The position numbers and the translations under genes are program-made. Positions 1 to 64,000 of a stretch of DNA of 64,000 nt are shown here, one piece after another. Within the stretch, counting starts at the first letter, position 1, and the number at the start of each line of letters is the position of its first letter. The stretch comes from Candidatus Micrarchaeota archaeon (GTDB taxonomy: Archaea; Micrarchaeota; Micrarchaeia; Burarchaeales; JACRGF01): positions 10,759 to 74,758 of the forward strand of contig JACRGF010000048.1 in assembly GCA_016212395.1 (NCBI GenBank), read 5' to 3'. The notes under the pieces were generated by a model. That model was not told the origin of the DNA and ran no database searches. It saw only the letters and a list, made by a program, of their open reading frames with translations.

Positions 1-7
1 GAAGTGC

Positions 8-751
8 ATGGGCTCGTGCGTCAACCCGTCTGTTTCAGAACAATCGAGAATTCAAGCACAGCAGTACCAAGCTGAAGTTTACGCGAGAGTAAATAGGGCA
101 GCGACGACAATGTTGCAGGGGAATGGCACTGCCAACCAGACAGCGCCAGTTGAAACGATTCAAAACCAAACTGCTGGTCAGGACGCGCAACCACAGACGG
201 ATGTACAGCCAGTGCAAACTCCTCCACCTGCTCAAACTCCGCCAGTCCAACAGCCTCCAGCGCCGAAGATAGTGCAAGTGAAGTCGTTCAGGGACAACGC
301 TGGAAGGCAGCAATTGCAGTCGTGCGTGAGAGATAAAATGGAAAGCTGCACGCAGCCTTCTCCTGACGGAATGTTTGCAGTGAATTACGCACCAGTAGCA
401 ACTATTACAGCGGGAAACTCGTTTGACTTTACAGTGGATGCTGAAGAAGCAACTGAATACAATTTCGGATTTAATTATGTCGCGCAGGTGAGCGGGAAAA
501 ACCTCGTGTTCCAGGAAGCGTACAGCGGCTGGACTACGTCAAAAACGTGGACGATAAGGCTGAATTCAGGGGTAGGCGACGGAAAGTATTCTATCGGGAC
601 AGACACGGGCGGGATGACGGTGCAAAACAAAAAGTTAGTAGCGTTCGTCAGGGTTAGAAACGCTGACGGGAAAAACGAGTTGGGAGCAAGTTCAGTGGCA
701 GGAATGGATTTGGGCGACGACGTTACTGCAATGGCTTACACGATACAGTAA
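8..751 (+). CDS. hypothetical secreted/surface protein (P/Q-rich linker plus beta-rich C-terminal domain); may continue upstream of the window
   Basis: 247-aa ORF with no stop between position 2 and 8; PPPAQTPPVQQPPAP linker; no family recognised by eye. Confidence 0.35.
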   Translation: MGSCVNPSVSEQSRIQAQQYQAEVYARVNRAATTMLQGNGTANQTAPVETIQNQTAGQDAQPQTDVQPVQTPPPAQTPPVQQPPAPKIVQVKSFRDNAGRQQLQSCVRDKMESCTQPSPDGMFAVNYAPVATITAGNSFDFTVDAEEATEYNFGFNYVAQVSGKNLVFQEAYSGWTTSKTWTIRLNSGVGDGKYSIGTDTGGMTVQNKKLVAFVRVRNADGKNELGASSVAGMDLGDDVTAMAYTIQ

Positions 752-884
752 CACGAAGGACAAATACAAAGATAGCGGAAGCGGGTTTGCTGCAGTGGCG
801 CACGCAAGCAGGGCGAACATGGATATGGGTTTAACGATGCAAAATGTTATAAACTTCATTATGTTTAACGTAATTGGTGAGTTT

Positions 885-1148
885 ATGAATGTGAACGTAA
901 AATTTACTGGAATTATTGAAGAGATTCTTGACGCAGCGATTAGGGTGGGAATGGCAAAGGATAGGACTGAAGCTTTGCGCATGAGTGTGCTTGAGCTTGA
1001 TCATCATTACAGGCTGCTGGAACGAGAGGCTGAACTGCAGGAGGAAGCCGAGGACGTGCGCGATGCGAAAGAATTTTTGAAGAAGCTCGGAAAGAATGAA
1101 GCAAAACTGCATTCAGAAGAGGAAATCCGAAAGGCATTAAGGTCTTAG
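885..1148 (+). CDS. ribbon-helix-helix type antitoxin (putative)
   Basis: ATG 885 lies behind GGTGA. N-terminus NVNVKFTGIIEEILDAAIRVGMAKDRTEALRMSVLEL reads as strand-helix-helix. Stop is 1 nt before the toxin start. Confidence 0.5.
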   Translation: MNVNVKFTGIIEEILDAAIRVGMAKDRTEALRMSVLELDHHYRLLEREAELQEEAEDVRDAKEFLKKLGKNEAKLHSEEEIRKALRS

Positions 1149-1149
1149 C

Positions 1150-1398
1150 ATGGATTATGAACTGGTCTTTTCAGATAGTTTTCGGAAGGCGATAACGAAA
1201 CTTGACAAGTCTGTTCGCCTTGAAGTTGACAGGGCACTTGACAAGATACGGGCAAGGCCAGAGGGAGGCAAGCCTCTTCATGGAGTTCCTAACTTGTTTT
1301 CAGAACGCGTGGGCAGCTTCAGAATTGTCTACCTCTTGAGGGGGAACGTGATTTATTTTGTCAAGATTGGAAAAAGAAAGGATGTTTACAAGCTGTGA
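1150..1398 (+). CDS. relE: RelE/ParE-family toxin
   Basis: 82 aa; ...PLHGVPNLFSERVGSFRIVYLLRGNVIYFVKIGKRKDVY resembles the RelE/ParE core; tightly coupled to the upstream small gene. Confidence 0.7.
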   Translation: MDYELVFSDSFRKAITKLDKSVRLEVDRALDKIRARPEGGKPLHGVPNLFSERVGSFRIVYLLRGNVIYFVKIGKRKDVYKL

Positions 1399-1467
1399 TT
1401 GGTGCGTGGGGTTATCGGCAATCTGGCGCGTTCTCAAAGTTTTTGCTTTACTTTGAATCCGCACGCT

Positions 1468-1983
1468 CTACAACGAAGGAGCGCGTTCAAGGTTTTTTCC
1501 GATTATTTCTGAAGCCATTTCGCTGAATTTTTTGCCGTTGCAGCTCGCGCACAATTCTTTTATCACGGCTGTTTTGAAGCCTGAGTCGAACGCGTCGAAA
1601 GCGCTTGCGAGCACGCAGGCTTCAGAGTCAGTGCCGCAAAGAAAAACGTGCGAGACTGAATTTTTTTTGAGAAAAGCAGGCAATCCGAGAGAGTCGAGCG
1701 AGCGCTTGGACTTGAATGCGGAAAACGTGTTTTTCTCGAACGTGTTTTCAGGAGTGGACAGCTTCGCGAGTTCTGGCGCGATGTCTGTTTCCGGGGGAAG
1801 CGCGCACTCGTTCCAGCCAAAATTCTTCACGAAACCAGAGTCGTTGTTGTTTACGAACTTTATGAACAGCACGAAATCGAACTTGTTTTTCGAAACAAAA
1901 TCGAGAATGCGCGCTGGCAAGTGGCGCGTGAACTCGTTCATGAAACGGTTTTGCACGTCGATTATGATTAGAGCGGTTGCCAT
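1468..1983 (-). CDS. isochorismatase-family cysteine hydrolase (nicotinamidase-like)
   Basis: IIIDVQNRF and LCGTDSEACVLASAFDA motifs (Asp/Cys of the family triad); adjacent to nadE; ATG at 1983. Confidence 0.65.
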   Translation of the reverse strand: MATALIIIDVQNRFMNEFTRHLPARILDFVSKNKFDFVLFIKFVNNNDSGFVKNFGWNECALPPETDIAPELAKLSTPENTFEKNTFSAFKSKRSLDSLGLPAFLKKNSVSHVFLCGTDSEACVLASAFDAFDSGFKTAVIKELCASCNGKKFSEMASEIIGKNLERAPSL

Positions 1984-2000
1984 AAACACACACTGCTACT

Positions 2001-2038
2001 CGAAACTCCGAAACTGCAAAACTTCAAAACTCTAAACT
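2001..2038 (-). repeat. tandem 8-nt GTTTTGRA-type array
   Basis: CGAAACTCCGAAACTGCAAAACTTCAAAACTCTAAACT; overlaps the last codons of nadE. Confidence 0.7.
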
Positions 2039-2830
2039 AATCGCAGGAGGTGCCTGCTTTCGCTTGAACTCTGATTTTTCGTAGAGTTGCATTGTTTTTT
2101 CTACTGTTTGAGCGTCGAAGCCTGAAGAAATTATTTGCTGCGTGGTTTTCTTTTCATCTACGAGCAGGGTAAGAATCGGGTCGAGAATTTCGTAAAGCGG
2201 GAGCGAGTCGGAGTCGCGCTGGTTGGGCTTTAGTTCAGCGGAAGGATGTTTTTCGAGAATGGCTTGCAGAATTATTTCTCTTCCTTTCTTTGAGTTGTAA
2301 TATTTCGCGAGCGCGTACACTTGAGTTTTGTAGACGTTTGCAATGACTGCTACTCCGCCGAGCAGGTCGCCGTAAAGCGTGCAGTAGCCGGTTAGGAGTT
2401 CGCTTTTGTTGCCAGTGCTTAAAACCAAGTGTCCGAACTTGTTCGAGAAAGCCATGAGGATGTTTCCTCGGATGCGCGCCTGCAAGTTTTCTTCAGCAGT
2501 GCCGAAAGGAGTTTTTGCAAAATGAGGCGAGAGCGAGGAGAGGAGCGAGTCGTAAACGTTGTTTATTGGAATTATTTTCAGTTCTATTCCAAGGTTTTTC
2601 GCGAGTTTTTCAGAATTGGAAACGCTTTCTTTAGAGGAAAATTTTGAGGGCATGCTGAGAGCAAGCACGTTTTCTGCTCCGAGCGCTTCAACTGCAATGC
2701 ACGCGGTGAGCGTTGAGTCGATGCCTCCGCTCAAGCCGAGCACTGCTTTTGTGAATCCGTTTGCCTTCGCGTAATCGCGCAAGCCTGAAACGAGCTTGTT
2801 GAAGATTGCTTCGGAATTGAAGCTTGCCAT
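2024..2830 (-). CDS. nadE: NH3-dependent NAD+ synthetase
   Basis: SGGIDSTL PP-loop; full-length NadE-like sequence. Confidence 0.9.
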   Translation of the reverse strand: MASFNSEAIFNKLVSGLRDYAKANGFTKAVLGLSGGIDSTLTACIAVEALGAENVLALSMPSKFSSKESVSNSEKLAKNLGIELKIIPINNVYDSLLSSLSPHFAKTPFGTAEENLQARIRGNILMAFSNKFGHLVLSTGNKSELLTGYCTLYGDLLGGVAVIANVYKTQVYALAKYYNSKKGREIILQAILEKHPSAELKPNQRDSDSLPLYEILDPILTLLVDEKKTTQQIISSGFDAQTVEKTMQLYEKSEFKRKQAPPAISLEF

Positions 2831-2895
2831 GCGGGAATTATGTTGTGAAAGCGTTTTATAGTTTGCGAGAGTAAGGGAAAAAGGATGTTGATGGA

Positions 2896-4242
2896 ATGAG
2901 CGAGTTAAAGTATTATTCTACTAATCACGCGTCTGAAAAAATAGGGTTTGGGAAAGCGCTGCTTGAAGGCCAGGCGCCGGACAAGGGGTTGTACTTGCCT
3001 GAGAGGATTCCGCCAATCACCAAGATGGAGATTGCAGGGTTCTCGCAAAAGAATTACGCGGAGATAGCGTTCGCGGTTGCTGAAAAGTTTCTTGGGGATG
3101 TTGTTCCTGAAGAAAAATTGCGCGAGATAACGAAGTCTGCTTATGATTTTGAAGTGCCTTTGGAGAAGATTGATGGGCAAAAGTGGATAATGCGGTTGGA
3201 CAAAGGCCCGACTGCGAGCTTCAAGGACTTTGCAGCGCGGATGATGGCGCGGTTGATGGACTATTTTTTGGAGGAGGAAAAGAAAAGCGCGCTCGTGCTT
3301 GTTGCTACGAGCGGGGACACTGGAAGCGCGATTGCGAACGCGTTTCACGGGCTTGAAAACGTGAAGGTGTGCGTGCTTTTTCCAGAGAAGGAAGTGAGTG
3401 AAAGGCAGAGAAGGCAAATGACTACGCTTGGCGGGAACGTGCGAGTGCTTGCAGTGAACGGAAAGTTCGACGACTGCCAGAAGATGGTAAAGCAGGCGTT
3501 TTCAGATGAAGAATTGAAAGTGTTGAATTTGACTTCCGCCAATTCGATTAATTTCGGAAGGCTGTTGCCGCAGGCAGTGTATTACTTTTACGCGTACTCG
3601 CGCTTGTGCGACGGAGTAGAGCAAATAATTTTCTCTGTGCCGTCAGGAAACTTCGGGGACTTGATGGGCGGGGTGATAGCGCGCGAAATGGGCTTGCCTG
3701 TGCGGAAATTCGTTGTTGCAACGAACGAGAACGATTCTTTCCCGAAATTCATGGAGAGCGGAAAGTACGAGAGGATAGTGCCGTCGCGCGCGTGCTTGTC
3801 TAACGCGATGAATGTCGGCCACCCGAGCAACCTCGCGAGGCTCATTGACGTTTACGGCGGTCAAATGAAGGAAACGGGGGAGATAATAAAAATGCCTGAA
3901 TTAGGGGAAATGCAGAGAGATTTTTTCGCAGTAAGCGTGAGTGATGAAGAGACGAGGCGGACAATCAGGGAAGCGTTTGAAAAACAAAAAATCGTTTTAG
4001 AGCCGCACGGCGCGGTAGCGTGGGCTGGCTTGAAAAAGTTTTTGGAGAAAGAGGGAAGCGAGCTCAAGTGCGTGAGCTTCGAGACTGCAGACCCGGCAAA
4101 GTTTCCTGAAGAACTCGTGAAGATGGGAGTGAAAGTTGAAACTCCGAAGCAGCTTCAGGGGCTTGAAGAAAAAAAAGAAGAATACGGGAAAATGAACGCT
4201 GAGTACGAAGAGTTCAAGGGATGGCTGAAGAAAAATTATTGA
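2896..4242 (+). CDS. thrC: threonine synthase (long, E. coli/yeast type)
   Basis: GPTASFKDFAARMMA PLP-lysine motif; 448 aa. Confidence 0.85.
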   Translation: MSELKYYSTNHASEKIGFGKALLEGQAPDKGLYLPERIPPITKMEIAGFSQKNYAEIAFAVAEKFLGDVVPEEKLREITKSAYDFEVPLEKIDGQKWIMRLDKGPTASFKDFAARMMARLMDYFLEEEKKSALVLVATSGDTGSAIANAFHGLENVKVCVLFPEKEVSERQRRQMTTLGGNVRVLAVNGKFDDCQKMVKQAFSDEELKVLNLTSANSINFGRLLPQAVYYFYAYSRLCDGVEQIIFSVPSGNFGDLMGGVIAREMGLPVRKFVVATNENDSFPKFMESGKYERIVPSRACLSNAMNVGHPSNLARLIDVYGGQMKETGEIIKMPELGEMQRDFFAVSVSDEETRRTIREAFEKQKIVLEPHGAVAWAGLKKFLEKEGSELKCVSFETADPAKFPEELVKMGVKVETPKQLQGLEEKKEEYGKMNAEYEEFKGWLKKNY

Positions 4243-4946
4243 GGCGTGGCAGGCTTGGCTTCTCTAATTGGTATCGCGCCTCCGCTGCAGTGCTCCAAAT
4301 TTCTCGCGCATTGTTCCTTCATATTGCTGTTAATTATTTTATCGCAGTATGAACTGTCGCATTGAGATGAAGCTAAATTGGAATAGCAGTTGTCTTTGTT
4401 GTTCGCCATCTTTATTTTTTCGCAGAATGCAGCATCGCCTGCTCTTGAAGCGTACTGTGAATAGCAGCTGTCTTTCATGCTAGAATCAGTTATCTTGTCG
4501 CAGGCAGTCACGTCTTCGTTGTTTTGCGAGTAAGTTAAGTAGCAGTAATTCTTCTGCGTTCCAGCAGCGTCGCAGATGGCCGCGTCTTCTTTCAATGTTG
4601 CAAGCCCGGAGTAGCAATCCATCTTCTTGGACTCGCTGAGTTTCCTGCATATAGTCGCGTTTTCTCTCTTGAAAGCCAAGCCCATATAGCAATAGTCTGC
4701 GAATGCAGCGCCTCCTTTTTCCACTTCTGGCATGTCTTCGCATACTTTCATTTCAGGGTCTGCTTGCTCGGCGAGTTGCACTGCAGGGCAAAGGGAAACG
4801 TTTTTGACGACGGTAGTTCCGTCAGCACACACGTACTCTTTCTCTGCTTGGCCTGCTGCCTGGCCTGGCACTGGGTTAGTCACTTGAATACAGCCCAGCA
4901 AAGTGAATGCTGCAATTAAAACAAGGAGCAGGAAACAAACTTTCAT
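4236..4946 (-). CDS. Cys-rich repeat lipoprotein (paralogue of 59770..60912)
   Basis: Signal peptide ending LLGC; about 8 repeats of C-Y-x3-A...D-x3-C-x2-I; ATG 4946 behind AGGTGG. Confidence 0.6.
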   Translation of the reverse strand: MKVCFLLLVLIAAFTLLGCIQVTNPVPGQAAGQAEKEYVCADGTTVVKNVSLCPAVQLAEQADPEMKVCEDMPEVEKGGAAFADYCYMGLAFKRENATICRKLSESKKMDCYSGLATLKEDAAICDAAGTQKNYCYLTYSQNNEDVTACDKITDSSMKDSCYSQYASRAGDAAFCEKIKMANNKDNCYSNLASSQCDSSYCDKIINSNMKEQCARNLEHCSGGAIPIREAKPATPQ

Positions 4947-4976
4947 TAGAACCACCTGAAAAACGATTAGCGCGAG

Positions 4977-4988
4977 TTATTTAAAAAA
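4977..4988. promoter_or_regulatory. shared A/T box between divergent genes (candidate bidirectional TATA)
   Basis: TTATTTAAAAAA lies 29 nt before ATG 5017 (+) and about 31 nt before ATG 4946 (-). Confidence 0.45.
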
Positions 4989-5016
4989 CTATGGGGGAGT
5001 ATAATGTTTTGTTTGT

Positions 5017-5817
5017 GTGCATGCTTTAGAGTGTGAGGGCATGGTTTTATTCGATGAAGCAAAAAAGATTGTTGAAGAAGCGGTTTCTGCAGGAAAATTG
5101 TGCGTAGTAATTGGGAGATGCCGAGTGCAGTATGCAGGCAGGGCTGCGAGCAAGCTGAGCGAAGGGGACCGCATGCTCGTAATAAAGCATGACGGCACTT
5201 TCTTAGTGCACCAGTCGAAGGGAATGCGCGCGATAAACTACCAAGGCCCTGGAGCAGCAATAACTGCTGAAATGGACGAGCATGAAGGCAGGAAAGTGCT
5301 TGTTGTAAAAGCAACGCGCACAAAGCCCTTGAAGGAAGAAATCAAAGTGGTTTTTTTTGAAGTTGATTTTGCAAGCTCGTTCAAGCTCGAGGACGACGAG
5401 AAGCTGAAAGTGTTCGGCACTGAAAGGGAATTGGCAGACTTGATGATGCAAGACTTGAGCATGATTGAGAAAGGGCTGGTGCCACTCCAGCAGGAGAGCT
5501 CGATGAGGAAGGGAGCAATGGACATCGTGGCGACAGACTTTCGCGGTAGAATGGTTGTTATTGAAGTAAAGCGCAGGAGCGCGGGATTGGATGCAGTCAC
5601 ACAGCTTGCGAGGTATGTCGAAGAGGTTGGAAAGAGGGCGGACAAGCAGACGCGCGGGATACTGTGCGCTCCTGAAATTACCGAGAACGCGTTGAGAATG
5701 CTTGAAAAGCAAGGGCTCGAGTACTACAAGCTTGATTACGAAATTCACAACCCGCGCGCTGAAATAAAAGGATTGCAGAAAAAACAAAGCGGGCTGTCAG
5801 AGTTTATGGAAAAATAG
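5017..5817 (+). CDS. nucS: endonuclease NucS/EndoMS
   Basis: N-terminal VIGRCRVQYAGRA...DGTFLVHQ and C-terminal RecB-like DIVATD...VVIEVKRR; alternative start ATG 5041. Confidence 0.85.
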   Translation: MHALECEGMVLFDEAKKIVEEAVSAGKLCVVIGRCRVQYAGRAASKLSEGDRMLVIKHDGTFLVHQSKGMRAINYQGPGAAITAEMDEHEGRKVLVVKATRTKPLKEEIKVVFFEVDFASSFKLEDDEKLKVFGTERELADLMMQDLSMIEKGLVPLQQESSMRKGAMDIVATDFRGRMVVIEVKRRSAGLDAVTQLARYVEEVGKRADKQTRGILCAPEITENALRMLEKQGLEYYKLDYEIHNPRAEIKGLQKKQSGLSEFMEK

Positions 5818-5911
5818 AACTGCGTTGCTTGAAAAAACAAAGCGGCTGCCGGAATTCGTGGGAAAATAGAGAGATTTGGAAAAGCACGAGCGCTGAAATG
5901 TACAGCACGCA

Positions 5912-6388
5912 TTACTCTTGTTTTTCAAACTTGCATTCTCCTCTGTAAAAAGCCCATTCTTCGCACTCTGAACCGTCTGGGAAAACGCACACGCCGAATT
6001 GGCTTGACTCGTTCTCGCGCAAGTCAAGCTGAAACCCTTGGGCGATGCACTTTTCAGAAGCAGGGTTTGTAATGGCGGTTTCTTCAAAGCTTTTGCCTCG
6101 CGCTTTCAACTCCACGCAAGCACTGTTTTTCAGCTCGCAGCCTGCAACGCGGAACTTCTGCGCGCAGTCCAAATCACAAGCCTTGCCTTCAACTGCCTCG
6201 GGAGTGCTTCCTTTCAAGTAGCATTTGCAGTCGCACAAGCTCAACTCGCACGAGCCTATTTCTTCAACAGCCTTCTGCTGGCTGGAACGCCAGAAATCAT
6301 AAATAAAGAAAGCAGACACGGCAACTGCAATGAGAACAACCAGCGCCTTCCAGTTTATTTTGAAACGAGGTTCATCGTACAACAGCAA
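5912..6388 (-). CDS. membrane-anchored Cys-rich protein with C-terminal DUF333-like domain
   Basis: One N-terminal TM; NPASEKCIAQG...GVCVFPDGSECEEWAFYRGEC matches the DUF333 pattern; TTG start abutting the ABCE1 stop. Confidence 0.55.
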   Translation of the reverse strand: MLLYDEPRFKINWKALVVLIAVAVSAFFIYDFWRSSQQKAVEEIGSCELSLCDCKCYLKGSTPEAVEGKACDLDCAQKFRVAGCELKNSACVELKARGKSFEETAITNPASEKCIAQGFQLDLRENESSQFGVCVFPDGSECEEWAFYRGECKFEKQE

Positions 6389-8152
6389 TCACCTTTCGCG
6401 GTAAAAATATTCTCCCGCTTGTTTTTGCTCTTCATCGAGCTGAGAGCCGGTTTTGTTCACGCGCGGCCTGCCTGTGTCCTTGTCGCGCCGCATTGTGACA
6501 TTCATGCGCTTCAAGAACGCGTTCATGCCGTCCCGCTTGCTCGCAGGCGCGTTCGCTTTTCCGCGCACGCTGCTCTCTCCCTCAAACACCATAAGCCTGT
6601 CTGAAACAGAGTCGACGAGAACAATGTCGTGGTCAACTACAAAACACGTTTTCTCTCCGGATTCAATCCTCTGCTTTAAAATGTGCGAAAACTGAAGCCT
6701 CTGTTCAACATCAAGAAAAGCGCTCGGCTCGTCGAACAAGTAAACGTCCGCGTCCTGCGAGAGCGAAAGAGCTATTGAAACACGCTGCAGTTCCCCTCCG
6801 CTCAAGTGCTTCACGCTCTTGTCAAGCAATTCGCTGACGCTCAAACGCTTCTTCAAATCCTCCATTACTCCCAAATTCACTTTGCTGCTTGAAACCAATT
6901 CCGCCACTGTCCCGTTGAAATCGCTTTTCACGTACTGGGGCTTGTAGCTCACTTTCATTTTTTGCTCTACCGTGCCAGAGGAAGGAGCTTCAACTCCGGC
7001 AAGCATTTTCACGAACGTGCTTTTTCCAATCGCGTTCGGGCCGATAATGCCGACAACTTCACCCACTCGAATTGCTCCTGCGTCGCACTCCAAATCAAAA
7101 CGAGCGTACTTCTTCGTCAACTCCTGGTAAGAGTAAGCAACTGAAGATTTTTTCGCTTCACTGGCAGCACGCACTTCAAACTTGATGTCGTTCTCGCGGA
7201 ATCGCATGTTCTCGTCCTTGAGAAAACCTTGCAAGTACTCGTTCACCCCGTTGCGCACGCCCTTCAACCCGCTCGCAACCCCGTACGCGCCGTTCACTCC
7301 GTAGAAAACGTGCACGTAATCGCACAAGTAATCAAGCACTGCCAAATCGTGCTCTACAACAACAACGAACTTTCCTTCCACGGCAAGGCCTTTAATCAAG
7401 CGCGCCATGTTCAAGCGCTGCTCGATGTCCAGGTAAGAGCTGGGCTCGTCGAAAAAATAAAAATCAGCTTTCTTCATCCACGCCGCGCACACTGAAACGC
7501 GCTGCAGTTCCCCTCCGCTCAAGTCAGCAACGTCGCTGTCGAGAAAATTTTCCAGCTCGAACAACTTGACTGCTTCAGCGAATTTTTTGCGCTCGTCCAT
7601 CTTCTTGAGAAGCGCGTTTACTTTGCCTTTAAAGAGCTTTGGAACGTCGTCGACATTCTGTGGCTTGAATGAAACTTTCAAGCCGCTCGCGAGCTTCCGG
7701 TAATAATTCTGAATTTCAGGAACTCCCTTGAAAAACTGCATTATCGAGTCGAATGAAAAATTTTCCTTGTACTTGCCCATGTTCGGGACAAGCTGGCCTG
7801 AAAGAATCTTGAGCGTAGTAGTCTTGCCAATGCCGTTCGCGCCAATCAAGCCCACCACCGCACTCTCGCGCGGAAGCGCTTGGTTGAACAAGCGGAAAGA
7901 ATTAACTCCGAACTGCACCACGAGCGTGCCTTTCTCTTCAGGAAGGTTGATGATTTTAATCGCGCCAGTAGGGCATTTCTTCGGGCAAATGCCGCACCCA
8001 GTGCACAGAATTTCACTAATAACAGGAAAATCGTCTTCGCCTTTCAAGATAGTCTCGTCGCCCATGCGAACTCCAGGGCATGCTTTAATGCAAACGTATC
8101 CGCACTCTTGCTTCGAGCACTTGTCCTTGTCTAAAACAGCAATCCTTGGCAT
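6389..8152 (-). CDS. ABCE1 / RNase L inhibitor (ribosome recycling ATPase)
   Basis: N-terminal double 4Fe-4S Cys clusters plus two ABC cassettes (GANGIGKTT, GPNAIGKST, two LSGGELQR). Confidence 0.95.
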   Translation of the reverse strand: MPRIAVLDKDKCSKQECGYVCIKACPGVRMGDETILKGEDDFPVISEILCTGCGICPKKCPTGAIKIINLPEEKGTLVVQFGVNSFRLFNQALPRESAVVGLIGANGIGKTTTLKILSGQLVPNMGKYKENFSFDSIMQFFKGVPEIQNYYRKLASGLKVSFKPQNVDDVPKLFKGKVNALLKKMDERKKFAEAVKLFELENFLDSDVADLSGGELQRVSVCAAWMKKADFYFFDEPSSYLDIEQRLNMARLIKGLAVEGKFVVVVEHDLAVLDYLCDYVHVFYGVNGAYGVASGLKGVRNGVNEYLQGFLKDENMRFRENDIKFEVRAASEAKKSSVAYSYQELTKKYARFDLECDAGAIRVGEVVGIIGPNAIGKSTFVKMLAGVEAPSSGTVEQKMKVSYKPQYVKSDFNGTVAELVSSSKVNLGVMEDLKKRLSVSELLDKSVKHLSGGELQRVSIALSLSQDADVYLFDEPSAFLDVEQRLQFSHILKQRIESGEKTCFVVDHDIVLVDSVSDRLMVFEGESSVRGKANAPASKRDGMNAFLKRMNVTMRRDKDTGRPRVNKTGSQLDEEQKQAGEYFYRER

Positions 8153-8290
8153 GAAAAACACCAGTAACAGCAGAGTTAAGAAAAAAAGAAGTTAAAAAAC
8201 AAGCACTATCGCCTGCAACTTCACGCGTTTTGCTGGAAAACAGTTCACAAACCTACGCATTTTTATTACGGCGAGTCCAAAAATAGCGTT

Positions 8291-9331
8291 ATGAAAGTAA
8301 TCCACTTTGACTGGAAGGCAGGCGAGCTGAAAGCAGTTGCTGAAAACAGCGAGGATTTGTGGCACTTGGAACGCGTAATGGAAATTGGGGACGAAGTGGA
8401 AAGCAAGAGCTTCAGGCGCTTCAAAACAAGCGAGGGAGAAGCAGGCGAAAAAAAGCCGGTGACGATTCGCTTGAGAGCAGAAAAAATAGAGTTCAGCGAG
8501 CACGCGAACAAGTTGAGGGTTACTGGGCCAATCAAGAGCGGGAACCCAGAGGAATTCGTGCAAATCGGAAGCTACCACACTATTGACGTTGAATTGAATT
8601 TTCCAGTAAAAATAATCAAGCACTGGAAGCAATGGCAAGTGGACAGGCTCAAGCAAGCACAAAAGGAAACGAAGAGGCCGAAACTGGAAATAATCGTGCT
8701 TGACGAGGAGAAGGCAGTGTTTGCGCGCTTGAAAGCAAAAGGCGTGGATTTTGCTTTTGAAATAAAAAACAATGCTGGCGGGAAAGGCGACGAGAAGAAA
8801 GAAGAAAAAACGAAGAGCTACTTCGGGGAAATAATGAAGAAGATAAGCGAGGGAAGCACTGGGAGGATAGTGATTGCCGGGCCTGGGTTTACGAAGGACA
8901 ATTTGAGGAAATTCATTGCAGAACGCCAGCCTGAGTTGGTAAAGAAAATAATTTTCGAATCGTGCTCGAACGCCGAGGAAAGCGGAGTTTATGAACTGCT
9001 CAAGAGAGGAGTGCTTGCGAAAGCAGTGCAGGACGAGCGCGTGGCGCGCGAGTTTGAGTTGATAGAGAAACTAATGGCTGAAATCGGGAGGGAAAGCGGG
9101 CTTGCTGTCTACGGAGTGGATGAAGTGCGCAAAGCAAGCGAGTACAAGGCAATAGGCGAACTGCTCGTGCTCGACGAAGCACTGAGAAAACACGGGCAAG
9201 TGGAAAAACTGCTGGAAGAAAACGAAGCGAACAAGGCGAAAATAATTATTTTCTCAAGCGAAAACGACGCTGGAAAACAACTGGCAGGGCTGGGAGGCAT
9301 TGCGGGAATATTACGGTTTAAAATGAGGTGA
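8291..9331 (+). CDS. pelA: Pelota (Dom34) mRNA surveillance factor
   Basis: MKVIHFD...SEDLWHLERV N-terminal domain and eRF1-like C-terminal domains. Confidence 0.9.
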   Translation: MKVIHFDWKAGELKAVAENSEDLWHLERVMEIGDEVESKSFRRFKTSEGEAGEKKPVTIRLRAEKIEFSEHANKLRVTGPIKSGNPEEFVQIGSYHTIDVELNFPVKIIKHWKQWQVDRLKQAQKETKRPKLEIIVLDEEKAVFARLKAKGVDFAFEIKNNAGGKGDEKKEEKTKSYFGEIMKKISEGSTGRIVIAGPGFTKDNLRKFIAERQPELVKKIIFESCSNAEESGVYELLKRGVLAKAVQDERVAREFELIEKLMAEIGRESGLAVYGVDEVRKASEYKAIGELLVLDEALRKHGQVEKLLEENEANKAKIIIFSSENDAGKQLAGLGGIAGILRFKMR

Positions 9332-9399
9332 AAAAAGCAGAAAGTAATTGGATTATAAAGGGGAAAAACTAAAAGAAATATAGCGTGGGGGGAATAAAA

Positions 9400-9909
9400 A
9401 TGGCTATATTTGAGGGTGGAAACGCAGTAGCAACAACACGAGGAGCTGCAGCTGTTGCGAGAGAACCTATTGTTAGCAGGCGAGTGCTTGAACCAATGGC
9501 AGAAAAAGTTGGAGCAGGCGACGCAACAGGGAGGCAGTTGAACTGCGCGCGTGTTCCGTACAGGTTAGCGCGCGACGCAACGAAAGCTGCAGTTGAAGAA
9601 GTTGAGAGGCGCATTGAAAAAAATAGGGTTGAAAGCAGAATAGCACGTAAAGAAGATAGTGTAGTAGCGTATGAAACTGAATCTGCCCTGGAGTTGCGCG
9701 ACGCGGTTTTAAAGTGTCATGAAAAGATTGAGGAACGGCTTCAAGCAGAGCTTGCTGTGAGGAAAAAAGCCGCAGCGCTGGTTGAGAAGGCGTTGCGCGC
9801 TTTCGACAGAGGCAGGAAGAACGTTGCTGATAATCTTTTGGAAAGAACCAACCGTATTCTGAACACGCTGGATGGAATGGATGAGGGAAGACAGGCAAAA
9901 GCACAGTAG
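9400..9909 (+). CDS. hypothetical coiled-coil protein
   Basis: ORF with a charged helical C-terminal half; no family recognised. Confidence 0.35.
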   Translation: MAIFEGGNAVATTRGAAAVAREPIVSRRVLEPMAEKVGAGDATGRQLNCARVPYRLARDATKAAVEEVERRIEKNRVESRIARKEDSVVAYETESALELRDAVLKCHEKIEERLQAELAVRKKAAALVEKALRAFDRGRKNVADNLLERTNRILNTLDGMDEGRQAKAQ

Positions 9910-10102
9910 GAAAACTGCGAATGCGGAAAAAGCGAGTAACGAACAGCGCGAGTTTTGGAAGGCACTAGCGCGAACAAAGGAATCAAATTTTTCGAAGAGC
10001 CTCCCTCGCTGATGCTCATTCGAAAAATACTCGTGAAGCTTCCGACTTCACGAAAGATTAATAAACGCGGGCGAGCAACTATTTCTTTTAGAGGCGATCT
10101 GA

Positions 10103-10279
10103 ATGGGCGTGTGTCCTATCTTTGAGAAGGAGATAGTTGAAGGGTGCAACTACGAGTTGGACGGCTTGGCGTTCGCGAGCATAAGCGAATTGCTTGCGCA
10201 CGTGAACAAAAGCAAGAAGAAAAAAATAACGCACGAGAAAATGAAAGGAATATGCTTGAAGTGCAGGGAAAGAAAGTAA
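10103..10279 (+). CDS. possible small Cys-containing protein (58 aa)
   Basis: Hand-translated MGVCPIFEKEIVEGCNYELDGLAFASISELLAHVNKSKKKKITHEKMKGICLKCRERK; below the ORF-track cutoff; weak. Confidence 0.2.
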   Translation: MGVCPIFEKEIVEGCNYELDGLAFASISELLAHVNKSKKKKITHEKMKGICLKCRERK

Positions 10280-10353
10280 ACGCGCAGGATTGCTTTTTTC
10301 CGAGAAGCATTAGTATTTGCGCGGGCAAAATTTTGAGTTGAATGCGTTCGAGC

Positions 10354-11322
10354 TTATTTTTTTCCGAGAAGCATTATTTGCGCGAGGAGTGCTTCTAGTT
10401 GTATTCTTTCGTTTGCTCCTTCCACCATGCGGAAGTTGTATTCGCCTATCTTGTCAACGAGTTTTACTTTCGCGTCGTCTGGAATTCCGAGCGTTGTTGC
10501 TTCACGATACACTTGAAGCAAAACGTCTTCGCCGCTCATTCCGTAGTTGAGCATGAGCTTGTCGAGCTTGTCGCGCGCTTCAACAAACTTTCCCGCAAGC
10601 GCGCTCTCGAGCATTTCAGCTATTTCTTTCGGACGCGCGCGCGAGCAGACTTTGTAGACTGTTTCTTCAGTGATTTTTTTCGTGAGGAACGCCGCGCCTT
10701 GAAGCGCGTTGATTGACTTGCGCATGTCGCCTTCACTGACGTAAATCAACGCCTTGATAGCGTCGTCGCTCAAACTAATGCCTTCTTTTTCCGCAACGTG
10801 CTTGAGCATTTGCGCGACTTCTTCTTCAGAGAGCGGCTTGAAGCGGAAGACTGCGCACCTGCTCTGGAGAGGCTCGATTATTTTGGAGGAATAGTTTGCA
10901 GAGAAAATGAAGCGCGTGGCAGTAGAGTACATTTCCATAGTTCTGCGCAGCGCCTGTTGTGCGTCTGAAGTGAGCGCGTCGCTCTCGTCGAGGAAAATTA
11001 TTTTGAATGGTGATGTCGAGAGCGAGAGAGTGCGCGCAAAGTCCTTTATTTTCCCGCGCACAACGTCAATTCCGCGCTCGTCGCTGGCGTTTAGTTCGAG
11101 GAAGCTGTCTTTGTAATTGCCTGCGCCGTACAAGTCGCGAGCGAGCGAGAGTGCGGAAGTGGTTTTTCCAATTCCAGCTGGCCCGGCGAACAATAGGTGA
11201 GGCATGCTTTTCGCTGCTACGAATGCTTTCAATCGCTCGACTATTTCTTTCTGGCCTACTACTTCGCTTAAAGTTTTCGGCCTGTACTTTTCAACCCAAG
11301 GAAGTTCAACGTCCATAATCAT
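10354..11322 (-). CDS. rfcS: replication factor C small subunit
   Basis: PWVEKYRPKTLSEVVGQ, GPAGIGKTT, DESD, SRC motifs. Confidence 0.9.
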   Translation of the reverse strand: MIMDVELPWVEKYRPKTLSEVVGQKEIVERLKAFVAAKSMPHLLFAGPAGIGKTTSALSLARDLYGAGNYKDSFLELNASDERGIDVVRGKIKDFARTLSLSTSPFKIIFLDESDALTSDAQQALRRTMEMYSTATRFIFSANYSSKIIEPLQSRCAVFRFKPLSEEEVAQMLKHVAEKEGISLSDDAIKALIYVSEGDMRKSINALQGAAFLTKKITEETVYKVCSRARPKEIAEMLESALAGKFVEARDKLDKLMLNYGMSGEDVLLQVYREATTLGIPDDAKVKLVDKIGEYNFRMVEGANERIQLEALLAQIMLLGKK

Positions 11323-11345
11323 CCCCGCACGACAGTGAAAAAAGT

Positions 11346-11780
11346 ATGGGAGTTTCAAGTCTTTTAAAACTATGTTGCGTAATAGGTTGCTATTCTGTTT
11401 GGAGGAGTGTTTTCTTGTCTGGCTCGAGTGAAGGCTTTTCGCTGTTTGAATTCAACGTTGCTGCAGTGCTGCTCGTGTTAGTGTGGCTTGCAAACGTTGG
11501 AAGCGTGCACAGCACGCCTTACGCGATGGTGTTGTTCGCAGGCGCGGCGTTGCTGGGAGTTTTCCTCGTGCAGTTCGGGAAGAAAGAGTTTGGAGTGAGT
11601 GAAGTGAAAACGCTTTCAGCATTGTGCGTCGCAACAGTGTTTGGTTTCGGGCTGGGGGTTGTTTCTACAAAGTCGTGGGCAAGCGTGTTTGGTTCGCTTG
11701 AGTTTGTTTCGCTCGTGTTCCTCGTATTGCCGGCAGTCGCGAGGCTTGTGAGAGTAAAATTCGTGAAGGCAAAGGAATAG
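11346..11780 (+). CDS. hypothetical membrane protein (about 4 TM)
   Basis: Hydrophobic segments; no family recognised. Confidence 0.35.
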   Translation: MGVSSLLKLCCVIGCYSVWRSVFLSGSSEGFSLFEFNVAAVLLVLVWLANVGSVHSTPYAMVLFAGAALLGVFLVQFGKKEFGVSEVKTLSALCVATVFGFGLGVVSTKSWASVFGSLEFVSLVFLVLPAVARLVRVKFVKAKE

Positions 11781-11796
11781 TTTGGAAGTGTTTGCA

Positions 11797-14700
11797 ATGT
11801 ATGAGTTTAAGGAAGTTGAAGAGGGCGTGAAAAAGTTTTGGAAATCCAAAAAGATTTACGCTAAGGCAGTGGAGAAGAACGTTAAAGGCAAAAAGTTTTA
11901 CTTCTGCGACGGACCGCCTTACGTTACTGGAACTATTCACCCGGGAACTGCGTGGAACAAGTGCGTGAAGGACGCAGTGTGCAGGTTCAAGCGAGCGCGG
12001 GGATTTAAAGTGCGCGACCAGGCTGGTTTTGACACGCACGGGTTGCCTATTGAAGTGAAGGTAGAGCAAGAGCTGAAGCTGAAAAGCAAGAAGGAAATAG
12101 AGGAAAAAATAGGCGTGACTGAATTCATTGAAAAATGCAAGCACTTCGCAACCCAGTATATTGGAGTGATGAGCGAACAATTCAAGTCCTTAGGAGTGTG
12201 GATGGATTTTGAAAACCCTTACATTACTTACAAGGATGATTACATTGAAAGGTCTTGGGCGACGGTAAAGGCAGCGCACGAGAAAGAATTGTTGTCGAGA
12301 GGCGTGTACGTTCTGCCTCACTGCCCGAGGTGCGAGACTACAATGGCGAACTACGAGCTCGAGTACGACGACAAGGACGACCCGTCTATTTACGTGAAGT
12401 TTAAAGTGAAAGGAAAAGAAAACGAGTACCTGGTGGTTTGGACTACGACGCCTTGGACGCTTGCTGCAAACATGGCTGTAATGGCGCACCCTACTTTCGT
12501 TTACGTGAAAGTGAAAGTTGACGGAGAACAGTGGATTGTCGCGAAAGAACGCTTGGACGCATTAATGGCAGTAACGCACGAGTTGGGGTTAAGCCCGGTT
12601 GTTGTGGACGAGTGCACTGGAATGAAGTTGAAGGGCTTGGAGTACGAACAGCCTCTTGGTGAAAAAATTCCGTTCCACGAAGGCAAAAAACACGAGGTGG
12701 TATTGTCAGACCAGTTCGTGACGCTTGAAGAAGGCACGGGGTTAGTGCACTGCGCGCCTGGCCACGGGCCTCAAGACTTTATAGTCGGAAGGCAGTACGG
12801 CATTGAAGCATTCTGCCCTGTTGGAATAAACGGGAAGTACACTGAAGCAGCGGGAGAGTACGCTGGAATGTTCGTGAAGGATGCGGACAAGAGGATAATA
12901 AAGTACTTGCAGGAAAAAGGCGCGCTCATCCACTCTGGGACAATAAGGCACAGGTATGCGCACTGCTGGAGGTGCAAGACTCCGCTCGTGCACGTTGCGA
13001 CAGACCAGTGGTTCATTGCAGTGACGAAGCTCAAGGAAAAAATGAGGGAAGAAATAGACAAGAGCACGTGGCAGCCTGAATTCGCGCGAACGTGGTTTAA
13101 AGACTTCGTGTCAACAGCGCCGGACTGGTGCATAAGCAGGCAGAGGTACTGGGGCATTCCTCTTCCTATTTGGATTTGCGAAAACAAAGAGTGCGGGAAA
13201 ATAAAGGTGGTAGGCTCGAAGAAAGAACTCGGAAAGAAAATCAAGGAACTGCACAAGCCGTTCATTGATGAAGTGGAGTTCGAGTGCGAAAAATGCAAGT
13301 CGAAAATGAAGCGCACTCCGGACGTGCTCGACGTGTGGTTTGACTCGGGGAACGCAATTTGGGCGTCGCTTTCCGAAGAGGAAATGAAGGAATGGTACCC
13401 GTGCGACTTTATAGTTGAAGGCAAAGACCAGATTAGGGGATGGTTTTACTCGCTGCTCGGAAGCGGGGTAGTGTACAACAACGAAATCCCTTACAAGTCG
13501 CTGTTAATGCACGGGCATTTCGTCGACGAGAAAGGCGAGAAGATGAGCAAGAGCATGGGCAACTTCGTGCCTCTAGAGGAAATAATCGAAAAGCACGGCA
13601 TAGACGCGTTCAGGCTGTGGAGCTTGTCCGCAGTAACGTGGGAGGACGTCAAATTCCTGTGGGACGAAATACAGGAAGCGCAGAGAGTGCTGTCCATTTA
13701 CTGGAACTTGTGCGTGTTCCTCCAGCGCTTCAGCAAAGGCGAGCCTGAAAAAAAGAATATCGAATACGAGCTTGAAGACCAGTGGCTGCTGTCAAGGCTC
13801 AACTCGCTCGTGAAAAAATGCACTGAATCACTCGACGCCTACGCAGTCCACGAGGCAGCGCGCGTGTGCAGGGAATTCATAGTCGAAGACTTGTCAAGAT
13901 TTTACCTGAAGCTCGGCAAGAAAAGGTTGAACGAAGAGAAGAATGCAGAGGCAGTCCAGTCAGTGCTCTACCAAGCGATGCTCACGCTCGCGAAGCTGAC
14001 AACGCCGATAGTGCCGTTCATTTCCGAGGAAGTGTACCAATCGTTCTACAAAAAATTCGAGAAGGAAGAAAGCATTTCACTCGCGCACTGGCCTGAAGCA
14101 GAGCACATGAGAGCGGACCCGCTCCTCGAAAAAAACATGGCGATAGCCCAAAGCATTTCAAGCGCTGCTGCAAACGCGCGCAACAACGTGAACATCAAGC
14201 TCAGGTGGCCGCTTGAAGAAATAGTGGTAGTTACGAACTCGAGCGAAGTAGTAAGCGCAGTGGAACGCCTCGCGTACATTATAGAAGGCCTTGCAAACGT
14301 GAAAAGAACAACCATAAAACAATCAATGAAAGCAGAGCTCGAGATAAAGCCACTCCCAAGCAAAATAGGGCCGGTGTTCAAAAACAACGCCGGAAAAGTA
14401 AAGGAAGAGCTTGAAAAGCTCAACGCGCTTGAAGCGAAAAAAACAGTAGAGGAAAAAGGCGAAGTTGAAGTGAAAATAAACGGCGCGAGCATTGCAGTAA
14501 AAAAAGAGTTTTTCGAAATAAAAGAAAAGCCTGTTGAAGGCTACTCTGCGGCACAGTTCGAGCACGGGACTGTCTACGTGAAGACGGAAATTTCAAAAGA
14601 ACTCTACCGCGAAGCGCTCGCAAGGGAAGTCGCGAGAAGAATTCAAATAATGAGGAAGGAAATGCAGCTCGTCGAAAAAGACTCGGTGGAAGTGAACATT

Positions 14701-14877
14701 GTCGTAAAACAAGAATTCGCGAGCGAACTCGAGCCGAGCAAAGACGCGATCGCAAAAGAAGTAAAAGCAAAAGAACTGGCAATATCAACAAAGCAAGAAA
14801 TGAAATTAAAGAAAGGCTTGAAGAAAAAATGGGAAATCGAGGAAGAAGAAGTGACGATAATAGTCGAAAAAGCTTGA
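11797..14877 (+). CDS. ileS: isoleucyl-tRNA synthetase
   Basis: PPYVTGTIHPGTAWNK (HIGH-like), KMSKSMGN, CP1 editing region; ATG 11797. Confidence 0.95.
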   Translation: MYEFKEVEEGVKKFWKSKKIYAKAVEKNVKGKKFYFCDGPPYVTGTIHPGTAWNKCVKDAVCRFKRARGFKVRDQAGFDTHGLPIEVKVEQELKLKSKKEIEEKIGVTEFIEKCKHFATQYIGVMSEQFKSLGVWMDFENPYITYKDDYIERSWATVKAAHEKELLSRGVYVLPHCPRCETTMANYELEYDDKDDPSIYVKFKVKGKENEYLVVWTTTPWTLAANMAVMAHPTFVYVKVKVDGEQWIVAKERLDALMAVTHELGLSPVVVDECTGMKLKGLEYEQPLGEKIPFHEGKKHEVVLSDQFVTLEEGTGLVHCAPGHGPQDFIVGRQYGIEAFCPVGINGKYTEAAGEYAGMFVKDADKRIIKYLQEKGALIHSGTIRHRYAHCWRCKTPLVHVATDQWFIAVTKLKEKMREEIDKSTWQPEFARTWFKDFVSTAPDWCISRQRYWGIPLPIWICENKECGKIKVVGSKKELGKKIKELHKPFIDEVEFECEKCKSKMKRTPDVLDVWFDSGNAIWASLSEEEMKEWYPCDFIVEGKDQIRGWFYSLLGSGVVYNNEIPYKSLLMHGHFVDEKGEKMSKSMGNFVPLEEIIEKHGIDAFRLWSLSAVTWEDVKFLWDEIQEAQRVLSIYWNLCVFLQRFSKGEPEKKNIEYELEDQWLLSRLNSLVKKCTESLDAYAVHEAARVCREFIVEDLSRFYLKLGKKRLNEEKNAEAVQSVLYQAMLTLAKLTTPIVPFISEEVYQSFYKKFEKEESISLAHWPEAEHMRADPLLEKNMAIAQSISSAAANARNNVNIKLRWPLEEIVVVTNSSEVVSAVERLAYIIEGLANVKRTTIKQSMKAELEIKPLPSKIGPVFKNNAGKVKEELEKLNALEAKKTVEEKGEVEVKINGASIAVKKEFFEIKEKPVEGYSAAQFEHGTVYVKTEISKELYREALAREVARRIQIMRKEMQLVEKDSVEVNIVVKQEFASELEPSKDAIAKEVKAKELAISTKQEMKLKKGLKKKWEIEEEEVTIIVEKA

Positions 14878-14933
14878 AGCAGAAAAAAAGCAAAACAAGA
14901 CGAAACTGCTCGAAACAACTAATAGGGTATTTG

Positions 14934-16328
14934 ATGACGAAAAAAATTCTTGCAATTACAGCGTTACTGCTCGTTTTTTCTCTCACTGCAATGGCTGCAG
15001 AACAGTCGCCTAAAACGTACGCGAGCAGCGAATTGGGAATGCAAATAAACTGGATAGTGGGCATTAAGGGAAACACGCAGCAGTACAGCATTGACTTTGC
15101 AAGCTTCGTGCCGGCGAATTATTCAAAGCAGGAAATAATCCAGTCATCTGCAACAAGAAAATTTTCATTAAACAAGGACAACGAAATGGCTGAATTCAGC
15201 TTCAGGACAGACAAGAGCGAAACAATAGTTTACAGCGCGAACGTGAAAATAGACTTTACTGAAACTTTCTCGCAGCCACTCGCGTTCCCAGTAGAAACAA
15301 CTCCTGAAACAGAAGCATACTTGAAAGAATCCCCGCTCGTGCAAATCACTCCTGAGATAAAAACAGAAGCAACAAGGCTCGTGGGAAGCACGAGCGACGG
15401 GTTGGAAGCAAGCGCAAAACTCACTGAATGGGTTTACAACAACATTCAATACGACTTGGCGTACGGAAACGCGAACTATTCATCTGAATGGGTGTACGAA
15501 AACAGGAAGGGAACGTGCGACGAGTTCGCGCACCTGCTCATTGCAATGGCGCGATCGCAAGGAATTCCCGCGCGCTACGTTTCAGGCTACGTGCTCGGAG
15601 TGTCGCCAAGCCCGGAGTACGGGGAAGTTGGAACGATAAAATGGGTTCCGCACGGGTGGGCTGAATTATACTTCCCGGAACAAGGCTGGATCCAGGCAGA
15701 CCCCACGTACAACGAACTCCTCCAGCTCGACGCGAGCCACTTGAAAATGGCTGACGCGCTCGACCAAAGCACGATGCGCGAAAAAGTGGAAGGAAAAGGA
15801 GAACAGGGAGTGTCGCTCTCGCTTGAAAAAAAATACGAGATAAGAATGAAAAACTACAAGCAATTCCAGCCGCTCGCAGTAGAAATAGAATTCCCTGAAG
15901 AACAAGTGGAAAACGTGCAAAAAATTATGGTAACACTCCGCAACCCATCAAGCCAAATAGTAGTAGCGCCAGTAGAGATAGTGCTGCCAGGCGGGCTTCA
16001 AACAAAAAGCTTGAAAAACACGCTCGTGCACTTGAAGCCGAACGAAGAAAAACAAATAGCGCTCGACGCTGAAATAACGTTCGAAATGCAGAACAACACG
16101 AAATACACGTTCCCAATCCAAGTGCAAACGTTCGGCAAGCCGTTCGACGCCAGCTTTGAAAAAGTCAAGCTGTCAGAAGAACAAGCGACATTCAACATGA
16201 CGCAAATAAACGTGCAGAAAGTATCAGACTTGATAACAGAAATCCCATTAGATTTTAAAGTTTTAATCGCAATAGTACTAGTGGCAACACTCGCACTCGT
16301 AGTACTCGCAGTACTAAAAGCCAGATGA
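14934..16328 (+). CDS. transglutaminase-like cysteine protease domain protein, N- and C-terminally anchored
   Basis: GTCDEFAHLLIAMARSQGIPARYVSGY ... HGWAELYF ... ADPT (Cys-His-Asp); signal/TM at both ends. Confidence 0.75.
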   Translation: MTKKILAITALLLVFSLTAMAAEQSPKTYASSELGMQINWIVGIKGNTQQYSIDFASFVPANYSKQEIIQSSATRKFSLNKDNEMAEFSFRTDKSETIVYSANVKIDFTETFSQPLAFPVETTPETEAYLKESPLVQITPEIKTEATRLVGSTSDGLEASAKLTEWVYNNIQYDLAYGNANYSSEWVYENRKGTCDEFAHLLIAMARSQGIPARYVSGYVLGVSPSPEYGEVGTIKWVPHGWAELYFPEQGWIQADPTYNELLQLDASHLKMADALDQSTMREKVEGKGEQGVSLSLEKKYEIRMKNYKQFQPLAVEIEFPEEQVENVQKIMVTLRNPSSQIVVAPVEIVLPGGLQTKSLKNTLVHLKPNEEKQIALDAEITFEMQNNTKYTFPIQVQTFGKPFDASFEKVKLSEEQATFNMTQINVQKVSDLITEIPLDFKVLIAIVLVATLALVVLAVLKAR

Positions 16329-16362
16329 CATTCGACCGAAGACTCGCATTTCTCGTCATTCG

Positions 16363-16508
16363 GTCGACACAGTCGACTGCGGTCGACTTGTCGACATTTC
16401 GACTGCAGTCGAAATCGTCGAATACTCGAGCGACAAAACCGTCGGAGCGGTTTTGTGCTCCACAAGAGCGATGCATCGCTCTTGTCGGACAAGTCAGCGT
16501 AGACTTGT
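16363..16508 (+). repeat. cluster of six short perfect hairpins (GTCGAC type and ACAA...TTGT type)
   Basis: GTCGAC-ACA-GTCGAC; ATTTCGACTGCAGTCGAAAT; ACAAAACCG/CGGTTTTGT; ACAAGAGCGATGCATCGCTCTTGT; ACAAGTC/GACTTGT. Confidence 0.7.
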
Positions 16509-16524
16509 CGATGCTAAAATTAAT

Positions 16525-16640
16525 GCGGCTGTAGTCTAGCCTGGTAGGACTCGAGGTTGCCAATCTCGTAACCCGGGTTCAAACACCCGTCGCTGAAGCA
16601 ACGCGCTTTCAGCAACGTGCTGAAAATCCCGGCGGCCGCA
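16525..16640 (+). tRNA. tRNA-Gly(GCC) with ~43-nt intron in the T-loop (exons 16525-16583 and 16627-16640)
   Basis: Hand-folded cloverleaf: acceptor GCGGCUG/CGGCCGC, anticodon loop UUGCCAA, T-stem CCGGG/CCCGG split after UUCAAA; no encoded CCA. Confidence 0.85.
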
Positions 16641-16668
16641 TAACTTCGTGGTTTTCAGTCTTCTGTCT

Positions 16669-16728
16669 CCAACAAGTCAGACGCATCTGACTTGTGGACC
16701 ACAAGTTCGTAACGACGAACTTGTCGGT
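16669..16728 (+). repeat. two tandem CCA(A)CAA...TTGTGG hairpins
   Basis: CCAACAAGTCAGA-CGCA-TCTGACTTGTGG and ACCACAAGTTCGT-AACG-ACGAACTTGTCGGT. Confidence 0.7.
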
Positions 16729-16785
16729 TCAGTTTTGAAAGGCAAAAAAACGGAAAACGCAATACAGAAAACGGAAAACTGAAAA

Positions 16786-16869
16786 TCCCGGCGACCGCAA
16801 TTTTTTTAACGCGGTTGTAGTCTAGCCTGGTAGGACTTTGGCCTTCCAAGCCAATGACCCGGGTTCAAA
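16786..16869 (+). tRNA. tRNA-Gly(UCC), 3'-piece-first gene (circularly permuted or split): nt 60-73 at 16786-16799, 11-nt linker, nt 1-59 at 16811-16869
   Basis: The 5' piece folds to position 59 (anticodon loop CUUCCAA) and then diverges. The upstream UCCCGGCGACCGCA completes the T-stem and acceptor stem, including U5-A68. Confidence 0.75.
16801..16807 (+). terminator. T7 tract immediately after the 3' piece of tRNA-Gly(UCC)
   Basis: GCGACCGCA-A-TTTTTTT; oligo-T is the archaeal termination signal. Confidence 0.4.
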
Positions 16870-16998
16870 TGACCTTTTTTCTTTCTTTTTCTCTCTGAAA
16901 AAGAAAGAAAAAACCTCAACAACCAACAAAAGCGATGTGTCGCTTTTGCGGTCCACAAATTCGATTCGTCGAATTTGTTGGAAAAAAGAAAGAAAAAA
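16870..16998 (+). repeat. structured intron-like module flanking the 5' piece of tRNA-Gly(UCC)
   Basis: Y-run/R-run hairpin (16875-16913), then two ACAA hairpins, then a polypurine run. Same architecture as intron 18535-18676. Confidence 0.65.
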
Positions 16999-17008
16999 GC
17001 AAAAAAAT

Positions 17009-18208
17009 TTACAGCGTTAAGAAAAAGCCTGTTGCGAACACGTCGCCTAGTCCTACTGTCTGCCGGGGGTTGCCGAGAGTAAAGCTTGGAGTGAATGCTT
17101 TCATGCAATCGAGCTTCTGCTTGTCGAAATCTTGTTCTTTTTCAGCAGAACGCTCGCACGGCTCGCCTGGGGAAAAAGTCCTCAAGTCGCTGAATGAAGC
17201 GAAGCGCGCGTTCGCTGCCTTGAAGCACGCGAGAAGCGAAGCGAAAAACAACGCGTTCTTCAAATCCACTTCGCGCTTGTCTTTGCTCAACGCGAAAGAA
17301 TAATCACTCGAGTGAACTACGATAGTACGCACTTTGTTCAACAGCAGGCGCGCGTCCGAAAACTCGTTGCGAGGCATTCCGTCCAATGCTTTCAAGCACT
17401 GCTTCAACTCCAGTTCGTTCAAGCCCAAGCAATCGCACAACGGCGCGAAAACTTCAAGCACTCTCTTCAAAACACTCAAGTCCTGGAAATCGCCGAGCTC
17501 CAAGTGAACGCGCAAACGAGAGTTTGCCTTCTTCCACCCGGAAACTATTTTCGCCACTTCGTCAACGCGCTTGAAAAACTTCGGGGACAGCAAATGAAAA
17601 CCGCCAATAATCGCCTTGTCTATTTCCCCAATGCAAGCTGAAGCGTGCTTCAAGAAAACATCGTCAACACGCAGCTCAAACGCGCCGGAATCGAAAGAAG
17701 CAATAAAACGATTGGAAACAGGGACAGTCTTTCCTCGGACTAACGCGCCTTTTGAATACTCTAAAATAAAGTGAGTAGCACTCTCGCCCAAGGGAGCCAG
17801 CCTGCGCGCAGACGCAAACCCGTTCTCTCCTGCAAGCAAAAGCTTGTCGTCCAACACGCTCAACTGAGTCTTGCCCTTGTCCGCAACATGCAGGAAACTC
17901 TCAACGCCAAGCCTGCAAGCAGCACTCGCGGAAATGCCAGCCTGCCCGCCAACCTGCAGAGAATCAAAGCCAACGCGAGAACGAAGAAAATCAAGGGAAG
18001 ACTCTGAAACTGCAACCTCGCGCTCAACACCCTTCACCATGCACTCCTCCAAGCAAGACAACTCGCCGGGCAAACCGCGAAAATCAATGCCTCGAGCATC
18101 AATCGTCCTCACAGCATCAACATTAGTGTTAAAAGCAAACAACGCCCTCCTCGCAACACGCGCGCTCGCCCAATCAACCAAATCAACCAAACGACAACAC
18201 CCCTGCAA
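17009..18208 (-). CDS. ADP-dependent sugar kinase family protein (glucokinase/phosphofructokinase-like)
   Basis: FAFNTNVDAV, GGQAGISA and C-terminal TVGLGDVFATGF motifs. Start is uncertain: no in-frame ATG upstream of the conserved N-terminal motif FAFNTNVDAV, TTG about 18208. The upstream part of the 444-aa ORF is probably not coding. Confidence 0.65.
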   Translation of the reverse strand: MQGCCRLVDLVDWASARVARRALFAFNTNVDAVRTIDARGIDFRGLPGELSCLEECMVKGVEREVAVSESSLDFLRSRVGFDSLQVGGQAGISASAACRLGVESFLHVADKGKTQLSVLDDKLLLAGENGFASARRLAPLGESATHFILEYSKGALVRGKTVPVSNRFIASFDSGAFELRVDDVFLKHASACIGEIDKAIIGGFHLLSPKFFKRVDEVAKIVSGWKKANSRLRVHLELGDFQDLSVLKRVLEVFAPLCDCLGLNELELKQCLKALDGMPRNEFSDARLLLNKVRTIVVHSSDYSFALSKDKREVDLKNALFFASLLACFKAANARFASFSDLRTFSPGEPCERSAEKEQDFDKQKLDCMKAFTPSFTLGNPRQTVGLGDVFATGFFLTL

Positions 18209-18294
18209 AACAACAACAGAAACAAAACAATTCAAAACCAAAAAATAAAAACCCCTTAAACAAGACCACCACGAACAAAACCGCAGAAACAAAA

Positions 18295-18336
18295 CCCCAA
18301 AACTCAAAACTCCAAAACTCCTAAACTTCCAAACCC
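18295..18336 (-). repeat. tandem 8-nt GTTTTGRA-type array
   Basis: CCCCAAAACTCAAAACTCCAAAACTCCTAAACTTCCAAACCC. Confidence 0.7.
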
Positions 18337-18430
18337 ACTGCAATTATTACATTCTCAAACAACAAACAATACGAACAATAAAGAATATAAAAATGAGAAA
18401 CACAAAAATAAAAACAGAAACAACTGAAAA

Positions 18431-18720
18431 TCCCGGCGACCGCATGATTTTTTTGTGGTTCTCGGTTTTGAGTCAACAGTTTTGGAAACCCCAAAACTGA
18501 AAACTCGAAACTCGACACTGCGGTTGTAGTCTAGTAACCTTTCTTTTTTCTTTTTCGAGTAGAAAAAGAAAAAAGAAACGTTAACGACCAACAAAAGCGA
18601 CGCATCGCTTTTGTGGTCCACAAAAACGTCACGACGTTTTTGTTGGAAAGAAAAAAGAAAAAGAAAGGTTGGACATCTTGGTAGGACATGGGCTTCCCAA
18701 GCCTATAACCCGGGTTCAAA
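18431..18720 (+). tRNA. tRNA-Gly(CCC), 3'-piece-first gene with an extra D-loop intron: nt 60-73 at 18431-18444; nt 1-15 at 18520-18534; intron 18535-18676; nt 16-59 at 18677-18720
   Basis: Pieces sum to 59+14 nt; anticodon loop UUCCCAA; acceptor GCGGUUG/CGACCGC; the D-loop intron forms a BHB (GUCU/GGAC helix flanked by AG|U and AU|C bulges). Confidence 0.75.
18448..18454 (+). terminator. T7 tract immediately after the 3' piece of tRNA-Gly(CCC)
   Basis: GCGACCGCA-TGA-TTTTTTT. Confidence 0.4.
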
Positions 18721-18722
18721 AT

Positions 18723-18770
18723 AAAGTTTTTTCTTTCTTTTCGGCGATCCGAAAAGAAAGAAAAAACTTT
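18723..18770 (+). repeat. perfect 22-bp polypyrimidine/polypurine hairpin directly after the 5' piece of tRNA-Gly(CCC)
   Basis: AAAGTTTTTTCTTTCTTTTCGG-CGAT-CCGAAAAGAAAGAAAAAACTTT. Confidence 0.8.
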
Positions 18771-18894
18771 AATGAAAAAAGAAAGAAAAGAAGAACGAGA
18801 AAAGAAAAAGAGGTACTAAAAGAAAGAAAAGAAAAAAGAAAGAAAAAAAGAAACGCTGAAAAAAAGAAAAAAGAATTAGGAACTGCTTGTTTTT

Positions 18895-20505
18895 TTATCT
18901 TCGCGCGAAGCCGCCCATTCCGACTCTTTGGAATGGAGCTGAGACTGCTTCCCGCTGCATTTGCACTCTCCGCAGGAACGCTTGCGCGTCCCTCGGCTTG
19001 GCTTTCAAGCCTATCGACAATTCTAAAACGCTTGAAGCGCGGACTCCTTCCACGCCGCGCGCCTTCAAATCGTTAGCCATTCGAACGTCTTGCTCGGCGT
19101 GCATGTGGATTACTTGCCTGCCTTTTTCGTTCAACTCTTTGATTTCTTGCGGGGTGAGCCAGTCGCGCACGTCTTCGTTGAGCCAAGGCATTTTCCTGCC
19201 AGCTTGAACGTCTTTGTAGAGTTCTTTAAGGCGCGTGAAAACATGGCTGCGCGTGCCTTCAGTGCCCACTTTAAGCACTTCGCCGTCTCCTTCGAAAACC
19301 TTGTTTCCGTCAGCGTCGAAATGAAATTTTGGGACTATCACGCGCGTGAAGCAAACGAGCCCGGCGTAATTGCCGGTCATGAACGCGCCGAGCACGTTTT
19401 CTCCGGCAAGGTCTATGGGCAAGCCGCCCCTGCCTGTAGAGCGCGTGAATAGTTTCACCGCCTCCAAAGCAGAGTCCGGAAGAGAAAACATTGCCTCAGC
19501 CATTTCAATGCCTTCAGCGCGCGCGAGTTCAAGCGTTATGGAACGCGTGACGCCAGGCAGGCACTTTCCCTCCACAACGTTGGGAGTAACGAGAACGTCC
19601 GAACCACCGTGCCTCACGACTGCAAACAAGTTCTCGCCAGTGCCCTCGCTAATCCTGCCGTCAGGCTGGGGAAGCAACGCGTCCTCGCAAACCAATTTCT
19701 CCAATCGGGAAACCTCGCACCTTATTCCATCTGCACGAAATTGATCAGGTGCACTGAGCCCGACAGTTTTCATTTCGTCATTCAATTTTCTTATTTTCGC
19801 GTGCACTGCTTCGTTGTGCAAACGCATTTGCTGGCGCGCCATTTTCGAAGCGTCGTAATTGGCGAACGACTTTGTGCTCAAGCTCGCGCCCTCGCGCGTC
19901 AACTCAACAGGCAAAAACAACGCAGCGCCCTCTTTTTCCGCTTGCTCGCCCAAGTAGAGGCCGACTTTCATCATGCTCGTGCCAAGCTCGAACTGGACAG
20001 GGTTGCCCAAGCCAACGCCGTTAGTCATGTCAGCAAGCCTGCTTCGCACGTAAACCCTGTCTGTCTTTCCGCCAGCACTCGCGAAATTTACTTTAACGGT
20101 TTTTCCGTCTTCGCACAAAATCCAGTTGTTTAACGCGAGCAACTGCATTCGCGCGCCGATGACTGCTTCCAAAGAATGCTCTGGATGCTTGAAGCCCTTT
20201 GTTCTCGCGCCCCATAAAAGCCGGGCGACGTTTACTGCAGGGTGAAAAAAAACAGCTGACTCGCCGTCACTGCCAACCACTCTCAAGACAGACTCGCCCT
20301 CGAACAACCCTAAGCCGTAATCAATGCTCGCGGACTGCGTTGGCACAGGGTTAGAGCGCGCGAGCCTCACTCGGTCTATTCCCACTAAAACAAGAGTACT
20401 CGAAAAATTAGGCAAACTGCCGTCGCGCATTCCAGCAAGCATTTCAGAGTATAACGCTTCAACTGACGAAGTGTCCAATTCCCCCACGCAAACGCACCCC
20501 ACCAA
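18895..20505 (-). CDS. fold-type IV PLP enzyme, branched-chain aminotransferase-like, atypically long (536 aa)
   Basis: YGLGLFEG, STKSFANY (compare IlvE KAGGNY with the PLP lysine), EGTGENLFAV, LPGVTR; start uncertain (TTG 20505 or ATG 20442). Confidence 0.6.
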   Translation of the reverse strand: MVGCVCVGELDTSSVEALYSEMLAGMRDGSLPNFSSTLVLVGIDRVRLARSNPVPTQSASIDYGLGLFEGESVLRVVGSDGESAVFFHPAVNVARLLWGARTKGFKHPEHSLEAVIGARMQLLALNNWILCEDGKTVKVNFASAGGKTDRVYVRSRLADMTNGVGLGNPVQFELGTSMMKVGLYLGEQAEKEGAALFLPVELTREGASLSTKSFANYDASKMARQQMRLHNEAVHAKIRKLNDEMKTVGLSAPDQFRADGIRCEVSRLEKLVCEDALLPQPDGRISEGTGENLFAVVRHGGSDVLVTPNVVEGKCLPGVTRSITLELARAEGIEMAEAMFSLPDSALEAVKLFTRSTGRGGLPIDLAGENVLGAFMTGNYAGLVCFTRVIVPKFHFDADGNKVFEGDGEVLKVGTEGTRSHVFTRLKELYKDVQAGRKMPWLNEDVRDWLTPQEIKELNEKGRQVIHMHAEQDVRMANDLKARGVEGVRASSVLELSIGLKAKPRDAQAFLRRVQMQREAVSAPFQRVGMGGFARR

Positions 20506-20535
20506 AAAAATTGAGAATAATTAAAGCATCCAACG

Positions 20536-20543
20536 TATTTAAA
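20536..20543 (-). promoter_or_regulatory. TTTAAATA TATA box (BCAT-like gene)
   Basis: 31 nt upstream of 20505. Confidence 0.5.
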
Positions 20544-20592
20544 CATATAGTTCAAACGCTATAAAAACAAGTATAACGCGACGAGTGCAAGT

Positions 20593-22743
20593 TTAAGTTG
20601 GCGGAGGAGCTGAAGGTTTCGCCTGCACGACTTTCCCGCCGTGCTTGGACAACCCGAAGTCGAAGCGCGTTCCTTCAAATCCTTCAGGCAATTGCTCAGG
20701 AGTTTCAACCCACACTCCGTCGGACCAGACACGCCGCATGCCGTCGTAGTAGTGTAGGGAATGGTCGCGCCCTCCTTTTCCTGAAACGAACAAGCGTTCG
20801 ACTGTTGGCCCGTACGGAAAACGCCTTTCAACCAGTTCTGCAAAACGAAGCAAACTGCCAGCTTCAAAGTCAGAGTTTACAGCAGCACTGCCGAACAACG
20901 GGTCAAGCAACTGGCGCAAGCCAAACCCTGCAACAGCAGAGTGCGCCTTGTGAAAACCAACTCCTTTCTTCAACACGCGTTCCAAAAGCTCTGCGTGGTT
21001 ATTAACGCGCTGACTCGCGTTTTTTGGAATGTTCTTGAAATGAGTTGGAACAACAGAGCCAGGGTGGCTTCTCAACTGCAACGCACGCGCAAACTCTTTG
21101 CCATCACGCGCGCCGAACTCGCCAGCATCAAGCAACTGCTCGCTCGAACTGCCAGTATTGCTGGATTTGAAAAGCGAGCGCATCTTGTCATACGCTTTAG
21201 CGAACCTCGCGACACTGCACTCGAAATAACCGTCTATTTGGACTCCTAAAAAGTTTTCAACTGCTTCAACTTCAAGCTCTGGCCCGCCGAGGAAAGACGC
21301 GTGGTTTATCTTCTGCCTTCCGTAGCCGGGGATGTCAACCAGCAAGTCCCTCGAAAGGCTGGCAATGTAAATGCGGTTGTCCGCCTCGTGAAAAACAATC
21401 AAGTGAAGCGAGTCCGACCTGCCTACTGCATCGCCTTCGCGCGTGTCAGTGCCCATCACGAGAAACGCAGCGCCGTAATCCTTTAAGCCATCGCGCGCAA
21501 CTTCGGGAACACGCTTCTTCCCTTCCTTCTTCTCGAAAACGAAATCAGAAAAGGAATTTGAAGGCTGAACTGCAGCAGGAGCATGCTCGACAGCAGCATA
21601 AGCAACGTTGGAATGAAACAATTTATTGCGAGGAGCATCAACAGAACTTGAATCTGATGCAGTTAGATTGCGCATTAGGGAAAGGTAAGGATCTTTAGGC
21701 AAAGATATGCTCACGAGGGCAGGTAACAGCGAAGCGAATGCAAAGACAATCAAAGTTGGTGCGTGCATGGACAGGAACGTAAAACGAAGCGCTGCAAGAA
21801 CTCCTGAAGCGCACAATTTAACGCCTTTGAAAAAAAGCTTGAAAGGAAAACACGCGACTTCAAACGCTTTCCCGGCAAGTTCGTCAGCTCGCTTGAAAAA
21901 ACTCTTCCTGCTCTGAAGGCTTGCATCCAAAATGCGCGCTGCATTCTGCACACTCAAAGGAGAAACACCATCAGCAACATGAACCGCAGCACTCGCACCT
22001 GCACCCAAAACATTATCAACAGCCTGCATGCCAGCATCAACAACGCTTCTCGCAGCTTCCGCGCTCGCGCCTAAAACGCTTTGTGCACCACGCGCACTCA
22101 AATCAACAACTTGTCCAGCAGCCTGCGCGCTCGCATTAACAGCTTGTCTTGCATTTTTTACGCTTGCGTTGAAAACAGCGTTCAAGCTGCGTGAAAAATT
22201 TTCAAGAAAAACATTCTGCTTTGGAGAAACCCTGCCGACAACGCTTTCGCACGCGCGCAACGCAAACGCGAGCGTCTCGCGCTGCACTGAAAGGACAAGC
22301 TCGAACTCACGCAGGAGAGAGCGAAGAGTTGAAACTTGCTTTGCATTCAAGCCTGAAATAGCGTTAACGCGCCTCGCCACAGAGTTGACGCTCTTGCCTT
22401 CAAGCAAACTGTTCGCAAGTTTTGTTGAAACGTCGAGTGCAACGCGCTTTCTCCTGTTTCCTGAAAGCAATAATTCGAAAGCCATTTGCTGAAAACCGTC
22501 GATAGTGCGCTTGAACTTGCGCGCTTGAAAATCACGCAGAGCACGCGCTTCAACAGCATTAAAGCCAGCCTTTCTTCGAGTAGAACAACTCGTTACAACT
22601 TCAACAGCGTCTGGAATAGAGAGAGTGGAAATTTTCCTGCGCGCTGAAACAACTCCGCCGTCCAACTCAACTTGAAAGCGGTGAAACTCGCAGTGCGGAC
22701 GCAACGAATTTGATACCCTGCCTTTAGAGATTGCCCCACGCAT
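20593..22743 (-). CDS. LytR-CpsA-Psr (LCP) domain membrane protein with long Ala-rich N-terminal region
   Basis: FLVMGTDTREGDAVGRSDSLHLIVF...SLSRDLLVDIPGYGRQKINHA...GVQIDGYF is the LCP signature; one TM (APTLIVFAFASLLPALVSISL). Confidence 0.75.
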   Translation of the reverse strand: MRGAISKGRVSNSLRPHCEFHRFQVELDGGVVSARRKISTLSIPDAVEVVTSCSTRRKAGFNAVEARALRDFQARKFKRTIDGFQQMAFELLLSGNRRKRVALDVSTKLANSLLEGKSVNSVARRVNAISGLNAKQVSTLRSLLREFELVLSVQRETLAFALRACESVVGRVSPKQNVFLENFSRSLNAVFNASVKNARQAVNASAQAAGQVVDLSARGAQSVLGASAEAARSVVDAGMQAVDNVLGAGASAAVHVADGVSPLSVQNAARILDASLQSRKSFFKRADELAGKAFEVACFPFKLFFKGVKLCASGVLAALRFTFLSMHAPTLIVFAFASLLPALVSISLPKDPYLSLMRNLTASDSSSVDAPRNKLFHSNVAYAAVEHAPAAVQPSNSFSDFVFEKKEGKKRVPEVARDGLKDYGAAFLVMGTDTREGDAVGRSDSLHLIVFHEADNRIYIASLSRDLLVDIPGYGRQKINHASFLGGPELEVEAVENFLGVQIDGYFECSVARFAKAYDKMRSLFKSSNTGSSSEQLLDAGEFGARDGKEFARALQLRSHPGSVVPTHFKNIPKNASQRVNNHAELLERVLKKGVGFHKAHSAVAGFGLRQLLDPLFGSAAVNSDFEAGSLLRFAELVERRFPYGPTVERLFVSGKGGRDHSLHYYDGMRRVWSDGVWVETPEQLPEGFEGTRFDFGLSKHGGKVVQAKPSAPPPT

Positions 22744-22787
22744 AAAACAACACCACAGAAGTAAATAATAGTATATGACGAAACTCG

Positions 22788-22795
22788 TATTTAAA
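22788..22795 (-). promoter_or_regulatory. TTTAAATA TATA box (LCP gene)
   Basis: 45 nt upstream of ATG 22743; a GTGGTG SD-like sequence lies in the leader. Confidence 0.5.
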
Positions 22796-22958
22796 CCAAC
22801 AGGGGTTTAAAAAGGGAAAAAAAGGAGAGGAAAAACAAACTGAAGGAAAAAGAAAAAAAAACAACGAGTGGAATTCAGAAAAAGAAAGAAAAAAACGAAT
22901 GAGAAAAGAATAGAAAAATTAGAAAAAAAAGAAAGGAAAAAAAGAGGGAATTGCAAGG

Positions 22959-23378
22959 TTATTCGGTTATTCTCTTCCTTTGCCTTGCAACTATTTGCTG
23001 CGCTTTGAACGCGTCTTTCGGGAATTCGCGTCCCCTCATTAAAAAGTTTTTTTCGAACCTTTTCGCTTCAAAAGCGCTGACGATGTATTCCGCCGTTGAC
23101 TCCACGTCGAAGTCTTTGCAGGAAAAAATGTCAATAGTCACATAACCCTTGTCGGGGAACGTGTGCACGCTTATGTGGCTTTCAGCAATCAAAACAATAC
23201 CAGAAACGCCCCAGTCCTCAGGCTTCAAGCCAGAGTACTTGAACGTGTACGGCGGCATTATTTTCGTCATTCCAATGGATGCAGGAAGCGCGTCCAAAAA
23301 CTTTGCGACAAAATTCACGTCCTCCATCTTCTTTCTGCTGCAATCATAACAGTCCAGCATCAAGTGCGGTCCAAACAT
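22959..23378 (-). CDS. speH: S-adenosylmethionine decarboxylase proenzyme (pyruvoyl, SpeH type)
   Basis: GVSGIVLIAESHISVHTFPDKGYVTIDIFSC with the ES self-cleavage site. Confidence 0.9.
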   Translation of the reverse strand: MFGPHLMLDCYDCSRKKMEDVNFVAKFLDALPASIGMTKIMPPYTFKYSGLKPEDWGVSGIVLIAESHISVHTFPDKGYVTIDIFSCKDFDVESTAEYIVSAFEAKRFEKNFLMRGREFPKDAFKAQQIVARQRKRITE

Positions 23379-23471
23379 TTCGTTACCCTCCGCTTCCCTT
23401 TCAGGAAGCTCACTCTTTATTTTTTTACCACTCGTTTACATACGAGTGTTGACTATATTATAAACAAAACT

Positions 23472-23481
23472 TATTTAAATA
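23472..23481. promoter_or_regulatory. TATTTAAATA, palindromic TATA-like box (speH, and possibly a + strand transcript)
   Basis: 94 nt upstream of speH ATG; reads TTTAAATA on both strands. Confidence 0.4.
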
Positions 23482-23926
23482 CATATCTAAACGGAGGCGT
23501 ATAAACGCTCCGAACAGCAGTTCAGAGGAGAAAAACCCTGTCCCGACGAAGTTCAGGCGTGTTAAAGCAGGTTAAACGCGAATCCCTCTGAATAAAACAG
23601 CCCTGCGACGAAACAGCCGAGTATAAACCGCCTGTTCTCAAATCAATTCGATTTCTGCATGCTTTATTGAACAGGAAACGTTTTAATCTGGTTTGTTTTT
23701 GGTTAAAACGGTTAAAAACAGTTTGTTTGTGTTTAAATCGTTTTAAAATCGTTTGAATTTGAAAAAAACGGTTTATGAACGTTTTTTTAGAGTTAAATGC
23801 GTTTTTGGGTGTTTGCAGGCAGGGGAAACAGGTTTAAACGCGTTTGTTTTGTCGAATTTCAGGGGTTTTTGAGTTGGACGTTGAATTTAAAAGCAGTGCT
23901 TTGGAAAAGGTTTTTCGGTGTGAAAA

Positions 23927-24724
23927 TTGGCTGTTGCGAAGAAGCGTGAAGCATTTGGAGAAGGCGTTGCCGTGCAGGCAAGTGCGAGGAAGCGTGAAGC
24001 AGTTGGAGAAGGCAGTAGCAGTGCTGTGCAGGCAGTTTCAAAGAAGCGTGAAGACAGCAGGGGAAGTTCGAGCAGTCTTGCGCAGGGGAAGCAGTTCACG
24101 AAGACAGTTATAGATAGGATGGTTGAGATAGTTAGGGAGAAGGGGAGGGTTACTGTCGAGGAGCTTGCGGGGATTATTGGCTTGGAGCGGAATGAAGTCG
24201 AGCAGCTTGCCGGGGTTCTCGAGGAAAGCGACTTGATTGCAGTGAGGTATTCGTTGCTTCACCCTGGGAGGACAGAACTTGTCTCGAAGGAAACTTCAGC
24301 GAAAGGCGAGGAGAGCAGGGAGAGCCTGCGCGAAGTAATGAGTGGCATTGGCAGGAATGTTGATGAAAGCGAGAAAGCGTTTTACGAGATTTACGGGGAC
24401 TTGCTGAAGCGCTTGAGCAATGTTGAAGGAGGCCTTTTGAAAATAGAGCGGGAGAAAAACATTTCCATTGAGGCAGTTGATTTTCTGCTTGAGGAGAGTT
24501 CGAAGCTCGAGGACTCGTTGAGAAACTTTGACGTGAAAGTGGACGCGTTCGAGAAAAAAATCGAGGCGGTGCGGAGGAAAATCGCGTTTATAAAAGCTAA
24601 CGCGATGAAAGCGAAAAAGCCCGGAGTTGGAAGCGGAATTTCAGCTTTTTTCGAGAGGATAAAGCGCGCGTTTCAAAAGGGGAAAAACGGTTCGCGATTT
24701 GAAAATATTTTGAGTGGTGTTTGA
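23927..24724 (+). CDS. winged-helix plus coiled-coil protein at the head of the pilus locus; N-terminal tandem repeats
   Basis: RMVEIVREKGRVTVEELAGIIGLERNEVEQLAGVLEESDLIAV (wHTH-like). Start ambiguous: TTG 23927, or first in-frame ATG 24119. Confidence 0.45.
   Translation: MAVAKKREAFGEGVAVQASARKREAVGEGSSSAVQAVSKKREDSRGSSSSLAQGKQFTKTVIDRMVEIVREKGRVTVEELAGIIGLERNEVEQLAGVLEESDLIAVRYSLLHPGRTELVSKETSAKGEESRESLREVMSGIGRNVDESEKAFYEIYGDLLKRLSNVEGGLLKIEREKNISIEAVDFLLEESSKLEDSLRNFDVKVDAFEKKIEAVRRKIAFIKANAMKAKKPGVGSGISAFFERIKRAFQKGKNGSRFENILSGV
23936..24066 (+). repeat. about 2.5 copies of a 51-57 bp tandem repeat
   Basis: GCGA[AG]GAAGCGTGAAGCA[TG]TTGGAGAAGGC... repeated; all frames open across it. 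Confidence 0.7.
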
Positions 24725-24726
24725 AA

Positions 24727-26295
24727 ATGGGCGAGAAGAGCAGGGAGAGCGTGCTTGAAAAGTATACTGTTATTGCTGATGGAGTGCCTGCTGAAGTTGT
24801 CATTTCGAGGAGGGAAGGCGAGTTTGTTGACTCGTACGAGATTTCTACAGTGAAGTTTCAGAAGCCCACGCAGGCTGTTATCGATCATATTAGGCAGAAG
24901 ATTTTGGAGGACGTGAACTTGAAGGCTTCAGAGGTTTTGGACGCGGAGTCTATGGACACGCTTCACCACAGGTTCGTGTTGAAGGCAGGCGAGCTTGTGA
25001 ACAAGGAAATGTTCAACGTTACTCCGACGACGCGTTCTATTATCGTGGGGAAGCTTGCGCATGAGTTGCTTGGCTTGGGCGACTTGGAATTGTTTCTGGC
25101 TGATGACAAGCTTGAAGAGATAGTAGTTAATTCCTGCAAGGAGCCGGTGTGGGTTTACCACAAGAAGCACGGGTGGCTGAAGACGGATTACGTTATTCCG
25201 AGCGAGGAGAGCATTCATAATTTTGCGTCTATTATCGGGAGAAAGTCAGGCAGGCAGGTGAGCACGCTTTATCCTTTGCTTGACGCGCACCTCGTGCAGG
25301 GCGACAGGGCGAATGCTACGCTTTACCCGATTTCAGCAAAAGGAAGCTGCATCGTGATTAGAAAATTTGCGCGCAACCCGTGGACGATAGCAAGCCTCAT
25401 TCCGCCCGTGGGCAATACGCTGAGCGTTGAAGTCGCGGCGTTGCTGTGGCTGTGCATACAGTACGAGTTGAACATCGTCGTGGCGGGAGGCACTGCGAGC
25501 GGAAAGACGAGCATGCTGAACGCGCTCATGATGTTCTGCCCTCCGAACCAGCGGATTATTTCCATTGAGGACACGAGGGAAATTTACTTGCCTGATTTTC
25601 TTCACTGGACTCCGCTCGTAACGCGTTCTTCGAACACTGAAGGCAAAGGCGAAGTGACGATGCTTGACTTGATGGTGAACAGCCTGCGCATGAGGCCTGA
25701 CCGAATCGTCGTAGGGGAAATCAGGAGGCAGCGCGAGGCTGAAGTGCTGTTTGAAGCAATGCATACTGGGCACAGCGTTTACTCGACGATTCACGCTGAC
25801 AACGCGGAGCAGGTGAAGAACAGGATGATTACTCCGCCGATAAGCTTGCCTGAAACGCAGTTGTCTGCAGTGCACCTCGTGCTCGTGCAGTACAGGCAGA
25901 GGAGGACTGGCTTGCGTCGCGTGCTGGAAGTGGCGGAGTTCGTTCCGCAAGGCGCAGGCGTTTCGCTCAACAGGCTTTACCAGTGGAACGCGCGCAAGGA
26001 CGCGCTTGAAAAAGTAGGGGAATTCAAAAGGATTATTGACGAGCTCGCGTTGTATTCCGGAATGAGCCCGAAAGAGATAGCTCACGATTTGGAGGAAAAA
26101 GAGGCAGTGCTGGAATGGGTTGCTGAAAACAAGATTTCAGGGGTTAACGGCGTGGGGACGGTTATTGCGAGTTATTACAGGGAAAAGGAAAAGTTGATGA
26201 ACGTCGTGAAAAACAAAGGCAAGCCTGAAGAAATAATTTCCGCGAGAGAAGCTGGAGAAGAAAAAAATGTTGGCGATGCAGGGGTAAAAATATGA
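24727..26295 (+). CDS. type IV filament / Tad-like secretion ATPase (FlaI/CpaF/VirB11 family)
   Basis: Walker A GGTASGKTS, ISIEDTREI, RPDRIVVGEIR, His box TGHSVYSTIH. Confidence 0.9.
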   Translation: MGEKSRESVLEKYTVIADGVPAEVVISRREGEFVDSYEISTVKFQKPTQAVIDHIRQKILEDVNLKASEVLDAESMDTLHHRFVLKAGELVNKEMFNVTPTTRSIIVGKLAHELLGLGDLELFLADDKLEEIVVNSCKEPVWVYHKKHGWLKTDYVIPSEESIHNFASIIGRKSGRQVSTLYPLLDAHLVQGDRANATLYPISAKGSCIVIRKFARNPWTIASLIPPVGNTLSVEVAALLWLCIQYELNIVVAGGTASGKTSMLNALMMFCPPNQRIISIEDTREIYLPDFLHWTPLVTRSSNTEGKGEVTMLDLMVNSLRMRPDRIVVGEIRRQREAEVLFEAMHTGHSVYSTIHADNAEQVKNRMITPPISLPETQLSAVHLVLVQYRQRRTGLRRVLEVAEFVPQGAGVSLNRLYQWNARKDALEKVGEFKRIIDELALYSGMSPKEIAHDLEEKEAVLEWVAENKISGVNGVGTVIASYYREKEKLMNVVKNKGKPEEIISAREAGEEKNVGDAGVKI

Positions 26296-27161
26296 GGATT
26301 CCTTTGGCGTTGCTTCCGCCGAAAGCGCTTGAAAGCATTTCAAGGCAGATGGTTGGAGTTGGCGCGTTATTGTGCAAGATGTTTCTAAGCCTGAAGATGG
26401 ACTTGTTCCAGGCAGGCTTTGATTTTGCTCCGAAAAACTATTGCGCTGCAGCGTTCGCTTCTGCAGCGCTGAACGCAATAGTTTTTTTCTCGCTCGTGGA
26501 GCTGGTTGGTTTTGCTGCGAAAAGCCAAATGCACGAGCTCGCGGCAATTGCAGCTGTTGCAGTAGGCGGATTTTCTTTCCTGTCCGCGTTGATGTACCCG
26601 AAAATGATTGCGCGCAAGAGAGTGCGCGCGCTTGACACGAACTTGATTCCCGCGATGAGGCAGATGCTCATAGAACTGCGCTCTGGAGTAACGCTGTTTC
26701 AGGCAATGCAGAGCGTAACAAAAGATTACGGGGAAGTGTCAGTGGAGTTCGCGCGGATTGTAGAACGCATAGACATGGGAGTCGCGGAAATGGTCGCGCT
26801 GGGTGAAGCAAGCAAGCGGAATCCATCCCCGAATTTCCGCAGGGTGCTGTGGCAGGTTTCGAACGCAGTGGTTGCAGGCTCTGATGTCACGAACGAGTTG
26901 GAAGCGATAGTGAATGACTTGACGAAGGAAAAAATGGATGATATTAGGAGGTACGGGCAGGAGTTGAACCCGTGGACAATGGCGTACATGATGTGCACTG
27001 GAGTCATTCCTTCGCTCGGTTTGAGCATTGCAATCATATTGCTTTCTTTCATGAGCGTCGGGTTTCCGAAAATAATTCTGCCCATGACGATAGTGGGGAT
27101 AGTGCTGTTCAACGTTTTTTTCATGAACTTCATCAAAAACAGGAGGCCCGTGATAGATTAG
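26292..27161 (+). CDS. pilus platform protein, single T2SS-F domain (TadB/EpdJ-like)
   Basis: ATGA overlap with the ATPase; cytoplasmic helical domain flanked by TM segments. Confidence 0.7.
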   Translation: MRIPLALLPPKALESISRQMVGVGALLCKMFLSLKMDLFQAGFDFAPKNYCAAAFASAALNAIVFFSLVELVGFAAKSQMHELAAIAAVAVGGFSFLSALMYPKMIARKRVRALDTNLIPAMRQMLIELRSGVTLFQAMQSVTKDYGEVSVEFARIVERIDMGVAEMVALGEASKRNPSPNFRRVLWQVSNAVVAGSDVTNELEAIVNDLTKEKMDDIRRYGQELNPWTMAYMMCTGVIPSLGLSIAIILLSFMSVGFPKIILPMTIVGIVLFNVFFMNFIKNRRPVID

Positions 27162-27176
27162 GGAGCGTGTGAAAAA

Positions 27177-28187
27177 ATGGTTGAATTGATTGACAAGCTT
27201 CTTTCAGTGACTGGCGCGATAGCTCCGAAAAGCATGCTGGATAGCTTTGACAAGACGCTTGCAGAAGCGGATTTCGACACGTCCGCAAAAAAATACGCGG
27301 GCTTCATGCTGTGGAGCGCGCTGCTCATTGCAGTGCTCGTGTTTTTCATTGCTTGGAATTTCATTTCCGTAGAATACAGCCTTGCAGTGTCAGCGTTCTT
27401 TTTCGTGCTGGGCATTGCAATGTTTTACTTGATAGTGTCGATGATTGCGGACTCTCGCGCGAAAAAAATAGATGAGGTTTTGCCTGACGCGATTTCAATG
27501 ATTTCAGCAAACGTGCGCGCCGGAATGACTGTTGAAAATGCAGTGCTCGTGTCCGCTCGCCCTGAATTCGGCCCGCTCGAGGAGGAGATAAGGCTTGCGA
27601 GCGCGAAAACTTACGGAGGAATGAGCATGAGCCAAGCGTTCGCCGAGATGGGCGGGCGCGTGCGCTCGAACCAGTTGAAGCGCACTGTTAAAATGTTTAT
27701 AGAAGGAAGCAAGCTCGGAGGTCAAATGGCGCAGTTGCTGAACGAGATAGCGCGCGACTTGCGCGAGCTTTCCGCCTTGCGCAGGGAAATACAAAACGCG
27801 ACGCTCACTTACACGATATTCATATTGTTCAGCACAGTAATAGCATCGCCGGTGCTGTTCGCAACGTCTGTTTACTACGCGCAAGTGAACGAGAAGGTTA
27901 CAAGCAAAATAGCGTTGAGCGGCGAGCTTCCGACAGCAGGCATGGGGGGTTTCGTGCCGAAGTACAACAAGCAGAACGCCATTTCCGCAGAAGAATTCTA
28001 CTCGTTCGCAATAGCAACAGTGCTCGTAACGTCGTTTTTGAGCGCGCTCGTGCTCGCGCTCATCAGGCACGGGAAAGCAACTGCAGGATTGAAGCAAGCG
28101 CCAATGTTTGCGTTCGCGGCAGTGGCAGTGTTTCTCGGAACTCATTATGCGCTTACACTGTTCTTTAAAGGATTCACGGGATTTTGA
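27177..28187 (+). CDS. pilus platform protein, single T2SS-F domain (TadC/EpdK-like)
   Basis: Second half-size FlaJ/TadC-like membrane protein 15 nt downstream. Confidence 0.7.
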   Translation: MVELIDKLLSVTGAIAPKSMLDSFDKTLAEADFDTSAKKYAGFMLWSALLIAVLVFFIAWNFISVEYSLAVSAFFFVLGIAMFYLIVSMIADSRAKKIDEVLPDAISMISANVRAGMTVENAVLVSARPEFGPLEEEIRLASAKTYGGMSMSQAFAEMGGRVRSNQLKRTVKMFIEGSKLGGQMAQLLNEIARDLRELSALRREIQNATLTYTIFILFSTVIASPVLFATSVYYAQVNEKVTSKIALSGELPTAGMGGFVPKYNKQNAISAEEFYSFAIATVLVTSFLSALVLALIRHGKATAGLKQAPMFAFAAVAVFLGTHYALTLFFKGFTGF

Positions 28188-28259
28188 AGAGAGAGAAGAG
28201 GGAGAGGGGAAGATTTGAACGCGCGTGTTCGCTCGCAAAGTTTTCAAAAGGTTTTTTGA

Positions 28260-28730
28260 ATGAAGGAAAAGATAGGCCAGGCGTCGCTTGAAATGCTTTT
28301 CAACTACGGGTGGATGACGCTAGCAGTGCTCATAGTGGTTGGAGTATTGTACAGCCTGGGGGTTTTTTCAACTCTTGAAAACGTTTTTCAAAAACAAGAA
28401 CAAACGATTGGGACTGCAACGTTCAAAATAGACGCGAGAATAGAAGCAGGAGGGAAAGCGAACTTCAACTTGGTGAACAAAGGAGGAGGGACGGTGACAG
28501 TAAATTACGTGAAAGTGAACAACGCGTTCCTCTCAAGCCCATCGCCTGAACCTCCGTTCCCGATTGCTGAAGGCGCGTCGTTCCAAATGCAAGGCGGAAC
28601 GAGCTTAAGCGGAAGCGTTGGGCAAAGCTTCAGAAGCGTGCCAGTGGAAATAGGCTTCGCGACTGCTTACAGCGAAACGCACGTTGACTCTGGAGTAATA
28701 AGCGGAACGTACGCTCCGAACACCGAATAG
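28260..28730 (+). CDS. type IV pilin-like protein (class III signal peptide)
   Basis: MKEKIG|QASLE then hydrophobic helix; Gln +1 and Glu +5. Confidence 0.7.
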   Translation: MKEKIGQASLEMLFNYGWMTLAVLIVVGVLYSLGVFSTLENVFQKQEQTIGTATFKIDARIEAGGKANFNLVNKGGGTVTVNYVKVNNAFLSSPSPEPPFPIAEGASFQMQGGTSLSGSVGQSFRSVPVEIGFATAYSETHVDSGVISGTYAPNTE

Positions 28731-28848
28731 AGAAAAAAAGGGGAGATTGAAAATGAACGTGAAAGAGTTGAGGAAGCATGCTGCTTTGAAACACTCAAAA
28801 TTGAATAGCGCGCGCGAGAATGGAAAAAAAATAAAGAGGCATGCTGGA

Positions 28849-29253
28849 ATGAAAGGGCAGGTTGCTTTAGAGTACTTGATTATGATAGGGCTGCTGTTGC
28901 TCGTGATAGTGCCAGTGTGGGCTTACGTCAACTCTGCCTCAACTGAAGAAAAACTCGAAGCGCGGACGACGGGCGCAAAGTACGCCGCGCAGAGAATAGC
29001 AGAATCTGCAGATGCAGTTTACGTGCAGGGGCCGCCGGCGAAACTCTCTATTTACGTGAACATTCCTGAAGGAACGCAGGCAATAACGTTTTCAGGGCAC
29101 GAAGTGAGTTTCCGCATTGCAAGCGCAGGAGGCTATTCAGACGCGTTCGCGCAAACGCTCGGGGAACTGCAGGGAAATGTCTCGACAAGCGCAGGACAAA
29201 AAAAAATAAAGGTGGAAGCAACGGATAATTTCGTGAACGTAACGAGCAACTAA
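28849..29253 (+). CDS. type IV pilin-like protein (class III signal peptide)
   Basis: Start moved to MKG|QVALEYLIMIGLLLLVIV; Glu +5. Confidence 0.7.
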   Translation: MKGQVALEYLIMIGLLLLVIVPVWAYVNSASTEEKLEARTTGAKYAAQRIAESADAVYVQGPPAKLSIYVNIPEGTQAITFSGHEVSFRIASAGGYSDAFAQTLGELQGNVSTSAGQKKIKVEATDNFVNVTSN

Positions 29254-29265
29254 TCATTTTTTCTT

Positions 29266-31035
29266 CTAGAAAATCTTTTTTCCAGTGAGCTTCAAAATTT
29301 CTTCAAGCAATTTCAAGTCGTCTTCCGTGATGTACTGCCTGAATTTTTCCTGAAGCAGGCGCGCGTGGTCTCTTGAAATGTTAGAGTAAAGAAAATCGTT
29401 TTCCTTGATTGTTCTTCCGAACACTGGCTCGTCCATTGAAACAGCAACCTTTTCGCCTGCTTTTGCTTCTTTCACGCTTTCCTTGTCGCTTTGAATCGCT
29501 TTCACAGTGCCGATGAATTCTCCTTGCTCGTTCACCATGTCTGAAGACTGCTTGAGCTTTCCCTTGAGTATTTCAACTCCGAAGATGGCGGGCTTGCATG
29601 CGCGGAAGCAGTGGTCCGGGAGAATGCGGATTTTCGCTGGAAGCGCGAGCATGTCAAAGCCAGTCTCTTTTTCCTTCTGCTTTTCCTGCTCGCGCCACGC
29701 GGAATAGCCGTCAAGCAAAGCGTAAACGACTTTCTCCTCGAAAATCGGAATCTTGTTTTTCTCAAGCTCGAGCCTCGCGTCTTCGTTCACTGGAACGTTG
29801 AACGCGAAAATAACCCCTAAGAATTTGTCTTCGTTTCGTATTGAAATTGTTTCAGAAACGTCTTTCTTCGAGACCGCGCCAATGCTCGCTTCCCTCACGA
29901 GAATGCCTTGCGCTTCAATCAAGCGCGTCAATGCTTCCACAGAGCCGAGCGTGTCCGCTTTCAGCAGCACGCCTTTGGAAGCATCGCGTTTTACGAGAAT
30001 GCTTTCAATTTCAGACTTTATTTTGTCTTTTAGTTCTTCTTCGTTGCCTGAAGACACGAGGAGAGGCGAGCCTGGAAGCGCGCTGTCCAAGCCTGGGGCG
30101 AAAATCTTCACTCCGCTCGCAGCATGCACTTCGTCGGCGTAACTGAATTTTTCGCGCGGGTCCCTCATTTCGTCGAGAGGCTTTGGCTTCAACAGCGCGC
30201 GCACTTTAGTTGAAGAAGAACCCTCGACAGTCCCGAAGACGATAATGTCGTTCTTTTTTATAGTGCCGTCGTAAAGGATGACGTCGATAGTTTTGCCGAG
30301 CCCGCGCTCTTCCCTTGTCTCGAGAATGCTTCCCTTGCCGGGACCGCTCACTTCAGTGCGCAGCTGCTGTTCGAGAAACTTCTGCGAAATGCCTGTCAAG
30401 TAAAGCAATAATTCCGAAACGCCTTCACCTGTTTTTGCTGAAACTGGAATGATGAGAATCTGCTTAGTAAAATCATTCACCCTGTCGAAACGCTCGCTTT
30501 CAAAACCCAGTTCGTGCAACCGCCCAACCAATTGGTACATTTTCTCTTCAAACAATTCCTGAACGCGCGCGTTCTGCTTTGAAAAACTCTCGAGGAAAGA
30601 AAGGTGTTTCGAAGGAATCCAGCCGTTCACCAAATCAATCTTGTTCGCCGCAACAACAAAAGGAGTCTTGTACTCTTTCAAAATGCTGAGCGCCTCGAGC
30701 GTCTGAGGCTGGAAGCCCTGCGCCACGTCCACAACAAGAATGGCAATGTCCGCAATGCTCCCTCCTCGCTTGCGCAGGTTCACGAACGCCTCGTGCCCAG
30801 GAGTGTCGATGAACAGCAAGCCTGGAATTTTCACGTCTATATTCAACGCCTTCAAAGCATTCCCGCAAATGCCGGTAATAACATCGAAAGGCACTTCGCT
30901 CGCGCCAATATGCTGGGTGATAGCGCCAGCTTCCCTGCTCGCAACCTTTGAAGTGCGGATAGCGTCGAGCAAGCTCGTCTTGCCGTGGTCAACGTGCCCG
31001 AGAACAGAAACAATAGGCTGCCTAATGACTGCCAT
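29266..31035 (-). CDS. infB: translation initiation factor aIF5B
   Basis: [21 protein letters not shown] GTPase motifs; 589 aa. Confidence 0.95.
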
Positions 31036-31276
31036 AAAAAAACACCCTGCAACAACTGGCGAACATTAACTACGAAAACAAATAAAAGGCGCACACACGA
31101 ACGAAAAAAAAGCAAAACGAGCAACGTAGGAATGGAAAAAAAAATAATGCATAAACCAAAAACTTATTTTGCAGTGCCAAAAGTTTGCTTTGTTTTGCAG
31201 TTGTTTTTGTATTGTAAATTCGAACTGCGGTTCTCATTTACAAACAGGACAAAATTTTGGATTTTGTCCTTTGGCA

Positions 31277-31768
31277 CTACAAGTTTTCTCCCTTGAATTT
31301 TCCTTCGTAAGCGTGCTTTGCTTCCTCGCGCAAAGAGAAAAAGACGAGCTGGATGATGCGCGCGTTTTTCTTCAAAGTGATTCCTTTCTCGTTTTCAACT
31401 ATCAACAGAGACTCGCTTCTGCCCTCGTAGCCGGGATCCCACACTGCGCAGTGCACGTCCACTCCGCAGCGGAGCAGGCTCGAACGGGGAAACGCGAGCG
31501 CAGCGCAGTCAAGCGGAATTTTCACCACCTCGTTGTAAACAACTTTGTAAGCGCCTTTCGGAAGGAACGCTTCTTCATTAGCGTCAAACTTCAATTCTTC
31601 GCAGTCGCTCAAGACGCGCTGGGAATTGTCGAAATCAATTTTGCCAGGGGAGGAAAAACGGAAGATTTTCTGGAGCGTCAAGTCCACTCCGCAAGGCTGG
31701 AACTGCACGCCGCCCAAAAAATCGCGTATCAAGCCTCGCGCAATAATCTCGTGTTTCGGCAAAATCAT
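31277..31768 (-). CDS. dut: dUTPase / dCTP deaminase family protein
   Basis: GVDLTL...DPGYEGRSESLLIVEN pattern of archaeal DCD-DUT enzymes. Confidence 0.8.
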   Translation of the reverse strand: MILPKHEIIARGLIRDFLGGVQFQPCGVDLTLQKIFRFSSPGKIDFDNSQRVLSDCEELKFDANEEAFLPKGAYKVVYNEVVKIPLDCAALAFPRSSLLRCGVDVHCAVWDPGYEGRSESLLIVENEKGITLKKNARIIQLVFFSLREEAKHAYEGKFKGENL

Positions 31769-31885
31769 TCAAACCAACCCCAAGCGTAATTAACAACACG
31801 CAAAAAATAATAATAGGATGCAGAAGCGTGCTTGGTTGTCTTTCGCTTTTTCTTTATTTGCGTGCGAATGCAGAATAAGTTTCTT

Positions 31886-32374
31886 TTATCTTTTCTTTAT
31901 TTTGCTTCTGTTCGCGCGCTCGTCGTCCGCGTAAGCGACTTTGTCGAGTTCGAGCGTGTACTCGTGCACTTCGCTTGGAGAGAAAAAGCGCTCTATTTCC
32001 TTGTAAGCTGTTTCAAGCGAGTCGCTCGCGTGAATAATGTTGCTTTGAACGCTCAACGAATAGTCGCCTCGGATAGTTCCGGGCGCTGCTTCGCGGGAAT
32101 TGGTTACACCGCACATTTTGCGCACTGCCTCCACCGCGTCTTTGCCTTCCAAAACCATGCACACTACGGGTGTTGAACACACGAATTTTTTCAAGCCCGG
32201 GAAAAAGCTTTTAGTCGCGTGGTGCGCGTAGTGCGCTTTGCACAGCTCGTCAGTAAGCTGAATCATTTTCAAGCCAACTATCTTCAAGCCTTTGCGCTCG
32301 AAGCGTGAAACTACTTCCCCGATTATTTTCTTGTTCAACGCGTCAGGCTTCAGCAAAACAAAAGTCTGTTCCAT
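31886..32374 (-). CDS. ndk: nucleoside diphosphate kinase
   Basis: TFVLLKPDA...NIIHASDS. Confidence 0.95.
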   Translation of the reverse strand: MEQTFVLLKPDALNKKIIGEVVSRFERKGLKIVGLKMIQLTDELCKAHYAHHATKSFFPGLKKFVCSTPVVCMVLEGKDAVEAVRKMCGVTNSREAAPGTIRGDYSLSVQSNIIHASDSLETAYKEIERFFSPSEVHEYTLELDKVAYADDERANRSKIKKR

Positions 32375-32384
32375 AAAAAGCCCC

Positions 32385-32561
32385 TTACTTCTTTTTCTTC
32401 ACTTTCTTCGTAATCCACTTCTGGTACTTAGGATCGCGCTTGAGCACGAGCATGTTTTTCTTGCACGAGTTAGAGCAGAACTTTAGGATAGTGCCGTCCC
32501 TGCGCGCGAAAAGCAGGCCAGTGCCACGCGGAAATTCTTGTTTGCAAAAAGAACAATCCAT
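32385..32561 (-). CDS. rpl24e: ribosomal protein eL24 (L24e)
   Basis: Hand-translated MDCSFCKQEFPRGTGLLFARRDGTILKFCSNSCKKNMLVLKRDPKYQKWITKKVKKKK; absent from the ORF track (58 aa). Confidence 0.85.
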   Translation of the reverse strand: MDCSFCKQEFPRGTGLLFARRDGTILKFCSNSCKKNMLVLKRDPKYQKWITKKVKKKK

Positions 32562-32574
32562 TTGAATACACCGT

Positions 32575-32790
32575 TTAACGAGCCTTGATTATTTTGGCTT
32601 CACGCTCTGTCTCAAGCAGGTAAATCTTGTCCCCGCGCTTTACCGGGCCTTTAACGTTCCGCCTGATTACTCTGCCCTTGTCCCTGCCTTCGAGGATTTT
32701 GCACATGACTTGGTACACTTCACCGTAAATGCCTGTCTTTCCAATCACTTCAACAACTTCAGAGAGAGATGGCTCAACCAAGATAATCAC
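32575..32790 (-). CDS. rps28e: ribosomal protein eS28 (S28e)
   Basis: [37 protein letters not shown]. Confidence 0.9.
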
Positions 32791-32797
32791 ACTCTAT

Positions 32798-33292
32798 TTA
32801 TTCCTTCTTTTCTTCAGCCGGCGCTTCTTTTTTTGGAGCGCGAGGCTTTTTCGCCTTCTTCTTCTTCTCCTCGCCGCCTTCAGCAGGAGCTTCAGTCTTT
32901 TCAACAGGCGCCTCGACAGAAGCTTTCTTCACTCCGACTGGAATTTTCTTCACGATTTCGTTTATAGCTTCAGAAGCATTGCCTGGCTTTTCTATCGCAA
33001 TAGCAGCGCACGGCACAGTCAAGCCCGCAGCCTTGCCGAGCTCGTTCTTGCTTGGAACGTACACGAAAGGAGCGCCTTTCTCACCGCAAATAAGCGGGAG
33101 GTGCATTACAACTTCCTCAGGGTCAACGTCCTCGGCGATTACAACAAGCTTCGCTTCCCCTCGCTCGATGATTTTAGTCGCCTCGTTCACGCCCTTCCTA
33201 ATCCTGCCAGTGTCGCGAGCCATTTCAACTGCCTGAAATGCTTTGTCCGCAACATCTTTCGGAGTCTCAAACTTCACATACGCCTTCGCCAT
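32798..33292 (-). CDS. rpl7ae: ribosomal protein L7Ae with K/E/A/P-rich C-terminal tail
   Basis: [29 protein letters not shown]; ATG 33292. Confidence 0.9.
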
Positions 33293-33567
33293 TATTCTCA
33301 CCTCGAAAAAAGGTTTCATCGAACTGCAGTCTCACTAAAAACAGTTCAAAGAAGAAAAACACTTTTGCTGAAACAAATTTAAAAGCGTTCGCATTCAACG
33401 CGCAACACGCGACAGGAAAAAACAGGGAAAAAAATTAACTTGCTTCAAAGAAAAAAAACGATTGAAAAAAAATGCTTTAGAAAAAAAACGATTAGAGGAA
33501 AAAAAATTCAAGACGTTTATTTCAATGCGAGAAAAAAAATAATGCTGCAGCTAATTTGTTTTCTTTT

Positions 33568-35475
33568 TTATTTCACTCTTTTCTTCGCCTCGGCGAGTGC
33601 TTGATAATTGAGCATTGGAAAGCGAGTTGATGGAGGCATGAACTGCGCCATTTCACTCCAGTCTTTGCCTGCTTCGCGCATTAACAAGCAGTACTCGACT
33701 AAAATTTCTGAAGCATCTTTTAAGGAGAGCCTGTTCGGATCAACTGCAGAAAGCCTTCCAGCAAATGCTGAAAAAAGCTCTCTGTGCTCGTAATCCTCAA
33801 TGCCTCCAATTGTTTTTGCAGCGTCGAGCACAAAACCGTAAACATAAAATAAAGCCGTTTTTTCAGCGAGCGCGTCACGGGCTGACGAAGGTTTTTCATC
33901 TTTAGTTTCTCTGCCTGAAGCTGCAACGCCTTGAGGCTGCAGTGCACTGGCACTCACCTGCGCTTCCAGCCTTTGCGCTTCATTCACAGCATAGGCTGCC
34001 AAGCCTTGAATAAAACGCGAGGAAGGCAGAATCGTTTCTATCAGTCTCCAATCAACGCCAGCACTTCGGGCTGCGATTGCAAAAGCAGTCGAGTAATCAT
34101 AAACGTCTGACTGCTTGAGCGCAGTCACATCGAGTTCTTTCAATCCATCAACAAAATCACGCAGCCCAGCATTTTCAGGATGTTTTTTCGCAACACGTTC
34201 TGCAGTCGCGCGCAAAGAAGAAACAACGTAAACCCTGTCTGCTTGTGAAAGCGTTTCGAAAACTTGCTCGTCGCCAAATTGAAGAGTTAACGTTTCAATT
34301 GCTAAACGCGCGTCATCGAAGCTTACGCCTCGTGTGATTGCCTTCAACGCGAAAGCACTCGCAGCATCAAGCAAAGTTTGGAGAGTATAATTAGCTGGTG
34401 AAACGCTGCCCATTAACCTAACCAGTTCGGCATCAAGCAAACCCTTTGGAGTCAAAGGCAGTGAGTCTTTAGGCTTCGGAGGCGCTGCGCCACCTTCAGG
34501 CTGTGAAGGGCGAGAAGCTATAGTGGTTGATGCTCTGCCAACTGCAGGCTGTTCTGTTTCACCAGCTGGCCTTCCAGCAGGCAATGCTTGCAGGCGCTCT
34601 CCTTCAACTGGAGGTTCTCCGCTTTGCACTTCAACAGGAGGAGCTTGCACAGGTTCAACAGTGCCAAGTGTTGCAGGCAAAGAAACGAACGGTTCGAGTC
34701 TCCTCAACTTAGGCAACGCAGGCTTTTTCTCGACGTGAGAAACTGCAGGCGGTTTTGAAGTGAAATAAATTATGGATGGAATCGTGTTTATTACTGCTGC
34801 AACTGCAACCAACGCGAGCGCTGAAGCGAACAAAAGCGGGAAAAGAAATTTCTGTCTTGAAACTCTTGGAGCTTCAACTTTAGAAAGTGGAAGAGGAACT
34901 GCACGAGCGCTTGAAGCTGCGAGTTGACTTAAATCTAAAACTCCTGAAGGTGCAGCAGGCGTTTCTCTGAGAGAAGTATGAACAGGGAGTGTGAATTCTC
35001 CTTGAACAATAAGAGGCGCTTGCCCTCGAGCTTCAGCAGGTTGTTCTTGAACTCCGAGAGAAGCAGAAAGAATTGGAGCACGTTCGTCTTGCGCTGGAAC
35101 ACCACTTGCTTGTGCGGGTTCTGCTTCTAGTCTGATTAATTTTGAGATCACGAAGCATGTTGCGTCTATTCGTTCTATTGCTGCGAGCACGAGTTTTCTC
35201 TGAGCAGGCTTTACTTTTCCAGCGAGTTCGCGCAGAATTTTTCCAGCTGTTCCTTTCGGCTTGTCAAGCGCTCGGCGTTCCAATTCTGAAATGATTTGCT
35301 TGAACTCTGCGCCTTTCGAGGTTAAAGCATCTTTCTTTAAAGCAGCGAGAGTAGTGTGTGAAAAGTCAGGAGTTTGCACTGCGCGAGCGCGCCTGCCTGC
35401 CAACGGCTCGGCGGAAATAGGATCGCTTGCTTTGGAAATACGCTTTTCCACACGCGCTCTTCCAGCTGAAGCCAT
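33568..35475 (-). CDS. hypothetical bitopic membrane protein (635 aa)
   Basis: ATG 35475 lies 23 nt below a TTTAAATA box; one central TM; P-rich linker; C-terminal helical repeats; no family recognised. Confidence 0.5.
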   Translation of the reverse strand: MASAGRARVEKRISKASDPISAEPLAGRRARAVQTPDFSHTTLAALKKDALTSKGAEFKQIISELERRALDKPKGTAGKILRELAGKVKPAQRKLVLAAIERIDATCFVISKLIRLEAEPAQASGVPAQDERAPILSASLGVQEQPAEARGQAPLIVQGEFTLPVHTSLRETPAAPSGVLDLSQLAASSARAVPLPLSKVEAPRVSRQKFLFPLLFASALALVAVAAVINTIPSIIYFTSKPPAVSHVEKKPALPKLRRLEPFVSLPATLGTVEPVQAPPVEVQSGEPPVEGERLQALPAGRPAGETEQPAVGRASTTIASRPSQPEGGAAPPKPKDSLPLTPKGLLDAELVRLMGSVSPANYTLQTLLDAASAFALKAITRGVSFDDARLAIETLTLQFGDEQVFETLSQADRVYVVSSLRATAERVAKKHPENAGLRDFVDGLKELDVTALKQSDVYDYSTAFAIAARSAGVDWRLIETILPSSRFIQGLAAYAVNEAQRLEAQVSASALQPQGVAASGRETKDEKPSSARDALAEKTALFYVYGFVLDAAKTIGGIEDYEHRELFSAFAGRLSAVDPNRLSLKDASEILVEYCLLMREAGKDWSEMAQFMPPSTRFPMLNYQALAEAKKRVK

Positions 35476-35497
35476 GAATATATTATGGGTTTTGGAG

Positions 35498-35505
35498 TAT
35501 TTAAA
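35498..35505 (-). promoter_or_regulatory. TTTAAATA TATA box, leaderless geometry
   Basis: Box ends 23 nt before ATG 35475. Confidence 0.55.
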
Positions 35506-35611
35506 CAGCACTGGAGAGAAAAGGCGGAAAAATAAGGAAAAGAAAACTGTAACCCTTTTAAACCCTTTCGTGCATAAAAATTGTTTGCTTTTGTTCGTAT
35601 GCACAAATCAG

Positions 35612-35671
35612 ATTCGTTCGAAGAGCGCGGTCTCATTCGAACGAATACTCGACAAGCCTGCGGGCTTGTCG
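35612..35671 (+). repeat. two hairpins in the L3-operon upstream spacer
   Basis: ATTCGTTCGAA...TTCGAACGAAT and CGACAAGCC-TGCG-GGCTTGTCG. Confidence 0.6.
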
Positions 35672-35932
35672 ATGCACCAATTTTTCTGAATGAAAAATGG
35701 TTTCGCACGCCATAAAGGTGGTGCGGCCGGTTGTGCACACACGAGCAAGCAATACAAGGTATTGCGAGCGAAGTCGACGCGAGTCGACTACGAGCGAGAG
35801 ACGAGAATGAAAAGCAATTTGCTTTCTAGAGCGCGAGATTTTTTTTCGTGTTTTGTTAGGATAGCTTATTTCATTTCAGTTGCGTTCGTCTTCAAGACAC
35901 AGGACTCAAGACAGTAGACGATTGGTGTTTGA

Positions 35933-36901
35933 ATGGGCAAGATTAACAAGCCAAGGCATGGTTCAATGGCGTTCTGGCCTAGAAAGCGGGCTGGAAAGCA
36001 GACGCCGAGAATAAAGTTCTGGCCGAAAGTGAAGGAAGTGACGCCTTTGAGCATTGCGGGCTACAAGGCTGGAATGACGCACATTTTAATGGTTGACGAT
36101 TCTGATTCTCCGACGAAGAATTTAGAGGTTGCTGTTCCTGTTACTGTTTTGGAAGTTCCTCCAGTGACTGTCTACGGAGTGCGCGCGTATAGGAAAGCGT
36201 ACGGCGGAAGGCAAGTGAGTGTAGACGCTTACGACGGGGATGAGAAACTTTTGAAAAAACTCGGCGTGAAGAAGAATGGCGGGATTGAAAAAATAAAGGC
36301 GAGTGCGGATGTTGTTGATGTTTGCTTGCTCGTCGCAGCGAACGCTGGAAAAACTGGTTTTGGGAAAAAGAGCGAAGACAAAATGGAAGTCGGAGTTGGC
36401 GGGAGCGACGTGAAGGCAAAGTTGGATTACTGTGCTGGAGTGCTTGGGAAAGAGTTGAAGGCTGGAGATGTTTTCAAGGAAGGCGAGTTTGTTGACGCTT
36501 GTTCTGTAACGCGAGGGAAAGGCTGGCAGGGTGCCGTGAAACGCTTTGGAGTGAACATGCAGAGGAGGAAAGCAAGCGGGAAGAGAAGGCACGTTGGAAC
36601 GCTCGGGCCGTGGCACCCGGCGAAAGTAATGTACACCGTGCCAATGGCTGGGCAAATGGGTTATCACGTTCGAACTGAAATCAACAAGAGAGTGATGAAA
36701 ATTGGCGAAAACCCGGCTGAAATAAACGCGAAAGGCGGTTTCCCGGGCTACGGGCTGGTGAAAAACCCCTATATTATAGTAAAAGGGTCAGTGGGCGGGC
36801 CTGTGAAGAGGATTGTGAGATTGAGGAAAGCTGCGAGGAGAACGAATGAAGGGAAAAAGCCGCAGATAAACTATGTTTCTTTGGAAAGCAAGCAGGGGTA
36901 A
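35933..36901 (+). CDS. rpl3: ribosomal protein uL3
   Basis: Sequence (PRHGSMAFWPRKRA) and operon position. Confidence 0.95.
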   Translation: MGKINKPRHGSMAFWPRKRAGKQTPRIKFWPKVKEVTPLSIAGYKAGMTHILMVDDSDSPTKNLEVAVPVTVLEVPPVTVYGVRAYRKAYGGRQVSVDAYDGDEKLLKKLGVKKNGGIEKIKASADVVDVCLLVAANAGKTGFGKKSEDKMEVGVGGSDVKAKLDYCAGVLGKELKAGDVFKEGEFVDACSVTRGKGWQGAVKRFGVNMQRRKASGKRRHVGTLGPWHPAKVMYTVPMAGQMGYHVRTEINKRVMKIGENPAEINAKGGFPGYGLVKNPYIIVKGSVGGPVKRIVRLRKAARRTNEGKKPQINYVSLESKQG

Positions 36902-36914
36902 CGGGTGTAGATAA

Positions 36915-37703
36915 ATGAATGCTATTGTTTTTGATTTGAACGGCGGAGTCGTTGGTTCTGTTGAATTGCCTAAGCAGTTTGATGAGGAGTACAGGAAGGA
37001 CTTGATTCGAAGGGCAGTAGTGGCAGAGCAGACGAGGACGAAACAGCCGAAGAGTTGCTACAGGTGGGCTGGATTGCAGACGAGCGCACGTTACAGGGGA
37101 AGAAAAGAGGATTACGGTTCAATAAAAAACCATGGTATTTCGCGTTTGCCGAGGACAGTGTTGCCGAAGGGAGGGTTCGGGAAAGTGAGGAGAATCCCGT
37201 TCGCAGTAGGGGGAAGGAGGACGCACCCTCCGAAAGTTGACAAGGTGCTTATAGAGAAAATTAATGCGAAAGAGTGGGCGAAGGCAGTGAGAAGCGCTAT
37301 CTCGGCGACAGTAAGGCTGGACTTGGTGAAAGCGCGGGGCCACGAGATAGACGAGACGAAACAGTTTCCGTTGATAGTTGAAAATTCTTTGGAAGGATTG
37401 AAGAAGACTGAAGAAGTTTTGAAAGCGTTGAACGCGCTCGGGCTCGGAGCTGACTTGAAAAAATCTGAAGCAAGAAGGCACGCGAGCGGAGTTGCAGCGA
37501 ACAGGAGAGGAGGAAGCAGGCAGAGGAAAAGCGTGCTCATAATCGTTGGTGAAGACAACGGGATTTTGAAGAGCGCGAAAAACATTTGCGGAGTGGACGT
37601 TGCACTCGCAGAAAAAATAACTGCTGAACTGCTCGCGCCTGGAACGCACGCTGGAAGATTAACAGTATGGAGCAAGAATGCGTTGGGAAAATTGAAAGTG
37701 TAA
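36915..37703 (+). CDS. rpl4: ribosomal protein uL4
   Basis: Sequence and position. Confidence 0.95.
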   Translation: MNAIVFDLNGGVVGSVELPKQFDEEYRKDLIRRAVVAEQTRTKQPKSCYRWAGLQTSARYRGRKEDYGSIKNHGISRLPRTVLPKGGFGKVRRIPFAVGGRRTHPPKVDKVLIEKINAKEWAKAVRSAISATVRLDLVKARGHEIDETKQFPLIVENSLEGLKKTEEVLKALNALGLGADLKKSEARRHASGVAANRRGGSRQRKSVLIIVGEDNGILKSAKNICGVDVALAEKITAELLAPGTHAGRLTVWSKNALGKLKV

Positions 37704-37716
37704 AAGGTGTAAACGA

Positions 37717-37965
37717 ATGGTGTTGTTGTATCCGATCACGACTGAAAAAGCAATTGGCTTGATAGAGTTGCAGAACAAGATTATTTTCATAGTGGAAGCG
37801 AACGCGACGAAGAAGGACGTGAAGGATGAAGTGGAGCAGAGGTTCGGAGTGAAAGTCGCGAAAGTTACTGTGCTTAACACTACGACGAACAAGAAAAAGG
37901 CGTTCGTGAAATTAAAGCCTCCGTTCAAAGCAGATGATATTGCAGCAAAGTTGAAAATAGCGTAA
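37717..37965 (+). CDS. rpl23: ribosomal protein uL23
   Basis: Sequence and position. Confidence 0.95.
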   Translation: MVLLYPITTEKAIGLIELQNKIIFIVEANATKKDVKDEVEQRFGVKVAKVTVLNTTTNKKKAFVKLKPPFKADDIAAKLKIA

Positions 37966-38065
37966 ATGAAGTGAGAAAACAAACAGTCAAAACAACTGCA
38001 GAACCACAGAGTCGAAACGTTTTATGTTTTTGTTTGAAATCGAATGGGTTAAGTTGGTGTGAATT

Positions 38066-38830
38066 ATGGGAAAGCCGTTGATTCAGCAGAGGTCTGGAAA
38101 GGGTTCGCCTGCTTACGCGAGGCCCTCTCACAGGTTCAAGGTTGAACTTGAGTACCGCGAGTACGACGAGATTGAAAAGAACAGCAAGCTGCGGGGGGAA
38201 GTCGTTGGTTTTGTTGACGACCCGGCGCGCAGTGGGTTGCTCATGGACGTTCGTTTTGAGAATAATGAGAAGAGATTGCTTCTCGCTCCCGAGGGAATGA
38301 AAGTTGGTGATGTTATTGAAGTCGGCGCTGCTGCTGATTTGGGCAAAGGGAACGTGTTGCCTTTGTCCGCTATTCCAGACGGCGCGCCAATTTATGGTTT
38401 GGAGTGCACTCCTGGCGACGGCGGGAAATTAGTCAGGGCGTCTGGCTCGTGCGCATTTGTTGTTGGAAGGGAAGGGGACATGGTGAGGGTAAAGCTTCCT
38501 TCTCGCAGTGTTAAAGAATTGGATTCGCGTTGCAGGGCTCAAATCGGCGTTGTAAGCGGCGGCGGGAGAGGCGAACTGCCTTTTGCCACTGCTGGGAAAA
38601 AGCATTACGCGATGAGAGCGCGCAACTTGAACTGGCCGGACGTGAGGGGAGTTGCAATGAATGCAGTGTCCCACCCGTTCGGAGGAAAGGAACACCACAG
38701 GGGAAGATCGTCATGCGTTGCGCGTGGGACTCCGCCTGGAAGGAAAGTTGGCCACTTGGCTGCAAGGTCTACGGGAAGGTCGTCTGCAGCTAAAGACTTG
38801 CTGAAGAAAGAGCAGGGAACGAGTTTGTAA
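38066..38830 (+). CDS. rpl2: ribosomal protein uL2
   Basis: GVAMNAVSHPFGG motif. Confidence 0.95.
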   Translation: MGKPLIQQRSGKGSPAYARPSHRFKVELEYREYDEIEKNSKLRGEVVGFVDDPARSGLLMDVRFENNEKRLLLAPEGMKVGDVIEVGAAADLGKGNVLPLSAIPDGAPIYGLECTPGDGGKLVRASGSCAFVVGREGDMVRVKLPSRSVKELDSRCRAQIGVVSGGGRGELPFATAGKKHYAMRARNLNWPDVRGVAMNAVSHPFGGKEHHRGRSSCVARGTPPGRKVGHLAARSTGRSSAAKDLLKKEQGTSL

Positions 38831-38842
38831 AGAGGTTGTTGA

Positions 38843-39244
38843 ATGGCAAGAAAGTTTACGTTCAGGGGAAAAACGATTGAAGAGTTGAAGACGCTGACTC
38901 TCGACGAGTTCGCAAGCTTGCTGAAGTCAAGGGCGAGGAGGGCGTTGAAGAGAGCGAACCCGAACTACAAGAAGTTGTTGAGGATAGTCAAGAAAGTTAA
39001 GGACGCTGCGGCAGCGAAGAAAGACAAAGTGATCAAGACGCATTACCGCAATGCAGTCATTTTGCCTGACTGGGTGGGGTTAAAGTTTGGCATTCACAAC
39101 GGGAAAGAGTTCAAGGTAGTGCAGTTGAAGGAAGAAATGGTTGGAAAGAGGCTCGGGGAATTTTCCCACACGACGGGAAGAGTAGCGCACTCTGGCCCTG
39201 GAGTTGGAGCAACGAGAGGCTCGAAATTCATTCCGTTAAAGTAA
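38843..39244 (+). CDS. rps19: ribosomal protein uS19
   Basis: Sequence and position. Confidence 0.95.
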   Translation: MARKFTFRGKTIEELKTLTLDEFASLLKSRARRALKRANPNYKKLLRIVKKVKDAAAAKKDKVIKTHYRNAVILPDWVGLKFGIHNGKEFKVVQLKEEMVGKRLGEFSHTTGRVAHSGPGVGATRGSKFIPLK

Positions 39245-39253
39245 GGTGTAACA

Positions 39254-39877
39254 ATGCCGGAATACGATTATTCATACGCACAGGAAAACAAGCAGTTGAA
39301 AACTGCGCGCGCGCAAGCATACAATTTGGACGCGTCCTACAAGGACTTGTCGCAAGTGTGCGCTAACATCAAGGGAAAAATGATTGACGACGCGCTCGAA
39401 CTGCTTGAAAGCGCGAGCGAAGGAAAACGCGCTATCAAATACAAAAAGTTTAACAAGAAGCTCGGCCACCGCAGGGAACTCGGCGGAAAAAAAGGAAGGT
39501 ACCCGTGGAAGGCTGCGAAGATGGTGTTGAAAGTCGTCCAGAATGCGCAGGCGAACGCTTCGTTCAAAGGATTGTATGAAGCGCTGAAAATAGTGCACGC
39601 GTCTGCAAACAAGCAGGCAACGTACCCGCGCATGCAATCGAAGGGAAGGCAGTCGCGCGCGTACTACGAGACTGCGAGAGTTGAAGTTGTTGTGCGCGAA
39701 ATGCTTGGCGCGAAAATCAAGAAGAAGGAATTGAGCGCTGACGAGAAGAAAAATCTTGAAGAAAAAAAAGAAGCGAAAAAGAGGAAGAAGGAAGAGAAGA
39801 AAAAGGAAGCAGAGGAAGTGAAGAAGGAAGAAAACAAGCAAACTGTTGATCCGAAGAAAATTCCGATACCCGCGTAA
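39254..39877 (+). CDS. rpl22: ribosomal protein uL22 with K/E-rich C-terminal tail
   Basis: Sequence and position. Confidence 0.9.
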   Translation: MPEYDYSYAQENKQLKTARAQAYNLDASYKDLSQVCANIKGKMIDDALELLESASEGKRAIKYKKFNKKLGHRRELGGKKGRYPWKAAKMVLKVVQNAQANASFKGLYEALKIVHASANKQATYPRMQSKGRQSRAYYETARVEVVVREMLGAKIKKKELSADEKKNLEEKKEAKKRKKEEKKKEAEEVKKEENKQTVDPKKIPIPA

Positions 39878-39887
39878 TGGATGGGTT

Positions 39888-39965
39888 GTGAAGTTTAGAA
39901 GTTTTGGAGTTTAGGATTTTTGTGGTTTTGTTTGAAGTGGTTTTGAATTGTTTTGGTGGTTTTGA
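39888..39965 (+). repeat. tandem 8-nt GTTTTGRA-type array upstream of uS3
   Basis: GTGAAGTTTAGAAGTTTTGGAGTTTAGGATTTTTGTGGTTTTG... Confidence 0.7.
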
Positions 39966-40613
39966 ATGGCTGTAGAGAAAAAGTTTATCGAGGACGCGAT
40001 TGCAAGGTACAGAGTTGCAACTTTTTTGGAGCACGAGTTGGACAGGGCTGGGTTTTCGAAAGTTGACATTCAGAGAACGCCCATGGTTACGAGAATTGCA
40101 GTCGAGGTTACAACGCCTGGAAAAGTTATTGGAAGAAAAGGGAAAACAATCAGGGACTTGACTGACGCAGTGCAAAAAGAATTCGGGATAGACAACCCGC
40201 AGATTAGCGTCGTGGACGTTAGGAACGCGGACTTGGAGCCAAGGCTTGTTGCAAAAAAAGTAGTGAAGCTCATTGAAATGGGAAAAAACGTTAGGCGAAT
40301 GCTTCACGCGTCGCTCAAGACAGTGATGGATGCCGGCGCGATGGGCGCGGAGATAGTGGCGAGCGGAAAAATCGCTGCGAAAGGAGGCAGGAGCAAAAGC
40401 CTGCGCGTAGTTGCAGGGTACATTCCTAAAGCAGGAGAGCCTGCAAGATTAGTGAGGCGGTCGCACGTGACAGCGTACCCGAAAAGCGGTGCGATAGGAG
40501 TGCTCGTGCGCATAGTGCCTCCGGGAACAATTTTCCCAGACAAGGGGGAAATAAAGAAAATAGAGTTGCCGAAAGTCATTTCAGCAGCTGAAGTTGACGA
40601 AGTGAAATTGTAG
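39966..40613 (+). CDS. rps3: ribosomal protein uS3
   Basis: KH domain GRKGKTIRDL. Confidence 0.95.
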   Translation: MAVEKKFIEDAIARYRVATFLEHELDRAGFSKVDIQRTPMVTRIAVEVTTPGKVIGRKGKTIRDLTDAVQKEFGIDNPQISVVDVRNADLEPRLVAKKVVKLIEMGKNVRRMLHASLKTVMDAGAMGAEIVASGKIAAKGGRSKSLRVVAGYIPKAGEPARLVRRSHVTAYPKSGAIGVLVRIVPPGTIFPDKGEIKKIELPKVISAAEVDEVKL

Positions 40614-40632
40614 AAAACAAGAGTTGAATAGA

Positions 40633-41061
40633 ATGGCAGTATTGAGAATGAAAGACATTAATGAAATGGATGCGCCGACGCTCAAGGCAAGGCTCGTCGA
40701 ATTGTCGAACGAGTTGAACGCCGAGAAGGGAATAGTTGCAGCTGGAGGAAAAGCAACGAACCCGGGCAGGATAAAAGAATTGCGCAGGACGATTGCAAGA
40801 ATACACACTGTCGCGCAAATGCGCGAAGTGGATTTGAAGAAAATAGAAACTGGAAAAGCAAAGGAAAAAACCGTTGAAGAAAAACCTGAAAAGAAAAAGG
40901 AACCGGCTGCAGAAAAAAAAGTCGGGGAAAAAAAGCAGGCTGAAGGGAAAACTATTGTTGAGGAAAAAAAGCCCGCAGCAGCAGTTGAGAAAACCGTAGC
41001 GCTTGAAAAAAAGCCTGAAGCTAAAGTAAGCAAGGGAATCGCCGAGATAGGCGAAGTTTAA
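40633..41061 (+). CDS. rpl29: ribosomal protein uL29 with about 75-aa K/E-rich tail
   Basis: MAVLRMKDINEMDAPTLKARLVEL. Confidence 0.9.
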   Translation: MAVLRMKDINEMDAPTLKARLVELSNELNAEKGIVAAGGKATNPGRIKELRRTIARIHTVAQMREVDLKKIETGKAKEKTVEEKPEKKKEPAAEKKVGEKKQAEGKTIVEEKKPAAAVEKTVALEKKPEAKVSKGIAEIGEV

Positions 41062-41092
41062 CGTTCGCAAAATTTGGAGGTGCGTGAAAAAA

Positions 41093-41398
41093 ATGGAAGC
41101 GATTTGTTCGAAGTGCGGGTTGCTGAAGGAACTCTGCGCCTGCGAGGCGCTCGAGAAGGAAGGAGTGCAGCAAATCAAAGTGTACTCGACGAAGAAAAGG
41201 TTCGGGAAGCTGGTTACCATCGTTGAAGGCGTGGACGAGCCGAAGCTTGAAAAGCTCGCGAAAGAACTCAAGCACAGGCTCGCTTGCGGCGGGACCGCGA
41301 AGGAAGGGGTAATCATTCTCCAAGGAGAACAGCGCAACAAAGTCAAGAAAGCTTTGGTTGCACTCGGGTACGACGAAAAGATCATTGCAGTCCGTTGA
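41093..41398 (+). CDS. sui1: translation initiation factor SUI1 (aIF1)
   Basis: KKRFGKLVTIVEGVD...LACGGTAKEG. Confidence 0.9.
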   Translation: MEAICSKCGLLKELCACEALEKEGVQQIKVYSTKKRFGKLVTIVEGVDEPKLEKLAKELKHRLACGGTAKEGVIILQGEQRNKVKKALVALGYDEKIIAVR

Positions 41399-41449
41399 GA
41401 AAAAAAAAGCGTCGTAGGAAGGGGGGATGAACCCAGGGGTTTCGGCGGA

Positions 41450-41501
41450 CCGGGAAATCGGCGAACCGATTTCCGGCCCATATTTCGGATCGCCGAAATA
41501 T
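41450..41501 (+). repeat. two tandem hairpins between sui1 and rnp1
   Basis: CCGGGAAATCGG-CGAA-CCGATTTCCGG and ATATTTCGG-ATCG-CCGAAATAT. Confidence 0.65.
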
Positions 41502-41532
41502 AGGGAACCGTTGGTTTCACCCAAGACGCCTT

Positions 41533-41835
41533 GTGGTGATTGATTTGTTGGACGAGCAGAGTTTGCTTATGCACGAGCTTATCGGATTGCACGCGCGCGT
41601 TGTTGAAAGCAACGTGAAGCAATTCGTTGGAATCAAGGGAATGATTGTTGACGAGACGAAAAATATGCTCGTGTTTGAAGCTGGAGACAAGGAAAAACGC
41701 GTTCCGAAAAAAGCGTGCGTGTTTGAATTTGTTTTGCCGGACGGAAAAAAAGCAGTCGTGAACGGAGAAAAAATCGCTTTCGCGCCCGAAGAACGGCCGA
41801 AGAAACTGTGGAGAAGCATTGGAAAAGAAAAATGA
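41533..41835 (+). CDS. rnp1: RNase P protein component 1 (Rpp29/Pop4)
   Basis: LIGLHARVVESNVKQFVGIKGMIVDETKNMLVF; GTG start uncertain. Confidence 0.85.
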   Translation: MVIDLLDEQSLLMHELIGLHARVVESNVKQFVGIKGMIVDETKNMLVFEAGDKEKRVPKKACVFEFVLPDGKKAVVNGEKIAFAPEERPKKLWRSIGKEK

Positions 41836-41903
41836 ATTGTAGAGTGAGGTTGGAAGACAATACTGAAAATCCGAAACTCAAAACTTCTAAACTCGAAACG
41901 TTT

Positions 41904-42215
41904 ATGGTGATGATTATGGTTGATTGTGTTGACGAGCATTGTTTTATTCACGGGCGTTTGCCCACGCGCGGCGCGGTTATTGAAGGGAAGGTAGTAAGCG
42001 ACAAGGGAAAGCGCACAGTGGTTATTGAAAGGCAGCTCGTGAGGAAAGTTCCGAAGTACGAAAGGTATTCGAGGACGACTTCGCGCATTTCAGCGCACAA
42101 CCCGGACTGTGTTCACGCGCAGACTGGGGATGAAGTTCAAATCGCAGAATGCAGGAAGATAAGCAAGACGAAAGCGTGGACGGTAGTGAAAATATTGGCG
42201 AAGAAGAAAGAGTAG
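41904..42215 (+). CDS. rps17: ribosomal protein uS17
   Basis: Sequence and position; ATG 41904. Confidence 0.9.
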   Translation: MVMIMVDCVDEHCFIHGRLPTRGAVIEGKVVSDKGKRTVVIERQLVRKVPKYERYSRTTSRISAHNPDCVHAQTGDEVQIAECRKISKTKAWTVVKILAKKKE

Positions 42216-42225
42216 AAAAAAACGG

Positions 42226-42636
42226 ATGTTGGTTTGCATGAAGGGTTTGGGAACGCATATTACGAGGGGCTTGCAGGTCGGGTCGCGCATGCTTTGCGAC
42301 GACAACAGCGGCGCGAAGATAGTCCAGATTATTGGCTTGATCAGGGCGAAAGCGCGCAGGAAGAGAGTTCCGAGCGCTGGAATAGGCAGCATCATTATAG
42401 TTGCGGTAAAGAAGGGGACTCCACAGATGGTGAAGAAAGTAGAACGCGCAGTCATAGTGAGGCAGAGGAAAGAATTCATGAGGCCGAACGGGTTGCGCGT
42501 CCAGTTCGAGGACAACGCAGTTATATTGATAGATGAAGACGGGTTGCCGAAGGGAACTGAAATCAAAGGGGCGATAGCAAGGGAAGTTGCTGAAAGGTTT
42601 CCGAAAGTAGCTGCAATCGCCGCGGCAGTAGTATAA
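42226..42636 (+). CDS. rpl14: ribosomal protein uL14
   Basis: Alternative start ATG 42238 (MKGLGTHITRGLQVGS). Confidence 0.95.
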   Translation: MLVCMKGLGTHITRGLQVGSRMLCDDNSGAKIVQIIGLIRAKARRKRVPSAGIGSIIIVAVKKGTPQMVKKVERAVIVRQRKEFMRPNGLRVQFEDNAVILIDEDGLPKGTEIKGAIAREVAERFPKVAAIAAAVV

Positions 42637-42646
42637 GTTGGAGTTG

Positions 42647-43024
42647 ATGATGGTGAGTTCACAGCCGAGAAAACAAAGGAAAGCGGTCTACGACGCGCCG
42701 CTGCACGAGAGGCAGGGAATGGTTTGCGTTCACGTGAGCAAGGAACTGCGCGCGAAGCTAAACACGAAAAAGAGGAGCTTGGCAGTGCGCAAGGGCGACA
42801 CTGTGAAAGTAATGCGCGGAAAAAACAAGGGCAAGAACGGGAAAGTGTCGCGCGTGAGCTTGAACGACTTGAAAGTGTTCATTGAAGGAATCGTCGTGAA
42901 AAAAGCAAAGGGAGAAGAACAGTTGATTCCGGTAGACGCTTCAAACCTGCTGCTCGTTGAAGCGGATATGAACGACAAGGAAAGAAAACAAGTGCTCGAG
43001 CGAGCAGCGAAAAGCAAGCAATAA
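42647..43024 (+). CDS. rpl24: ribosomal protein uL24
   Basis: KOW motif KGDTVKVMRGKNKGKNGKV. Confidence 0.9.
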   Translation: MMVSSQPRKQRKAVYDAPLHERQGMVCVHVSKELRAKLNTKKRSLAVRKGDTVKVMRGKNKGKNGKVSRVSLNDLKVFIEGIVVKKAKGEEQLIPVDASNLLLVEADMNDKERKQVLERAAKSKQ

Positions 43025-43099
43025 TGCAAAACTGAAGACTTCAAAACAAGTCAATGCAAGTCGGAACAAGTCAAAACTGGAAGAGTATTGGTGGTGTTC

Positions 43100-43801
43100 A
43101 TGGGAAGAAAAAGTGGAAGCACGCGTTTGAAGAGGCTTGCAGCGCCGAGGGCGATGCCGGTCAAGAGGAAAACTTCAAAGTGGGTTTCGAAGCCAAAGCC
43201 TGGCCCGCATGCGGGAAATGAAAGCGTTTCGCTCGTAAGCATTTTGAGGGACGTGCTCAAGCTGACGGGGACGTCGAGGGAAGCTGAAAAAATAGTCGCG
43301 CGCGGTGACGTGATTGTAGACGGGAGAGTTGTGAAAGAACCGCGTTTTCCAATAGGATTGATGGACGTCGTGAGCATTCCAAAAGCGGGAAAGAGTTACC
43401 GCGTGCTTGTGGATTCGAAGTCGAGAATTTTGCTTAATGAAGTTGGAAAAGAGCAGACGAAGTACAAGTTGTGCAAGCTGCTTGGAAAGCAGACAGTGAA
43501 AAAAGGAAAAACGCAGTTGGCGCTTCACGACGGCAGGACGCTGTTGAGCAACGAACAGCACGCGACTGGGACGACGCTGAAAATTTCTGTTCCGGAAGGA
43601 AAAGTGCTTGAAGCCTTGAAGATAGAAAAAGGCGCGAAGTGCTTTGTCACGAAAGGAACGCACGCTGGAGTCGTCGCAGAGCTTGTTGAAGTAACTCCGG
43701 GAACTGCAACGAGGGACGCTGAAGCGAAAATGAAATCCGAGAATGGAGAGTTCATGACGGTATTGAAGTACTTGTTCGTGGTTGGAAACGAACTGCAGTA
43801 A
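43100..43801 (+). CDS. rps4e: ribosomal protein eS4
   Basis: MGRKSGSTRLKRLAAP. Confidence 0.95.
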   Translation: MGRKSGSTRLKRLAAPRAMPVKRKTSKWVSKPKPGPHAGNESVSLVSILRDVLKLTGTSREAEKIVARGDVIVDGRVVKEPRFPIGLMDVVSIPKAGKSYRVLVDSKSRILLNEVGKEQTKYKLCKLLGKQTVKKGKTQLALHDGRTLLSNEQHATGTTLKISVPEGKVLEALKIEKGAKCFVTKGTHAGVVAELVEVTPGTATRDAEAKMKSENGEFMTVLKYLFVVGNELQ

Positions 43802-43893
43802 AAAAGTTGAAAGAAAAAATAGTTGTTTGAAGTTGTGAAAGTTCGCAGTGGAAAGCGAAACTGGGAAAAAAGTTGTTTTAAAAGTTGGTTGAA

Positions 43894-44412
43894 ATGAGCG
43901 AAAACGGAAACAAAATGCGTGAAATAAGAGTCGAAAAGGTTACGGTTAACCTTGGGGTTGGACAGTCCGGCCAGCCTCTTGAAAACGCGAGGGAACTCCT
44001 TAAAGTGCTTACTGGCAGAAAGCCGGTGACGACTTTTTCGAGGATGCGAAACCCTGTGTTCAGGATAAAGAAAGGGGACCCGATTGGAGTCAAGGTGACT
44101 ATGCGGGGGAAATTGGCTGAAGAGTTTTTGAGGAAAGCGCTTGAAGCTGCGGACAACAAGGTTTCAAGAAGGTCTTTCGATGAGAGAGGAAATTTTTCGT
44201 TCGGAGTGAAGGAGTACATTGACTTTCCTGGCGCGAAGTACAACCCGAAAATTGGAGTGCTTGGGTTTGACGTTTGCGTAACGCTTTCAAGGAGAGGCGC
44301 GAGAGTGCGGGACAGGCGCAGGATGACGTCGCGCATTGGGAAAGCGCACCGCGTGGCGCGCGAGGAAGGAATTGCGTTGGCAGAGCAGGCTTTCAAGGTT
44401 GTTAGCGAGTGA
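43894..44412 (+). CDS. rpl5: ribosomal protein uL5
   Basis: Sequence and position. Confidence 0.95.
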   Translation: MSENGNKMREIRVEKVTVNLGVGQSGQPLENARELLKVLTGRKPVTTFSRMRNPVFRIKKGDPIGVKVTMRGKLAEEFLRKALEAADNKVSRRSFDERGNFSFGVKEYIDFPGAKYNPKIGVLGFDVCVTLSRRGARVRDRRRMTSRIGKAHRVAREEGIALAEQAFKVVSE

Positions 44413-44432
44413 AGTTTTGAGAGTTGATTTTG

Positions 44433-44621
44433 ATGGCTGGTGGAGAGAAGAGGAAAAAACCGAGCGCGATGAAAAAACTGTGGACGCGCTATAAGGGCAA
44501 AGGCGGGAGAAAATGCCGTTTCTGCGGGAACGCGAGAGGTCTTGTAAGGTCGTACAACTTGAGAATTTGCAGGCGTTGCTTCAGGGAAGTCGGGGAACAG
44601 ATTGGTTTCAGGAAGTATTGA
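44433..44621 (+). CDS. rps14: ribosomal protein uS14 (zinc type)
   Basis: [22 protein letters not shown]. Confidence 0.9.
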
Positions 44622-44635
44622 TTAAGGTGGTTTGA

Positions 44636-45025
44636 ATGGCTAACGATCCATTGTCAGATGCATTGAACACGATTAAGACGCACAAACTGGTTGGGCAGAA
44701 CAAGTGCACTGTAAAGCCTGCTTCGAAACTCATTCGCGAAGTGTTGAACTTGTTCCAGGCGAACAGCTACATTGGGGAATTCGAGTACGTTGACGACGGA
44801 AAAAGCGGGTTTTTCTTGTTGAAGGAACTCGGCGCGATAAACAGCTGTGGAGTAGTGAAGCCCAGGTTCAACGTGAAGGCAAGCGAGTGGGCAAAGTGGG
44901 AGCAGAGGTTTATTCCCAGCAGGGGTTACGGAATGCTCGTAGTTTCAACGTCGCAAGGAGTAATGACGAACTCTGAAGCGAAAAAGAGGAAGATTGGAGG
45001 AAGGCTGCTCGCGTTTATTTATTGA
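44636..45025 (+). CDS. rps8: ribosomal protein uS8
   Basis: Sequence and position. Confidence 0.95.
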   Translation: MANDPLSDALNTIKTHKLVGQNKCTVKPASKLIREVLNLFQANSYIGEFEYVDDGKSGFFLLKELGAINSCGVVKPRFNVKASEWAKWEQRFIPSRGYGMLVVSTSQGVMTNSEAKKRKIGGRLLAFIY

Positions 45026-45039
45026 GAGAGTTGAGTGAA

Positions 45040-45534
45040 ATGATTGAAGTTCCAAACGGAGTAACGGTTTCAGTGGTGGACGGGAACAGCGTCCAAGTGA
45101 AAGGAAAGCTTGGAAGCGCGAGCAGGGTTTTCCCAGCCAAAGGATTGAAACTCGAAAAGAAAGAGGCGGGAATTGAAGTGACTGCCCCAACAGAAAGCAT
45201 TGCAACGACGGTAACGTCGGTGATAAAAAGCTTGCTGAAGGGAGTGAGCGAGGGTTACACTAAAAAAATGACTGTCATTTACTCGCACTTTCCGATTTCA
45301 GTTGAAGTGAAAGGGAAAGTTGTTTTAGTGAAAAACTTTTTGGGAGAAAAAAAGCCGCGCGAGTCTAAAATAATCGGCGAAACGAAAGTGCAGGCTAAAG
45401 GCGCGGAAATAACCATTACGGGAGTGGACAAGGAGCACGTGAGCCAAACAATAGCGAACATGAAGACCGCGACGAGAATAACGAAAAGGGACTCGAGAGT
45501 GTTTCAAGACGGAGTGTATGTAGTGGAAGAGTAA
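45040..45534 (+). CDS. rpl6: ribosomal protein uL6
   Basis: Sequence and position. Confidence 0.95.
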   Translation: MIEVPNGVTVSVVDGNSVQVKGKLGSASRVFPAKGLKLEKKEAGIEVTAPTESIATTVTSVIKSLLKGVSEGYTKKMTVIYSHFPISVEVKGKVVLVKNFLGEKKPRESKIIGETKVQAKGAEITITGVDKEHVSQTIANMKTATRITKRDSRVFQDGVYVVEE

Positions 45535-45598
45535 AGAAGTTTCGAGAGCAGTTCAAAACTCCGAAACTACAAAACTCAAAATCAGTATTATGGTGGTA

Positions 45599-45970
45599 AT
45601 GATGATGAATGTCAAAAAACTGGCTGCGAGAAAAAAGAAAAGGCCGCACTTCAAGAGGTCGAACTGCGGAAGGCCTGACATGAAGAGCGTGAAGGACGTG
45701 TGGCGCAGGCCGAGAGGCATTGACAACAAGCAGCGCGAGCAGAAGAAAGCAGCAGGCCCTATTCCGAGCATCGGCTGGAGAAACTCGAGGGACATTAGGG
45801 GAGTCCACCCGTCTGGGTTTGTCGAGTGCAGGGTTCACAATATTGCGGAATTGAAAAATCTTGAAAGCGAAAAGCACGCAGTAATGGTAGCTTCAAGCGT
45901 CGGCGGAAAAAAGAGGCTGGAGATAATCGCTGAAGCGAAAAAAAAGAACTTGAAGATATTAAACGCGTAG
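45599..45970 (+). CDS. rpl32e: ribosomal protein eL32
   Basis: Sequence and position; several candidate ATGs at 45590-45605. Confidence 0.9.
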   Translation: MMMNVKKLAARKKKRPHFKRSNCGRPDMKSVKDVWRRPRGIDNKQREQKKAAGPIPSIGWRNSRDIRGVHPSGFVECRVHNIAELKNLESEKHAVMVASSVGGKKRLEIIAEAKKKNLKILNA

Positions 45971-46097
45971 AAATGGTTTTGCAGTAGTTTTGTTTATGGG
46001 GTTTTGAAGTTTAGGAGTTATTGGGTTTGAAAGTTTTGGAGTTTCAGCAGTTCGAAACTCCGAAACTGCAAAACTCGAAACTGTTTTAAGGTGTTGT
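45971..46097. repeat. 8-nt array followed by its inverted copy (long imperfect hairpin)
   Basis: GGGGTTTTGAAGTTTAGGAG...AGTTTTGGAGTTTCAGCAGTTCGAAACTCCGAAACTGCAAAACTCGAAACTG. Confidence 0.7.
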
Positions 46098-46100
46098 TTG

Positions 46101-46559
46101 ATGAGTTTGAAAATGGTTAAGAGGGTGGCTTCTGATATTCTTGGGGTTGGCGAGAGCAGGATTCGCATTGACCCGAACCATGTGAAGAAGGCAGGCGAAG
46201 CGCTTACTCGCGACGACGTGCGCGCGCTTATCGGGCAGGGAGTAATTGCAGTTGTTCAAGCAAGGGGAATTTCGCGCGGGAAAGCGAGGGTGAAGGACGC
46301 GCAAAAGAAAAGCGGGAGGCGCAGGGGAATTGGAAGCAGGAAGGGAACGAAGTACAGCAGGATTTCGAGGAAAGAAATTTGGATGAAGAAAGTAAGGGCG
46401 CAGAGGAAGTTGTTGAATGAATTGCGCGAGAAAAAACTGCTTGAAGGGCAGGGGACGTTCAGGAATGTTTACATGATGGTGAAGGGCAGGGCGTTCAAAG
46501 CGAAGGCACAGCTTATCACTTACTTGGCTGAAAATAATTTGATTAAAAAGAGAAGTTGA
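46101..46559 (+). CDS. rpl19e: ribosomal protein eL19
   Basis: Sequence and position. Confidence 0.95.
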   Translation: MSLKMVKRVASDILGVGESRIRIDPNHVKKAGEALTRDDVRALIGQGVIAVVQARGISRGKARVKDAQKKSGRRRGIGSRKGTKYSRISRKEIWMKKVRAQRKLLNELREKKLLEGQGTFRNVYMMVKGRAFKAKAQLITYLAENNLIKKRS

Positions 46560-46564
46560 TTGGT

Positions 46565-47146
46565 ATGGCAAAAGCAACAGGTGCAACGTACGACGTTCCT
46601 TTCAAAAGGAGAAGAAAGGGATTGACGAATTACAGGAAGAGGCTCGCGCTGGCAAGCGCGGGAGTGCGCATGGTAGTGCGCAAGAGCTTGAAGCACGTGC
46701 GCGTGCAGTTCGCCGAGTTCGAGGAAAAAGGGGACAGCGTGCTTGCGACTGCAACATCTGAAGAGTTGGGCGAGTACGGGTGGAAGATGAACAAGAACAC
46801 TCCGACCGCGTACTTGACTGGATTGCTTGCTGGCTTGAAGGCGAAAAAGAAGGGAATTGGGAAAGCGGTTCTTGATGTTGGCCTGCACACGCCTTCGAAA
46901 GGCGCGCTCGTGTTCGCTGCGCTGAAAGGAGCGCTTGACGCGGGAGTGGACATTCCGCACGGGGAAAACTTGTTTGACGAAGAGAGGCTGAATGGAGCGC
47001 ACATTGCGGCATACGCTTCGCAGTTGAAGGGAAAGCCGGAGTACGAGAAAAAGTTTTCAGCCTGCTTGAAGGCTGGAGTTGACCCGGAAAAAATTCCGTC
47101 ACTTGTTGAAGAAGCGAAAAAGAAGATAGTTTCAAAAGGTGTTTGA
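46565..47146 (+). CDS. rpl18: ribosomal protein uL18
   Basis: Sequence and position. Confidence 0.95.
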   Translation: MAKATGATYDVPFKRRRKGLTNYRKRLALASAGVRMVVRKSLKHVRVQFAEFEEKGDSVLATATSEELGEYGWKMNKNTPTAYLTGLLAGLKAKKKGIGKAVLDVGLHTPSKGALVFAALKGALDAGVDIPHGENLFDEERLNGAHIAAYASQLKGKPEYEKKFSACLKAGVDPEKIPSLVEEAKKKIVSKGV

Positions 47147-47148
47147 AG

Positions 47149-47832
47149 ATGAACTTTAGAAGGGATAGGGAAAAGGAAGAGAAAGCGCCTTGGGTTCCAA
47201 GAACGGAGATAGGCAGGAAAGTCCAAAACAAGGAAATAGTTTCTATTGAAGAAATTTTTGAAATGGGCAAGCCGATACTGGAGTACCAGATTGTTGACGC
47301 GCTGCTTCCGAACTTGAAGGAAGAGCTGATTCAAGTTTCTACAACGCAGAGAATGACGGATTGCGGGAGAAAAATGAAGTTCCGCGCAGTCATGATCGTA
47401 GGGGATGGAAACGGCCACGTCGGAGTGGGGTTCGGAAAGGCTGACGAGGCAAAACCAGCGATAGAAAGCGCGATAGGCTCTGCGAAGAGAAACATTATTC
47501 GAGTGCCGCTAAGTTGCGGGTCTTGGGAATGCAGTTGCAACACGAGGCACACTGTGCCGATTAAAGTCGTTGGAAAAAACGGAAGCGTTAAAATAGAACT
47601 TAAGCCCGCGCCGAGGGGAGTGGGCATTGTCGCGAACGAGATAGCGCGCAAAACGCTTGAACTCGCTGGAGTGAAGGACGTGTGGAGTTTTTCAAGAGGC
47701 AGGACGAAAAGCGTTTACAACATGGCAATGGCAGTAATCAACGCGCTCGACTCGTTGAACAAGATGAGGTATACGGGGGACTGGGAGACTGCGCTTGGAG
47801 AAAAAAAGGAAGTTAAAGAGAGTCCGGCGTGA
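47149..47832 (+). CDS. rps5: ribosomal protein uS5
   Basis: Sequence and position. Confidence 0.95.
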   Translation: MNFRRDREKEEKAPWVPRTEIGRKVQNKEIVSIEEIFEMGKPILEYQIVDALLPNLKEELIQVSTTQRMTDCGRKMKFRAVMIVGDGNGHVGVGFGKADEAKPAIESAIGSAKRNIIRVPLSCGSWECSCNTRHTVPIKVVGKNGSVKIELKPAPRGVGIVANEIARKTLELAGVKDVWSFSRGRTKSVYNMAMAVINALDSLNKMRYTGDWETALGEKKEVKESPA

Positions 47833-47857
47833 GAAGGGTTATAAAGAGTTGGTTTGA

Positions 47858-48412
47858 ATGGTTGCAAAGAAGAAAAACGTTGAAACGATAGCAAACCCGA
47901 AAAGCGACGCAGGGTTTGCTAGAAGCAGTCGAGCTACTTCGCGAGACTGCTGCCAAAAGAAGCTGGTGCTGGTGCGCATACGCGGCTGCACGGGCATAAG
48001 AAGGGAAGTGGAAGACACTATGAAAATGCTTTGCTTGACTCGCGTGAACCACTGCAGCCTCGCGGACGAATCTCCGCAGACGAAAGGGATGATTCAGAGG
48101 TGCAAGGATTATATTACGTGGGGCGAAGTCGAGCAGAAGACGCTGGCGAAGCTTCTTGAAAAAAGAGGACGGCTGCCGGGAGACGCGAGAGTGACTGTTG
48201 AAACTCTCAAGGAAAAGGGATTTGAATCGTTTTCAGAACTTGCTGGAAAACTTATCGCGTCGGAATGCAGCCTTGAAGGAGTTGGGCTTAAAAAAGTTTT
48301 CAGGTTAAACCCTCCAAGCAAGGGGTTTGGAAGCATAAAACTGGCTTTCCCCAGAGGAGCTTTGGGGTCGAGGGGCGCGGGCATAAACGCGTTGCTAGAA
48401 AGAATGATGTGA
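47858..48412 (+). CDS. rpl30: ribosomal protein uL30
   Basis: Sequence and position. Confidence 0.9.
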   Translation: MVAKKKNVETIANPKSDAGFARSSRATSRDCCQKKLVLVRIRGCTGIRREVEDTMKMLCLTRVNHCSLADESPQTKGMIQRCKDYITWGEVEQKTLAKLLEKRGRLPGDARVTVETLKEKGFESFSELAGKLIASECSLEGVGLKKVFRLNPPSKGFGSIKLAFPRGALGSRGAGINALLERMM

Positions 48413-48431
48413 GTCGCAGTGGTGAAAAATT

Positions 48432-48854
48432 ATGGTCAGAAGGCATAGAAAAAGAAGCAGAAAATATTTGGGAAGCAGGTCGCACGGCGGAGGCAACGCA
48501 AAAAACCGAAGAGGCAAAGGAAGCAAGGGAGGAAAAGGCTTCGGTGGCGGCCACAAGCACAAGTGGTCCCGCATGGTAAAGCTTGACCACTTCGGAGTTC
48601 ACGGATTCGCGCCGATAAACAAGGAGCACGTAGAAGTGCTGAACTTGGGGGACATCACGCGCAAAATTGAAAACGGAAAGATAAAAGAGAAAGAAGGAAA
48701 ATACTTTTTTGATTTCGAGGGAAAAATTCTTGGAAGCGGAAAAATTAGCGAGCCAGTCGTTGTAAAAGCCAAAGCATTTTCCAAGAATGCGGTTGAAAAA
48801 ATAAAACAGGCTGGCGGAGAAGCGCGCATTAACGGTGAGAAAAATGCGGCTTGA
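48432..48854 (+). CDS. rpl15: ribosomal protein uL15
   Basis: Sequence and position. Confidence 0.95.
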   Translation: MVRRHRKRSRKYLGSRSHGGGNAKNRRGKGSKGGKGFGGGHKHKWSRMVKLDHFGVHGFAPINKEHVEVLNLGDITRKIENGKIKEKEGKYFFDFEGKILGSGKISEPVVVKAKAFSKNAVEKIKQAGGEARINGEKNAA

Positions 48855-50340
48855 ATTTCTAAAGCCAATCATCCGCTTTCTGCCTGAAGTGAAGCAGCCT
48901 GTGCGAAAGCCTCCTTTGAACGAGAAAGTAATTTGGACGCTCGCAGCGCTCATCATCTTCTTTGTAATGTATCACGTAGAGCCAGTGGGCGCTATAGTGA
49001 GCAAGGGAGGCCAGAACGATTTCCTCCAGCTTATTCTCGCAAGCAAAGTAGGAAGCTTGATTACAGTAGGAATAGGCCCGATTATTTTAGCGTCAATCTT
49101 CCTCCAGTTGTTCGTTGGAGCAAAAATAATAGACATTGACATGAAGGACCCGGAGCAGAAGAAGACGTTCCAAGGAGCGCAGAAGCTGCTCGCGCTGCTC
49201 TTGTGCTTTTTCGAGTCAGCAATGTATGTAATGTCTGGAAACGTAATGCCAATGGGCTTTGCAGGCACGAGCACGCTGCCGTTGCTTGGAAGCTTTACGT
49301 TCACGCAAATCTTAGTAGTAATGCAGCTTGCAATCGGCTCGATAATACTGCTGTACATGGACGAGATAGTTTCAAGGTACGGCTTGGGAAGCGGCATAAG
49401 CTTGTTCATCGCAGCAGGAGTATCGCTCGCAGTAGTAATGGGAACAATCGCCATAATCACGGGGTACGGAGGGGGAATAGCGGAACAACAGACAGTATTT
49501 TACAACCTCGCGCAAGGAGGCGCTGACTCCATCCCCAACGCGATAATCGCATTGCTGCCGATTATTTTCACGATTATAGTGTTCCTAGTGGTAACGTACG
49601 CGGAGGGAATGAAAGTAGAAATTCCTCTCGCGTTCGAACGCGCGCGAGGCTTTGGTGGTAGGTACCCGATAAAGCTCATGTACGTTTCTAACATTCCAGT
49701 CATTCTCGCCAGCGCGCTGTTGCTCAACTTGCAGTTGTGGACGCGAGCACTTCAAAACGCGTCGTTCTACGTTGGAGGCGCGGATGTAGTCAAATTGTTC
49801 GTGCAAATAGACAGTGCCACTCAAGGAGTGAACGGAGGAATACTGTACTTCTTGACTCCGAGGTTTTTCAACCCGCTTGCAGTAGGATACCAAACGTATT
49901 TCTCAATGTTTTTCACGAACCATGTGCTCAACTTTCCGTATATTGGCACAGTGATAGTGCCTGAGTGGATTCACATTTTCACGTACACGATATTCCTCGT
50001 AATACTTTGTGTCATATTCGGAAGATTCTGGATTGAAACTACTGGAATGGGCCCGCGCGACGTTGCAGCACAGCTTCAAAACAGCGGGCTGCAAATCCCC
50101 GGATTCAGGAGAGACCCGCGAGTGATGGAGAAAATACTCGAAAAATACATTCCAATCATTACCATCCTAGGGTCGGTATTCGTCGGCTTGCTCGCGTCGT
50201 TCGCTGACTTGACTGGAGCGCTCGGGACTGGAACAGGAATATTGCTTACAGTCGGAATACTTCACAGGATGTACGAAGACTTGACAGCGCAAAAAATGTT
50301 TGACATTTACCCGGACTTGAGAAAAATAGTTGGCGGGTAA
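48844..50340 (+). CDS. secY: preprotein translocase subunit SecY
   Basis: 10-TM SecY/Sec61alpha pattern; position after L15. Confidence 0.95.
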   Translation: MRLEFLKPIIRFLPEVKQPVRKPPLNEKVIWTLAALIIFFVMYHVEPVGAIVSKGGQNDFLQLILASKVGSLITVGIGPIILASIFLQLFVGAKIIDIDMKDPEQKKTFQGAQKLLALLLCFFESAMYVMSGNVMPMGFAGTSTLPLLGSFTFTQILVVMQLAIGSIILLYMDEIVSRYGLGSGISLFIAAGVSLAVVMGTIAIITGYGGGIAEQQTVFYNLAQGGADSIPNAIIALLPIIFTIIVFLVVTYAEGMKVEIPLAFERARGFGGRYPIKLMYVSNIPVILASALLLNLQLWTRALQNASFYVGGADVVKLFVQIDSATQGVNGGILYFLTPRFFNPLAVGYQTYFSMFFTNHVLNFPYIGTVIVPEWIHIFTYTIFLVILCVIFGRFWIETTGMGPRDVAAQLQNSGLQIPGFRRDPRVMEKILEKYIPIITILGSVFVGLLASFADLTGALGTGTGILLTVGILHRMYEDLTAQKMFDIYPDLRKIVGG

Positions 50341-50416
50341 AAAAACGAGACGAGTCAAAACCAGCCAAGGCAACTCAAAACTGGAAACTGCAAAACTGAA
50401 AACGAATAGTGGTGTT

Positions 50417-50965
50417 ATGATAGTAGTTATGGGCGCTCCTGGCGCTGGAAAAACTACGGTGCTTGCGGAACTGCGCAAAGAGTTTCCGGAAGTGAAGATA
50501 ATAGTTTACGGGGACTTGATGTACGAGATTGCAAAGAGAATGCAACTCGTGAACAACAAGGACGAGATTAGAAAACTGCCCCAGGCAACCCAGAAGAGGA
50601 TACAATCGCAAGTTGCGAGAGTGCTCGCGAAAGAAGAAGGGAAAGTTATTCTCGACACGCACTGCTCGATAAACACGCCGCACGGGTACTTGCCAGGGCT
50701 GCCGTTCGAACTGCTGTCGAAATTCAAGGTAGAGCGCCTCGCGCTCATTGAAGCTCCGATACAGCAGATAATATCGCGCAGGAAAAAAGACTTGACGCGC
50801 ATGAGAGACGCGCAACTGGAAGAACAATTGGAAGAGCACGCGTTCGTGAACAGGGGAATGATTTGCGCTTACGCCGCGTTCACTGGAGCTCCGGTGCGCA
50901 TAATAAAAAACAAGGACGGGAAACTTCAGGATGCAGTGCAAGAGTTGAAACAACTCCTGCAATGA
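50417..50965 (+). CDS. adk: adenylate kinase (archaeal type)
   Basis: MIVVMGAPGAGKTT P-loop; position after secY. Confidence 0.9.
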   Translation: MIVVMGAPGAGKTTVLAELRKEFPEVKIIVYGDLMYEIAKRMQLVNNKDEIRKLPQATQKRIQSQVARVLAKEEGKVILDTHCSINTPHGYLPGLPFELLSKFKVERLALIEAPIQQIISRRKKDLTRMRDAQLEEQLEEHAFVNRGMICAYAAFTGAPVRIIKNKDGKLQDAVQELKQLLQ

Positions 50966-51507
50966 AAAATGAGGGAATGAAGATGAGCGAAGAAATAATT
51001 GCGTTTTTCATAATCGCCGTTGCGGCAATGGCTTACTCGCTGTTGTCAATGTACGTTACTTCAAAGTACGGAAAAAAAGACAGGGTGAAGCAAATACAGG
51101 AAGAAATGAAGAACATAAACAAGGAGTACGCGGACGCGCTGAAGGCTAACGACCCGAAAAGGCTCTCCAAAGCGGAGAAAGAGCAAACGCGCATTGCAAA
51201 CCTGCTTAAAGAATCAATGATTCTGCAGTTCAAGCCGCTCGTCATAATGCTCCCGGCACTGTTGCTCGTGCCAATGGCGCTCGTGCATTTTTTCCCGAAC
51301 TTCGTAGTGCAGTTAAGCCAGCCGATTCCAGTAGTAATCCAAAACTTGAACAACTTTCCGAACTGGAGGAGCGTGTTCGGCGCGCGAGGATGGTTCTGGG
51401 TTTCACTCGTGTTCACCTCGCTCGCGATTCAAGTGCTCGTTCAAGGAACGAAAAAACTCAAGGAAAAACTCAATAAAACAAATTTACAGATTCAAAAACA
51501 AGGGTGA
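50962..51507 (+). CDS. DUF106 / EMC3-TMCO1-like membrane protein (archaeal Oxa1/YidC-like)
   Basis: TM - coiled coil - 2 TM architecture; conserved position after adk; ATGA overlap. Confidence 0.65.
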   Translation: MKNEGMKMSEEIIAFFIIAVAAMAYSLLSMYVTSKYGKKDRVKQIQEEMKNINKEYADALKANDPKRLSKAEKEQTRIANLLKESMILQFKPLVIMLPALLLVPMALVHFFPNFVVQLSQPIPVVIQNLNNFPNWRSVFGARGWFWVSLVFTSLAIQVLVQGTKKLKEKLNKTNLQIQKQG

Positions 51508-51513
51508 TTAAAA

Positions 51514-51834
51514 ATGCCAATGCCTAAAGACAGGGGAAGAAAAAGAATTCCGAGAAAAACTCCGGGAGGAAAACAAGCGTTCTTGATTGAAAAAGGCAAG
51601 CGGGGAATTGCAGCGTGCGCTGCATGCAAAAACCAGCTTCAAGGCACTACTACGAAAAGAAACGTGGCGAAAAGCATGAGGACGCCAAGCAGGCTCTTCG
51701 GCGGAAACATGTGCGCCAAATGCACTGAAAAAGTAATTTCAATCGCAGCGCTCGTCGAAAGCAACGAGCTGAGAACAGCAGACGTTGACTTGAAGTACAG
51801 GGAGAAAGTAAAACAGCTCGTGGGAGAGAAATAA
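51514..51834 (+). CDS. rpl34e: ribosomal protein eL34
   Basis: Sequence and position. Confidence 0.9.
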   Translation: MPMPKDRGRKRIPRKTPGGKQAFLIEKGKRGIAACAACKNQLQGTTTKRNVAKSMRTPSRLFGGNMCAKCTEKVISIAALVESNELRTADVDLKYREKVKQLVGEK

Positions 51835-51965
51835 AAGAAAGAGGAAAAAGGCAAACGCGCTTTGCGGAAAAGCAATTCGTGAAAAAACGAAAAAGGGGGA
51901 ATGCGCAAGCGCGTTTAATGGAAACATTTCGTGAAAAAAAAAAGCGAAAAGAGAGGGAAGGAACA

Positions 51966-52487
51966 ATGATAGTATGCGTTTCAGGCCTTGCAGGATGCGG
52001 AAAAAACACAGTAGGAGAATTTCTAGCTGAAAAACTTTCGCTCAAGCCAGTTGGATTTTCGTTTAAAGACGAAGCTGAAACACGAGAGATAAGCCTCATG
52101 GAACTGCAGGAACTTGCGGCAAAAAATCCAAGCATAGACAAGGAATTCGATGAACGCCTCGTGCGGGAAGCTGGAAAAGGAAACTGCGTGATAACAACAT
52201 GGCTCGGCTCGTGGATGGTTGAAAACGCAGATTTTAGGGTGTGGCTGAAGGCAAGCGAGGAAGAACGCGCGAAGCGGGTTTCTTCCAGGGACAAGATGAG
52301 CTTCGGGGAAGCGCTCGCGCACGTGAAAAAAAGAGATGATGGAAACAGGCAGAGGTACAAAAAATACTATGGAATAGACATTGACGATCATTCGAACTTT
52401 GACTTGGAGATAAACACGCGCGTGTTCACTCCTGAAGCAATAGCAGAAATAATTGTTGAAGCGATAAAAAGAAAGAAAAAAAATTGA
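51966..52487 (+). CDS. cmk: cytidylate kinase (archaeal type)
   Basis: MIVCVSGLAGCGKNT P-loop; position. Confidence 0.85.
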   Translation: MIVCVSGLAGCGKNTVGEFLAEKLSLKPVGFSFKDEAETREISLMELQELAAKNPSIDKEFDERLVREAGKGNCVITTWLGSWMVENADFRVWLKASEEERAKRVSSRDKMSFGEALAHVKKRDDGNRQRYKKYYGIDIDDHSNFDLEINTRVFTPEAIAEIIVEAIKRKKKN

Positions 52488-52503
52488 AGACAATACTAGG
52501 GGG

Positions 52504-52728
52504 ATGGAAATGGCTTTGATTGAAAAAGGAAGAGTGTGCTTGAAAAAAAGAGGAAGGGACGCTGGAAGCAAATGCGTCATAACAAACAAGATAGACGATA
52601 GCTACGTTGAAATAAGGAGCGCTGGCAGAAAAAAACCGCGCAAATGCAACGTGTCACACCTCGAGCCACTCAGCATTGTAGTTAATGTTGAAAGCGAAGA
52701 GGAAGTGAAAAAAGCGCTTGAAAAATAA
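52504..52728 (+). CDS. rpl14e: ribosomal protein eL14
   Basis: KOW-like GRVCLKKRGRDAGSKCVI. Confidence 0.85.
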   Translation: MEMALIEKGRVCLKKRGRDAGSKCVITNKIDDSYVEIRSAGRKKPRKCNVSHLEPLSIVVNVESEEEVKKALEK

Positions 52729-52750
52729 GGCAGTAAAAGGATGAAGACGC

Positions 52751-53767
52751 ATGGTTTCAGTGAAACGAGACGAGGAAACGAGCCCGGCAACGGGAAAAAA
52801 ACCGTCCGAGAGAAGCATTCAGGAACTCTTCGGCAATGGAATAATTTTCGTGGACAAACCGTGCGGGCCGTCATCCCACGAAGTAAGCGCGTGGGTGAAA
52901 AGAATAACCGGAGTGCAGAAGACAGGGCACTCGGGAACGCTTGACCCGCAAGTGTCCGGCGTCCTTCCAGTAGGGCTGGACAACTCGACGAAAATACTCG
53001 GAACGCTCCTCGAAGACACGAAGGAATACGTGGGAATAATCAAATTTCACGCGAACGTGAGCGTTGAACAAGTGGAAAAAGCGTTCAAGAAATTCACTGG
53101 CGAAATAACACAGCTTCCGCCTGTCCGCAGCGCCGTAAAACGCGTTCCGAGAAAAAGAAAGGTTTATTACCTTGCTGCGCTCGAATATAGTGGCAGGGAA
53201 GTTCTCTTCAAAGTAGGGTGCGAAGCAGGAACTTATATTCGGAAACTCTGCCATGACATAGGCATTTTCCTCGGATGCCAAGCGCACATGCTCGAGCTTC
53301 GAAGGACGAAAGCCGGCGGAATAACCGAAAAAGAGACGGTTACGTTGCAGCAATTAAGCGACGCCATGTGGCTGTGGAAGGAAAAGAACGACGAATCGCT
53401 TCTGCGAAAAACTATCCACCCGCTCGAAGCCGCTGTTCACCTGAAAAAAATATGGATTTCAGACAACGCAATCGAAGCCGTCTGCACTGGAGCGCAACTG
53501 GCTGCTCCCGGAATAATAAAATTAGACGACGGCATCGCCGAACAGGAAAAAATAGCTCTCCTTTCACTGAAAGGAGAACTGGTAAGCATCGCACGCGCGC
53601 AGGCAAGCACGAAGCAAATGCTTGAAATGCAGAAAGGAATAGCAACCAAAACAATGCGAGTGATACTGCCACGAGGCACGTACCCAAAACACAAGAAAAA
53701 AGAAAAAAGCGAACAAGAAAAACTCGAAACTATAGCAAACCACGAAAGTAATGCGACGAAAGTCTGA
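52751..53767 (+). CDS. cbf5: H/ACA RNP pseudouridine synthase Cbf5 (TruB family, PUA domain)
   Basis: GHSGTLDPQVSGVLPV catalytic Asp motif. Confidence 0.95.
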   Translation: MVSVKRDEETSPATGKKPSERSIQELFGNGIIFVDKPCGPSSHEVSAWVKRITGVQKTGHSGTLDPQVSGVLPVGLDNSTKILGTLLEDTKEYVGIIKFHANVSVEQVEKAFKKFTGEITQLPPVRSAVKRVPRKRKVYYLAALEYSGREVLFKVGCEAGTYIRKLCHDIGIFLGCQAHMLELRRTKAGGITEKETVTLQQLSDAMWLWKEKNDESLLRKTIHPLEAAVHLKKIWISDNAIEAVCTGAQLAAPGIIKLDDGIAEQEKIALLSLKGELVSIARAQASTKQMLEMQKGIATKTMRVILPRGTYPKHKKKEKSEQEKLETIANHESNATKV

Positions 53768-53778
53768 TAGTTCGTTCT

Positions 53779-53849
53779 CGTGGTTTGCTTTGAGTTGACT
53801 GATGTCAACTGCTCAACAACGCAAGGCGTTGTTGAAGTTGCAAACCGCA
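53779..53849 (+). repeat. compact multi-hairpin element after the cbf5 stop
   Basis: Outer stem GGTTTGC/GCAAACC encloses GAGTTGAC-TGAT-GTCAAC and CAACAACGC-AAG-GCGTTGTTG. Confidence 0.65.
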
Positions 53850-53917
53850 TTACTTATTTACAGTAACGAAACAAAACCTGAAAACAGAAAACTGGAAACT
53901 GAAAACATTATAATCAC

Positions 53918-54274
53918 GCCGGGGTGGCAGAACCTGGTTAATGCGTACGCCTGGAATTAACCTTTTTTTCTTTCTTTTCTAGGAGAAAAGAAAGAAAAAA
54001 ACGTTAACGAAAAAAGAAAGAAAATGTAAAGAAACGTTAACGAAAAAAGAAAGAAAAACGAATGAAAAAAGAAAAGAAAACAACAGTAGTATTCATCAAA
54101 AAAAGAAGTGATTTCTTTTTTGGAATCTGGAGAGCGTATGGCTCTAACGGGCCGCATGGGTTCAAAAGGAGTTTTGAAGTTTAGAAGTTTTGAAGTTTCG
54201 TGTAGATGTTTTTAAGGGAATGCGAAACTCCAAAACCCGAAACTTCGAAGCCCGTGAGAATCCCATCCCCGGCG
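53918..54274 (+). tRNA. tRNA-Ser(GGA) with two introns: anticodon-loop intron about 53957-54132 and T-loop intron 54167-54260
   Basis: Acceptor GCCGGGG/CCCCGGC, discriminator G, anticodon stem UACGC/GCGUA with CUGGA in the loop, long variable arm GGCUC/GGGCC, T-stem AUGGG/CCCAU; exons sum to about 87 nt. Confidence 0.8.
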
Positions 54275-54288
54275 TTGAAAATTAGCGT

Positions 54289-54918
54289 TTGAAAAAAATT
54301 GGTGATTTGTTGAGCAGTGTGAAACCTGGCAAGAAAAAGAGTGATGAGAAAGGCGCGCCTGAAGTGCGCAAGCCTGAAGCTAAAGTTGATTATGGGAAAG
54401 CAGTATTGTCTCCTCGAGGAAAGGAAATAAGGGGTATCGTTAGGATTGCCGGCAAAGACGTGAAAGGAGAAGTTTCTTTGCGCAGGGCGGTTATCGAGGT
54501 AAAGGGAGTCGGGGAGAGGTATGGACGGATAATTTTTGACGCTGCGTGCAGCAAAATGGGTTTTCCTTTGGACTGCATGGTCGGCGAATTGTCTGAAGAC
54601 GAGCTGGACAGGCTCGAAGAGATTATGAAGAATCCTGCGAGCGTTGGAATCCCGTCGTTTTTGATGAACAGGCGCAAGGATGTTGACACGGGGCAGGATA
54701 AGCAGTTGATTGCAACTGATTTAGTGTTTCAAAACAAGCAGGATGTTGAACGGGAAAAAGGAATGAGCTCGTGGAGAGGCTACAGACACGTGTACGGAAA
54801 GAAAGTACGCGGCCAGCGCACGAGGACTACGGGAAGAAAGGGAATGAGCGTTGGAGTGTTGAGGAAATCCCTTGTTGCAAAGCCCGGTGCAGCTCCTGCG
54901 AAAGAGGAAAAGAAATAA
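54289..54918 (+). CDS. rps13: ribosomal protein uS13 with N-terminal extension
   Basis: IVRIAGKDVKGEVSLRRAVIEVKGVG; TTG start, no ATG before the conserved core. Confidence 0.9.
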   Translation: MKKIGDLLSSVKPGKKKSDEKGAPEVRKPEAKVDYGKAVLSPRGKEIRGIVRIAGKDVKGEVSLRRAVIEVKGVGERYGRIIFDAACSKMGFPLDCMVGELSEDELDRLEEIMKNPASVGIPSFLMNRRKDVDTGQDKQLIATDLVFQNKQDVEREKGMSSWRGYRHVYGKKVRGQRTRTTGRKGMSVGVLRKSLVAKPGAAPAKEEKK

Positions 54919-54946
54919 CAAGAAAGTTTTTTTCAAGGTGGTTTGA

Positions 54947-55537
54947 TTGGGAGATCCTAAGAAGAACAAGAAAAAATACGAGTCTCCGAGGAAAGTTTGG
55001 GACTTGACGCGCATAGTTAAGGAACAAGGCTTGCTTGAAGAGTACGGCTTGAGAAGCATGCGTGAATTGTGGGCTGTAGAGCAGGAACTCAAGAAGATTA
55101 GGAGGGAAGCGCGGAGATTGCTGCCTTTGGGTGAACGCGGTGAGACTGAATCGAGAAAGCTGCTCACGAGGACAGCACGCTTGGGCTTGACTGCGGAAAG
55201 CGCGACGCTCGACGACTTGCTTTCCTTGAAAGTTCAAGACTTGCTGGACAGGCGGCTCGAGTCGCAAGTGTTCAAGCGCGGGCTTGCGAAATCAATGAAG
55301 CAAAGCAGGCAGATTATAGTTCACGGGTTTGTTGCAGTGAACGGAAAGCGAATATGCGCGCCGAATTATATAGTGCCGGTCTCTGAAGAAAAAGCGATTT
55401 CTTACTACAAGCCGATAAACTTGAACCCTGAGCCTTTGACTGTCCCGACGAGGAAAAGCAGGGAGGTTGAAGGCAAGATAGAGGAAACACCAGCAAGCGG
55501 AGAAGGGGAAACGCCGTCTGCTGAAGCAGCGAGTTAA
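54947..55537 (+). CDS. rps4: ribosomal protein uS4
   Basis: TTG start behind AAGGTGGT. Confidence 0.95.
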   Translation: MGDPKKNKKKYESPRKVWDLTRIVKEQGLLEEYGLRSMRELWAVEQELKKIRREARRLLPLGERGETESRKLLTRTARLGLTAESATLDDLLSLKVQDLLDRRLESQVFKRGLAKSMKQSRQIIVHGFVAVNGKRICAPNYIVPVSEEKAISYYKPINLNPEPLTVPTRKSREVEGKIEETPASGEGETPSAEAAS

Positions 55538-55552
55538 GTTAGGTGATATTTG

Positions 55553-56107
55553 ATGAGTGAAGAAAAAACTGAAGTGAAAAAAGAAGCAGTGCAAGCAAAG
55601 GAAGCAACGCAAGTTCAGGAAGTCAAAAAAGAAACAGCACAGCCTCAACTGCAGGAAATCAAGAAGGATGGAGTGCAAGCGCCTGTCCAGGCAGGAGCGC
55701 AGCCTGTTCCAATGATAAGAAGGCCGAAAAAATCCGCGTTGGCGAACGTCTACTCTTCGAAGAACAACACGATTATAACAATAACAGACTTGAGCGGTGC
55801 TGAAACTATAGCGAAATGCAGTGGCGGAGTGATAGTAAAGTCTGACAGGGAGGAAGGCTCGCCGTACGCGGCAATGCAGGCAGCGTTCAAAGCAGCAGAC
55901 TTGGCGAAAGAGAGAGGGATTACTCACATTCGAATAAAAATACGCGCGCCTGGAGGCCACGGCGCGAAAACTCCCGGAGCAGGAGCGCAGGCAGTAGTAA
56001 GGGCGCTCGCGCGTTCAGGGCTGAGGATAGAAAAAATAGAGGACGTTACTCCGATTCCAACAGACACGACGAAAAGGCCTGGCGGAAGGAGAGGCAGGAG
56101 AGTGTAG
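55553..56107 (+). CDS. rps11: ribosomal protein uS11 with about 55-aa N-terminal extension
   Basis: Sequence and position. Confidence 0.95.
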
Positions 56108-56206
56108 AAAATTGTTTTGAATGGTTCTGAATGGTTTCGAGTTGTTTTGGAGGTTGTTCAAAACAAGTCAAGGCCAGTCAAAACAAATCAAAACCAATAA
56201 AAGGGT
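56108..56206. repeat. 8-nt array followed by its inverted copy, upstream of rpoD
   Basis: TTGTTTTGAATGGTTCTGAATGGTTTCGAGTTGTTTTGGAGGTTGTTCAAAACAAGTCAAGGCCAGTCAAAACAAATCAAAACC. Confidence 0.65.
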
Positions 56207-56218
56207 TTGGTGGAGTTT

Positions 56219-56791
56219 ATGAAAGTTGAAACGATAAAGTCTTCTGAAGAAGAATTGGAGTTAGTGATTTCAGGGGTTGCTTGCTCGTTCGCGAACGCGT
56301 TGAGGCGCGTGGGAATGTCCCAAGTACCGGTATTTGCCGTAGACTCGATTACAGTCTATGAAAACTCGTCAGCATTTTTCGACGAGTATATTGCGAACAG
56401 GCTCGCACTCGTTCCGCTGAGGACAGAGGAAGGCTACAAGGAAGGCGAAGAAATAATTCTCATGCTTGACGCGGTAGGCCCGTGCACAGTGTACTCGAAG
56501 GACTTGCGAAGCACAGACGGGAAGATAACTCCTGCGAGAGAAAAAATTCCGTTGCTGAAGCTCGGGCAAGGGCAGAACGTGAGGCTCGAGGCAAAAGCAA
56601 AACTCGGCATTGGAAGGGAACACGCGAAATTTCAAGCGTCGAACATAATGTACAATTACGACGAGAAGAAAGACGAGTACGCGTTCAAAATAGAGTCGTT
56701 CGGCCAAATGGCTGCGAGAGAAGTGCTCAAGCAGGCAGTGAAAGTGATAAACGAAAAATGCAAGGAACTTGAAAAGCAAATGAAAAAGTAA
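56219..56791 (+). CDS. rpoD: DNA-directed RNA polymerase subunit D (Rpo3), short form
   Basis: SFANALRRVGMSQVPVFAVD; no Cys cluster domain. Confidence 0.9.
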   Translation: MKVETIKSSEEELELVISGVACSFANALRRVGMSQVPVFAVDSITVYENSSAFFDEYIANRLALVPLRTEEGYKEGEEIILMLDAVGPCTVYSKDLRSTDGKITPAREKIPLLKLGQGQNVRLEAKAKLGIGREHAKFQASNIMYNYDEKKDEYAFKIESFGQMAAREVLKQAVKVINEKCKELEKQMKK

Positions 56792-56855
56792 AAGCACTCG
56801 CAGAACGGTTTTCACACTGCTGAAAACTGGAAACAGAAAACCGAAAACGTTTGCT

Positions 56856-56994
56856 GCGGGGGTGTCAGAGCTAGGTCAAATGAGCAGGACTGAGGCTCCT
56901 GTGCCTTTAGTGGCTGCGCGAGTTCAAATCTTCGCAAACTCCGCTTGCGATTTTTAAACGGAGTGAAGCGGAGTTGAAAATCTCGTCCCCCGCA
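56856..56994 (+). tRNA. tRNA-Leu(GAG) with ~52-nt T-loop intron (about 56929-56980)
   Basis: Acceptor GCGGGGG/CCCCCGC, A73, anticodon loop CUGAGGC, long variable arm, T-stem GCGAG/CUCGU split after UUCAAA. Confidence 0.85.
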
Positions 56995-57005
56995 TTAGTG
57001 TTTTT

Positions 57006-57061
57006 GGTTTAGAAGTTTTGGAGTTTTGTAGTTTAGAGGTTTGGAAGTTTTGGAATTTGGG
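57006..57061 (+). repeat. seven exact-phase tandem octamers
   Basis: GGTTTAGA AGTTTTGG AGTTTTGT AGTTTAGA GGTTTGGA AGTTTTGG AATTTGGG. Confidence 0.85.
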
Positions 57062-57094
57062 AATTGTTTGTTCAAATGAAAAAGGTGTGGTGGT

Positions 57095-57454
57095 ATGAAG
57101 AAAGGTCCGGAAAATCAGGTAGTAAAGAAAATTGCGAGAGAACTGGAAAAAGCGTCTTCGAAGAACGATGTCGCCATATGGCGCAGCGTGTCTGAAAGGA
57201 TATGCAAGCCAGCTCGGCTTTCCGTGGGCGTGAACGTTGGAAAGATAAACGATTTGACGAAGAAGGGCGAGGTAGTGCTCGTTCCTGGGAAAGTTCTCGG
57301 CACTGGCGTGCTTGACCACGCGGTGAGCGTTGCTGCGTTAAAGTTTTCGGAAAGCGCGAAAGGCAAAATTGCTTCTGCGGGTGGAAAGTGCTTGGGCTTG
57401 CTTGAATTAGTGAACAGCAACCCGAAGGGAAGCGGGGTCAGGGTATTGTGTTGA
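57095..57454 (+). CDS. rpl18e: ribosomal protein eL18
   Basis: Sequence and position. Confidence 0.9.
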   Translation: MKKGPENQVVKKIARELEKASSKNDVAIWRSVSERICKPARLSVGVNVGKINDLTKKGEVVLVPGKVLGTGVLDHAVSVAALKFSESAKGKIASAGGKCLGLLELVNSNPKGSGVRVLC

Positions 57455-57478
57455 ACAAGTTGAGAGAGGTTGTTTGAA

Positions 57479-57907
57479 ATGGTTGTAATAGATGGAAAGG
57501 ATTTAGTGTTGGGGCGCGTTGCTTCAAAGGTTGCGAAAACGCTTTTGAACGGAGAGGACGTGGCGCTCGTGAATGCCGAGAAACTTGTTATTTCGGGAAG
57601 CCCGAAAGCGACTACTGAAAAGTATTTGACGCGCAGGAGGCTGAAGGACAAAGCGAACCCAGAGCATTCGCCGCACTGGCCGAGGAGGCCGGACTTGCTC
57701 GTGCGCAGGATTATCAGGGGAATGCTTCCATTCAAGAAAGCGCGAGGCAGGGAAGCGTTCAAAAAACTCAGAGTGTACGCCGGAGTTCCGAAAGAGCTTG
57801 AAGCTGCGGAGAAGCTGAGTTTTGTTGAAATGAACAAGGGCAAGTTGAACGTTGAGTTTACGGACGTGCAGAAATTGTGCGAGAGGCTCGGCCTCGAACA
57901 AGGGTGA
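57479..57907 (+). CDS. rpl13: ribosomal protein uL13
   Basis: Sequence and position. Confidence 0.95.
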   Translation: MVVIDGKDLVLGRVASKVAKTLLNGEDVALVNAEKLVISGSPKATTEKYLTRRRLKDKANPEHSPHWPRRPDLLVRRIIRGMLPFKKARGREAFKKLRVYAGVPKELEAAEKLSFVEMNKGKLNVEFTDVQKLCERLGLEQG

Positions 57908-57913
57908 AAATAA

Positions 57914-58378
57914 ATGGCTACTAGAAAAAAAACAGCTGCGGCAACAGGAGGCGCCAAGCCTGCTGCGAAAAAAAAGGACAAGTCTGTGGTTACTAGGGGA
58001 AAGAGAAAGGAAAGCATTGCGCGTGCAGTAGCACGCGAGGGGAAAGGAGTAGTGAGGATAAACCGTTTCAAGTTAAACGCTTTGGATCATTCCTATTTTC
58101 AAGAGATAGTGAACGAACCGCTTGAAGTAGCTGGAGAAGCGATTACGTCGAAAATAGACATTGACGTGAGCGTGCACGGCGGCGGGAGAATGAGCCAGGC
58201 TGAAGCAGCCAGGACTGCGATAGCACGCGCGATAATCGCGCACAATGGAACTGAAGAACTCAAAAACAAGATGCTCGAGCATGACAGGTTTTTGTTAAGG
58301 GAAGACGTGCGGAGAGTCGAGCCTAAAAAGTACAAGGGGCCGAAAGCACGCGCGAGATTCCAAAAATCATACAGATAA
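57914..58378 (+). CDS. rps9: ribosomal protein uS9
   Basis: C-terminal ...ARFQKSYR. Confidence 0.95.
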   Translation: MATRKKTAAATGGAKPAAKKKDKSVVTRGKRKESIARAVAREGKGVVRINRFKLNALDHSYFQEIVNEPLEVAGEAITSKIDIDVSVHGGGRMSQAEAARTAIARAIIAHNGTEELKNKMLEHDRFLLREDVRRVEPKKYKGPKARARFQKSYR

Positions 58379-58399
58379 AAAAAAAAGGGTGATTTGAGA

Positions 58400-58597
58400 A
58401 TGATGCCTCCGATAAGATGCTTTACGTGCGGGAAAGTAATTGGTGACAAGTTCGAGGAATACTCTGAAAAGACAGGCAAAGGCGAGGACGCGGGAAAAGT
58501 TTTGGACGCGGTCGGAGTTTCCAAGTATTGTTGCAGGAGAATGTTTGTTGGCCACGTGGACGTAGTGGATGAAACGATTAGGTACGGAAGGTTTTAA
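58400..58597 (+). CDS. rpoN: RNA polymerase subunit N (Rpo10)
   Basis: MMPPIRCFTCGKVIG...KYCCRRM. Confidence 0.9.
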   Translation: MMPPIRCFTCGKVIGDKFEEYSEKTGKGEDAGKVLDAVGVSKYCCRRMFVGHVDVVDETIRYGRF

Positions 58598-58608
58598 GGA
58601 AAAAGATT

Positions 58609-58729
58609 GGGGCCGTGTGCTAGCTTGGTATGCTTCCAGCTTGGGGTGCTGGCGACTCGAGTTCAAAAGAGCCCGGTCTTCAAAGCTTGGAATGGAAGGC
58701 TGGCGGCGCTGAATTTCTCGACGGCCCCA
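58609..58729 (+). tRNA. tRNA-Pro(GGG) with ~48-nt T-loop intron (about 58668-58715)
   Basis: Acceptor GGGGCCG/CGGCCCC, anticodon loop UUGGGGU, T-stem UCGAG/CUCGA; D-stem weak (U.U, G-C, C-G, U.U). Confidence 0.75.
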
Positions 58730-58817
58730 TTAGTGGTTTTGCAATTGTTTCGCAGTGGTTCTGAATGGTTTTGCCTCAGTAGTTTAGAAGTTTCGCAGTT
58801 TTGAAGTTTTGGAGTTT
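58730..58817 (+). repeat. tandem 8-nt array upstream of uS2
   Basis: ...AGTTTAGAAGTTTCGCAGTTTTGAAGTTTTGGAGTTT-ATG. Confidence 0.7.
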
Positions 58818-59603
58818 ATGAGTTTTGAGAGGGTTGATACGATGGAGGAAATGCTTGTACCGCAGGAAAAATACTTGGAAGCAGGAATACACATTGGAAC
58901 AAAGCTGAAAACGTCTGACATGATACAGTATATTTACAAGGCACGCCAGGACAAATTGTACGTGCTTGACTTGAAGAAAACTGACGAGAAAATAAGGCTT
59001 GCGGCGAGGTTTATTTCGCGTTACAAGCCTGAAGACGTGCTCATTGTCGCGTCTAGAACGTACGCAAGCAACGCGAGCAAAACGTTCTGCAAGACTACGA
59101 GTTGCAGGCAGCTGGCAGGAAGATTCGTGCCAGGCATTCTGACAAACCCGGCGAGGGAAAGCTTCATAGAGCCGAAGCTAGTGATAGTTTCAGACCCGAA
59201 GGGAGAACGGCAGGCGATAAGGGAAGCCGCAAAGTCAGGCATTCCGGTAATCGCGTTGTGCGACACGGACAACACGACGAAGTTCATTGACTTGATAGTG
59301 CCGTGCAACAACAAAGGCAAAAAATCTTTAGCGCTCGTTTTCTACCTGCTCGCGCGCGAAGTGCTTAAAGCAAAGGGAGAAATACAAACAGACGCAGAGT
59401 TTAAGACAAGCCTTGCGGAATTCGAGGAAGACGTTATTCTCGAAGAAGAAAACGCCGAACCTGCTGTTGATGCGGTAGAGGATTCTGCTCCGGCAGAAGC
59501 TGTTGCTGAACAACCGGCTGAAGAGCAGGAAGCGAAAAAACCGCGCAAGAAAAAGAAGGAAAAGAAAGAAGGCGAATCTGCTGAAGAAGCACCAGCACAG
59601 TAA
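58818..59603 (+). CDS. rps2: ribosomal protein uS2 with acidic/K-rich C-terminal tail
   Basis: [16 protein letters not shown]; start uncertain (58809 TTG, 58818 or 58842 ATG). Confidence 0.9.
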
Positions 59604-59769
59604 AAAAAAAAACGCGGAACAGAAAACGCTGAAGAACACGCAAAGCTGGAAAAAAAAGAAAAACGCGCGGAGAAATGTTTTCAAGAGTTAGCGGGAGCAC
59701 AAAAAAACGAGTGGGTGTTTTCGGGTGGGTTTAGAACTGCTCGCGTATATTTTTTGCGGTTTTATTTTT

Positions 59770-60912
59770 CTATTCAAGCAAGTTGGCGGGGTTGCATGTT
59801 TCTTTTAACGCCGAGTCTGTAATTTGTTCACACAGCGTCTTGTCTCCTGTTTTTTTGGACAGCCTGCTGTAGCAAGCATCTTTCCAGGAAGTGTCTTTCG
59901 CTGGAATGGCGTCGCAGCTTTCCTTTCCGTAGTCCGCGTCAGGTGATTCGACGATGTACGCGTAACAATTGTACCTGTGGTAGTTGACGATTATGCCACT
60001 GCATGTTTCAGGCTTTCCAGTGTCTTTCGCCACGTTGTTTCGGCAAACGTCTGCGAGCGTCTTGTTCATGAAGCCGCTTACTATCAATCCGCAAACGCTC
60101 GCGTTTCTGGTCCTGCTCGCAAGCACGGAATAGCAATCGTCCCTGTCGAACTCGTCGTACTTTTTCGAGCACGCGCTCGCGTCATTGTTGGCGAGCGCGA
60201 AGTGCTCGTAGCACAAGTTTACGTATGTGCGGGTTACGGCATAATAGCATAGCGAGCTGTCGTTCTTGAGTTTCGCCACATTAGTATAGCAAGCATCGCG
60301 CGTCGTGTTGTCTGTTGCAGGCAAGTTTTGGCAGAAAGACAAGTCGTTCGAGACGAACGCTTGGCACGCGTGCTTTTTCAAAGTTGATGAAATCAAGCTG
60401 CACGCTGAGAGGTTCAGCGTGCTTGACGCGTAGTCGTAAATGCACGAGTCGCCATAATCGCCGCATTTCTCGGCGTTGTTGTAAAACTTCGCCAGGCACA
60501 ATGCTTTCGACTCGTTTTCAGCAAGCGAGCACGGCGGGTTTATTTCCTCAATGCACGCAGTGCGCTCGGCGTAATTGCGTATGCTTTCGCAAACTCCTGA
60601 AAAGTTGAGAGAGCGAGCTGCAGAGTAAAAGCAAGAGTTTCTCGTTACAACATTTTCGACTTTCTCGCAGTCTTCAACACTGCCTTTTCCGCCTTCAAGC
60701 GAATAGCACGCGTCGCGTTCTTCAGCAGACTGCTTGCCCGCGCACCCTTCAAGAACAGGGACAGTCGTGTTTTGAGTAGTATTGGGTGGAATTATTATTA
60801 GAGGAACTGCAGGAGGCACAGTGTTGTTTTCAACAGGCTTTACTGGCTCTTGCCCGAAACAGCCGAACAACAGCAGGCAGGCGAATAATGGGACTAATAA
60901 TGCCAAGCGCAT
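59770..60912 (-). CDS. Cys-rich repeat lipoprotein (paralogue of 4236..4946)
   Basis: Start moved to MRLALLVPLFACLLLFGC (lipobox-like), 23 nt below TTTAAATA; about 16 repeats of [RK]D-x-CY-x3-A...C-x2-I. Confidence 0.6.
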   Translation of the reverse strand: MRLALLVPLFACLLLFGCFGQEPVKPVENNTVPPAVPLIIIPPNTTQNTTVPVLEGCAGKQSAEERDACYSLEGGKGSVEDCEKVENVVTRNSCFYSAARSLNFSGVCESIRNYAERTACIEEINPPCSLAENESKALCLAKFYNNAEKCGDYGDSCIYDYASSTLNLSACSLISSTLKKHACQAFVSNDLSFCQNLPATDNTTRDACYTNVAKLKNDSSLCYYAVTRTYVNLCYEHFALANNDASACSKKYDEFDRDDCYSVLASRTRNASVCGLIVSGFMNKTLADVCRNNVAKDTGKPETCSGIIVNYHRYNCYAYIVESPDADYGKESCDAIPAKDTSWKDACYSRLSKKTGDKTLCEQITDSALKETCNPANLLE

Positions 60913-60934
60913 AAAATAAACTGTCGCGGGAGAA

Positions 60935-60942
60935 TATTTAAA
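60935..60942 (-). promoter_or_regulatory. TTTAAATA TATA box, leaderless geometry
   Basis: Box ends 23 nt before ATG 60912. Confidence 0.55.
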
Positions 60943-61081
60943 TGCTGTGATGTTGAAAGACGTTTCGGGTGTATAATTGACGAGGGAAAAACTGCATTCT
61001 AGAGTAAAGCTCGTTGAGAGCGTTGCTGAAAACGTTTTGCAGGCAACACCCGACGCTACGCACGCCGTGTCAGTAATAACA

Positions 61082-61384
61082 ATGGGCAGTGTGGAAAAGG
61101 CGAGAGCAGAAGAAACGATTTCAAGGATATACTCGAAACTGCCCGGAGAGCTTGCGCGCTTGGGAATTACCTCTGTGCAGGCAGGGGATTTGAAAAAGAA
61201 AATCAACGAAGTGAGAGTGCGCGTCTATGGAAAGGAGCAGTGGGAGGCAGTGCACGGAAAAAAAGCTGCAAGCGTGTGGAGCATGGCAGTATACCACAAG
61301 CAAAATATCGTCGAGGTAGTTGAAGGAGAAAAAATGAAGGGCGCGCTCGTGAAAGCATTCGCGCACCACTTGCTGAAAGAATAA
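61082..61384 (+). CDS. hypothetical protein
   Basis: ORF only; first ATG of a TTG-initiated 135-aa ORF. Confidence 0.3.
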   Translation: MGSVEKARAEETISRIYSKLPGELARLGITSVQAGDLKKKINEVRVRVYGKEQWEAVHGKKAASVWSMAVYHKQNIVEVVEGEKMKGALVKAFAHHLLKE

Positions 61385-61410
61385 AAAAAAAAACGGGGAA
61401 AAAGAAAGAG

Positions 61411-61851
61411 ATGAAGAAAAAAAACAGCAAAAAACTAAAAGCGAGAGCAAACGCTAAACGCCCAGCAAGACTTAAAGCAAAAACTGTGAAGAAAAACAAA
61501 AAGAACACTGGCGCGAAAATAAAAGAAAGAATCGTAAAAAAAAATGCGAAGACGCTTGGCGGGAAAAAAAGCGCGCTGAAAAAAACAGTCAAGCCAAGGG
61601 GCACTTCACAACGCACGCCCATCAATCCGTCGCGCGCGCGAGTTGAAATCCGCAGGCTGCTTATTGCATTGAACAGGACGAACCAGCGCGACAAAGTCGG
61701 GTTGGCGAACCTGCGCGACGAAGTAAACGATTTCGCGGACAAGCTGCGCAGGTCAAGCCCTGACGCGTACACTGAATTCGAGCTTGAAATAAAACTGATT
61801 TACGAGAGAGTATTCAACAAGCTCACAGGCGAGCACGTGTTTGTTGAATGA
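61411..61851 (+). CDS. hypothetical very basic protein (K-rich N-terminal half)
   Basis: MKKKNSKKLKARANAKRPARLKAKTVKKNKK...; about 70-aa helical C-terminal domain. Confidence 0.4.
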   Translation: MKKKNSKKLKARANAKRPARLKAKTVKKNKKNTGAKIKERIVKKNAKTLGGKKSALKKTVKPRGTSQRTPINPSRARVEIRRLLIALNRTNQRDKVGLANLRDEVNDFADKLRRSSPDAYTEFELEIKLIYERVFNKLTGEHVFVE

Positions 61852-61955
61852 AAAAAAGAATAAAGAAATAGAAAAAGAATAAGAGAAAAAAAAGTAAAAA
61901 TAAAAAAGTCGGAAAAAGAAAGGAAACGGTTTTTCGGGGTGTGATTTGCAGCTTT

Positions 61956-61978
61956 GAGTCGACTGTTGTCGACTGCTC
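61956..61978 (+). repeat. GTCGAC hairpin, near-copy of 53792-53814 with a compensatory change
   Basis: GAGTCGACTGTTGTCGACTGCTC versus GAGTTGACTGATGTCAACTGCTC. Confidence 0.65.
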
Positions 61979-62098
61979 TCGGAAAGCTTTGCTTTCCTCG
62001 ATTTCCCGCTCGCGCTATTTGTTCAGCATCGTTTTTGCTTGAGCGAGTTTGTTTGCTTTCATCGATTCGCCTTTTTTTGCTTCTGGAGCGAATTGATT

Positions 62099-62380
62099 TT
62101 AGCCGAACAAGCTTGCCAAGCCTGCTGCTGCTTCTTCTTCAGTTTTCTTTTCTTCCTTCTTTGCTTCCTTCTTTGCTTCTGCTGCCGGGGCTGCTGCGAC
62201 TGGGACTGCTGCTTTCGCAATAGCTTCCTCGATGTTCACTCCTTGCAGTGAAGAAATCAAGGCTTTCGCTTTAGCTGCGTCTCCTTCTACGCCTGCTGCT
62301 TGCAGCACGCTGAGCACGTTTTGCTCGCTTACTTCCTTCTTCGCAGCGTGAAGCAACAGCGCCGCGTGTATGTATTCCAT
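62099..62380 (-). CDS. rpl12: ribosomal stalk protein P1 (aL12)
   Basis: [11 protein letters not shown]...[12 protein letters not shown]. Confidence 0.95.
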
Positions 62381-62419
62381 TCATCACACCTCCAAAAATG
62401 TTATCGTTTTTTTCTTTCG

Positions 62420-63274
62420 TTACTCTAGTTTTACGAGTGGTTGCAGTGCTTTTGCTTGCGCGTTGGCTTTAGCCAACAGCAAGTCGATTATTTCCTTCTC
62501 GTAAATTTCAGCGTTGAACGCCAAGTTCCTCGAGTCGTTGACTGCTTTCGCGATCAAGAGCGAAATGTTTGCAGTCGTCGGGTATGCAATGTTGAATGAC
62601 AGGTTGAACGCTTGCCCGGAAGCAGACGACAAGTCTCTCATGAATTTTTCTTCGTCAATGTTGAGCACGTCGTAAGCGTACACTACTCCGGTTTCCCATA
62701 CTGCGGGAATGCGCACCATTACTTCGAAAGGCTGTATGCCGAGTTTTTGCAATGCTTTCGCGACTTCAGGCTTTATTTTCACTCCTGTTTTCGCGACTGT
62801 AGAGTCTTTGCCGATTACTACTTTTCCTCCTGCAATGCGCGCGTCAATGCCTGCAGTCTTCAATTCTGAAAGCACTGGGCCTGGAGGAAGCGTTGTCTCG
62901 CCGGCTGGAACAATCAAGTCGAAAGGCGCGATTTGCCCTGGTTTTGCTGCTGCCTTTCCCTTGTTTTGCTTCATGAACTTGAATAATTCGAACGGGTTTA
63001 TCGAGGAAAACACGAGTGCGGACGGGCCTTTGATGTGTTCGAGCAGTTCTTTCGCTTTTCCGGTTTTTTCTATTGCGAGTTTTATGAGGTTGCTTTTTAC
63101 TACTGCGAACGTTGCTTTGCCTCGCAGTTTCTTTTTGACTGACTGGAATTGGCTGTCTGGGAGATTTCTCAAGTCTATTAACGCGACTACGCTTGCTTCT
63201 TGCAGCTGCTTGGCTACGCGTTCAAGCGTTTCCTGTTTTTTCTTTTTCTTCAAGCCTTTAACTTTTCTTGCCAT
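62420..63274 (-). CDS. rplP0: ribosomal stalk protein P0 (uL10), short form
   Basis: uL10 N-terminal domain; position between L1 and P1; 284 aa with no acidic tail. Confidence 0.9.
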   Translation of the reverse strand: MARKVKGLKKKKKQETLERVAKQLQEASVVALIDLRNLPDSQFQSVKKKLRGKATFAVVKSNLIKLAIEKTGKAKELLEHIKGPSALVFSSINPFELFKFMKQNKGKAAAKPGQIAPFDLIVPAGETTLPPGPVLSELKTAGIDARIAGGKVVIGKDSTVAKTGVKIKPEVAKALQKLGIQPFEVMVRIPAVWETGVVYAYDVLNIDEEKFMRDLSSASGQAFNLSFNIAYPTTANISLLIAKAVNDSRNLAFNAEIYEKEIIDLLLAKANAQAKALQPLVKLE

Positions 63275-63295
63275 GTTTCAACGCCACCGTTAATG

Positions 63296-63934
63296 TTAAA
63301 CTATTCTCGCCGGCTTGCCCATTGAGAGTTTCACGAAAACAGATTTTATCGCGTGGTCTCCACCCACCTTGTTTTTAACTGCCTCGTAGACAACGTCAAT
63401 GTTTTCAGCCAAGTCCTGCGCGCTCATTGCTTCAGTTCCAACAAGGCACTGGAGGGTGGGAAGGTTTTTCCCCTTGTTGCGCACGCGCACAGTTCGTTTT
63501 AACGCTTCCCAAATAGGGGTTACTGACTTTCCCACTATTGGTTTTGGAAGCTTGTCGCGCGTTCCTAGAAATTGCCCGAGGCTCTTGCCGACTTGCATCA
63601 TTAAGCTCGGCTGTGCAAGGAAAATGTGAGTCTTGGAGAGTGCTTTCAAGCGAGGCCTGTCGCCTGCAAGCTTGTCAATTTCGCCTGGAGCAAAAACAAT
63701 GTCTGCGCCTGCAGCCTTCGCGTCAACGCCAACCTGGCCGTCCGCGAACACTGCGAGCTTCAAGTTCCTTCCAGTGCCTTTCGGCAGGGGAATTTCAAGG
63801 TTCATCCTGCTGTCCTGCTTGCCGAAGTCGATTCCCTTGAAGTTTATGATTAGCTCTACTGACTGCGTGAACTTGCGCTTTCCCTTCTCCTGCAAAGCCT
63901 CCTCAAGCGATTTGGCTAACTTTTGCTTATCCAT
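63296..63934 (-). CDS. rpl1: ribosomal protein uL1
   Basis: MDKQKLAKSLEEAL...; ATG 63934. Confidence 0.95.
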   Translation of the reverse strand: MDKQKLAKSLEEALQEKGKRKFTQSVELIINFKGIDFGKQDSRMNLEIPLPKGTGRNLKLAVFADGQVGVDAKAAGADIVFAPGEIDKLAGDRPRLKALSKTHIFLAQPSLMMQVGKSLGQFLGTRDKLPKPIVGKSVTPIWEALKRTVRVRNKGKNLPTLQCLVGTEAMSAQDLAENIDVVYEAVKNKVGGDHAIKSVFVKLSMGKPARIV

Positions 63935-64000
63935 AGAATTTCCCTCCCACTCGAAAGTGGTCTTCACGGGAAAAACAGCGAACTAACTTATGCAAGAAAA

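What the first reader, a model, noticed from the sequence alone, without database searches (positions are those of the whole stretch)
18535..18676. Related modular inserts at three different tRNA positions: evidence for intron mobility
Three inserts share a modular plan.
- The D-loop intron of Gly(CCC): TAACC-[TTTCTTTTTTCTTTTTC-GAGTA-GAAAAAGAAAAAAGAAA]-CGTTAACGA-[CCAACAAAAGCGA…TGG][TCCACAAAAACGT…TTGGA]-polypurine.
- The sequence after the T-loop break of Gly(UCC), 16870-16998, has the same order of parts: Y/R hairpin, CAACAA, two ACAA hairpins with nearly identical first stems, then a polypurine run.
- The anticodon-loop intron of tRNA-Ser (from 53958) starts with the same TAACC-[Y-run hairpin]-CGTTAACGA and then repeats ACGTTAACGAAAAAAGAAAGAAAA twice.

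Homologous inserts in different tRNAs at positions 15/16, 37/38 and 59/60 are what is expected if BHB introns transpose between tRNA genes. That has been proposed for Thermoproteales. Here it involves unusually long, structured, R/Y-asymmetric elements.
Basis: partly seen in the sequence, partly recalled or inferred. Interest (0 to 1): 0.75.

Follow-up and report, generated by a model that had tools for sequence, protein, structure and literature searches.

The report
Shared hairpin cassettes in tRNA introns
A 142-base intron in the D-loop of a glycine tRNA gene of an uncultivated ultrasmall archaeon (Micrarchaeota) is a copy of hairpin "cassettes" also found at other break points of other tRNA genes, and it is missing from the same gene in a relative, so tRNA intron sequence is being copied to new positions in this lineage.

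Summary
Positions 18535-18676 are a 142-nt bulge-helix-bulge (BHB) intron at position 15/16 of tRNA-Gly(CCC) in a Candidatus Micrarchaeota genome. It aligns without gaps to the sequence after the 59/60 T-loop break of the neighbouring permuted tRNA-Gly(UCC): 79% over 126 nt, z=29, and z=19.5 for the non-low-complexity centre.

The opening cassette is U-R-A-M-N, a perfect 16-18 bp pyrimidine:purine hairpin, then C-N-U-Y-A-A-Y. It occurs 8 times in 136 kb of Micrarchaeota DNA, always abutting a tRNA 5' splice or break site (D-loop 2, anticodon loop 3, T-loop 3). It occurs 0 times in 723 kb of control DNA selected for similar hairpins.

The Gly(CCC) gene of a syntenic relative has no D-loop intron and carries the cassette after its T-loop break. 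A more distant relative has only short, cassette-free introns.

Intragenomic copying of intron sequence is therefore supported. The mobile unit, however, is a cassette rather than a whole BHB intron:
- the 3' ends are site-specific;
- one "insert" is the trailer of a permuted gene;
- the paired CCAACAA...TTGTGG hairpins are inverted copies that also occur outside introns.

The copying mechanism is unknown. I class this as a new variant of a known kind.

The parts
18431..18444 (+). 3' piece of permuted tRNA-Gly(CCC) (T60 to A73, TCCCGGCGACCGCA). It is preceded by the CTGAAAA 3' splice motif and followed by a T7 run.
   Evidence: Its acceptor strand CGACCGC matches GCGGTTG.
18445..18519 (+). Linker between the 3' and 5' pieces. 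It contains T7, the hairpin 18477-18499 and CNGAAAA heptamers.
18520..18534 (+). tRNA-Gly(CCC) exon 1 (positions 1-15).
   Evidence: ARAGORN cloverleaf after in-silico splicing.
18535..18676 (+). D-loop (15/16) BHB intron, 142 nt. This is the finding.
18535..18587 (+). Opening cassette: TAACC, Y arm 18540-18556, loop, R1 arm 18562-18578, then CGTTAACGA 18579-18587. UAAC pairs with GUUA, which extends the hairpin.
18588..18646 (+). Hairpin pair A (18588-18616, bulged A on the 5' side) and B (18618-18646, bulged T on the 3' side). They are inverted copies of one ~29-nt imperfect palindrome.
18647..18670 (+). Polypurine tract R2. It is an exact mirror of R1 and can also pair with the Y arm (19 Watson-Crick pairs, 1 G.U and 1 mismatch over 21 positions). 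Its end, GAAAGGUU 18663-18670, forms the outer BHB helix with AACCUUUC 18536-18543.
   Evidence: Direct reading. Constrained fold.
18671..18676 (+). GGAC (pairs with D-stem GUCU 18529-18532 to form the 4-bp central helix) plus AU of the 3' bulge AU|C. GGTTGGACAT 18667-18676 is a 9/10 copy of exon GGTAGGACAT 18680-18689.
18677..18720 (+). tRNA-Gly(CCC) exon 2 (positions 16-59). It ends at the T-loop break GGGTTCAAA|.
18721..18880 (+). Gly(CCC) 59/60 trailer: the cassette A-TAAAG, Y:R hairpin, CTTTAATGA (18721-18775), then about 100 nt of polypurine arrays.
16786..16869 (+). Permuted tRNA-Gly(UCC): 3' piece 16786-16799, 11-nt T7 linker, 5' piece 16811-16869.
16870..16999 (+). Gly(UCC) 59/60 trailer, the paralogue of the D-loop intron. 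In order: TGACC; Y:R hairpin 16875-16913; CCTCAACAA; hairpin A 16923-16951; hairpin B 16953-16981; R2 16982-16999.
16525..16640 (+). tRNA-Gly(GCC) with an ordinary 43-nt 59/60 intron (16584-16626) and no cassette.
16430..16488 (+). A+B hairpin pair upstream of Gly(GCC), outside any intron.
16669..16727 (+). A+B hairpin pair downstream of Gly(GCC), outside any intron.
53957..54132 (+). tRNA-Ser(GGA) 37/38 intron, 176 nt. In order: the cassette T-TAACC, Y:R hairpin 53963-54001, CGTTAACGA 54002-54010; a 24-mer repeated at 54001 and 54034; polypurine; the reversed R:Y hairpin 54099-54121; the site-specific end CUGG-AG| 54127-54132.
54167..54260 (+). tRNA-Ser 59/60 intron, 94 nt. It forms a long GTTTTGA/TCAAAAC-type hairpin and has no Y:R cassette.
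56856..56994 (+). tRNA-Leu(GAG) with a 52-nt 59/60 intron (56929-56980) and no cassette. The orthologous intron in GCA_053535415.1 does carry a Y:R cassette.

Best explanation
What it is. The region is a spliceable BHB-type intron in the D-loop of a circularly permuted tRNA-Gly(CCC) gene of a Micrarchaeota archaeon. It is built from members of a lineage-specific family of hairpin cassettes that are copied between the intervening sequences of different tRNA genes.

Proposed splicing (inferred from the sequence, not shown experimentally):
1. In the precursor, D-stem GUCU pairs with intronic GGAC to make the 4-bp central helix.
2. AG|U and AU|C form the two 3-nt bulges.
3. AACCUUUC pairs with GAAAGGUU to make the outer helix. 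That is, the start of the pyrimidine arm pairs with the end of the terminal purine tract.
4. A broad-specificity splicing endonuclease cuts in the bulges and RtcB-type ligase joins G15 to C16. ARMAN-2, a member of this phylum, has the epsilon2 type of endonuclease.

Origin (inferred from comparison):
- The ancestor carried the cassette set (pyrimidine:purine helix enclosing the inverted hairpin pair) after the 59/60 break of the Gly genes.
- In the window's lineage a copy was placed in the D-loop.
- A near-duplicate of the adjacent D-arm strand (GGTTGGACAT / GGTAGGACAT) supplied the site-specific 3' end that makes the insert spliceable.

Role of the opening cassette. At every copy it abuts the 5' cleavage site and probably stands in for the outer BHB helix. 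The copying mechanism itself is not determined. I favour DNA-level copying (ectopic recombination or template switching between the repeated tracts) over an RNA-mediated route.
For: - In-silico splicing gives perfect cloverleafs for all five tRNAs of the window and for five genes of the relative.
- The BHB pairing is readable in the sequence. A fold constrained to it is only 4 kcal/mol above the minimum free energy (-64.9 vs -69.0).
- The intron and the Gly(UCC) trailer are homologous: 79% over 126 nt ungapped, E 2e-29, z=29; centre z=19.5.
- The cassette with its flanks occurs 8 times in 136 kb of Micrarchaeota loci. Every copy is on the tRNA sense strand and starts 0-1 nt after a 5' splice or break site, at three tRNA positions. 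This includes tRNA-Leu of the distant MAG JACRGE01, which has D-loop, anticodon-loop and T-loop introns. There are 0 hits in 723 kb of control loci that each contain a similar Y:R hairpin.
- In 64 kb plus 9 kb of flank, the four long Y:R hairpins occur only at tRNA breaks.
- The syntenic relative GCA_053535415.1 has Gly(CCC) with an intact D-loop and the A+B hairpins in the 59/60 trailers of both Gly(UCC) and Gly(CCC).
- In that genome the Leu 59/60 intron and the Gly trailers share a cassette (ATAAGATCC...TCTTAT...CTTCCAAAAGAAAA), while the window's Leu intron lacks it.
- The distant relative GCA_038871515.1 has short cassette-free introns.
- The 10-nt exon-like 3' end of the intron is shown.
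- 59/60 introns with relaxed BHB motifs and an epsilon2 endonuclease are documented for ARMAN-2 (PMC3239211).
- Similar introns at different tRNA positions were interpreted as transposition in Thermoproteales (Fujishima 2010, as summarised in PMC4033280).
Against: - Only one outgroup genome shows Gly(CCC) without the D-loop intron, so loss there is not excluded.
- The closest relative's contig starts inside the gene and is uninformative.
- There is no expression or splicing data.
- The endonuclease type of this genome was not seen.
- The exon-side helix of the BHB is only 1 bp, so the motif is relaxed.
- Homology stops short of the 3' splice site, so a whole intron did not simply move.
- The A/B hairpins also lie outside introns.
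- Y:R stems contain no G.U pair in about 160 bp. This fits DNA-level palindrome maintenance better than purely RNA-level selection.
Confidence: 0.6

Rival explanations
1. The cassettes are small non-autonomous DNA elements, comparable to REP/BIME or MITE elements. They would be mobilised or copied at the DNA level, for example by a Y1/IS200-type transposase or by hairpin-mediated template switching, and would land in any tolerant non-coding DNA. tRNA introns, leaders and trailers would simply be the places where they survive, and splicing would be incidental.
For: - Hairpins A and B are inverted copies of one imperfect ~29-nt palindrome, as in BIMEs.
- Copies lie outside introns: on both sides of Gly(GCC), 3' of Leu in L129, in a leader in L128, and in an intergenic region with no recognisable tRNA gene in L125.
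- In L125 the A+B pair sits inside the loop of a Y:R hairpin that is uninterrupted in the Leu intron of the same genome.
- The stems are perfect palindromes with almost no G.U pairs.
- L129 shows hairpin insertions flanked by duplicated tRNA 5' ends.
Against: - The flanked Y:R cassette is always on the tRNA sense strand and starts exactly at the 5' cleavage site (8/8). Random DNA insertion does not predict that.
- Copies are few and clustered at tRNA loci. None occurs in roughly 70 kb of other sequence.
- There is no conserved flanking tetranucleotide.
- No transposase appeared among the 20 window proteins scanned.
Confidence: 0.2
2. There is no copying between sites. The introns resemble each other because this lineage's splicing machinery selects for a pyrimidine:purine hairpin next to the 5' cleavage site, and because slippage generates polypurine tracts. 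The similarity would be convergence plus low complexity.
For: - The polypurine parts match ordinary intergenic and coding tracts.
- Short Y:R hairpins open many introns in distant Micrarchaeota.
- The arm sequences differ between orthologous Ser introns, always with perfect compensation.
Against: - The mixed-sequence centre of the D-loop intron and the Gly(UCC) trailer is 53/68 identical with no indel (z=19.5).
- The 14 nt of non-repetitive flanks are identical between the D-loop intron and the Ser intron.
- Control hairpins of the same composition never carry these flanks (0 in 723 kb).
Confidence: 0.07
3. The cassette set (purine:pyrimidine closing helix plus two bulged hairpins) is a functional stable RNA released from tRNA precursors by the splicing endonuclease. 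It could be a protein-binding or triplex-forming RNA. Its presence at several tRNA sites would reflect selection for expression rather than selfish spread.
For: - Architecture is conserved, with 12/24 compensatory pairs over 7 copies.
- Bulge positions are conserved.
- The palindromic CGUUAACG is conserved across genera.
- R2 is an exact 17-nt mirror of R1 in the D-loop intron (direct reading).
- The precursor fold z-scores are about -6.7.
Against: - There is no Rfam match.
- Cassette content turns over between close relatives at orthologous sites.
- Cassettes are absent from a related genus.
- Covariation can equally arise from quasipalindrome correction in DNA.
Confidence: 0.1

Closest known systems
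Transposed non-canonical tRNA introns of Thermoproteales (Fujishima et al. 2010, Mol Biol Evol 27:2233; summarised in PMC4033280 and PMC3239211)
   Same: Similar intron sequences occur at different positions of different tRNA genes in one genome. They are patchily distributed among relatives, and the host has a broad-specificity endonuclease.
   Different: - The host is a different phylum (DPANN Micrarchaeota).
- The introns are much longer (142-176 nt) and are composed of separable hairpin cassettes.
- Homology covers the 5' end and body but not the 3' splice end.
- The same cassettes occur in trailers of permuted genes and, in part, outside introns.
59/60 and other non-canonical introns of ARMAN-2 (Ca. 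Micrarchaeum acidiphilum), cut by the epsilon2 EndA (PMC3239211, PMC12397907)
   Same: Same phylum. Introns in the T-loop at 59/60 with relaxed (hBH) motifs, and multiple introns per tRNA.
   Different: Here every tRNA in the window is broken at 59/60 and two are permuted. A conserved pyrimidine:purine cassette at the 5' cleavage site is not mentioned in the ARMAN papers I searched.
Circularly permuted tRNA genes of Thermofilum pendens and Cyanidioschyzon merolae (PMC3218864, PMC3978253)
   Same: The 3' part lies upstream of the 5' part on one strand, the junction is at 59/60, and extra introns coexist with the permutation.
   Different: - The linker carries a T7 run.
- CCA is not encoded.
- The leader and trailer show no long complementarity.
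- The trailer is a long structured module that is homologous to an intron elsewhere.
REP/BIME elements of bacteria (pairs of inverted imperfect palindromes)
   Same: Hairpins A and B are inverted copies of one imperfect palindrome and occur in several non-coding sites.
   Different: Copy number is low, copies cluster at tRNA loci, there is no conserved flanking tetranucleotide, and no RAYT-type transposase was seen. The resemblance rests on my own knowledge of REP/BIME elements, not on a tool-based test.

Membership tests
Archaeal BHB tRNA intron | The insert lies inside a tRNA gene and its removal restores a canonical cloverleaf. | tested here: met
   exons 18520-18534 + 18677-18720 + 3' piece give tRNA-Gly(CCC). 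The same holds for Ser, Leu, Gly(GCC) and Gly(UCC).
Archaeal BHB tRNA intron | Two 3-nt bulges carry the cleavage sites and are separated by a 4-bp helix. | tested here: met
   GUCU 18529-32 pairs with GGAC 18671-74. The bulges are AG|U and AU|C (direct reading). The constrained fold is 4 kcal/mol above the MFE.
Archaeal BHB tRNA intron | Flanking helices on both sides (strict hBHBh'). | tested here: inconclusive
   The intron-side helix is 8 bp (18536-43 with 18663-70). The exon-side helix is only about 1 bp, so the motif is relaxed. For Ser 37/38 and for the 59/60 sites, no intron-end helix forms and the 5' hairpin takes its place.
Archaeal BHB tRNA intron | Cleavage by EndA and ligation by RtcB in vivo. 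| not testable with these tools
   No transcript data are available and the endonuclease gene is not in the window.
Transposed tRNA introns (sensu Fujishima 2010) | Significant sequence similarity between introns at different positions of different tRNAs in one genome. | tested here: met
Transposed tRNA introns (sensu Fujishima 2010) | Presence/absence difference at the orthologous site in related genomes. | tested here: met
   Gly(CCC) of GCA_053535415.1 has an intact D-loop. This rests on one outgroup only.
Transposed tRNA introns (sensu Fujishima 2010) | The similarity spans the whole intron, including both splice ends. | tested here: not met
   Homology starts at the first intron base but ends before the site-specific 3' end (GGAC-AU, CUGG-AG, UGAA-AA).
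Circularly permuted tRNA gene | A 3' segment lies upstream of the matching 5' segment on the same strand, and together they form a complete tRNA. | tested here: met
   Acceptor-stem complementarity assigns each 5' piece to the 3' piece just upstream of it, in two species.
Circularly permuted tRNA gene | A single precursor is processed through a circular intermediate. | not testable with these tools
   The T7 run in the linker could terminate archaeal transcription, so a split (two-transcript) reading is not excluded, especially for Gly(CCC) with its 75-nt linker.
REP/BIME- or MITE-like DNA repeat | Imperfect palindromes in inverted pairs, dispersed in non-coding DNA. | tested here: inconclusive
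   Inverted pairs: yes. Dispersal: seven pairs seen, six of them next to tRNA genes and one intergenic.
REP/BIME- or MITE-like DNA repeat | A cognate transposase is present in the genome. | not tested
   None was found among the 20 window proteins scanned. The rest of the genome was not available.
Self-splicing or protein-coding mobile introns (group I/II, homing-endonuclease introns) | A ribozyme core or an intron-encoded ORF. | tested here: not met
   No Rfam family reached threshold and there was no ribozyme hit. The only overlap with an ORF of at least 100 aa is the first 8 nt of 18669-19076, which runs on through the polypurine tract.

The most novel reading that the evidence does not exclude
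The flanked pyrimidine:purine cassette is a protein-less, self-propagating intron seed. It would insert exactly at sites that can be cut by the lineage's relaxed-specificity splicing endonuclease, for example by ligation of an excised cassette RNA to a cleaved tRNA followed by copy-back to DNA, or by template switching that also duplicates the neighbouring exon strand. In doing so it would create new BHB introns and drive the extreme fragmentation, including permutation, of tRNA genes in this Micrarchaeota clade.
Probability: 0.2. Interest if true: 0.85.

Novelty: new variant of a known kind. Interest (0 to 1): 0.6.

Why it matters
How archaeal tRNA genes acquire non-canonical introns, and how they become split or permuted, is an open question. 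So far the transposition idea rests on sequence similarity in Thermoproteales.

This locus adds several things:
- a second, unrelated lineage showing the same phenomenon;
- a dated gain: present here, absent in a syntenic relative, with short ancestral introns in an outgroup;
- a recognisable cassette whose 5' end coincides with the cleavage site;
- a junction that looks like a duplicated exon strand.

Together these give concrete, testable hypotheses for the mechanism of intron birth. The locus also shows that an intron and the trailer of a permuted gene are interchangeable carriers of the same sequence, which links intron gain to gene permutation. In practical terms, standard tRNA finders miss nearly all tRNAs here. 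ARAGORN found one of the five, and called it wrongly.

Tried and rejected
- Rfam at gathering and at permissive thresholds returned only chance microRNA-like hits on the hairpins and sub-threshold tRNA hits.
- My scan of metagenome contigs with the bare Y:R hairpin pattern was far too unspecific. I reused those loci as a negative control.
- A candidate tRNA fragment on the minus strand at 28.2 kb turned out to be plain intergenic sequence.
- A purine-motif triple helix (R2 as a mirror of R1) was considered. The same tract also pairs conventionally with the pyrimidine arm and then completes a BHB. The two readings cannot be separated from sequence, so I prefer the conventional one.
- H/ACA or C/D guide RNA identity was rejected by eye: no pseudouridylation pocket, no ACA box and no C/D boxes.
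- Assembly artefact was considered and rejected. A chimeric join would not leave exon ends that splice to a perfect cloverleaf with a BHB at the junction. Independent Logan contigs break at these loci, and the look-up meant to check this returned nothing.
- The extra 9 kb to the right of the window held no further tRNA or cassette.
- Look-ups with ORF-finder start codons failed for the ADP-PFK protein.
Full report
**Setting.** The window is archaeal. It encodes aIF5B, ABCE1, Cbf5, SecY, a ribosomal-protein operon and an ADP-dependent kinase. It belongs to a Candidatus Micrarchaeota MAG: the kinase is 100% identical to NCBI protein HY992_04795, on a 93,166-nt contig. ARAGORN reports a single, mis-called tRNA and Rfam reports nothing at its thresholds.

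Reading the sequence and splicing it in silico shows five tRNA genes. All five fold as perfect cloverleafs once the inserts are removed:
- Gly(GCC): 16525-16583 / 16627-16640.
- Gly(UCC): 3' piece 16786-16799, lying upstream of the 5' piece 16811-16869.
- Gly(CCC): 3' piece 18431-18444, then exons 18520-18534 and 18677-18720.
- Ser(GGA): 53918-53956 / 54133-54166 / 54261-54274.
- Leu(GAG): 56856-56928 / 56981-56994.

Every one is interrupted in the T-loop at 59/60, with consensus TTCAAA|N ... TGARAA|T. The intronic UGAA can pair with T-loop UUCA, giving a 4-bp helix between two 3-nt bulges next to the T-stem. Introns at 59/60 with such relaxed motifs, and a broad-specificity epsilon2 endonuclease, are documented for ARMAN-2 of the same phylum (PMC3239211). 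Gly(UCC) and Gly(CCC) are circularly permuted at 59/60, the same junction as in Thermofilum pendens and Cyanidioschyzon (PMC3218864).

The finding's coordinates, 18535-18676, are exactly the D-loop (15/16) intron. Its parts, in order:

| Part | Coordinates |
|---|---|
| TAACC | 18535-18539 |
| 17-bp perfect pyrimidine:purine hairpin | 18540-18578 |
| CGTTAACGA | 18579-18587 |
| Two 12-bp hairpins, each with one bulged base | 18588-18616 and 18618-18646 |
| Polypurine tract | 18647-18670 |
| GGACAT | 18671-18676 |

- The sequence after the T-loop break of Gly(UCC) (16870-16999) has the same parts in the same order. It aligns to the intron without a single gap: 79% over 126 nt, E 2e-29.
- Against dinucleotide shuffles the score is 29 sd above the mean. 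For the 68-nt centre, which is not low complexity, it is 19.5 sd above (53/68 identical).
- The Ser 37/38 intron shares the first 63 nt at 78%. The arms are low complexity, but the flanks TAACC and CGTTAACGA are identical.
- CGTTAACGA occurs three times in the window, all in tRNA introns, against 0.25 per strand expected.
It aligns with the Ser intron over 147 nt.
- The polypurine tails also match unrelated intergenic and Lys/Glu-coding tracts, so I give them no weight.

**The intron is spliceable.**
- D-stem GUCU (18529-18532) pairs with intronic GGAC (18671-18674).
- AG|U and AU|C are the two 3-nt bulges.
- AACCUUUC (18536-18543) pairs with GAAAGGUU (18663-18670).
- This is a BHB with a good intron-side helix and a weak exon-side helix.
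- A fold forced into this shape costs only 4 kcal/mol more than the minimum free energy.
- In that fold the pyrimidine arm is shared between the near purine arm and the terminal purine tract. The terminal tract is both an exact mirror of the near arm and a near-perfect Watson-Crick partner of the pyrimidine arm.
- The last ten intron bases, GGTTGGACAT, are a 9/10 copy of exon bases GGTAGGACAT thirteen bases downstream. So the site-specific 3' end looks like a duplicated D-arm strand.

**The opening cassette is a real, splice-site-bound family.**
- Every copy is on the tRNA sense strand and starts 0-1 nt after a 5' cleavage site.
- By position: T-loop three times, D-loop twice, anticodon loop three times.
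- The same pattern finds none in 723 kb of unrelated metagenome loci, each of which holds a similar hairpin.
- Two of the eight copies are in tRNA-Leu(GAG) of the distant MAG JACRGE01. That gene has introns in the D-loop, anticodon loop and T-loop, all on this plan.
- In the window plus 9 kb of extra flank, long pyrimidine:purine hairpins occur only at tRNA breaks.
- The first four intron bases pair with the bases after the purine arm: UAAC/GUUA, UAAA/UUUA, UGA/UCA, UAAAG/CUUUA. The cleavage site therefore sits at the foot of a 20-22 bp hairpin.
- I infer that this hairpin takes the place of the outer BHB helix at sites such as Ser 37/38 and the 59/60 breaks, where the intron ends do not pair.

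**Comparison with relatives gives polarity.**
- *GCA_053535415.1* (kinase 64% and Cbf5 77% identical; same gene order).
  - All three Gly genes are permuted.
  - Gly(CCC) has an intact D-loop.
  - The hairpin pair lies in the 59/60 trailers of both Gly(UCC) and Gly(CCC), enclosed by a pyrimidine tract and a purine tract.
  - Its Ser 37/38 intron opens with TAACC-hairpin-CGTTAACGA, as in the window.
  - Its Leu 59/60 intron carries a cassette shared with the Gly trailers of that genome, whereas the window's Leu intron is unrelated and cassette-free.
- *A closer relative (SRR22387921).* Its Ser cassette has the flank type of the window's Gly(CCC) trailer. Its Gly(CCC) trailer has the flank type of the window's Gly(UCC) trailer.
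- *GCA_038871515.1, a more distant genome (Cbf5 60%).* It has only a ~12-nt Ser 37/38 intron, an intact Ser T-loop and a ~19-nt Leu 59/60 intron, with no cassette.
- *Conclusion.* Short introns came first and cassettes expanded in the window's clade. The D-loop intron of Gly(CCC) is most simply a gain by copying the cassette set that ancestrally followed the 59/60 break.

- The shared unit is not a whole BHB intron. Homology begins at the first intron base but stops before the 3' end, which is specific to each site.
- The two ACAA hairpins are inverted copies of one ~29-nt imperfect palindrome. Besides the D-loop intron and the 59/60 trailers they occur on both sides of Gly(GCC), 3' of Leu, in a leader, in an intergenic region with no recognisable tRNA gene, and as a single-hairpin intron in the anticodon stem of Gly(UCC) in MAG JBFMEM01.
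- Seven copies of the pair show 97.6% pairing, and 12 of 24 pairs have compensatory changes (0/500 shuffles reach this).
- Almost no G.U pairs occur: 3 of 162 cells, and none in about 160 bp of pyrimidine:purine stems. Perfect palindromes of this kind can be maintained in DNA by template switching, so the covariation does not prove an RNA function.
- No ORF lies within the intron; only the first 8 nt of an ORF-finder call (18669-19076, across the polypurine tract) overlap it. No ribozyme was detected, and no transposase or reverse transcriptase appeared among the 20 window proteins scanned.

**Verdict.**
Intron-borne sequence has clearly been copied between tRNA sites in this lineage, and one new intron has arisen that way.
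- The movable units are hairpin cassettes, at two of the three positions they colonised pre-existing introns, and the route (RNA or DNA) is open.
- The closest precedent is the intron transposition inferred for Thermoproteales (Fujishima 2010; PMC4033280).
- The differences are the phylum, the long modular structure, the splice-site-anchored cassette, the exon-derived 3' end and the link to permuted genes.
- I rate it a new variant of a known kind, with interest 0.6.

Noticed in passing
window 16525-16640, 16786-16869, 18431-18720, 53918-54274, 56856-56994: All five tRNA genes are interrupted at T-loop position 59/60, and standard finders miss them. Gly(UCC) and Gly(CCC) are circularly permuted, with a T7 run after the 3' piece. 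In relative GCA_053535415.1 all three Gly genes are permuted. In the papers I read, archaeal permuted tRNAs were reported only for Thermofilum pendens.
   Followed up: partly
window 16750-16785, 18490-18515, 41860-41900, 50370-50402, 53873-53905, 56818-56848: Tandem heptamers CNGAAAA (3-5 copies) precede tRNA 5' ends, tRNA 3' pieces and some protein genes. At 59/60 sites the last copy supplies the UGAA of the 3' splice motif. Complementary GTTTTNNA arrays follow Leu (57000-57065) and open the Ser T-loop intron (54170-54200).
   Followed up: no
window 16330-16430: A TCGAC-rich stretch of nested palindromes lies upstream of Gly(GCC). Similar TGAATCGA...TCGAT hairpins occur upstream of tRNAs in the relative.
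   Followed up: no
L129 5990-6080 and 8990-9140 (GCA_053535415.1): Partial duplications of the 5' end of tRNA-Ser (32 nt) and tRNA-Leu (13 nt) flank inserted hairpin elements. This looks like insertion with target duplication just upstream of the genes.
   Followed up: no
window 53951-53957 and 54121-54132: The Ser 37/38 intron ends with TGGAAT-CTGGAG, two near copies of the anticodon-loop sequence CTGGAA(T). An alternative splice at 31/32 would give the same tRNA with G37, which is the state seen in the distant relative L138.
   Followed up: partly
L125 640-1100 (GCA_053535415.1): An intergenic region without a recognisable tRNA holds three hairpins of the A/B family: one A-type hairpin and an A+B pair. 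They sit inside larger nested palindromes (CACGCCGTGAC...GTCACGACGTG) that resemble a long hairpin in the Ser intron of the same genome. It may be an unrecognised structured RNA or a fragmented RNA gene.
   Followed up: no
window 22800-22950 and 61850-61930: Long intergenic polypurine arrays on the plus strand resemble the tails of the tRNA inserts, for example AAAAAGAAAGAAAAAAACGAATGAGAAAAG at 22877 against the Ser intron at 54045. Polypurine tracts are therefore a general feature of this genome's non-coding DNA.
   Followed up: partly
window 24721-28187: A type IV pilus/archaellum-like ATPase (T2SSE) gene is followed by two T2SSF membrane-protein genes. This is ordinary gene content, recorded only for context.
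   Followed up: no

Follow-up and report, generated by a model that had tools for sequence, protein, structure and literature searches.

The 64-kb window (the whole stretch of DNA that was analyzed) contains six tRNA bodies, all on the forward strand, as are their associated features: Gly-GCC, Gly-UCC, Gly-CCC, Ser-GGA, Leu-GAG and Pro-GGG. No further credible tRNA bodies were found in the 64 kb searched, and these six are the only tRNAs sampled from this genome. The annotation of RpoD and its neighbors places the source in Candidatus Micrarchaeota (DPANN). Each of the six bodies ends in GTTCAAA, with A59 as its last nucleotide, and for each a 14-nt piece corresponding to U60–N73 was found with UGA[AG]-NN directly 5′ of it. 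These 3′ pieces start at 16627 (Gly-GCC), 16786 (Gly-UCC), 18431 (Gly-CCC), 54261 (Ser), 56981 (Leu) and 58716 (Pro), and the heptamers preceding them are CTGAAAA in the three Gly genes, GTGAGAA in Ser, TTGAAAA in Leu and CTGAATT in Pro. CCA is not encoded. When body and 3′ piece are joined, ARAGORN returns full-length cloverleaves with the stated identities for all six genes.

The motif TGA[AG] at −6 to −3 has a probability of 1/128 per site and is present in 6/6; together with the reversed-sequence control of our own 59/60 finder, which accepted 415 joins in real sequence and 2 in reversed sequence, this excludes chance. Disruption of all six genes at one T-loop position, 59/60, is confirmed. 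An earlier note on this DNA had described six interrupted genes with 14-nt 3′ exons after UGA[AG]-NN; its coordinates and heptamers are exact, but two of the six are permutations, and the interval to which it was attached (53918–58729) includes Ser, Leu and Pro but not the other three genes. Applied to the raw window, ARAGORN makes a single call, Gly-GCC, with a wrongly colinear 3′ end, and an Rfam scan of the window gave no match at the gathering threshold; the back-to-front Gly genes escape standard tRNA finders.

Genes with cis introns and the structure of the 59/60 junction

Four of the genes (Gly-GCC, Ser, Leu and Pro) have cis introns of 43–94 nt at 59/60. In tRNA-Gly(GCC) the body (positions 1–59; 16525–16583) is followed by a 43-nt intron ending in CUGAAAA (16584–16626) and by the 3′ exon U60–A73 (TCCCGGCGGCCGCA; 16627–16640), and joining yields a 73-nt cloverleaf. 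tRNA-Ser(GGA) has two introns: exon 1 (positions 1–37; 53918–53956) is separated by a 176-nt intron at the canonical 37/38 site (53957–54132) from exon 2 (positions 38–59; 54133–54166), which is followed by a 94-nt 59/60 intron ending in GUGAGAA (54167–54260), and the 3′ exon U60–G73 (54261–54274). A CUGGA repeat leaves the boundary of the 37/38 intron uncertain by one register, and with it the identity of position 37 (A or G). tRNA-Leu(GAG) consists of a body (positions 1–59; 56856–56928), a 52-nt intron ending in UUGAAAA (56929–56980) and a 3′ exon (56981–56994), and tRNA-Pro(GGG) of a body (positions 1–59; 58609–58667), a 48-nt intron ending in CUGAAUU (58668–58715) and a 3′ exon (58716–58729).

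[quoted passage not shown] The T stem (49–53:61–65) is the outer helix, U54–A57 paired with the UGA[AG] lying 2 nt ahead of the 3′ piece is the 4-bp central helix, and two 3-nt bulges containing the cut sites are formed by A58–A59 plus one nucleotide and by NN plus U60. Folds constrained to the BHB lie 0.6–2 kcal/mol from the MFE, and in Gly-GCC the T stem, 3-nt bulge and UUCA:UGAA helix all appear in the MFE fold itself. The pairing of UGA[AG] with U54–A57, with 2 nt and U60 bulged beside the T stem, had been proposed in the earlier note and is borne out in constrained and unconstrained folds alike. As modeled, the motif is a standard 3-4-3 BHB shifted to the T arm, and 59/60, which lies in a 7-nt loop on a 5-bp stem, corresponds structurally to canonical 37/38. 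UGA[AG] is conserved because it is complementary to the invariant T-loop UUCA; the UGA[AG]-NN context is an ordinary archaeal splicing motif with no special signal.

Gene order of tRNA-Gly(UCC) and tRNA-Gly(CCC)

The only matching 3′ pieces for Gly-UCC and Gly-CCC precede their bodies by 11 and 75 nt, which indicates that these genes are circularly permuted rather than interrupted by insertion, in the order leader, 3′ piece, linker (11 or 75 nt), body and trailer. In Gly-UCC the leader CUGAAAA (16779–16785) supplies the helix strand H′ (UGAA) and the first two bulge nucleotides. The 3′ piece U60–A73 (TCCCGGCGACCGCA; 16786–16799) is perfectly complementary, in both the acceptor and the T stem, to the body that begins 11 nt farther downstream, and an 11-nt linker (ATTTTTTTAAC; 16800–16810) runs from A73 to G1. 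The body (positions 1–59; 16811–16869) is followed by a trailer (16870–16998) with a pyrimidine/purine hairpin at the 5′ cut site (16870–16917), a double-hairpin module and a second purine arm. A minus-strand ADP-PFK/GK gene (17012–18190), which we regard as real, separates this body from the next 3′ piece.

The Gly-CCC 3′ piece U60–A73 (18431–18444) follows CUGAAAA and precedes a 75-nt linker (18445–18519) that starts with a T7 run and contains a hairpin of −26.7 kcal/mol. Its body, 18520–18720, consists of positions 1–15 (18520–18534), a 142-nt BHB intron in the D loop at 15/16 (18535–18676) and positions 16–59 (18677–18720); the folded intron has the central helix GUCU:GGAC and the inner helix AACCUUUC/GAAAGGUU. 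A 23-bp trailer hairpin (18721–18771) starts at +2 past the cut site.

Unconstrained MFE folds of the Gly-UCC and Gly-CCC precursors show the UGAA:UUCA helix (in Gly-UCC, leader UGAA with U54–A57) together with the 3-nt bulge, both the acceptor and T stems, and the adjoining trailer hairpin. Leader–trailer complementarity at the permuted junctions of the window is no better than in shuffled sequence (z about 0), so the BHB there is relaxed; in the clade of the window, the trailer hairpin 1–2 nt past the 5′ cut site probably stacks by the bulge in place of a leader–trailer inner helix.

Permuted Gly genes were found in four related genomes besides the window. In L082 a permuted Gly-UCC adjoins a complete colinear Gly-GCC, which leaves the adjoining 3′ piece with no partner other than Gly-UCC. 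All three Gly genes of L083 are permuted; no body lies upstream of the first 3′ piece, and the Gly-GCC body fits its upstream 3′ piece but mismatches the downstream one (C6.C67). L209 has a permuted Gly-CCC with A7:U66, and the distant L211 a permuted Gly-UCC in which a 9-bp leader–trailer helix completes a strict hBHBh′ motif. The acceptor helix between upstream 3′ piece and downstream body is 100% paired in 8/8 genes, with 3/7 pairs altered on both sides across these genes.

Alternative readings and occurrence in relatives

We consider it likely that these are six functional tRNA genes with 59/60 BHB junctions, four with cis introns and two permuted. Gly-UCC and Gly-CCC might instead be adjacent split genes, in which 3′ piece and body are transcribed as individual RNAs, the former ending at the T run behind it, and pair via their acceptor- and T-stem strands before trans-splicing at this 59/60 BHB junction. 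Archaeal trans-spliced tRNAs have precedent (PMC3218864), and a T6–T8 run lies directly 3′ of every permuted 3′ piece in the window, L082, L083 and L209, as well as after the colinear Gly-GCC of L082; such a run could stop transcription, which argues for separate transcripts. However, T6–T7 runs also occur within introns that have to be transcribed (53963 and 54116 in Ser, 18544 in Gly-CCC), so the linker T7 run need not terminate; linkers of 11–20 nt are too short for a promoter of their own, the leader–trailer complementarity typical of split tRNAs is missing, and L211 combines a strict cis BHB with a 51-nt linker without a T run. Neither the permuted nor the separate-transcript arrangement could be given a convincing promoter. 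On balance split genes are unlikely. A conventional order, in which the Gly-UCC body joins the 3′ piece 1,561 nt downstream (18431), leaving the piece at 16786 and the Gly-CCC body as orphan remnants or pseudogenes, is raised by the identity of the two 3′ pieces, which within the window are not assignable by sequence alone. It is very improbable: the 1.56 kb would enclose the conserved antisense ADP-PFK/GK gene, two orphans would be left per genome, the pairings in L082 and L083 described above contradict it, and the strict BHB of L211 forms only with the permuted pairing. Artefacts of assembly or binning, or decaying pseudogenes, are scarcely credible. The source is a contig of a metagenome-assembled genome, and Logan contigs break in or next to the inserts (53986, 56927 and 57007), but the Ser and Pro regions are recovered at 100% identity in independent Logan assemblies from two runs, the architecture is kept, with compensatory changes, in genomes from other samples, every spliced product is a perfect cloverleaf, and there are no alternative intact copies in 73 kb.

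The earlier note also read UGA[AG]-NN|U as a lineage-specific signal, or speculatively a checkpoint, for a specialized endonuclease, with adaptive fixation of the site, which might for instance protect against integrating elements. Favoring this are the use of the site in 6/6 window genes, the disruption of 6/6 orthologues at 59/60 in the relative GCA_053535415.1, and the bulge dinucleotide AA in 35/37 59/60 introns of other Micrarchaeota, a conservation beyond the needs of base pairing; 59/60 introns with UGAA-AA|U context recur across the phylum. Nevertheless, UGAA merely complements UUCA, and relaxed contexts such as CCAAAAA and CAGAAAA occur. Use of a single site is not uniform even in the window, where the same genes have introns at 37/38 (Ser) and 15/16 (Gly-CCC), nor among relatives: Gly-GCC of the close relative L082 (80% identity) is uninterrupted, and 31 other Micrarchaeota loci have a colinear Leu(GAG), against 10 in which a 59/60 intron interrupts it. 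Genes for Gln, Met, Asn, Glu, Lys and Arg tRNAs in other Micrarchaeota are colinear (18/18), relatives also have T-arm introns at 53/54 and apparently at 56/57 and 58/59, and the Gly-GCC intron of L213 is at 15/16, as in Gly-CCC of the window. Neither an integrating element nor an att site was seen at these genes. The equivalence of 59/60 and 37/38 makes a dedicated recognition mode superfluous, and the known epsilon2 enzyme of ARMAN-2 cleaves both canonical and 59/60 substrates (PMC3239211); we judge a dedicated signal improbable. The proposal that these operon positions hold ancestral host genes stands, as tRNA-Leu(GAG) after rpoD and tRNA-Pro after rpoN occur in dozens of Micrarchaeota loci.

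Predicted processing, known systems and related inserts

By analogy with the published algal and archaeal scheme, the splicing endonuclease, probably of the broad-specificity epsilon2 type of Micrarchaeota, would cut both bulges; an RtcB-type ligase would join A59 to U60, giving a circular intermediate from the permuted genes; RNase P and tRNase Z would remove the linker; and CCA would be added. The mature tRNAs, circular intermediates and cut sites in this genome are predictions of this scheme. The window contains no endonuclease, ligase, RNase P or tRNase Z genes, so the putative enzyme type is extrapolated from ARMAN-2.

The window genes add a new DPANN case to two published kinds, T-loop 59/60 introns and permuted tRNA genes. 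The 59/60 site in Micrarchaeota is already published: ARMAN-2 (Candidatus Micrarchaeum acidiphilum) has 59/60 introns in pre-tRNA-Cys(GCA) and pre-tRNA-Pro(GGG), and its epsilon2 EndA cleaved the tRNA-Cys 59/60 intron in vitro (Fujishima et al. 2011, PMC3239211). Phylum, site, BHB logic (strict and relaxed forms) and tRNA-Pro(GGG) are shared with the window, and the relative L085 has a 53/54 plus 59/60 double intron identical to that of ARMAN-2. The window differs in that 6/6 sampled genes use 59/60, in intron length (43–94 nt versus 13 nt in ARMAN-2 Cys) and in its two permuted genes, permutation not having been reported for ARMAN.

The permuted arrangement has so far been reported in one other archaeon. 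In Thermofilum pendens tRNAs are permuted at 59/60 (PMC3218864), likewise with the 3′ piece upstream on the same strand, a BHB at the 59/60 (type IV) junction and extra introns in some genes. T. pendens is, however, a crenarchaeon, different tRNAs are permuted (here a Gly isoacceptor family conserved in five genomes), its linkers are 1 and 7 nt rather than 11–85 nt and often T-rich, CCA is encoded (PMC3978253), and the junction is unlike the relaxed one of the window clade with its trailer hairpin in place of a leader–trailer helix. The nuclear permuted tRNA genes of the red alga Cyanidioschyzon merolae (Soma et al. 2007; reviewed in PMC3978253) share the gene architecture and the model of BHB cleavage, circular intermediate, RNase P and tRNase Z trimming and CCA addition, as well as T-loop junctions and a permuted tRNA-Gly(CCC) that also has an intron; they are eukaryotic Pol III genes with several junction positions, and the pathway is experimentally verified in the alga whereas here it is deduced. 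Split tRNAs of Nanoarchaeum equitans and Desulfurococcales are also assembled from separately encoded pieces via a BHB junction, but there the halves come from distant loci, each under its own promoter and with long leader and trailer stretches that are complementary, whereas the pieces here are 11–85 nt apart and mostly lack that complementarity.

The Gly-UCC trailer and the Gly-CCC D-loop intron are homologous, with 86% identity over 63 nt (18562–18624 in the intron). Insert families of related sequence span different sites and different tRNAs, ATAAGATCC... inserts are common to L083, L085 and L086, and the colinear, intron-containing or permuted state of a given gene varies among close relatives; these sequence comparisons suggest recurrent gain and replacement of introns at a structurally permissive hotspot, and inserts of this type may be mobile. 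Transposition of tRNA introns in Thermoproteales was reportedly described by Fujishima and colleagues in 2010 (cited in PMC4090602 and PMC4033280); there too, related introns occupy different positions and different tRNAs, although the phylum and the sequence family (here a pyrimidine/purine hairpin plus double-hairpin module) are others. The relatedness of inserts across sites had been overlooked in the earlier note, as had the Gly permutation and the extra introns in Ser (37/38) and Gly-CCC (15/16).

tRNA genes interrupted at the T-loop

Six tRNA genes lie on the forward strand of the window, and in each the tRNA match ends directly after GTTCAAA, at A59. The truncated bodies are those of Gly-GCC (16525-16583), Gly-UCC (16811-16869), Gly-CCC (18520-18720), Ser-GGA (53918-54166), Leu-GAG (56856-56928) and Pro-GGG (58609-58667). 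The remaining 14 nt, from U60 to the discriminator, form separate 3' pieces preceded by the heptamers CTGAAAA (three times), GTGAGAA, TTGAAAA and CTGAATT. When body and 3' piece are joined, ARAGORN returns a full-length cloverleaf of the named identity for all six, and removal of the insert restores a canonical tRNA. The earlier note had read these termini and heptamers exactly as they stand. Two genes carry an extra intron that the earlier note did not mention, Ser-GGA (176 nt, at the canonical 37/38 position) and Gly-CCC (142 nt, in the D-loop at 15/16), and CCA is encoded after none of the six 3' pieces. RpoD and the genes around it assign the window to Candidatus Micrarchaeota (DPANN), on a 93-kb contig.

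All six 59/60 junctions have the same geometry. The T stem is the outer helix, and U54-A57 pairs with UGA[AG] in a 4-bp central helix that has a 3-nt bulge on either side (A58 A59|N and N N|U60). Cutting is predicted to follow the second nucleotide of each bulge, and the four cis introns also have an inner helix. The corresponding central helices of the other introns are GUCU:GGAC at 15/16 and CUGG:CUGG at 37/38. For the four cis introns and the Ser 37/38 intron, folds constrained to the motif lie 0.6-2 kcal/mol from the minimum free energy (MFE), and in the Gly-GCC and Leu introns the bulge-helix-bulge (BHB) is already part of the MFE fold itself. Since tRNAs vary hardly at all at U54-U55-C56-R57, UGAA or UGAG is the obligatory partner there. 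Position 59/60 is the exact counterpart of position 37/38 in the anticodon arm (5-bp stem, 7-nt loop), and its context is an ordinary archaeal BHB motif located in the T arm. The pairing of UGA[AG] with U54-A57 put forward in the earlier note is therefore correct and is standard BHB geometry; the dedicated mode of endonuclease recognition that it also proposed is not supported, since T-loop complementarity dictates UGA[AG] and an ordinary BHB suffices.

The epsilon2 endonuclease of ARMAN-2 (Candidatus Micrarchaeum acidiphilum) cuts a 59/60 substrate in vitro (PMC3239211), and by analogy the junctions in the window would be cleaved as well. Taken alone, the 59/60 intron site in Micrarchaeota is already known, published biology. 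No splicing endonuclease gene was found in the window by Pfam scans of 20 ORFs.

Standard gene finders are nearly blind to these genes. On the raw window ARAGORN makes a single call, a colinear tRNA-Gly(GCC) at 16524-16599 with a wrong 3' end, in which the T arm and acceptor end are poorly paired and which scores 28.3 bits with Rfam against a 29-bit threshold. The real 3' end lies at 16627-16640, on the far side of a 43-nt intron, and automatic annotations of this genome will therefore mislead. Rfam gives no match in the window at its gathering threshold, only sub-threshold partial tRNA matches. A scan in which a synthetic perfect 3' end was attached to every TTCRAN site revealed no further credible tRNA body, either in the window or in the 9.3 kb past its right edge. 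The Ser and Pro loci are identical (100%) in independent Logan assemblies, and the genome is present in runs SRR12113395 and SRR12113407. Two Logan contigs of the same organism end at window positions 53986, 56927 and 57007, within the repeat of the Ser anticodon intron and around the T-loop intron of Leu. As the inserts are breakpoints in independent short-read assemblies, such genes may be hidden in fragmented metagenome-assembled genomes. With one wrong ARAGORN call and none from Rfam, DPANN genomes of this type will look tRNA-poor, which skews both estimates of completeness and conclusions about decoding; a 2018 endonuclease survey explicitly remarked that DPANN tRNA sets were incomplete.

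Probable permuted tRNA-Gly genes

Judged by their inverted order, acceptor-stem covariation and BHB-forming flanks, the Gly-UCC and Gly-CCC genes are probably circularly permuted, an arrangement overlooked in the earlier note, which described all six genes simply as interrupted. The only 3' pieces that fit these two genes, TCCCGGCGACCGCA, begin at 16786 and 18431, upstream of the bodies on the same strand: the Gly-UCC piece (16786-16799) is 11 nt upstream of its body (16811-16869), and the Gly-CCC piece (18431-18444) is 75 nt upstream of its own (18520-18720). Pairing the Gly-UCC body instead with the 3' piece 1,561 nt downstream, as a 1.56-kb intron, would enclose an antisense ADP-PFK/GK gene and is contradicted by the arrangement in relatives.

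The permuted arrangement recurs in four loci from other Micrarchaeota genomes. In the close relative L082, the 3' piece lies between a complete Gly-GCC gene, upstream, and the Gly-UCC body, downstream. In L083 the 3' piece is upstream in all three Gly genes, no body precedes the first piece and no piece follows the last body; the match of the Gly-GCC body (GCGGCCG) to the piece upstream is perfect, and the downstream piece would leave a C.C mismatch. A compensatory A7:U66 pair is found in the permuted Gly-CCC of L209. The distant L211 (GCA_038890815.1; ADP-PFK 40% and RpoD 53% identical) has a permuted Gly-UCC with a 51-nt linker. Covariation was tabulated across permuted genes for the T stem and the acceptor helix; in all eight of these genes the acceptor helix between upstream piece and downstream body is paired, and three of its seven pairs have changed on both sides.

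Two kinds of permuted junction are predicted by folding. In L211 the leader CCGCACCGG pairs with the trailer UCGGUGCGG in the unconstrained MFE fold to give a strict hBHBh' motif, with outer and inner helices. At the window's permuted junctions a leader-trailer duplex is no better than in shuffled sequence; there is no leader-trailer inner helix, and a trailer hairpin stands in its place, giving a relaxed motif. Unconstrained folds from the window's clade nevertheless contain the acceptor and T stems together with the UGAA:UUCA helix and the 3-nt bulge, and the trailer hairpin, of 17-23 bp, starts 1-2 nt past the 5' cut site. We suggest that the hairpin takes the role of the inner helix at the permuted junctions of the clade.

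Following the published algal and archaeal model (PMC3978253), we infer that the endonuclease would cut the two bulges and a ligase would join A59 to U60, which for permuted genes would yield a circle with the linker retained; RNase P and tRNase Z would then linearise this circle by cutting at the acceptor ends. CCA, which follows none of the 3' pieces, would be added last.

Gly-UCC and Gly-CCC could instead be adjacent split genes, each 3' piece being transcribed separately and ended by a T run acting as terminator, and T6-T8 does stand directly after every permuted 3' piece in the window's clade. However, the shortest linkers, at 11 nt, are too small for a promoter, and the L211 linker has no T run. 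Runs of T6-T7 also occur inside the Ser and Gly-CCC introns, where they are necessarily transcribed, so that read-through is possible, and the frequency of T6 on the sense strand of the ribosomal-protein gene region (35933-59603) is about what base composition predicts. Nor do the genes resemble split tRNAs, their pieces being 11-85 nt apart and the leader-trailer duplex in the window being at shuffled level. The placement of promoters, assessed by eye, does not decide between permuted and split transcription.

Permuted tRNA genes joined at 59/60 have been described in Thermofilum pendens (PMC3218864) and in Cyanidioschyzon merolae (reviewed in PMC3978253). In the searchable literature, permuted archaeal tRNA genes are confined to one crenarchaeon, T. 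pendens, with two genes, and there is no report of them in DPANN, an absence that is not proof. This analysis adds a family of probably circularly permuted tRNA-Gly genes, conserved in five genomes of a second archaeal phylum unrelated to that of T. pendens and with both strict and relaxed junctions.

The 59/60 site across Micrarchaeota

We compared 80 Micrarchaeota rpoD loci using a 59/60 finder that accepted 415 joins, against 2 on reversed sequence. The Leu(GAG) gene after rpoD is colinear in 31 cases and has a 59/60 intron in 10, the Pro gene after rpoN is colinear in 6 and interrupted in 19, and Ala(GGC) is interrupted in all 6; the genes for Gln, Met, Asn, Glu, Lys and Arg are together colinear in 18 cases and never interrupted at 59/60. 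Among 37 such introns the context is UGAA in 16 and the bulge dinucleotide AA in 35. Other T-arm sites are also used, at 53/54 and apparently at 56/57 and 58/59. A metagenome scan with the pattern TGAAAATCCCGGNNNNCGCA, which is too unspecific, gave at least about 20 tRNA-Gly genes interrupted by an intron in cis at 59/60 among the 120 matches listed, and no further permuted gene among them.

Two relatives are informative. In GCA_053535415.1 (RpoD 67% identical) the Ser, Leu and Pro genes are all cut at 59/60 with introns of different lengths and sequences, and tRNA-Pro has a double intron like that of ARMAN-2. In the SRR22387921 organism (RpoD 89% identical) the Ser 59/60 intron is 145 nt long and unrelated to the 94-nt intron of the window, and Gly-GCC is wholly uninterrupted. 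Site 59/60 is thus a phylum-wide hotspot, neither private to this lineage nor the sole site used. The earlier note had suggested lineage-specific fixation of a single site; all six genes of the window are indeed interrupted there, but further introns occur at 15/16 and 37/38, Gly-GCC is colinear in L082, and states are mixed across the 80 loci, and fixation throughout the lineage is not supported.

A tRNA-Pro with anticodon AGG (A34) replaces GGG at the conserved position after rpoN in many Micrarchaeota (L038, L043, L044, L049, L057, L063, L074 and L081), mostly interrupted by a short intron at 59/60. Pro and Leu tRNAs with A34 had already been recorded for ARMAN-4 and ARMAN-5 (PMC3239211).

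Insert families and turnover of gene architecture

The tRNA-Gly(GCC) orthologues are colinear in L082 (11413-11485), permuted in L083 (11472-11619) and intron-containing in the window (16525-16640). Comparison of these sequences points to an unusually fast turnover of Gly-GCC architecture among relatives. The three states, together with the strict and relaxed junctions, offer a natural series for the origin of permuted genes and for the co-evolution of a broad-specificity endonuclease with its substrates.

Inserts at different sites are related. The Gly-UCC trailer (16897-16959) and the Gly-CCC D-loop intron (18562-18624) are 86% identical over 63 nt, and the Gly-CCC trailer (18751-18789) and the Ser anticodon intron (53985-54024) are 92% identical over 40 nt. 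Related inserts share a hairpin with a pyrimidine arm and a purine arm (TTTTTTCTTTCTTTTC...GAAAAGAAAGAAAAAA), and similar hairpins are found in tRNA-Leu introns of the distant Micrarchaeota L002, L009, L016, L017 and L021. The inserts are also related in a way that the earlier note did not record, and this homology across sites and tRNAs points to an intron family that is mobile or is copied recurrently. Rfam returned only spurious sub-threshold hairpin matches (miRNA models) in the inserts, and no C box of a box C/D sRNA was found in them by eye. The related insert families, and the fast interconversion of colinear, intron-containing and permuted genes, are also added by this analysis.

We think it improbable that all of this combines into a single account, in which the 59/60 junction is a near-universal, obligatory step of tRNA maturation in the clade; the Gly genes are a previously undescribed inverted-order variant, possibly transcribed separately, with the conserved T run as end point, and with a relaxed BHB completed by the trailer hairpin and not by leader-trailer pairing; and the inserts are a mobile phylum-wide family (pyrimidine/purine hairpin and double-hairpin module) whose repeated invasion of BHB-competent sites drives interconversion of the three gene forms.

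The double-hairpin module, with consensus approximately CAACAAAAGCGAYGYRTCGCTTTTG..CCACAAAnnCG..CGnnTTTGTTGG, is present at 16446-16515, 16668-16727, 16919-16980 and 18590-18647, that is, on either side of Gly-GCC, in the Gly-UCC trailer and within the Gly-CCC D-loop intron; it is also seen in the L083 trailers. A 135-nt intergenic tract of nearly pure purine (22810-22945) resembles the purine arms of the tRNA inserts and has no tRNA piece close by.

Intergenic arrays of GAAAAC type occur upstream of tRNA bodies and at the 3' ends of introns, and complementary GTTTTG[GA]AGTTT repeats follow tRNAs and precede protein genes; the arrays lie at 53860-53905, 56825-56850, 56100-56215, 57000-57075, 58740-58830 and 18250-18340. 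As a general leader-trailer processing stem these GAAAAC/GUUUUG repeats were rejected, their duplex energies being no better than those of shuffles, with Leu a marginal exception. In L085, another Micrarchaeota locus, copies of a sequence at 7690-7790, 10688-10845 and 12760-12875 stand on either side of small palindromic inserts (TGAATCGA...TCGATAG) or of a pyrimidine/purine hairpin, which may represent additional introns close to the 5' end or the footprints of insertions.
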